Assembly (NCBI RefSeq): GCF_048593235.1
Contig: NC_133619.1
Location: 417,721,644-417,785,643 of the forward strand
Reading direction: 5' to 3'
DNA length: 64,000 nucleotides
Source of the DNA: Sminthopsis crassicaudata
Taxonomy: Eukaryota
In this document: positions 1-64,000 of the stretch, piece by piece
Position numbering within the stretch: position 1 is the stretch's first letter
Layout of the letters: each line of letters opens with the position of its first letter
Notes under the pieces: generated by a model
What the model saw: only the letters and a program-made list of their open reading frames with translations
Told to the model about the DNA's origin: nothing
Databases searched by the model: none
Program-made: the position numbers and the translations under genes

Positions 1-13137: not shown

Positions 13138-14989
13138 TTTCTGAAAAGTTTCTCTTTGAAATTCCTAGAATTAGAAACAAACAAACAACCACCACCACAA
13201 AAGTGAGATAGTTCAGCATTGTCAGAAATCTGGGCTTCATAAGAAATAAATTTGAAATCTATTATGCAAGTAATCATTCCATTTTTATAAAATTACTTTT
13301 TAATGATAAATTATCATTTGAGAAATTTTCAGTGAAACAAGTATAAGGGATAGCACAAACATGTAATTAATAGTAATTAAAGGCAGTGTGACAAAGTGGA
13401 AAAAAGGATCCAGGACTCAAAACTAGGAAAGCCTGGGTTCAAGTACTCTCTCTGGCACATTCCATCTGTGTGATCTTGAGCAAGCAACTTAACTTCTTGA
13501 TGCTCTAGGAAACCCTTTAAGATTATAAATCACAGAAAAAATTATAACCTATAAGGGAATTTCTTCCCTTCTCATTATATTTTTGTGGGACTAGATTCAA
13601 TATCACAGGACCCCAATGAGGGAGAAAAAGTGAATGAAAACCAAAGAGGATAAGCTATCATTTAAATAATTTCTCAGAACACAGAGGATGCCCTAATTCA
13701 AAACGACTTGAAAAGTTTAAATATATAATACTTTGTACTACTATTTTATAGGAGAGATGAATTTATGTGTAATGCCTACCATGCTGATATTCTTCAGTGT
13801 AGATGGTTGACAACAAACATTACTTAGACTCTTTCACTCAAAGCAGAAACCCAATAACTTCTAAGTGCCTTTAATCAATACTTTAGTGGTTTAGGTGAAA
13901 TATTTGAAGGTGACGTCATTCAGTTGTACTTTTAATGTAGTCTTTGAAAAAAGTCTTTTCTGTGCAAGAGATCAGCATTTTGAAAATACAATTAGGAATC
14001 TATCCCTTTTGCCATTTCTTCATGGTGAAATCATCTCTTTTTTATAAATGTGAAAACTGTTTTGGACATACTGTAATACTTGTTCCCTGAAGTACCTAAA
14101 TAGTTTATAAAATTGATATCAACTTTAATTTCTGTTTATGTTCATAAGTTGTGATGTACATCCATTTAATGGGAAAGGTGAATATAGTTCAGTAGGTATA
14201 GGACCATGCTGCCTGAATATCTATTTAATACTTATTTATAGTAATTTTACAATGAAGGTATTTGAGATTAGCCAGCACAGATAATATTTCTATTCTAAAT
14301 ATTTTATTCTACTATACCTATTTTTTGTGACCTCATTACTTGTAGACTAAAAAGCTAAATGTATAAAAAAAAAAAGTCTTAGATTCAGTATTTATCCTGT
14401 AAATAGTAATATCCTTAGCTGTAATAGCTTTATACTTTCTATAAATGTAAAAACATACATTCAAAGGTAGAAATAATTTTAGGAATGAAATTCATTCTTT
14501 GGCTTGCCTTGTTACACTGTCATATATGATATGCCTTGTTACATAGTCATACATTCAGTTTATTTTTATTTTTGCATTTTAATTGGAAAACAAGTTCAAT
14601 TTTCATTTTCATACAACAAATGTGTCAGGAAACATCTTACTTCTTGGAGTAGTATGTGTCTGGCATAGTTACAATAAAACTACTTTTAAATCTCATACCT
14701 ATCAGATTGGCTAAAATGATAAAAAGGGGAAAATGACAAATGCTGGAGGGGATCTGGAAAAATAATACACTGTTTATAGAATTTTATTGATCTAACCATT
14801 TCAGAGAGTAATTTCAAAGGACTTATTAACCTTCCCTTTTACATAAAGGGAAATAGTCTTCCCAGTCTCTCAGGCTCAAAACCTGGGAATCATCCTGATT
14901 TCCTCACTATCTCTCACCCCTTCCCCCCCCCCCAACTGACTAGGGAAGTACCGGAAACTAAAACTCCTTCAAGGAGAAAGTCTCTGGCT

Positions 14990-15180
14990 ACATAAGGAGA
15001 AGACAGTACTCACTGAAAAAGACCCTGATGTTGAGATTGAAGGCAAAAGGAAAAGGGGCAGCAGAGGATGAGATAAACAGATAGTATTAAAATAGGGAAC
15101 ATGAACTTGGACAGATAGTGAAAGAAAAAAGGATCTGGGGTCACAAAGGGTCTGAACATAATTAAACAGCAACAAGAAGT
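14990..15180 (+). mobile_element. RTE/BovB-like LINE 3' end
   Basis: gaaaaagaccctgatgttgagattgaaggcaaaaggaaaaggggcagcagaggatgagat is the typical RTE 3' coding end, followed by a (caa)-type tail. Confidence 0.6.
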
Positions 15181-15649
15181 AAATGCTTGTTGTTTAATTC
15201 TTTAACTAAATTGTTTAACTGCTTTCAGCCTTGTTTCAGTCCACTCCTCTGTATTTTATGTAACCTATAATTTTGCTGCATTTGACTTCTTACTGTTACT
15301 TGATCTATTCTGATTATCTCTTCATTTAATTAAATGTATAAAATAATTTGTAAAACTAAATAATCTCAAAGATCCCTTCCAGCTCTGTTTCTTTGCATGG
15401 AATGAAACCCAATACTTTTTTCTCTCAGTGAAATCAGGAATATCCTTTGATATGTAGCTTAGTTGTCAATATCTTCAGGAAGCTTTGTCTGGTTAACTTC
15501 CACGCTAGCTGCTCCTTGTTTATAGACTTCCAAACATTATAAGTATTCTAATTTGGATACTAGTTATTTAGGGACAAATTTTATTTCCCCTATTTATGTT
15601 TTATGTTCTCATCGAAGAATAGTTGTAAATTGAATAATCAATAGGTAAA

Positions 15650-15830
15650 GGGCCTGGCCTCAGACACTTACTAGCTGTATGACCCTGTGCAAGTCACTTA
15701 ACCCTGTTTGCCTGTTTCCTCATCTGCAAAATAAACTGGAGAAGAAAATGACAAACCATTTCAGAACCTTTGTAAAGAAAACTCTAAATGGGATCAGAAA
15801 AGTCAATCCCTACTGAACAATGATTATATA
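15650..15830 (+). mobile_element. MIR/Mar1-type CORE SINE
   Basis: ctcagacacttactagctgtatgaccctgtgcaagtcacttaacc...ctggagaagaaaatgacaaacc; coordinates approximate. Confidence 0.6.
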
Positions 15831-16399
15831 TAAACTTTGTCACCTAATTTATTTTTTTATCCTGATTTATGATTTTATCTACGTAGGTAACTCCCTATGA
15901 AAAAACTCCTTTTCACAGAAACAAATCTAGCAATTCCTTTGTAACATTGTCATATCCCAGCTGTGTGACCCTAGACAAGTGACAACCTGGCTCAGCTTCA
16001 TTTTCCTTTCATTCAAATGAGGATATTAGCACCTACTTCACAGGGTAGCTGCGAGATAACATCGGTAAAGTACTTTTGCAAACCTTGAAGGACTAATTCT
16101 TTTTCTTCTTTTCCAGTGTTGCTTGCCCACAGATATCCAGTGTGTTAAAGCACCACTTGATTCCAGGTCTTCCAGCCCTCTGGCAGGCTCCTCTATTCCT
16201 TGGAGGGGCTGCCAGTTTATACACCTAATAAATGTAAATACATACTGCACACTAAGAGCTAAATAAATAAATGTGTTCTATCGCATTTTCTAATTTGGGA
16301 GATCGGTAGGAGGGTGATGCGGGGGTGGGGAGGGACTATCAGAGGAATTCTGGTTGTAATCTGGTTGTAGTCTGGGTTTAAGGGAAATACTTTCTGAGA

Positions 16400-16870
16400 G
16401 GATTTGAGTGGCTCCTCGGTGTGAAGATGAGGGAGAGGACCCAGTCTTAGGGGTCCTCCGGGAGAGGAACCATTCTTAGGGCTCCTCGGGTGCGAAGATA
16501 TGGAGAGAGCCAGTTTATGGAGACCCCGGGGTCGGACCTAATTAGGTCCAGCCCACTCCTTCCCACGGTGTCCACCTCAGCTTTTGGTTGGAGGCTTCTC
16601 CTACAACCGGGGCAGGAAAAGGGGGCGGAGGCAGGACTTGCGTTTCCCAGGGTCTCGGCGTCGGTGGATCAGGGCCTCCGCCCAGGCTTGCCTGGTCCTG
16701 GGGCCGGCCAGCGGCTACCGGATTCGAAGTCGTTCCCGGATTCTGGAGGGGGAGGGGAAGGGGAAGAAAGAAGGGGAGGGAGGGAGGGGGAGGGAGGAGG
16801 GAGGCAGCGATAGGGTGAGTCTCTACTTTTAAACTTCACTGGTGGAGGGAATTTCCTCACCGGGACTTCC
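16400..16870 (-). promoter_or_regulatory. CpG island, probable ANKAR promoter / non-coding first exon
   Basis: GC- and CpG-rich island in AT-rich background, ~3.3 kb upstream of the ANKAR ATG exon; GC boxes (gggggcggag); TSS not determinable from sequence. Confidence 0.7.
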
Positions 16871-18894
16871 CTATGCTACTGAAATAAAAGGTCTGGTCTA
16901 AAAAAAAATCTGGTCCACTTAGTGATTTAATATTCGAAGAACTTATAAGCAATATTATGTGCAAGGCTCAGTGGAAGGGTGGATTACAAAATAGAACTAT
17001 AAAGCACATTATTTTCAGTTTATAAACTAGTAGGGGAAAAGATATGCATATATGTAAAGATATACACACAACAGCATAATAAAATAAGAAATATAGTGTT
17101 ATATATACGGACATACACGTAGCACATGTAAATATTATATATGCACATGCAGGTATACAATAGAGCATAAACCATATACTGCCAATGCCACATGAATGTC
17201 GTGGATAATAAGTACTACAGGGGTTGTGAATTGGTATTTGATATGGTACTTGAAAGATGGGTATGAATTGGATAGGGGAGAGGACCAACATGAGGGGATA
17301 CAAGTTTTCTAGGACTGTAGTTAAATCACTTTGCCTGGAGCACAGATTAGCAGATCATCTGAAAAACTACCCAGCTGCTTCACTTTCACATTTCCAGAGT
17401 TCTCTGATTTTACCTGTTCTCTTAAATCTCTTCCATATATCACATTGATCCACATATCTGTCATACTGAGAGTAAATACTCGTAAAATTTTTTCTTCTGC
17501 ATTCTCAGCACTAAGCAGAATACCTCACATATAGTGGCAATAATGATTGAAAGTACATACTTACTTGAAAGAAATTATTAATAGCAATAATGGTTAAATT
17601 AAATTAAAGGAAGTATATTCCAAATCATATTGTTTTGAATGCTGATGTTAGCAGATAAAAAAAAAAACAATTAACAAATGTATTATCATATTTGGTATTC
17701 TTTGCTGTGGCCTGGAGAATATTTTGCAATTTGTACAGTGCTTTGAATCATTCCAAACTTGTGACCTCAAGAGCTTATCAACAATTCTGATGATTATATT
17801 TGGCCCAGAATGGGACATCATAATCTTAGAGAGCTGAAAGCTCTAAAGAATAAACAATAAGAGCAATAGAAACAAGGAGGCTTTAAGAAAGTTGTGGTAA
17901 ATGAACAGAAATGAGCATTAGAAGTGGCATGAAAAGCATGAAAAACATATATCATCAAAATGAGCTACTCCTTAATAGTCCAAGTGGTTCAGTGGACTAT
18001 CCACTTAAAAATCAGGACTTTATAAAAAAGGAAGAATTCTGAATATCCCCAAATCATTGGTTATTAATAATCGCTCTCATGCTTCTGAGAAAATTCACTG
18101 CTCTAGTTCTAAGATCCAGGGACTTTAGCCACATTTTACAAGATCCTTAAAAGAATAAGATATAGACAAATAATACAAGATGAGACTGAATCATTTTATT
18201 AGTGGAGGGATCAACCACACTAACAAAATCACATCTCACAAGTAACAGAAGAGGCAAGAGAGCTACTCAAGCATTTGAAGATGAAAATATTTTTTTGAAA
18301 AATTAAACAGTAGAGGTCAACATGGTCTATACTCAAAAACCTGAAGGCAATGAGACTAGGTAGGAAAACTAACACAATCACCCATATACTGACTGAACAG
18401 TTCCCTGAATAGACAGACAGATACTTTACTGCTTGACGATGTGCTTTCTTCCTTTTAAATATATTATAAAGGTGATGCAAATTCCTACTCATTCAATGAA
18501 AGGGATCCGATCAGACATCTCATTACTTTTATCCAATGCTTCCAATATATCCAAAAAGGATTTTGCTGTGATAGTAATTTGTGCTAATATTTAATCTTAT
18601 CAGAAAAACGATAATCATTTTCCCTAAAATCAATCTATCATGATATAGTTACCGAAGATCATACTGATTAGCCTGTATTTCATAACTAATTTCGCTGCAA
18701 CACTATGGATATCCAAATTAAAATTTAATTTGTTTTGTGGAGGAGAGACTGGGAGAGATCTATATATTTTGTTTTTTCTTTGAAATGCTTATTATAGGCC
18801 AGTAAGATAATGGAAGGAAAAGAGGAAAGAAACAAGGTAGACGTGACTATAGGTATGAAGAGAATGAGAAAAACAAAGTAGATGCTTTATTGTT

Positions 18895-19110
18895 GTTTAG
18901 GAGTTTGACTCTTCATGAGCTTATTTAGGATTTTCTTGGCAAAGATACTGCAGTAATTTGTCATTTCCTTCTCCAGCTCATTTATGGATGGGGTAAATAG
19001 GGCTAACTGATTTTGCCTAGGGTGACACAATAAGTGAAGCTGGAATTGAATTTAGGAATATGAGAATTCCTGACTTCAGGCCTGGCACTATTTACTGTGC
19101 TACCTAGAAC
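18895..19110 (-). mobile_element. Mar1/WALLSI-type SINE
   Basis: gattttcttggcaaagatactgcagtaatttgtcatttccttctccagctcattt followed by a CORE-like segment; coordinates approximate. Confidence 0.55.
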
Positions 19111-20822
19111 TTAAAAGTATAAATAGATTTAATGGCTCAGAGTTTAATGCTGATTGTAAAATGTGGCTAAGGTCCTTGGATCTTAGAACTAGAGCAGTGA
19201 ATTTTCTCAGAAGCATGAGAGAAATTATTAATAACCAATGATTAGGGGATAGTCAGAATTCTTCCCTTTTTATAAAGTCCTGATTTTTAAGTCAGTCTCT
19301 TAAAGGACATTAATGATAATTAAAATGGACTGATTTTCTGGTTCTGACCCTAGCCAAGTAGAATAGCCATTGTATCCTGCTCAGACTTGGATGGGGTATA
19401 CTGAATAGACTGCCAAAGGCTAGGATGGTCTAAGTAGAAATCAGTCTCTCAGTCCAAAGGTTAACATGATGTCACTCAGCTGTCACTGAACACCTACTCT
19501 TTGAAGGGTATATAAACTGTGAGCCTGCCATCATGATAGTCTTTTTATTAATAATGTGTTGGCTTCATTTATAAAATGACTAATTATCCAGAAACAATAT
19601 CTCTCAAACCTTTTTAATCATCACAACAGCTTGAGTAATTTTTAAAGGTGACCAGTCATGGAAATAGGCAAAATAGTGATTCTTCCCCTATGGTAGCAGA
19701 TTCTTACTTTTAAAACAGAGAATAACAGGAGAGGGCTAATATTACATGTGGCAAGCTTAAATCACATCATCTTACATTTTTACTCAGTAATTGAAGATAA
19801 ATTCCAACTGCCAAGACAAAAATATTACAAAGGATTCCTGTTTTTTATGAGTTGCTTCATCTCAAATAAATATAAATTGGAAGGGCAATCCGAACAAAGT
19901 TAACTAAGGTACAATAATTACTACTGTTATGTAAATGCTGTTTTATGGAAAGGCAGCTGGGTGATACAGGAATGAGCCTGGAGCCTGGTATTAGGAATTA
20001 CCCAAGTTAAAATCCTACCTCAGACATTTAGTAGCTATGTGACTTTGGGCAATTCACTTTTGTCTGTTTCCTCATCTGTAAAATGACAAAAAGAGGAAAA
20101 AGACGAAAGTCTGGTATCTTAGTAAAAAACCAAAACAAACAAAAAAATGGAGTAAAAGCCCTGTTTTATGGAAACTCACAGGAATGAAAAATTTCTACAA
20201 ATCTGTAGACATTAAGAATATTAAGATTTTTTCTTCATATTTGGTAAAGTCACTAACACTTCTACTTTACTTTCCAAATAGTTTAGAAGTAGCCCTTGTA
20301 CTGTAAGAGGGTAATATTAACCTGTTAAATTTTAAACTCTTACTAAGCTAGAAACTGGACCTGTGTTTTTACTGAGTCCTAAGAAGTGAAGTGACTCACC
20401 CGAGGTAAAGTAACCACTGTGAATGAAACAGCAGGATTTAAAACCAGTTTATAAACTATTTTCTGAAATGTTCCTTACACTCTTAAAAAAAACCTGGAAT
20501 TTAACCTTAATCTGAGCTTTAACTTCCTCTGAATAACTGAGGGTTTTATACTGGGGCATTAAAAATTTGAGATATTGCCAAGAACACTTTCTGTCCTTTA
20601 ATAACCTTAATAACTTAGACCTAATTAGAATGAAAAAAAATAGTTAAAACAGGTAGCTACCAGATGACATATTCCTCCTCAAATCTTTGAGAGCATTTTG
20701 TGTAAGTTAGTACAGACAAAAAATTCTTAGTAGCAATTCTTGTCCTTTAAGCAAATGGTTAATATATCTATTTTATGGGTAATGAATAAATGAACTACAT
20801 TACACAATGATAGAAAAAAAAT

Positions 20823-20828
20823 TTTATT
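20823..20828 (-). terminator. ASNSD1 polyadenylation signal (AATAAA)
   Basis: First canonical AATAAA on minus, ~60 nt after the ASNSD1 stop. Confidence 0.6.
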
Positions 20829-20890
20829 TTTATGCAATAATTTGATAAATGTTGTAAAGTGTACACTTATTAAGAGCCTATCCAACAAAG

Positions 20891-21146
20891 TTATTCTGAG
20901 GATAACACCTGGAGTCTATCACATTTATCAGAAGCCTTTTCATTATTATTTTCCATTTTTGCAATTTTAGATCCAAACTGCATAGCTCTTTTTGGCAAAA
21001 CAGTAGAAGCTGTAAGACCAAGTTCTAATGCTGCAAGGCGCAAAATCAATTTTTCACCAACTCCACGTGGCAAAGTCAAGTCTGTTTTTTCCAAAATAGA
21101 TAGTGAATTTAGAAAGGAGACAACATTTTCATCAAGAAAAGGAAAC
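20891..21146 (-). CDS. ASNSD1: ASNSD1 last coding exon (exon 6)
   Basis: Acceptor tttcaatttAG at 21147-21148; phase-2 join gives [16 protein letters not shown]...[10 protein letters not shown]...[12 protein letters not shown]...LQVLSSE*; stop TAA at 20891-20893. Confidence 0.95.
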
Positions 21147-22512
21147 CTAAATTGAAAAATAAAATTTTCATGAAATGAGGTTAAAAATTAATGCCCAACT
21201 CTGTTCATTATTGTTTTTAACATTGTTGATTTAGGATGAACAATTCTAGTGGAAAATAAAACTTTGAAGTTACTGTTTCTAGCAATGTAATTATGAAAAC
21301 TACTTTGGCTGAATGGAGTCAATGAATTAGTACAAAATAGAAATTAATTAGGGTAAAAAGATATGTCTCAATACTTGTCAAATAACAAAGAACAAGATTT
21401 TAAATTGTCAAATTCAACATCTTGAAGATTTACTTAAAAAGAAATATAATCACAATAAATATTTTTGTTTTTTCTATCACATTCAACCCACAGAAATAAA
21501 AGTTATGGCGAATGAAAAATAAGGTGTCAAGATGCCAAATCCTTTTATATTTCAAAGTATAAACTTGAAAAATCATCATATTTATTTAATAATGTTCAAA
21601 TTTTAAAAGTCACTGAGTATGATAACTCAAGTATTATTTTCAAGTTTTTTAGGTTATTTTATTAGGTATTAATAACATTAGCAAGAATCTGTCAGATTTA
21701 TCTCAACTGTTTTCACTTCTTTCTTTTCTAGCTCTGCAAATCTTTTGCTTGCCCCTAATTGTTAGCCTTTTTGCTACTGACTAATCCTCATCACCCCCTA
21801 AAAAAACAATTATTACTATAACACAAATGATTAATGCCAAATAATGTTTCTGTTACATATTACAGAGTAATTCTTCCTTAACAAAAGCTAGCAAAAAAAA
21901 AAAAATTACAACAGCATTTTTCTGATTAGAAGAACCATAAATATCAGTAAAGCACTTTTACTGTGGTTCAATTACTGAGATATAGAAAAAAACAAGGATC
22001 TTATATTAAAATGTAATAGTACTTAAAAAAACAGGAAGATCTATATAATGCCAACATACTGTAATTTCTGGGAACTTTCCAAATGTATTTTTTCCCTTGT
22101 GGTAAAATAATGTTTTCATAAATAATATATAATTCAGGTCTTTTGAATATGTTTTAAAGGAAAAAATTCCCTCCCATTAAACTAAACAGGCATATTTGGG
22201 TATAAATTAATAGAATCTCAATGAAAAAGAAAACAGTTGCAAATAATACAGGTTTTGAAATTTGTAGTAAATTTCAAATATTAACAAATAATTGGTTTAA
22301 AGAGCAAGATTAGTGATAAAATATGTACATTCAACTACTTTAAAGACTATTTCATTGTGTCTTTACATGTTGCCTTCAGAAATAAAGTTATACATAAAAG
22401 AATCTTAGACCTAATATAAGATGATACATTTGAAAATATTTTGTTCTTTGGAGGGTATTTACAATATAAAGCCAGGCTAGTATCACTGATATTTCTATTT
22501 ATGTTATCATCC

Positions 22513-22545
<33 letters not shown>

Positions 22546-22807
22546 AACTTAAAAGGCCCAGATTAGGGTAATGTAAAGTATCCTGGATCAGAAGTTGGTA
22601 AACCCACAGACTCTCTCTCTCATTAACTTGCTATGTGACCTTAATTATACCACTACTTCTCTAAATTTTTTTCATTTGTAAGAGGAAAGTGGATTATATG
22701 ATCTTTGATAGTTTAGAACTTTTCTAATTTTTAATCTCTGTCCTAATCTTTAACAGTTAATACTTTCTCTGTATCCTCACCAAAGCCACATCATTTGGAT
22801 TACTTAC

Positions 22808-22989
22808 CTTGCTTCTTTTCCATGATCACCAATAACCCTGTCATCACGACCAAGATTTCTAGAAGAAATTCGACCCAGCTCCATTTCTAGTTCTTTATTT
22901 AATGCCTCTAGACCATGTGTCTTGAAACGAACACGATGACGAGAATATCCTGCAAGCTGTTCATCTGCACCAATCCCAGTAAGAACTAC
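22808..22989 (-). CDS. ASNSD1: ASNSD1 exon 5 (182 nt)
   Basis: cttctatAG acceptor and AAG|GTAAGT donor; [19 protein letters not shown]...[21 protein letters not shown] contains the asparagine-synthetase GxGADE motif. Confidence 0.95.
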
Positions 22990-23099
22990 CTATAGAAGTT
23001 TAAATACATTTAATTACATTTTGTTTTTAACATAAGGCTAAGTAAAATAACTCAATAAGGGAAAGCCATAATAAAACTAAAGCAGAAAGGAAAGTATTA

Positions 23100-23705
23100 A
23101 GATGACAGGAAAATGTAATGATAAATGTTGGAGATAATGGTGGAAAAACTAGGACTCTAATGCATTATTGGTGGAGTTGTGACATGACCCAACCATTTTG
23201 GAGAGCAATTTGGAGGTATTCCCAACGGTTTCTAAAAACTACGTATACTCTAATCCAATAGTGTCACTACTGTTTCCCAGAGATCATAAAACAGGGAAAT
23301 GTCACACATGCAAAAATGTTTCTAGAACCTCTTTTTATGGTGGAAAGCAATTGGAAATGAGTGGATGTCCATCAAGTGGGGGTTGAATAAGTAATGGTAT
23401 AAGAATGGAATGAAATATTATTGTTTTATAAGAAACGATGAGGCTGGTATTTTCACCTTTTTTGTTTGCTTTTTCTTTCTCGTGTTCTTTTCCCTTTTGT
23501 CTGATTGCACAACATGACAAATATGTTAATATGTTTAAAAGTATTGTACATGTATGACCTATATCAGATTGCTTATTGTCTTGGAGAGGGAGGTGATAAA
23601 GAAAGGAAGGATAAAAAAAAATTAAAACACAAAATCTTACAAAAATGAATACTGAAAACAATCTTTACAAGTTTGGGGGGAAATAAAATACTATTTAAAA
23701 AAAAT
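23100..23705 (+). mobile_element. L1 3' fragment (ORF2 end plus 3' UTR), antisense in ASNSD1 intron 4
   Basis: tggagttgtga...ccaaccattttggagagcaatttgg and ggatgtccatcaa motifs; A-rich tail at ~23690-23715. Confidence 0.75.
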
Positions 23706-24254
23706 GAAAAAAGAAAGGAAAGGAAAGCATTTCCAAATAAAACAATTCAAAAAATACAAAGGCATAAAAACGTTAGGTATATTAAAAAAAGCTTCATATA
23801 TTATCCTGACTTACATTTTAATTATGCTGTTGTTTTTAATTTCATGTTAAAATATTAGGGAAAAACATCTGTTCCAAAATAAGCTAATAAATGAATTAAG
23901 TCATCATTTAATAAATATTTATCATCTGTCCAGTACTGGAAATGAGAAAAAGGAACAACCTGTCCTCTATTTGTTTGCCTTAACAAAATTAATGATTTAG
24001 TTAATAATCATAAATTAATGATAAAGTATTTCCTTTACAAAAACTCTCCAAAGATATTTATATTTTATGATGGAAACATCAGAATTTTTCCATTACACAA
24101 ATTAGCTATCATTTTCTGATACCAAATAAAATCAACCAAAGGTTTATGTAAGTTATTTCTCTAATAATTTGATAATACAATTATCTGCTCCATTTATTAA
24201 ACTTATCTATAGTAAGACTAAGAAATTATTACAATTTAAGAATCTATACCATAC

Positions 24255-25721
24255 CTTTGCAGAACTTTGGTATGGTTTCATTTCATCTTCTTTCATAGCA
24301 TAGCCAATGCCTCTAGAAGCAAACCAAACTGCACAACCAATGCTGTCATCCAAAACTGTATTCAAGGGTTGAACTAATTGGCTTATACGATGTTGTCTCA
24401 TTCTCTGTAATTCTTCCAGGGAAACATTAATTTCAACAAAATTCCAAATTCTTAAAGGATTTAAATTTTTCAATTCTTTTAGTCCTGCTCTGCCAGTAAC
24501 TCGGTCTGGCACATTAATATTTTGGTCTTGAATATTGTCAATTGTGGTAGCAGATCTTTTATTGTTTTCCTCAGAAGGTGTTTCAACATGTTTTTTTGCC
24601 TTATCACTATTTTTGGTGAAAGTAGTATGCCCAGGCTGTTCTTCAGTCATGAAAGCTACATTAAGAAGATCGATGGGTTCATCAAAAGGAACATGTCGAT
24701 CAGCAAGGCTTGCAATAACCATGGAATCAATACCACCAGAAAAAAGTACTGCAATATTTGCCTTCTTAGCAGAGGCCTTAGAAAGGTTATCATTTAGGAA
24801 TAGACCTTCAGTTCTCGATAAACATAAAACTCGTCTCTTTACTGCTTCACTTAAGACATTAATTAAATGATGAACTGTTTTTTTCATGTGCTCATCTTTA
24901 AGAAAAACCTGAAGATTTTCTATAGTTGCTGTGACATGAGATCTATGAGCAGGTTCAAATGAATCTTGTGGTGGTAAATTTGTATTTAATGGAGTAACAG
25001 GTGTCTCAAGAAAAAGTCTGGCGTCATTTATCTCAATAGATACAAATTTTGGCAAATCATCTGAAATCTGATTAAGACTCTTGTCAACATTCTCTATTGT
25101 ATCATCTTTAGAAATGTATTTCCAAGGATACAATTTTAAAACCACACGTTTGGAAATGGCAGAGGATTTGAGATCAATTCTGAAAATTCCACATGCTGGA
25201 ACTTCCTGCCACTTGTTTTCTATTCCAACATCTTGAGCACCCACTGAAGCAAGGCAGAAACCCTCTCCTGTATTACTAAAATGCCAAAGTAAGCTACGAC
25301 GACCAAAATAATCCCTACCAAACCACACACAATGACTAGATATCTGGTAATAAATAAAAGCCCATGGACCACGGATGCTTGAAAAAAGTGATATAATTTC
25401 AGATTCATTATTAAATGAAGAAAGATGATTAAACATAATTTGAGTATCATTCTCTTCAGCTCCTACATTTATCCCACTAAAGACTTCTCCATTCCAAAGG
25501 AATACATTGCCTCTTCCATCTTCAATAGGCTGGGGAGTCAAAAGACCTCTTAAGTGAAGGACATGACCAGAAAATAAACAATGATAATCATTATCAGTCT
25601 TTAACACCTGATGACTACTGTTGGGTCCTCGTCGCTTGAGATTCTGGAGTAAATTCTTGTGTAAAAATTCATACCCACCATGTTCAATAGATAAAGTGAC
25701 TGAACAACAAATACCACACAT
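24255..25721 (-). CDS. ASNSD1: ASNSD1 first coding segment (exon 4), asparagine synthetase domain-containing protein 1; total CDS 634 aa
   Basis: MCGIC start (Ntn-amidotransferase Cys2), [16 protein letters not shown]-loop SGGIDS; donor AAG|GTATGG at 24254; 489 codons. With exons 5 and 6 this gives 634 aa. Confidence 0.97.
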
Positions 25722-25740
25722 TTTGTGTAATTTAGCAAAC

Positions 25741-25811
25741 TTATTTCTTGATTTTGTTTTTTTCTGTATTTTCGACTTCCTGGTGGATTTTTTTCAACTC
25801 ATCTAATGTGT
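25741..25811 (-). CDS. ASDURF: ASDURF coding exon 4 (5' part of ASNSD1 exon 4), contains stop
   Basis: Acceptor cccccacAG at 25812-25813; phase-1 join gives [26 protein letters not shown] at 25741-25743, 19 nt before the ASNSD1 ATG. Confidence 0.92.
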
Positions 25812-26178
25812 CTGTGGGGAAAAAAAGGGAATATTAAATTAAGTATTTTAGACTACTATTAACTTATAATGCAGGTAATTCAACTATATCAGTCTTATAA
25901 TAGAATAAGACATATCCTGATAGTACACAAGAATACTAATCATTTTATTTGTTTTATTATGTTTAAAGTGCACAACTGACTGCTTGAATTGGAGGCAAGC
26001 TAGTATAATTTTGTAGTCTTCCATACTTTTGAACATTTAATTCAAAGATCAATCTCATTTAATCAAAACATACATGACGAATTCTTTATTAATATACAAT
26101 TAGCATCATATCTAGTATGACTTTTAAAATTTTGTTATTAAAACAACTACAATCACTTTTTAAAAAAATGAAATTCTA

Positions 26179-26322
<144 letters not shown>

Positions 26323-27164
26323 TCAAGATTTGATCCATTAAGTAGCAAATCTTTGAAAACATTTGCAATCACTCAATGACTTAACTTCTACTATCTACAT
26401 ACAAAGCCTATCTACATACTACTATCTACATACATAAGATATGGTATAGGACGCTCTTGCTTAACATTTTAAGCCCTAGAAAATTGCTTGGGAAATTTAT
26501 AAAGTGCCTTGATTAGTGTAATACAGCCAATATGTGTAAATCAAAACTTGAATTCAGGGTCTTTCTGATTCAGAAACTATCTATATATCACTATGCCACA
26601 CTGAATTGCATGGTTTTTAAAATATTCAAATGTATTATTCTGTCAAAACTGTTAACAAACAGTGCAAGCTTTTTGATGGCACTAAATGGACAAGTGAAGT
26701 TTGTGAAAAATTTTTAAGAATCATTTTTGTGTCTTATGATTCATCCTTTTTAAATTTACCAACCAAACCTATCTCACTTAAATAAGTACTTCTACATGTT
26801 CTCAGTGCAACTTAAAGTACACTGTACTTCTAAAGAAAGATACTAAAGACATGATGAAGAAGAGTACCAGCTCTTAATGAATCTGGCTTCAAATTCAAAT
26901 TTCATAAATATGTTTCCTTCTGAATTCTTAGTTTCCCTAACTGTAAAATAAGGGAGTTGACTAGATGGTTTCTGAGGTTCCTTTCACCTCTAAATCATTA
27001 GACTTAAATTACTCAAAGATAAAATAGGAACCTATTTTTTAAGACTATAAAAGATAAGGAAATATAACAGAATTGATCAATGGAAAGACACTATAAATTG
27101 CAAACATAATTAAAAAGCCACAACAGTGACTCTTGTATGTAACAAAGATTTTATGGCTCTGATC

Positions 27165-27699
27165 TGTTATGATATTGTGGCAATGCCTGACTTATGGGAT
27201 TAGAGTTATGTGTTTAAGATCACGGAATTCCACAGTGGTCCCACAGAGTTAAGGCTGGAACATTAAAAAAAAGGCACCTGGAAGGAAGGAAATGTTTTCT
27301 GATTTTGCAAAGTGAATTATAGGGCTTGAAGCATCTGCTAAAGGTTATCTGGCTCACTTACCTCACAGACTTATGAAATATTTTGAAAAATCTTAAGATG
27401 AGATATAAAGAGACTATTATCTGCCTATAATGCCCAAAGAGATGGGGTTAAGGTTTGTTTTTTGGAAGATAAGGTAGATGCTATCTTGTTTCCACAATCT
27501 TGCTTAGTAACATGCTTCATCACTTTAAAGCTCATGCTTAAATTATCTTAACCTGATCTTTTTTACTCTTAGTTTAAGTTTACTTCCTTTTACTTTATCA
27601 TCATTTAGAAAGAACAACTTGTTACTACCCATTCTACTACCCACTAATTTCTAGAATGGATTGCCCATCAATAAAGTTTTAATCATTCTCTTTTCCACA
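27165..27699 (+). mobile_element. Possible old solo LTR in ASNSD1 intron 2
   Basis: TGTTAT start, AATAAA at 27670-27675, CA end; no TSD recovered. Confidence 0.3.
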
Positions 27700-27989
27700 T
27701 TTAATTTTAGTAGAAGCAAGAAGACCATAGGTAGCAAAATCTGTGGCATAGTGGACTTGGAAATCAGGAAACTTTTGGTTTGAATTCTGTTTTTGCTATT
27801 TAACAGTTGTGGCAATAGGTCAGTCATTTAACTTGAATCTGTTTCCTCATATGCAAAATGGGAATAATGCTTATACCTACTCCACCAAGTTGTAAAAAGC
27901 TAAACTGAATGCAGAAGACTGTTCTTTAAATGTAAAAGTGTTAGATCTGTTATTATCATATGTGCAAAATTAATTTGGTTATTACTTAC

Positions 27990-28043
27990 TCTGTTTTTCT
28001 TCAAGTTAGAAAGTTCATCCACGACAACTTTTTGTTCTTTAAT
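27990..28043 (-). CDS. ASDURF: ASDURF coding exon 2 (54 nt)
   Basis: tttttattAG / AGA|GTAAGT; IKEQKVVVDELSNLKKNR. Confidence 0.93.
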
Positions 28044-30559
28044 CTAATAAAAACAAGATTGAAACAGATATTCTTATTTGAGAGATTTTTCTACATGATA
28101 AGGTAACTAGCTTTATTTTTTCAACAATCTGACTCAGTCATCTCGCTACTGTAAATATATCCCAAAAAATTAATTAAAAAGAACCATTTGTAATTATGCT
28201 TAGCACTGACCAGGAAAAAAGAACAAAAACATGGCTAAACAGACTGGCATATCAATGCAAAAGAACATAGTATAACACCACAAAGAATGCAAAGGATGTT
28301 ATAAATATAAAAAGAAAAAATAATGTAGAATTTTTAAAAAAGAACAATGCCATACACATACGCAAATGTAAAATTATAAGAATCAAAAGGCATCATAATA
28401 TAAATTGCTACTGTATATGTTTAAAAAAAATCATGGTTTGTAATATTGTCCAAAAGCACTATCTCTCTCCATCAATGGAGATTACAATCTATGACTTAGC
28501 AGATGGTCTTTGAAAGTTCATGTGACTGAATCATCACTTTGCAGCCAACTCAAAGGCATGCTTCCCCAGCTTGGCATAAGGACAGACTTACAGATCACTG
28601 CACCTATCACTAGAATCACCAGAACCTGCATTCTGTTAGGACAGGATCACCTCTCACCCCACCACAACGGGACAGTTCAGAAAATGTTTGTACATATAAG
28701 ATTAGTTTTTAATGCGAATTTTCTTAAATACATATATATATATATATAAACTTATCTAGTTCCTTTCCCTTAAATGTTGGATAGAATGGGGAAGTTGAAC
28801 ACTAAATGAAGTGTGGAGGTAGACAGTTATTTTGGGCAGTAGTTAGAGAAGAGCTTATTAAGATTGTGAATCCCTACAAGCTACCCAGTAAACTGGGGTG
28901 TGGTAATAGCCCACCAGCACACTGATTACCACCCCAAGTAAAACAAACAACTTGGATTAGATAACATTTAAGAAAGTAACAAATTAAAGAACTTGATGAT
29001 TACAAAGACAAATTGCAGTATAGGAAAGATCACTAGATTTAGTAATCAGAAAAACTCAGCTTTGACACTTAATAGCTGTGTGTTTGTAGACAAGTCATAA
29101 CTTCTAAGAGTATCTAATTCTTTAAATGTAAAATGGAAATACTGATACACTATCTCACAAGGCTGTGAGACAAATGTGAAACAATTTTTAAATGGTATAT
29201 ACATGAGCTTATCATACTATAAAGTATACCATATTCTGTCAATATAACAATGCAGTGTTACCTTCGGAAGCTAACAAATACTTTTTTATTTCCCTTTGAA
29301 GGCTGACTAGTATAATATTCATTCACTTCAGATCCAATAATAAAGGTCCTGACCCTTTCCTCATCACTAAATTGTATAATGAATGAGCCATGAAATGTCT
29401 TATGACATCCAAGAACAAAGCCAAAGTCACAAGTGAAATAAAGATGATACGTTACAATATAGTTCTTTAAGGCTTAAAAATAACCTGTGAGAACAGCAGT
29501 GCAATATTAATATCCCCATTCTACAGAGAAGGAAAATTTCCTCCATGGAACCAAATTGCCTAGGAAAATAATGGCTAACATATAATACCTTAAGAGAGTT
29601 TATGTACATTTTAGATACATTATTAAATTTAATCTTTCCAATAAATTGTGGGATGACTCCATCATCACTTTTTATTACAGATAAATTACATTCAGTTCAG
29701 AAATTAAGTAATTTGGCCAGGGTTGAACAATTAATGAGTCAAAGATTGGAATCCTGGTCTTCTTCCCTATTCATTATAAGCTCCATAAGTATGGGAATTG
29801 TCTTGCCACTTTTTGCATCCCTAGCACTTTACATAGTGCCTGGTACATAGTAGGTACTTTCTGAAAGTCCAGCACCACCCTATGAAGCTGTTATGGGATG
29901 CAGAATTCAAAACTAGATGAACTTGCCACTCTGTGGCAGGAATCAGGGGTAGAGGACTAAATTCCAATTCTGTGATCTCGTATCAACTACCTTTAATAGG
30001 CTAGACTTTCAACTCCTCAGATCTAATAATAGCTAACGTGTATTTAGCACTTTCCACGTGCTAGGTACAAGCTATTACCAAGAATTTAATTTGATTATCA
30101 CAATCACCCTGGGAGGTGGAGGCTATTATCATCATCTCTATTTTTTAAAATGAGTTAACTAATGGAAACGAGATTAAATGACTTGCCCAGTATCATACAG
30201 TTATTAAGTGTCTGAGGCTGACCTAACTCCAGATCCAGCACTCAATCAGCTGAAAGAAAAGGGCACTGGGCAAACTGATCTTCAAGGTACTTTATAGCAA
30301 TAAATACCAAGATCCCAGTTCTGACTGGAAAATGAGTGTTCTTTCCTTTATAACATTTCCTAAACCACAGAATTCTTTTCTACTCACTTTTCTAAAAGCT
30401 TGAAATGGTGAGGGGGTAGTGTCACTGGGGGTTTGAGGAACCTAAGGAGTCCCTGACAGTAAACACCTGGGCTTCTCCCTACTCCTATCCTCACTCCCCA
30501 TGAGGCAACTTCTCCCCGCTAACAACGCTGAATTCCGATCCCTCCTGTTGTACCAAATG

Positions 30560-31390
30560 TACAAGCCCTCCTACCCACGCCACGTTCAGGACAAGTCCGT
30601 GAACAGGAACTAAAGTCGTGACATACATCTTAACGTTTGACTCACATTCCCCCCCAGATGCTCCCTTTCATCTCCCCTGCTCTAGCCCAAAACTTCCCAG
30701 GGGCCTGGATTCAAAAGAGCTTACTGGCCATTTAAAAAAGGGCCGGGGGCGGGGGTGGAGAAATAAACCGCAATTGCGCTATGTTAGTAGTCTTCGGGTG
30801 GGCTGCAGATTCTCCCACGTGACCGCGTGGAGTAGAGAATGGAGGGGAAGTAGTCCCAATGGGCGGCCTGTAGTCTGCACTAAGCACGCTTCTCCTGGTA
30901 TCAGCGGAGGCACACAAAACGCTGTCTCTAGAGGCGCCTTCCTTCCGCTCGGGAGGCGCAGGGGATGCTCATCTATAAACTCTCCTTTCGCCCACAGGGG
31001 GGCGCTCCCACTGTGACATTCCCAGTCTTACCTTTGAGTTGAGTTCCTCCTTATTTAGGGACAGTTTAGCGGAAATGGCGGGGTCGGTTCCATCCTCCCT
31101 GCGCGTCCCCCTACCCGGCATCCTTACCCCAACGCCACAATTAGAGACCAGGGCCGACTCTATCTGAAGTGGCCGCTTACAAACACGGCCTCAAAACTTC
31201 TGTGAAATTCCCTCTCTAGCCCTCCCTCCTTGCTCTTTCTTTCTCCCCAGAAATAGCTCTCTGGCTTGTTATCGGTTTTGTGTGCACTCCAGATGGTCAT
31301 CGGAGCCGCGCAAGAGTCCAGCGTCTCTGCGCATGCGCGACCGCTACTTCCTGGCCTCTCTGCGCATGCGCAGCTGTCTATGCCGGCTCT
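30560..31390 (-). promoter_or_regulatory. CpG island / housekeeping promoter of ASDURF-ASNSD1
   Basis: CpG-rich; two NRF1 sites GCGCATGCGC (31329-31338 and the perfect palindrome TGCGCATGCGCA at 31361-31372) flank an ETS site (CAGGAAGT, 31346-31353); E-box CACGTGAC at 30816-30823; YY1-type AAATGGCG at 31073-31080. Confidence 0.85.
31032..31121 (-). CDS. ASDURF: ASDURF coding exon 1 (ASNSD1 upstream ORF protein, 96 aa total)
   Basis: aggATG context; MPGRGTRREDGTDPAISAKLSLNKEELNSK then AAG|GTAAGA donor; resembles recalled human MPSRGTRPED...KEDLSSK. Confidence 0.9.
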
Positions 31391-32508
31391 TTTCTGTACT
31401 GAACCTAGAAATTAATGCTGCTTGTCTTTGTACTCCCTTCTTCCTCTTGTAGTTATCGCTGTCTTCAGCAGGAATAACCCCCCACGTTTTAAATTTATGC
31501 TGTTTGGAGTTAACAGGCATTTATTAAGCTCTTAACCATGTGCTCGGCTCCATCTAAAGCGCTGGGGATAACCTCTGATTTTCGTCTTCCTTTGCTCTTG
31601 GAGGGTCCTTTGCCTTGGGATCTCACAGGTTAGGAGACTTAAGTTAGGAAATGGGGAAAGGTTTTCTGCTATTAATAATCTTGGAAGAGCTGCCTAGCAC
31701 GAAACGGTCAAGTGGTTTGCCCAGGTTTCCACCACCACTAGGTGTCAGCCGGGATTTGAACCTGCTTATCTGGTGTTATATATGTTATTGTTATAAGTAA
31801 GTTATTTACAATTAAAAAAAAAATCAAACATTTATCTTTTTCTCTCCTTCCCTTCCCTCCCCCATTAAAAAGAAAAAACTTGTAAAAATATTCACAGCTA
31901 ACATTGTCCTTGTCTTCCAAAATGCATATTCATTTTGCAGACTATCTCAGTCCTGGTTTAAAATTGAATTGATCGTATTCTAAAATTTCTCAAAGTAGTC
32001 TTTCTAATGATGTACAAATTGTGTAACTTTTAGCTTTGCTCACTTTACTCTCACTTGGTACAAATCTTCCCAATTTTCTCTGAGCCCACCTCAGAGTAGT
32101 GCAATAATATTCCACTATATTTACATGTCATAGCCAATCCCAGAAGATAGCCTCACTTTGTTTCTGATTTTTTGCCACTGCAAAAAGAACTATATATTTT
32201 TTGTGCTTATGGCTCATTTTCTGCTTGCTTTGATTTCTGGGGTATAGGCCTAATGAATGGCCTATCACATTGGATCAAATGGTAAGAACAGTTTAGTGAC
32301 TTAGTTTCAAATGTCCAGAATACTTAAACCAACTCAGCTTCTGGGAATTAGTGTGCTTGTTTTGTTGCTGTCCTTTGAATAATCATCATTTTTGTCATTT
32401 TGGCAAATTTGATGGTTGGAGTATTTTGTGTTTGAGAGTGTATGTGGCTGTTGACAGAATGGATTTCTTACTTTCCAAAACTATTTTTAAGCTTCAACCT
32501 TCACGAAT

Positions 32509-32985
32509 TGTAACGTGCTGTTGTCTCCAGAAGCTGCCGATTGCTCAATGAGAGGAGATCTGCTGTGACAACTCAAATCTCTCAGACAGATTCTTCTACC
32601 TGTAGAGAACCGTTTTCTCCAGACAGTTAACTGTGGTCCAGAGTAGTGACTTCCCTCTTTTATCCTCCCAGAGAATGGGTGTGGGATAATGCAAGGGCTT
32701 CTGGGAAGAACTACTTCAACCAATGAGCTTGCTCCTCCTAAGCATGAAAGCTCTTCCCCAGAAATTCACAAGTAAAACTCCCAGTCATGGCCGGAACTAG
32801 AGAATTGTCAAGTACCGACTTAGCACTTAGTAAGAACCTAATATCTCATTATCTCATTAGCACTTAGTAAGAACCTAACATCTCCCCCTTTCTTTTGATT
32901 TAGAACATAGGGTGGTCATGACCTTGAAACACAAATCCATCAATATGGGAGGCATTACACATAATTACATAGATTACATAAACAC
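32509..32985 (-). mobile_element. 3' LTR (32509-32880) with PPT and ~100 bp of internal 3' UTR, same family as the 5693-8680 ERV
   Basis: TGTTAG...TTACA termini; identical PPT tctccccctttcttttgatttagaacatagg; UTR similarity to 6099-6200 stops at ~32985. Confidence 0.85.
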
Positions 32986-33613
32986 AACTTACCTTAAATG
33001 GCACTTTTATTTTTCCATCTTTCTTTTGTTGAATTGGAATCAAATAAGTTACCTTAGACATTATCTAGTCTAAAGCTTTTTAAATTGTGGGGTCCTACAT
33101 GAATGAGGAAATACCAAAAAATTTGGCAATAATAAAAATTGGCAACTAATCTCAACAAAGTTCTAATTGGGACATTAACCCATAGTTGGTGAACAGATCC
33201 AGTTATTTTTTGGAGAGCATTTTGGAATTTTGCCTAAAGAATTATTAAACTTCCCATACCCTTTGACCCAATAATACCATTATTGGATCTATTTCCAAGG
33301 ATAATTAGGGGAAAAAAGAAAATAATCTATATGTTCTAAAATGTTTGTAGTAGTTACGTTTGTTATGGCAAAGAACCGGAAATTTCAGGGATGCCCATCA
33401 ACTGGGGGATGACTGAACAATTGTATATGATTATAGTGGATTACTACTTTACTAATAAGAAAGTATGAACTCAATGATCTTAGAAAAAATGGAAAGACTT
33501 TATGAAATAATGAAGAATGAAATGAGCAAAACCAAGAGAATATTGTATTCAGTAACAGTATTACTGTTTTAAGAACAATTTTGAGTGAATTAAGTTGTTT
33601 TGACTATTACAAA

Positions 33614-34621
33614 TGTTGTGCCATTGGCTCACAGAACCAGATAGTGTTTAGAAACACTCAGATTTTATCGTCAAAAGACATTCAAACCACATGTTTCTTA
33701 GAAGACACTCAAAACAGATGGTATCATCCAGAGCCCTGTTGATACCATTCTCAGAATTTAATTCCCGTCGGCATTTTATTATGCTGAGAATCCAGATCCT
33801 AGCACAGACAGACAGAACAGGTAAACGGATGAGATTATGTTCTAAAACATGCAGACTTCCTCTCCTGTGGCCAAAATGAGGGTGTCCACCATTGGGCTTG
33901 GCTGTGGTTGAAAACTTCTCTTTTCTGGGAGACTTTAGAGAAATCCAGAGGGGCAGCTTCTCCCTGATAAAGAGCCCAGATCCTCAGCCACCCTAAGGCC
34001 CAACGCAGAGACCGGAAGGTCTCTAATCTCTAATCCTGCTCTCATTTCTAATAGCTCTCTGGGAAGTCTCCTAATGTAATGCTGGAGAAACTGAGGCAAG
34101 AGAGATTAGAGAGTTTTTAATATTTTATTTGAGGAGAGATTGTGCTGGGGGCATGTTGCCCCCAGGGCTGATGTCTCAAAACATCCAGTTTGAATGTGAG
34201 TTCTCAATGCCATATATATGGCTCTAAGCTCAGGTAGATAGACAAAGGCCAGGGTGGGGGACAGTGGGGGGGTGGGGGTGGAGTCCAAACTCTGGTGGAG
34301 TGGAAATCTCCAAAAAGAGAACATCAATCCGCTTCTGACAGGTTGGGGGGTTGGACCATAAATTCTTACAAATTGGGAGGACTTAGGAGGTATCCAACAA
34401 GACCCAGGAAGTCTGAAACTTAGAGATACCAATTAGGTATCTGAGATAGGACATCTGCCAGATCTCCACAGTCCTAATGATCTCAGTTCTAATAAGCAGA
34501 AAATGGGGATTGCAACCAGGGGGATTGAGGCAGAATAAGGAACTGAGGCAGAACAATTCAGGGAAACTGAGGCAGAACAATTTAGGATAACTGAGGCAGG
34601 ACAATTAAAAAGAACACAACA
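33614..34621 (-). mobile_element. ERV1-like LTR (34075-34621) plus ~460-bp leader-like sequence, inserted as one unit
   Basis: 4-bp TSD caaa (33610-33613 / 34622-34625); LTR part homologous to 3418-3904; adjoining part has gamma-leader-like tctgtctgtctgtg on minus. Confidence 0.7.
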
Positions 34622-34632
34622 CAAATACTTAA

Positions 34633-34903
34633 TTTTTAAAAAAAATTAATTTTATAATTATAATTTTTTGACAATACATGTGCATGGGTAATTTTTTTTT
34701 TTTTTACAATATTATCCCTTGTATTCACTTTTCCTAATTTTCCCCTCCCTCCCTCTACTCCCTCCCTAGATGACGGGCAGTCCCATACATATTGAATGTG
34801 TTACAGTATTTCCTACATACAATATATGTGTGTAAAATCAAATTTCTCGTTGCACGGTAAGAATTGGATTCCAAAGGTATAAGTAACCTGGGTAGAAAGA
34901 CAA
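34633..34903 (-). mobile_element. Heavily 5'-truncated L1 (3' UTR only)
   Basis: T-rich tail on plus; apparent TSD aaatacttaa (34623-34632 / 34904-34913). Confidence 0.7.
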
Positions 34904-36210
34904 TAAATACTTAAAATTTTAAGGACATATGATGAAAGTTTCTATCTACAGTCAGAGAAAGATTTTATATAAAGAAGTATGTATAGAATAATTTTATGCG
35001 TGCCTCCTAGTAGTTATCTCTAAGGTGGAAAAGACTGATGAAAAAAAAAGATAAAAAGAAATTTACATGATAATTTTGTAGTATATTTGGAAAAAATAAT
35101 AAATTTTACCTAAATTTGCAGTTTCATGTATGGTCATTTTTTTTATTGTTCCATGTTATGAAAATGCTTAATTTCCCCATAAATATGTATTAATGTAACA
35201 ACAACAACAAAAAAGATACAATAGAGGTTCAAAATGTGTAAAAAAAAGACCCATCAAAAAAACAAAACAAAACAAAACAAAACAACCAAAAAATAAAGCA
35301 TTCTTACTTGCAAGGGACTGCTAGATGATGAAGTAGAGTGTTGGGCTGGATTCAAGATAGCAAATTCAAATATGACTAAATATTTATTAGCTGTGTGACT
35401 CTTTGCAAATCACTTAACCTTTTTTAAACTCAGTTTCCTCATATGTAAAATGAGCTGCAGAAAGAAAATGGCAAATCATTCCAGTATGTTTGCCTCTTCA
35501 AAAAAACCCAAAACTAAAACAAAAACTCAAATAAGGTTATGAAGAATTTGAAATGATTGAACAACAATCATAATATATGTCTGCAAATGAGAAAATGGTG
35601 CCAGTCTGCTAGATTAGTACCCTAGAATGTTATGTACTTAGATTGCTGAGTGGAGACTTGATGTCGGAAGTATGCCCTGTCCTCTGTTAACCATTGATGT
35701 CTTTGGTCAAATGTCTACCCAATTATGTACTCATTTACTCAATCATATACTCATTTACTCAATCATGTGCTCACAAATCATTTTCCTTTGGGTAATAAAA
35801 CAATTTTTTTTTTTTGCTTTGCTCTTTTTAAACTTACTTCTATCTACCAAATGAAAAGAAGCCCAGCTGGCTGTCTCTCAGAATTGAGACTGATGCCACT
35901 AGAGTGTTCTGATGCTAAATAGTTTTGACTGAATATCATACTTGAACTAAAGTAATGAAACTAAAAATAAAGAAAATCATTACTTTCATTGTACACACAA
36001 ATCGTTTTCAACTTTTTAAAGTCACATCTAATTTTATAAAAACTGAGAATAACATCTAGCTTAGTGACCCCCCTCATTCACCATATTTGGCTCTAAATAA
36101 CTTGGGAATATTTTAGAAAAAATCAAATAAATAGATATAATTCATAGTTCTGTTTTAGTATAGTATAATGATTAGAAATCTAGACTTTTATTTAGGAAGA
36201 TCTAAATTTT

Positions 36211-36914
36211 TTTAATAGTTTTTATTTACCAGATATATGCATGGGTAATTTTACAACATTGACAATTGCCAAACCTTTTGTTCCAATTTTTTTCCCTCCT
36301 TCTCCCTCCTCCCCCCCAGATAGCAGGTCAACCTATACATGTTAAATATATTAAAGTAAAAATTAAATACAATATGTGTACACATGTCCAAATAGTTGTT
36401 TTGCTGTACAAAAAAGAATCGGATTTTGAAATAGTGTACAATTAGCCTGGGAAGGAAATCAAAAATGCAGGCGGACAAAAATAGAGAGATTGGGAATTCT
36501 CTGTAGTGGTTCATAGTCATCTCCCAGAGTTCTTTTCACTGGATGTAGCTGGTTCAGTTCCATTACTGCTCTATTGGAACTGATTTGGTTCATCTCATTG
36601 TTTGAAGAGGGTCATGTCCATCAGAATTGATCATCATATAGTATTGTTATTGAAGAATATAATGATCTCCTGGTCCTGCTCATTTCACTCAGCTTCAGTT
36701 CATGTAAGTCTCTCCAGGCCTTTCTGAAATCATCCTGTTGGTCATTTCTTACACAACAATAATATTCCATAATATTCATATACCACAATTTATTCAGCCA
36801 ATCTCCAATTGATGGGCATCCACGTAGTTTCCAGTTTCTGGCCACTACAAAGAGGGCTGCCACAAACATTCTTGCATGTACATACATTCTTTCATACACA
36901 TTTCCCTTCTTTAA
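36211..36914 (-). mobile_element. 5'-truncated L1
   Basis: ORF2 C-terminal remnant (MFVAALFVVARNWKLRGCPSIGDWLNKLWY); 15-bp TSD gaagatctaaatttt (36196-36210 / 36915-36929). Confidence 0.9.
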
Positions 36915-37696
36915 GAAGATCTAAATTTTAATATCACTTCTGATAGCTTACTACATATATGATAATGGATGAACAACTCTCTTAGTTTTTCTTTATGCTT
37001 GTCTCAAAGATTAAGGATGAGGATAATACTAGTTGTCATATGTACCTCATAGGGTTGTTGTGTTGTTTAAACCTGATAATGGATGAAAAATTAAGAGTTT
37101 TAAAGCTCTCCATAAATCATATAAGTCACATCTTCAGCACCTAAACCACTGCCTTTTTCAGAATGGGCACATAGTATCTTTTTGTCGAATGACTGAATAA
37201 ATGTAGGTGTGATATAATAAGGGTCTAGACTAATAATTAAATAATGGTAATAGCTATTAAGATTTAGTTCAGTAGATCATAACATTTAACTTTGGATCAC
37301 AACACATCAGTGTCAGCCATGATCGTCTTTTCATCCCTTTGGACTAAAAAGACTAATTTTGGGGAAGCAGTTTCAATGTTACCTTTGCTGCATTTCCTTC
37401 ACTTTGCCTTCCTTACTTTTGACAGATTCCTCCAATTTGGCAACTCCAGATTGGCAACTAATCTATAATTTATCTCAGCCCATTTAGATTTTGGTGCTCT
37501 GCCTCTCTCACAACCTTATAGGCCTAAAATCATTCCTGGAAGCTCCCTTTTACAGAGGGAGAGAGGCTGGCCTTTCCCCCCCTCCTTGATGGCTTTTATA
37601 CTTCAAAATGATTCTCTGGTACTTTCATTCTCCCGCTATCCATCTTGCTTTTCAGCTTCTTTTTCTTGTCATCTTCCCTTCTTATAATATAAGAGC

Positions 37697-37830
37697 TTTT
37701 TTTTTTTTTTTTTTTTCCCCTGAGGCTGGGGTTAAGTGACTTGCCCAGGGTCACACAGCTAGGAAATTTGAATTCTGGTCCTCCTGAATTCAGGGCTGGT
37801 GCTCTATCCACTGCGCCACCTAGCTGCCCC
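37697..37830 (-). mobile_element. WSINE1 with internal deletion
   Basis: ggggcagctaggtggcgcagtggatagagcacc head; TSD ataatataaga(g/t)ct (37684-37696 / 37831-37843). Confidence 0.9.
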
Positions 37831-52457: not shown

Positions 52458-52782
52458 AAAATCTCTCCCTCTCAGCAATCCAAATAAAATATTAAAAACT
52501 CTCTAATCTCTGTCTTGTCTCAGTTTCTTTAGCATTATACATTCTAATCAGAGTGACAATGTCACATATATATGAGCATATAAAGAATAAATATAAAAAG
52601 AAATAAATCCAAAGCAGTTTTAGATAGAGGACACCAGCCATTGAAGATATTAGGAAAGGTTTTTTTTTTCCATAGTGTTTGAATTATATTTTGAAGGAAG
52701 AAAGACATTCTTTGAGATATAGGTAAAAAGGAAGTGTATTGCAAGTATTGGGGACAGCTATTGTTAAAATACAGAAATGAGA

Positions 52783-53532
52783 TCAACTTGGAAGTATGCC
52801 CAAAGGACTATCAAATTGTATATACCCTTTGATACAGCAGTGTTTTTACTGGATCAGTATCCCAAAGAGATCATAAAAAAGGGAAAAGGACACACATCTA
52901 TAAAAATATTTACAGCAACCCTTTTTGTAGTGGCAAATAACTGGAAACTGAATGGATGCCCATTAGTTGGGGAATGGCTGAATAGTTATGGTATATGAAT
53001 TATGGAACATTATTGTTCTATAAGAAATGAGCAGCAGGTCTATTTCAGAAAGGCCTGGAGAGACATATCAATTGATGCTAAGTGAAGTGAATAGAACCAA
53101 AAGAACATTATGCAGAGCAACAACAATATTATGTGATGATCAACTCTGACAGACTTAGGTCTTTTCAACAATGAGATGATTCAGGTCAATTCCAATAGAC
53201 TTATGATGGAGAGAGCCATCTGCATTCAGAGAGAGGACTATGGAGATTGAATGTGAATCACAACAAAGTATTTTCACCTTTGTTGTTGCTTTTTTTCTTT
53301 CTCATTTCCTCCTCTTTTTGATCTGATTTTTCTTATGCATCATGATAAATGTAGAAATATGTTCAGAAGAATTGTACCTGTTTTACCTGTATTGGATTAC
53401 TTGATGTCTAGGGGAGGAAGTAGAAGAATAAAGAAAGAAAAAACTTGGGATACAAGTTTTTGCAAGGGTGAATGTTGAAAACTATCTTTGCATATATTTT
53501 GAAAATTAAAAAGCTATTATTATAAATAAAAT
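52783..53532 (+). mobile_element. 5'-truncated L1
   Basis: ORF2 C-terminal remnant; 17-bp TSD aaaata(c/t)agaaatgaga (52766-52782 / 53533-53549). Confidence 0.88.
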
Positions 53533-55309
53533 AAAATATAGAAATGAGAGGTGGAGTGCTGTGTAGAAGAAATAGAAAGAAGGCGAGTTTGTCTGGATTT
53601 TAGTATAGGAATAGAGGTAGAGTAATGTACCATGAGGTTGGAAAGATAGGATGAAGTCAGGCTTAGATTTAAAAGCTAAACAGAGGAATATATATTTTAT
53701 CCTAGAGACATTGAATTTTACTGGGTAATGATGTGGTCATATCTGTGTTTAAGTCACTTTGGCAGTAGTACATTGGATGAATTGGAATGGGAAGGGCCTT
53801 GAAACAGGGATAATAATTAGAAGATTGTTGTAGTAATCTAGGTGAGATATGATAAAGGCTTAGAACTAAGGTAGCTATGTGTGTAGAGAAAAGGTCAAAT
53901 GTGAGAGATGTTGTGATAACTAATTAAATATGTGAAAGAGAATGAAGAGTCAAGGTATTGCAAAGATTATGAATGTGAGAGACTGGAAGAATGATACGGA
54001 ATCCACTTTTGACATGAAGAAAAGTTTGGAAAAGAGGTGGGTTAGGTAGATGGAAGCAAATGAATTTTCTTTTGAACATGTTAAGTTTCAGATTTCTTTA
54101 AGATACCTAAGTTGAAAATTACAATAGGAGACTGATGCTTAAGGATTAAAACTCAGGAGAGTGGACCTGGCTATATGAGCCATTAAATACAAGAGAACTA
54201 CTGGAGTCACCAGAAGAGAGAGTAGAGAGAAAAAAATAGGGATGCTAGGATAAATTCTTGGGAAAAACTACAAGTTAGTGGATGAAATGCATAATAAAAT
54301 GGCAAAAGAGACTAAGACAGGAAAGACAGGCAGGTAGGAGAAGAAGCAAAAGAGCAGTATCATTAAAGCCCTGAGACAAAGACTATCTAGAAGAAGCTGT
54401 GCAATAATTTCAGATTCAGCAGGTGCACATAAAAGATGATTGAGAAAAGGTAAATTAAATTTAGCAATTAAAAAATTACTGGTAAATTTAGAGAAATCAG
54501 ATGAGGGTTATGGTCAGAGACCAGACTACAGAAAATCAAGGAATAATGAGAGGTGAGGAAATAGAGGCAGTGGATATAAAGAGGCTTTTCTAGGATAGGA
54601 CAATAGTTTGAGGGGTTAATGGTATCAGTGAACGATTTTTAAGTATAGGAGGTGATTAATGCACATTTGAAGTCTGTAGAAAGGAACCAGAAGAGAGGCT
54701 GAATATTGGAGAAAGCAATATAGTTGAGGTTGAGTTTAGTAAGAAAAGGTGGAAGAAAATGGGATAAAGGGAACATGTAAAAGGGTTTACCTTGGAAAGA
54801 AGGGCTACCTCATTTTGACAGACTGAGAGAAAGGATGAGAAGGGGATAATGTCAAGTAGTTTTAAGATGAAGTACTGTGGGGTCAAGGATTAGAGGTCTT
54901 GGTGAAAATGAAAAACTTTACCTCAGCCAAACATGTAAAGAATGGGTTATATTATTTAAGTTTTATTGAGTAGTTGGGAAGATAAAGAGTTGTGTGAACA
55001 TTGCCATAGATGTTGAAAACCACCAGTATAAGTACAGGAGTTGGAAAGGAAAATAAAATATTGAACCAGGTATTGAACTATTGAGAAAGGAAGAATGACC
55101 TGGGGAGAATATTCATTATACAAAATCAAAATCTTGATTAGGTGGAAAATTTTGGTAATGTAAACTTCAAAAGGTTAGAGGTTACTGATGATGATAGTTA
55201 AGGAAAAGTCTGGAAAAGAAAGTGAGGATAAAAATAGTATGAGTGCCCCTTCAAGATCAGTTTGTCAGGGTAGATAAACTAGCCCAGCACTGAGGATGGC
55301 TAAGCTAAG

Positions 55310-55610
55310 TGTAAAGGGCTAGAATTGAGCAATGCACTTGGATAATGAAGCATGTGAGACTAATTGCCAATTGGACGGTTCCCTATTAACTTGTTTGAAA
55401 GTTGACCCTCCCCAGCTGTTCTGTGCTGACCTGATTGGTGGGACAAAGAGGGGGAAGTGACTTGTGTGGGAGGAGTAAGAAAAACTTGGGTGGTGGAACT
55501 CACGTGCACTTGCACTCGTGACCTGGCATTGGAGGCGACGGTAAAGATCTAGAATAAAGACATTTAGTGATCCTGACTCCTGCTGATTTCTGGAAGATAG
55601 AGTTCCAGCA
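55310..55610 (+). mobile_element. LTR A (301 bp) of the composite element
   Basis: TGTAAAGGGC...CCAGCA; AATAAA at 55553-55558; followed by tt and a PBS. Confidence 0.9.
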
Positions 55611-55612
55611 TT

Positions 55613-55630
55613 TGGCGCCCAACATGGGGC
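55613..55630 (+). other. Primer-binding site, tRNA-Lys1,2 type
   Basis: TGGCGCCCAACATGGGGC is 17/18 to the canonical Lys1,2 PBS TGGCGCCCAACGTGGGGC; the mismatch is a CpG-type transition. Confidence 0.92.
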
Positions 55631-55636
55631 GCCATT

Positions 55637-56206
55637 TGTAATGTGCTCTCCTGGCAGTTACAATTACTAGTCTGCCCTAGACCCACCAGAGTACCTTTGA
55701 CCACTGTACTTTGCAGTGTGAACTCTACCCAGCTCGCCTCCTCTGAGGCCTTCAAAGGTCTCTGGCCACAATCTCTTGAATCTATAGCTTAATAACCGGT
55801 AGCGCACTCAAGAACAGCCATGTGTAATCTTAAAAGCCTTTATTATATGTACTCACATAATGCCCTGACTGATGCCCTGACTTGTTGGTTCCCTAGTGAA
55901 CACCTGGTCAGAAGACCCACATGTTCACTACCAAAATCCTTACCTCTTTTGGCTATCTATCTTGGCTTGGCCACCCAGGCTAGGAAGCCAGGGTGAAGAA
56001 CGCCAGGTTAAAGAGGGCGACCGCTGCCTGCAGTGGGCTTATATAGGGCCTGTGAGATCACACACACATCAGCGAGAGAGTCACCCATTACGAAGCTATC
56101 TCAAAATGGATAGGATCCCACCTACAAGGCAGTCCTAATATCCATAGAAATTACTTCCGGGCCTCAATGATGCGCTGTGGCGCAGCCCATTTAAAGGGCC
56201 CTTACA
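55637..56206 (-). mobile_element. LTR B (570 bp) of the composite element
   Basis: Minus strand TGTAAGGGCCC...CATTACA; TATATAA at 56039-56045; AATAAA at 55839-55844; followed on minus by aa-TGGCGCCC. Confidence 0.9.
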
Positions 56207-58959
56207 GCTAAGTCTCAGTAAAGGCTAGCAGATTGAAAGTTTGTGAAATCAAGAATTCCAGGATGAAGGGAAGATAGTTCACTATGGGAAACACGAATTT
56301 CAGAAGAAACAGTGGAAGGGATGGATAGGTTTGGAGTAAATCATGGTTAGATTAGGATTGAGGAGAATGATGATAAAAGAACACGAGGTGGAGGGGGTTG
56401 ATGATAAATTTCTGATTTTTGGCTGGTGACTTATTAGTATAGGAAGTAGAAAAGAAACAGAAAATTGATAGCCATAAGAGGAAAATGGGGGGCAGATGAG
56501 AAAGTAAAAGGAAGATAATGAACACTCCGTCCTGAAGTTTGTTACAGAAAAGAAAAACTAGTCATAACCTGACATATAATATTTCTGCCAGAGTAAACAG
56601 ACAAGGATCCACAAAATAGAAACATTGTATGCCAGAACAAATATTTACATTTTTGTGTTTCTTTTTTCTCAAGAAACCTTTAAATATAACATAGTAGTTA
56701 GTGCTCCCCCCCCCAAAGGTGGTCTAATTATAATTATGTCAGTTCTATCTTGCTATCAATAGTATAATTTTAAAACGTTAATTTCAATTCCCCTCTAGGG
56801 AAACAATGTATATTTTCCCACACAGTCATACTAATTTTTCTGGCTTTAGGAAGCAACAAGCCTGAAAAAAATATCCAAAACATCATACTGTAAACAGGTA
56901 GTTCAGTTCAGGGCACAGTTGTTTGCTAGTGGGTTTTGTTGTTTTATTTTTATAAGTTTTGCTATGCTGTTGTTATGAGCTTATTATCTCTATTAAAATA
57001 TCATGATCATAGATATGTGCATGCATCTTCCAATGATTTAAGAGGGAGGAAGTTACATATGGGAGAGTGAGAATTAAGCTCTGAGTAAAGGCTCACAGTC
57101 AATCATCATTGTTTACTAAACACCTAGAAATTAAATTTATGTCATAACTACTAATATTCAAAAAGTTGTGTTTTTATTCAGGTAAAAGTATTTTTTGTTT
57201 GCTCTTTTTGTTTGTTTTTATTGAGAAGCTAACAGCATTAAGTAAAATAGTTAGCACAGAAATTTAAGCATAGAAAGCAATAGCTCTGTTTTATATTGTT
57301 TACCACATATGTATTCACGATACCAGCTGATTCTAATCTTCTGAGTACTTTTTGTTTGGCTAATGTCATGTAAATACTTTACCATTTGATTTTTAATACA
57401 AATTTTAATTTACTACATTTTTATTAGGAATGTGTAACAGTGGAAATTTTAGCTTTCATATGCCCCAAGACATTTTATTCCCTTTTATTTCATGAGTAAT
57501 TTTTAAATAAATGTTTGTTGTCGTAGAGGAAAAAAATACCTTTAAGAATTTTCTGAAACTAGAAATATAAATATGATGCAAAAGTGATAGGATATAGTGA
57601 TGATAACTCATAAATATGGAGGTCAAGGACTGATAGTATAGAAAAGAAACCTTCAAATTCTAGACATATATGAATGAATCCTTACTTCTTACTGAATACT
57701 GTAGGAATCTTGGAAAAGGGAAGGAGAAGAGAGAGGAAGAGAGGAAGTAATCTTTTTTGTGAATGTTACTGAGGAGGAACTTGTTGTCTAAGTGGGAACT
57801 CTATTCAGGTAAAAGTATGCTATTTTCATGATAATGTTTGTGTTTGTGTTGTAGGTTCTATGTACATTTAAAACAAGGCCTGACTACCAGTTTGTCATGC
57901 TAGACTGGTAACTGATTATCAGAGTTGTGACTTGGAATTCTGATACTAGGAATAAATTTAGTTTAGCAGGAAGGTAGGGAATGGGGAGTGAGACCACACT
58001 TTTTATGGCTGGTGTGCAATGCCTTATTACTTTCATATACTTATTCATAGAAAGTTCTTTCTTTGTTCTTTGGTAAAGAAAATAAATGCATTAAATTAAC
58101 TCTTTGTGTGAACAGGAACAAGCAAGAATCACTGACCTTAAAGGCAAACATTTGGCTTATCTAAATCTTTCTCACTTTTGTTTTTTTTTTTTTTTTATAT
58201 AGAGTAGAGAAGGTCAAGGTTCAGAACTGTTATCTTCTAAGTGGCAGATTTGTGTTCTACTTCTATCCTGTCTTGCCAACTTTTCCCCTTTTCGGTAGTC
58301 CATGTTCCTAAGATTTTCACAAATAAATGTATAAATATAGTAGTCTTTCAAATAACAAAAAAGGACCAATTACTATGAAAACATATAGGAAAACAATGAA
58401 GAAGGTAATGTTATCTAGATTTTTGACACTAGATAATTCATTTAACCCTGTCTGATATATATGTAAAATGCGAATAATTATAGATCCTTCCTCCCAGATT
58501 ACTGTAAAAGTATAATTAGACAATGCATTTAACTTTCTAATATTATAAATATTAATTGATATAATTTACATACAGGTGTAGATCCTTAAATTTTTTTTAA
58601 TGTATGTGAAGATATCCTAAGACTTCTCTAGAGTTTTATGACCCTTTGGAGTGCTGCAGTGATACCTTTATGCTATGAACTTCATCCTTCATTTTCAATA
58701 CTTTTGATAACATAATCACACATGACATGTGACATACTATATATATGATGTATGATATAATTAGTTACATAAAAGCTGGAATTATAAGCAGAAATCATTG
58801 CATTGTTGCCTTAGAGCTGAAACAATTTTATCACAAATCCTAAGACCACTTCTGTGGAGCTGACCTTCACACTCCAAGTCAGTATATTATATTATACATT
58901 AGCAGCTTGCTAATGTAACCAATTATTCTTGATAACCTGATGCTAATGTTAGTATTCAT

Positions 58960-60600
58960 AATTAGCATCAATAAACATTTATTAAATGCTTATTATTTGT
59001 AATAGTAAAGATTTACTTACAATAAAAAGTGTTAAGAGCTGGGTATATGAAAAAAACCCATCAAAAATATTCTGTCTTCAAGGAATTCTTATTTTAATGG
59101 GAGGAAGGAGAACATAAAAATCACTAGGTACATGCAAGATACATAGGAGTAGGTGGAAGCTAATTTCAGAGAGTAAGTCAGTAGCTTGGGGTGATAGAAA
59201 AATCCTCTTGCAAAGTTGGAATTGACCAATATCATAATGGAAGTGAGATAACTCAGAGTTTGGTTTAAGGAGAGAGAGAACATTTCAGGTATCCCAGGAG
59301 ACAGCCAATGCAAAGGTATAGAGATTGAAGTGTACTATATATAAGCCAGTATAGTTGATTTGTAGAATATATAAAGGGGATTAAAGTGTAAGAACATTAA
59401 GAAAGTAGGAATAAGGCAAGTTTTGAAGAGCATTAAATATTAAACAAAGGATTTTTATATTTAATCTTGGAGGTAATAGTAATGAGATTACTTTAGCAAA
59501 ATTATTTCAACATCTTCATGGGAGATAGATTGTAATGGGAAGTTCATTAGATGGCTATTACTAGTCCAGATGAGAGGTAAGGAGGGTCTGAACTAGAGCG
59601 ATGGCTTTGTGGATACAGAAAGACATTGTAGAGAAAGAAATTATAAGATTTGGAAACTATTTGGCTATGTTGGGTGAATAACAGAGAAGGGTTGAGGATC
59701 ACACCAAAGTTGTGAACCTGGGTCATTCTGAGAATGGAGGTGCCCTCAAAAAACAGCAAGGGAATCCAGAAGTAGGGATAGATTAGGGAAACATAATAAA
59801 TTTGTTTTTGACATGTTGCATTTGAGATGTCAGTGGGACATCCAGTTCAAAATGTCTAATAGGCAGATCTCAAGACTGAATCTCAGGAGGGTTTTGAACT
59901 GGATATATAGACTTAGGAATCATTTAAATAGAGATGATAATTGAAACTATGGTGAAAACATTAAGTGTGAAGGCATAAAGGGAGAACAATCTTGGGTTAC
60001 CAAGTTATTAGATGTAATGTGAATGAAGATTTAAAATAAAGGAGTCTTAGGGATGAGACAGTAAAGTAGATATCCTAAAGCAATGTCATGAAAATTCATA
60101 GAGGCGAGAGTATCTAGAATGCTCAAGAGGATATCAATAATATCAAATGCATCAGAGAAACAAAGAAGGATGATGACTAAGAAAAGATTATTGGATTGGG
60201 CAATTAAAATATAATTAGTAAGATCAGAGATGGCAGTGTCAGTTAAATGATATTAGAAATGTGTACAGAGAGTGAAAGTATAGAAAGTGGAGACACTTTT
60301 CAGGGAGTTTACTCAAGAAGGAGAAAAGAGATATAAGATGAGAATTAATGACAATGATTAAATCAAAAGAACTTTTTCTTTTTTAGGATGGATAAAGATA
60401 TGGTACTGCTTATAGACAGCAAGGAAAGAAGTAGTAGGTAAGGAGAAATTTAAAATTAGAGAGTGTAACTATGACAAGAGAGAAGACTAGAAAGGGTAGT
60501 ATCAAGGGCATATAGAAGGATTGGTCTTGGAACGGAAAAGGGCAACTTCAAGAGCTCTTGGGAAATGGATCAGAAAATTTGAAAAGCTTCGATTTTAGAA
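58960..60600 (-). mobile_element. L2 LINE, 3' end at ~58960
   Basis: L2 terminal motif aagcatttaataaatgtttattga on minus, then ~1.6 kb of purine-rich plus-strand sequence. Confidence 0.7.
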
Positions 60601-61047
60601 GATATGTTTTGTGATCAGTATAGAAGAAGTGTGATCTAGTTCTCAAATCATCAATAAAAGGTATAAAGAATTTGAGGTTAAGATAGTGGGTGCCTTAGTG
60701 TTTGGGCAAGTCACAATTGGTCTGCAGGTGTGGCTATAGCTGAGAAGTGTGGGGTATTGTTGACAAGCCTTTTGGTTTTGTTTTTGTTTGGTTTGCATTT
60801 TTTTTTAATATTGGCTCTGTTCCCAAAGCTGGCGGCTGTGAGCTTTTAAGCCATTTCCCCTGCATTTCTTAATCTCACAGAAAATATGTAATTCTGGAAC
60901 AATGCAAAGCAGAGGAAAAGAAGGTTGAGAAGGAAGAGAGAAATATAGTTAAATAAATAAGTAAGTAGATAAATAGATAGATACATGTATATCTCATCTT
61001 CTATGTGTGTGTACATAGTATATGTATGAGTTTAATTTTCCAATTTT

Positions 61048-61174
61048 TTTTTTTGAGGCTGGGGTTAAGTGACTTGCCCAGGGTCACACAGCTAGGCAGT
61101 GTTAAGTGTCTGAGACCAGATTTGAACTCCCGTCCTCCTGAATTCAAGGCTGGTGCTCTATCCACTGCGCCACC
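61048..61174 (-). mobile_element. WSINE1, ~10 nt 5'-truncated
   Basis: 15-bp TSD taattttccaatttt (61033-61047 / 61175-61189). Confidence 0.9.
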
Positions 61175-61579
61175 TAATTTTCCAATTTTGAGAGAGGCCA
61201 TTAAAAACTATTAGGATGAATTATATTAATCACAACCAATGAAAATCAATAGAATCATCAAATATTTTATAGATTAAAAAAATCTGAAGCCTATATTATT
61301 TAGTCTCTCTGAAGCAAGAATTCCTTCAGTATAGCATTTAGCAAAATTAAAACATTTTCAGTTTTTTAAACAGGTTGAATACTGATATAGTTATTTAATT
61401 CAAGTAAATTAGAAGGTGAAAGAAGGAATTTATTTTTCTGTTTTGTTATCAAAATACATTTGTAGTTTCTGTTTCTGGATTATAATTGAGATTATAGAAA
61501 GCCATTGGATCATCTGTACTGCACAGATGAGGCTCCTCTTACTTTGCTTTCAAGGACTTTTCCTAATTCAGAGGGGGTA

Positions 61580-63250
61580 AACTCCTATAATACTGTCAGT
61601 TGTTTTTATTATTCTTCATAATTACTGGTTTCTTAACTTATAATTAAGTGATACAGCAAATGGAAAGGTAGTAATTGAAGTAGAAAAAAATGTATAATTT
61701 TATTTACAACTAGGGTTTGTATAATCTATTGTTGTTTCCAAATGGAGCTATTGGGAAATAATGTTTTTAGTAATGATTTTCTCTTAGTCACCAAGATATA
61801 ATGCTCAATAAATACAATTTTCATTGTATTACATATAATACAACAAAAAAGAGGAGAAAAGACCTTAAGTTGAATAATGCATTTAGAGCATTAAAGATTT
61901 AGAATATGTTATAGATTTTGAATGTGATTTTGTACTTATATTTAATTATGGATAAACTATATGTCCCAGGAATTTACCTAAAAAACAAAAACAACTCAAC
62001 ATTGTAAATATCCAACCTGAAATTTTAAACATTTAGTCCCTCTACTCAACTAATAGAAATATAGCCTATGCTGGGAATAAGGTTGAACTCCTATACTGAT
62101 ACAAAGCAACAGAACCTTTTCTCAGATCTTTGGGATAGAGGTGGTGAAGAGCTTCATTTTCCTGGAGCTTTCTTCAAGTTGCATGCAAAATACTGACAGT
62201 CATGTTGTTAAGAAACAAAGACATTAACCTAAGTAGATTCCATCAAAATAAAGTTTAAAAACAACTTTGTCTCTATCTTTTGTTATTTTGAAAATAAATA
62301 TTGCAACAATCTACTTACTAAATTAAAATAAGAAAGAACATCAACCATTCACTGAGCAACTAAAGAGGTAATTTCGATTAACTTGAAAACTATGTCAGTG
62401 ATATGGATAGTTTTGAGGACTTAACCATAGTAGAAAACATAACAAGGTGATGCTCAGTAACAGGCAAGCAGACTCAGATTTACAAGACATGTGATGATAT
62501 GAGTAATGAATTTCTAAATTTGACTCAGTGTCCAGAGAGAAAAGAAATATAAATTTAAAATTATTGATGCTATTCTAGTGGTAGAGAATTAATGGGAGAA
62601 TTCCCTTTTTGGTTGGAGGTACAGGTCCAGTGTGAAAGAAAGAATCTTAGTGGCAAAAAAGGAAATTTTATTTTTCACTAAGAAGCTCCCTCCCTCCTAA
62701 TGCACAAATCTCTTAATGAGGAGATTTTCAGAGAATATGTTAACAGAAACCTATTTTATGAGCAAATCAGACCAAGATTTCCCAATTAAATGAAATCACT
62801 TTGAAGGCTTTTTTCCCTCAGAATTTGGAATTTCCTGAATGGGGATCTGGCTATTCAAAAGATCAATGGGGGGATGTTTTGCCCAAGATCTCCAATTGAA
62901 TGATGCTGCTTATCTTAGAAAAAGGCCTGTCTGGAAAATATGCCCCCTCCTAGACTCGAATCTCCCTTCTTTTCCAGATGAAAGGGGATACAATTTCAGA
63001 GTGATTATTTTACAGATTAAAAGGGACAGTTTCAGAGTTCTCTCCCATCACTTTTAACAAATTATTTTAATCAAGGACAGAAAGACCTTGGAAAAATGTA
63101 AGGTGTTATACTTTGTACTTTCAAAAACCTATTTTTTTTGGTAGAAGGGACCTTGAAGATGATTTTCTTTAACCCCATTTTACAGGTAAGAAAACTAAGA
63201 TTAAATGAAGTTACATTATTTTTCTACTTTCATAAGTCAGTGCATAATAA
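61580..63250 (+). mobile_element. Degenerate CR1/L3 LINE fragments
   Basis: CR1-like segments (gaatttggaatttcctgaatggggatctggc etc.); boundaries approximate. Confidence 0.4.
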
Positions 63251-64000
63251 AGACAAGATTTGAGGGACAAATCTTTGATTTCAAATCCAGGTATCATGTA
63301 CAACACCATGCTACATCTTTATTATTTGCCTTATTATTTTTTTTTAAGTAGCATTATTTTTTTTCCAGGGTAGCATGAATGTGATTTTGGGTCCTTTAAA
63401 ACAAAATTAGCAAATCACAACTTGGATCTCATTCTATACGGTAGGAGAAGCTTCATATAGATATATTATATATCTGTCAACTAAGGACCTGCCTAAGTCA
63501 TTTGAAGATTACTTACAGACTGACCATAAACCGAGGAATTTTTCTGCCTCAGCAATTTCCCCAAGACCATCTATTTAGCTCCTGAGGGATCATTATAATT
63601 ATTGGTAAAGCAAGTTTCAAAATGATGAAAGTACAGATCCTGTAAGAATTAAAGCAGTGTTTCCCATTATTAACGTGGTTATTTTTTAAGGTTTTCTAAT
63701 TTTTATATTAACCAAGTATTCAGTATAGAAATTCCAAATTTTAAAATAGAAAAATATTGTGGCAATTATATGTGATAATATATATTAATTTGGGTGAAAT
63801 TGTGATTTTATTGTATTATAACTTTGTTCTTTCATTTAGAATTCAAGAAAATATTTTTCTTAAATTTTTTTGACAATGGCTCAAAAACAAAATGAAAAAC
63901 TAAAGTTGTATATGAATTGTTTTTTCTTGAAAAAATAAATGCATGTTTTTTTTTAAATACTTTGGAGAAATTTATCTGAAGTCACAAGATCTGGATTTGT

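Follow-up and report, generated by a model that had tools for sequence, protein, structure and literature searches.

How could two unrelated long terminal repeats (LTRs), facing each other and joined by a single primer binding site (PBS) region, come to lie within one target site duplication (TSD)? This question is raised by a unit in the 64,000-nucleotide stretch of Sminthopsis crassicaudata DNA analysed here (the window), which reads GCTAAG, LTR A (+), TT, a 22-nt double PBS, TT, LTR B (-), and GCTAAG, with 897 bp between the TSDs, as follows:

55304..55309, plus strand: left TSD, GCTAAG
55310..55610, plus strand: LTR A, 301 bp, with TG..CA ends and AATAAA at 55553-55558; the LTR of an env-less class II endogenous retrovirus (ERV)
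55611..55612, plus strand: TT spacer from the U5 end of A to the PBS of A; the same TT occurs at 72 non-fused A+PBS sites
55613..55630, plus strand: 18-nt tRNA-Lys1,2-type PBS on the A side, TGGCGCCCAACATGGGGC, with GCCA next
55617..55630, no strand: 14-nt antiparallel overlap of the two PBS copies, with 12 of 14 pairs, the best of registers 4-18
55627..55634, minus strand: first 8 nt of the PBS from the B side, TGGCGCCC
55631-55634: the 4 nt copied past the PBS of A (GCCA), within the B-side PBS start at 55627..55634
55635..55636, minus strand: AA spacer from the U5 end of B to the PBS of B; the same AA occurs at 16 non-fused B+PBS sites
55637..56206, minus strand: LTR B, 570 bp, with TG..CA ends, TATATA at 56040-56045 and AATAAA at 55839-55844; the LTR of a pol-less element
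56207..56212, plus strand: right TSD, GCTAAG

By the test of TG...CA ends lying directly against a perfect 6-bp TSD, the unit is an integrase-made LTR retroelement insertion, in which two unrelated LTRs are joined head-to-head via a nearly self-complementary primer site and were inserted as one. An earlier note on this DNA had claimed this same anatomy (GCTAAG, a 301-bp A, a 570-bp B and one outer 6-bp TSD around 897 bp), and it was borne out base for base, as were a poly(A) signal for each LTR and the lack of obvious similarity between them: blastn of A against B gave nothing significant (best E 0.87), and blastn of A and B against the window gave no match. The 27-bp spacing that it gave for the convergent promoters and poly(A) sites is nearly right for the U5 ends, which lie 26 bp apart, but not for the poly(A) signals, which are about 286 bp apart. 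A search for TATAWA in LTR A found none. The primer is one that we take to be tRNA-Lys1,2, and base 12 of the unit's PBS shows one CpG-type change with respect to the form found in most copies. A solo LTR is rejected, as the unit has two LTR families, an internal PBS and U3 at both ends. Regarding the host site, a putative contiguous L2, the left flank matches three loci at 60-70%, and the right flank matches none of the compared loci.

A and B proved to be two separate ERV families, as proposed, each with its own proviruses and its own spacer, and the Lys1,2-type PBS with TT (A) or AA (B) is present in both families outside the fusions. Parent A, of 6.6-6.9 kb, is a class II (beta-like) ERV with the Pfam domains Gag_p10, Gag_p24, RVP, RVT_1, RNase_H, and rve, and its best PDB matches are 7sr6 (E 2.7e-153), 7usf and 3jca, presumably HERV-K reverse transcriptase and MMTV integrase. 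A betaretrovirus proper is rejected for A, since both a dUTPase in pro and an env gene are absent in the copies checked: the pro frame of L126 matches no dUTPase family with E<=0.01, and the stretch from pol to the 3' LTR lacks any frame of at least 150 aa in L122, L126, and L127. Parent B is an element of about 3.8-3.9 kb with the order LTR-PBS-internal-PPT (polypurine tract)-LTR plus TSD and without pol (L130, L132, L134, L136, and L139), whose single frame of 346-367 codons has no match in Pfam or PDB. Ordinary A proviruses and solo A copies with their own TSD exist, and solo B copies with their own TSD account for 12 of 30 sampled. The commonest PBS of both families deviates from the tRNA, and most ordinary copies of A and B carry a variant PBS with weaker pairing; such deviating sites have been reported for ETn, MusD, and IAP (in the available part of PMC7472051). 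The same source describes the MusD/ETn-type pair, comparable to an env-less A with gag, pro, and pol and a B without pol, with the difference that the LTRs of A and B are unrelated. Compared by size, the representative of MEBrv 3, a dasyurid clade, has 7.3 kb and a 469-bp LTR (PMC11334065, available part), against the 301-bp LTR of the shorter A.

The joint is not restricted to this locus. Base-exact A-B junctions occur at 74 places in the genome, against 0 for a reversed-pattern control, and at least 40 near full-length copies of the unit exist, at 91-95% and with differing TSDs, among which the sole duplicate pair (L005/L006) shares its flanks at 98%. The 22-nt joint pattern gives 191 matches genome-wide and 0 in controls; the pattern is CpG-tolerant and may admit false positives, so that 191 is not a clean count, as illustrated by a viral-contig match (L312) that is an ordinary LTR-PBS-leader arrangement whose leader begins with ACCA. 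Neither is the joint peculiar to A and B, contrary to what had been supposed: at 37 of the 123 junction loci examined, the partners belong to other LTR families, and 9 of those 37 combine TGT..ACA ends with a perfect 6-bp TSD. Matches were also obtained in metagenomes, where no whole TSD-bounded unit was found within 800 bases and no similarity to pol, which makes their LTR nature inferred only; six of these loci, of about 70% GC (L266, L284, L285, L288, L303, and L304), are not LTR-like.

A misassembly is unlikely, since the same joint recurs at 74 places and a TSD of its own is present in 18 of the 36 full-length units examined. Contigs from two DNA samples of two studies enter the unit by 28-29 letters from each flank, less than the 31 letters of the tool's bridging rule, and one of these samples may be the source sample. 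Regarding the empty allele, no contig joined across the unit in four runs, a result that says nothing on its absence. Among the units found by BLAST, 14 of 30 have a perfect 6-bp TSD and one more a 5-bp TSD; in wider regions, an outer TSD of at least 5/6 is present in 16 of 20. These single outer duplications, with none inside, bear on the idea that B inserted into the PBS of A, or that the host joined two viral DNA ends, with a later deletion. Even though solo A and solo B insertions with their own TSDs are abundant, the joint is base-identical at 74 places and keeps both native spacers, whereas the joints made by end joining vary and are usually U5-to-U3 (PMC7197481), and we regard this origin as scarcely credible.

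The position of the joint is the exact end of the 18-nt tRNA copy, according to the 74 exact junctions and a test of registers, in which the PBS pairs with itself at 12 of 14 positions, the next best register reaches 8 pairs, and the predicted joint has the 22 nt observed. The self-duplex, at -15.0 kcal/mol, has roughly half the stability of the normal pair (-29.1 kcal/mol), and 802 of 5000 shuffles equal the self-duplex in stability. A two-mismatch heteroduplex would yield junctions with the PBS of A, that of B, or a mix, as seen: the 74 junctions comprise 39 of the A form, 32 of the B form, 3 mixed C/G, and 0 mixed A/T, so that the two mirror forms stand at roughly 1:1 (39:32, p=0.48 against 1:1). 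Genome-wide, 186 joints are pure, 5 are mixed C/G and 0 are mixed A/T, the 5 versus 0 being a weak difference (p=0.0625). The presence of the full PBS on the side of B in 32 of the 74 junctions suggests that this side is B's own plus-strand strong-stop DNA. The earlier note had the end of A's strong-stop DNA annealing by GGGC to GCCC in the PBS of B and being extended across B; its register and the fusion via the PBS were right, but the pairing covers 14 nt with 12 pairs rather than 4 nt, and the B side is most likely B's own plus-strand strong-stop DNA. Its linear duplex with U3 at both ends, integrated as a single unit, is supported.

A further class of insertion consists of one LTR, the 22 nt, and a TSD. 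This class could be explained if a single strong-stop DNA folded back to prime on itself (GGGC on its own GCCC, a PBS hairpin of -3.6 kcal/mol) and then switched to the other LTR. We consider this highly improbable: the partner's TT (that is, B's AA) follows directly after GCCA, instead of the primer's spacer; fold-back would produce A-A palindromes, of which 0 were found; and it can yield neither the mixed forms nor L148, a B-form member of the LTR + 22 nt class.

Whether the units are copies of one event was addressed with trees, in which the fused halves of both A and B interleave with ordinary proviral LTRs, one fused A half being identical to the LTR of an ordinary provirus. A single clade of fused halves is rejected for A (p-AU 7.7e-5) and for B (p-AU 2.1e-7), and also for the A halves of stand-alone units only (p-AU 0.0024); with CpG columns removed, quick trees give p-AU 0.051 for A and 7.4e-6 for B. 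Neither joint form makes a clade (p-AU 1.3e-7), and every mosaic copy has a different breakpoint, none being common. Gene conversion could be an alternative cause of the mixing of LTRs. From the interleaving of the halves and the differing breakpoints, we conclude that the unit was made repeatedly rather than amplified, so that neither of the two outcomes foreseen, a one-off accident or an amplified composite, applies: the formations were many and independent.

A composite arising from one or a few fusions and spreading as a mobile unit, in the manner of a long LTR or of a MITE-like substrate of integrase, would fit the near full-length copies with different TSDs, a short terminal inverted similarity, and the borderline result for A without CpG columns. 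Against it, a composite lies at both provirus ends in 0 of 56 A-B loci (within flanks of 1.5-4.8 kb, which may be too short for very long elements), a PPT is lacking in the unit, flanks are shared only by the one duplicate pair, and unrelated families show the same joint. Together with the trees and breakpoints, this makes such spreading very unlikely. On the same 0 of 56 loci, a single long composite LTR of one ERV is rejected; a TRIM-like miniature element is rejected as well, the LTRs being inverted and unrelated, the PPT lacking and one clade excluded (with A borderline as above).

The mechanism we favour, read from genomic fossils alone, is that two plus-strand strong-stop DNAs probably pair through their tRNA copies, are each extended along the other, and enter the genome as a duplex that ends in U3 on both sides. 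RNAs of A and B would be co-packaged in A-made particles, which is supported by other A/B recombinants (L140, a B LTR on an A leader, and L137). Removal of the tRNA would leave an 18-nt 3' overhang on each strong-stop DNA, and, in place of the normal plus-to-minus pairing, the two overhangs would anneal as plus strands with two A.G mismatches. Strand-displacing extension of both ends by reverse transcriptase would then produce a blunt duplex terminated by U3 on either side, and integrase would trim and insert it. Upon replication, the mismatched strands would part into an A form or a B form, with repair rarely mixing them; integrated PBS heteroduplexes of HIV, SIV, and MLV split about 50:50 into two proviral forms (PMC4549124, available part). 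Lacking a PPT and internal sequence, the unit is likely a dead end. The model also predicts A-A and B-B joints; a search for A-A junctions gave 0, and a single B-B junction is present among the 123 loci, while near-identical pairs (81-88%) were seen. That perfect palindromes are lost, in vivo or during assembly, is an unproven explanation for this shortage.

The template of the extension can be examined at the inner joints with a full U3 end, 8 of 12 of which retain the two bases left untrimmed on the PPT side (GA in A, AT in B), each with a chance of 1/16 (p about 1e-7). Such bases are expected if the template was plus-strand DNA, as a run-off from its 5' end. Six mosaics extend into the PPT and internal sequence, on the A side (L056 and L058) or the B side (L054, L065, L172, and L178), and call for either RNA as the template or a plus strand with an upstream start, which counts against the favoured mechanism. 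Under that mechanism, larger TSD-flanked mosaics would arise when the growing strand jumps onward to a minus strand. The six are accounted for if plus-strand strong-stop DNA replaced the tRNA on the partner's RNA PBS, in the same register, copied U5-R and jumped, with the partner's plus strand later copying back, so that the form is that of the primer element. Priming of DNA on RNA in this way also produces a 22-nt joint, in either pure form. We nonetheless consider it improbable. It predicts zero mixed joints, against 5 seen, and only the A form when the PPT of B is copied, whereas L065 and L172 are of the B form and L058 is the mirror case; it leaves a long overhang in place of a blunt U3, yet half of the full units (18 of 36) are flush with their TSD; it does not agree with the run-off bases; and it would meet, in most ordinary A and B copies, a variant PBS of poorer pairing.

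With annealing of two plus-strand strong-stop DNAs as the preferred reading, the joint would represent an aberrant form of second-strand transfer. In the normal second (plus-strand) transfer, as covered by the available part of PMC6088434, the partner is the minus-strand PBS, whereas here it would be the other plus-strand copy of the PBS, and the product consists of facing LTRs that end in U3 on both sides, without an internal region. Neither homoduplex nor self-complementary appears as a word in the main text of that review. The heteroduplexes of HIV, SIV, and MLV likewise give two forms from a mismatched integrated PBS, but they pair a tRNA copy with an RNA copy, and here both strands would be tRNA copies of opposite direction (PMC4549124). 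Complex LTR retrotransposon insertions made by template switching (Sabot and Schulman 2007, PMC1950507) also fuse two parents during reverse transcription into one insertion, but those elements share an LTR, in contrast to an inverted joint at a fixed base of the PBS between unrelated LTRs. Autointegration and one- and two-LTR circles (PMC7197481) similarly rearrange LTR DNA, with inversions, inside the particle, at joints that vary with integrase or end-joining sites, whereas here the joint is invariant and both spacers are kept. The available main text of the MEBrv 3 paper (PMC11334065) has no mention of the PBS or of head-to-head LTRs, and our search of the open literature returned no description of PBS-joined head-to-head LTRs; an earlier one may stand in older or closed papers or in Repbase/Dfam entries.

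We lean towards regarding this as a general side-pathway of reverse transcription, by which any tRNA-Lys1,2-primed LTR element could pair its plus-strand strong-stop DNA with that of any element that shares its particle and its primer. The products, a few percent of insertions, would be head-to-head LTR dimers competent for integrase, stubs of LTR + 22 nt, and inverted mosaics; the families that share particles would be recorded genome-wide, and the same joint would arise in unrelated organisms. It would add to textbook reverse transcription a defined error pathway, predictable from the primer tRNA sequence alone, and would imply that integrase accepts a U3/U3 duplex, and the GCCA end of a primer copy, in the germline. 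The joined pairs would identify autonomous and non-autonomous ERVs packaged together regardless of LTR similarity, which is otherwise hard to obtain from a genome, and the two joint forms would offer a natural tally of heteroduplex segregation versus repair. In repeat annotation, such a unit would be reported as two solo LTRs or would give rise to a false long-LTR consensus. Each unit also places two poly(A) signals, and two putative promoters, in convergent orientation.

The fusion of two unlike LTRs in the window is real and recurrent. On the sequence, the anatomy claimed in the earlier note was confirmed. An LTR of an env-less class II endogenous retrovirus (ERV), A, faces one of a pol-less partner element, B, across a double tRNA-Lys1,2-type primer binding site (PBS) within one target-site duplication (TSD).

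55304-55309, left TSD, GCTAAG
55310-55610, plus strand, LTR A, followed by a TT spacer
55613-55634, 22-nt joint, followed by a TT spacer
55637-56206, minus strand, LTR B
56207-56212, right TSD, GCTAAG

The dissimilarity of A and B was likewise borne out (best blastn E 0.87), and both outer borders are supported over 28-29 letters by contigs from two DNA samples. The earlier note put the convergent polyA sites 27 bp apart; the U5 ends are 26 bp apart and the poly(A) signals are separated by ~286 bp.

We consider it quite probable that the unit arose by plus-to-plus annealing of the plus-strand strong-stop DNAs of A and B through their near-palindromic tRNA-Lys1,2 copies. The annealed strands would then be extended, and the product would enter host DNA by concerted integration, in what resembles a misdirected version of the normal second strand transfer (its usual course and PBS stem-loops are treated in passages of PMC6088434). 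When the 3' 14 nt overlap, the PBS of L126 (an A-type provirus) and L134 (a B-type locus) self-pairs at 12/14 positions, with at most 8 pairs in any other register, and this overlap predicts a 22-nt joint. The earlier note had the register right, but its four-nucleotide GGGC/GCCC annealing understates the extent of pairing.

Since two positions of the overlap do not pair, two mirror forms of the joint are predicted, with the full PBS on either side. Whole-genome patterns (3.24 Gb, 8 contigs) gave 78 exact 22-nt joints and, allowing for CpG decay, 186 pure joints, 5 mixed at the C/G position and none mixed at the A/T position; reversed-pattern controls gave 0 for every joint count. Removal of A from A.G mispairs is a known repair reaction, and its action here would fit the bias among mixed joints (5 vs 0, p=0.06). 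In 74 joints the A and B ends and both spacers are exact, the full PBS lying on the A side in 39 and on the B side in 32, with three mixed C/G and no mixed A/T. This near-even split fits heteroduplex segregation, as described for the PBS of HIV/SIV in part of PMC4549124. No A-A joints were found by whole-genome pattern, for which loss of perfect palindromes is our guess. Among 30 BLAST-found loci, a sample unbiased for the joint, the first eight PBS bases are perfect on both sides in 28, CpG decay aside; another differs by one base, and the last, outside the script pattern, is the same by eye.

A one-off accident, offered earlier on the premise of a single copy, does not agree with the whole-unit DNA search, which gave at least 40 near full-length copies: the best 40 of 8,984 candidates, window included, all match at near full length, the others at 91-95% identity. 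A perfect 6-bp TSD lies directly on the unit in 14 of the 30 BLAST-found loci, and a 5-bp one in a single locus. In 16 of 20 regions fetched wider, an outer TSD matches at 5/6 positions or better, mostly enclosing larger mosaics (e.g. A-PBS-B'-internal-A). With U5 ends numbering 3,271 for A, whose pattern also captures A-like subfamilies, and 2,842 for B, fusions make up roughly 2-3% of A/B copies, the compared patterns differing in strictness. One fused unit (L005/L006) was duplicated segmentally ~1.05 Mb apart on contig C3, with 98% identical flanks and a shared TSD.

Recurrence could also reflect the spread of one composite, and a solo LTR, a long composite LTR and a self-spreading element were all rejected as the identity of the unit. 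None of the mosaics examined for breakpoints carries composite A-PBS-B at both ends, and each breakpoint differs from the rest. In trees that set 35 fused halves (the duplicate L006 omitted) against ordinary LTRs chosen for a perfect PBS (19 of A or 12 of B), fused and ordinary LTRs are interleaved; support values are low. A single clade of fused halves is rejected (p-AU 7.7e-5 for A, 2.1e-7 for B), also for the A halves of 18 stand-alone units (0.0024), and the joint forms are not clades (1.3e-7). Without CpG columns the test is borderline for A (0.051) and still rejects for B (7.4e-6). Partners were censused at 123 distinct junction loci (every listed locus on C1 and C2, some of those on C3-C6, and the loci found by BLAST): A-B 56, other-other 37, A-like/B-like 11, A-other 10, B-like/other 3, A-like/other 3, A-like/B 2 and B-B 1. 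By an automatic search, which can err, 9 of the 37 other-family pairs have TGT..ACA ends and a perfect 6-bp TSD.

In 12 cases that bear on the template, a full U3 end is fused on its inward side to viral DNA other than its polypurine tract (PPT); 8/12 retain both of the PPT-side bases due for trimming by integrase (A side: L046, L048, L053, L060, absent in L049, L074; B side: L050, L059, L192, L195, absent in L055, L064). This points to reverse transcriptase running off the 5' end of plus-strand DNA, and part of these cases may be microhomology. Six mosaics extend into the PPT and internal sequence, so that RNA, or a plus strand started upstream, stays in play as the template. Beside the two-LTR fusions stands a class of LTR A, TT, 22-nt double PBS and TSD (L041, L148, L151, L170, L190; 5/123 junction loci), with a further LTR A + 22-nt member, L227, from an unbiased U5 search. 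In this class integration at the second end used the GCCA terminus of the double PBS, and a partner strand starting at the U5/PBS border would account for it.

Unfused parents have the proposed PBS and tt/aa spacers, at 72 A+TT+PBS and 16 B+AA+PBS sites in perfect-PBS form. In most ordinary proviruses of A and B the PBS is a variant departing from the tRNA copy (e.g. L208, L221, L237, L241, L245, L250): by patterns of differing strictness, variant and perfect matches number 14 vs 1 for A and 9 vs 1 for B over the initial 115 Mb of C1, far off the expected 50:50 reversion. Such a variant may impair the usual second transfer, to the benefit of plus-plus pairing. Three of the eight A-type regions read (L122, L126, L127) are proviruses of 6.6-6.9 kb that contain gag, pro and pol but lack a long frame 3' of pol, the rest being deleted or rearranged. 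By Pfam and PDB matches the A proteins group with class II ERVs; no dUTPase was detected in them. Clean B elements (5/12 B-type regions) span 3.8-3.9 kb as LTR-PBS-frame-PPT-LTR with a TSD. All five lack pol, and B was therefore likely moved by A's proteins. Its frame of 346-367 codons, open in many copies (e.g. L134:876-1973), matches nothing in Pfam or PDB. These families show further reverse-transcription accidents, among L131, L165, L140, L125 and L137: a B-B dimer that has its own TSD and one arm cut, B joined to a B deletion variant, a B LTR on an A leader, and inverted internal regions. L140 (the B LTR on an A leader) and L137 lend support to shared particles for A and B.

The literature searched, in which older papers fall outside coverage, holds no account of a PBS-joined head-to-head LTR product. 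Sections of the respective papers report template-switch fusions in cereals (PMC1950507), autointegration products (PMC7197481), variant PBS in ETn, MusD and IAP (PMC7472051) and the env-less MEBrv 3 in dasyurids (PMC11334065), the accessible portion of the last naming neither a PBS nor LTRs placed head-to-head. In metagenome contigs the joint motif occurs at 46 loci (L266-L311) in 31 distinct contexts unrelated to A/B. LTR-like ends (CA plus a 1-4-nt spacer) lie on both sides in 20/31 and similar inverted arms in 12/31, reaching 91% over 488 nt in L287; searches around these joints revealed neither pol nor a unit bounded by a TSD. To judge from these suggestive flanks, they probably belong to LTR elements of other eukaryotes. 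The sole viral match to the motif was rejected as an ordinary leader.

Elsewhere in the window, a lone pol segment (6435-8680, minus strand), 92% identical to family A and holding an 801-codon open frame, has no LTR within the window. Host exons at 24207-25793 (minus strand) belong to an asparagine-synthetase-domain gene (weak Pfam matches to GATase_7 and Asn_synthase), which we take to be ASNSD1, and those at 12484-13164 (minus strand), with no Pfam match, to its neighbour, presumably ANKAR. The fused unit sits ~25-30 kb past the 5' side of the asparagine-synthetase-domain gene.
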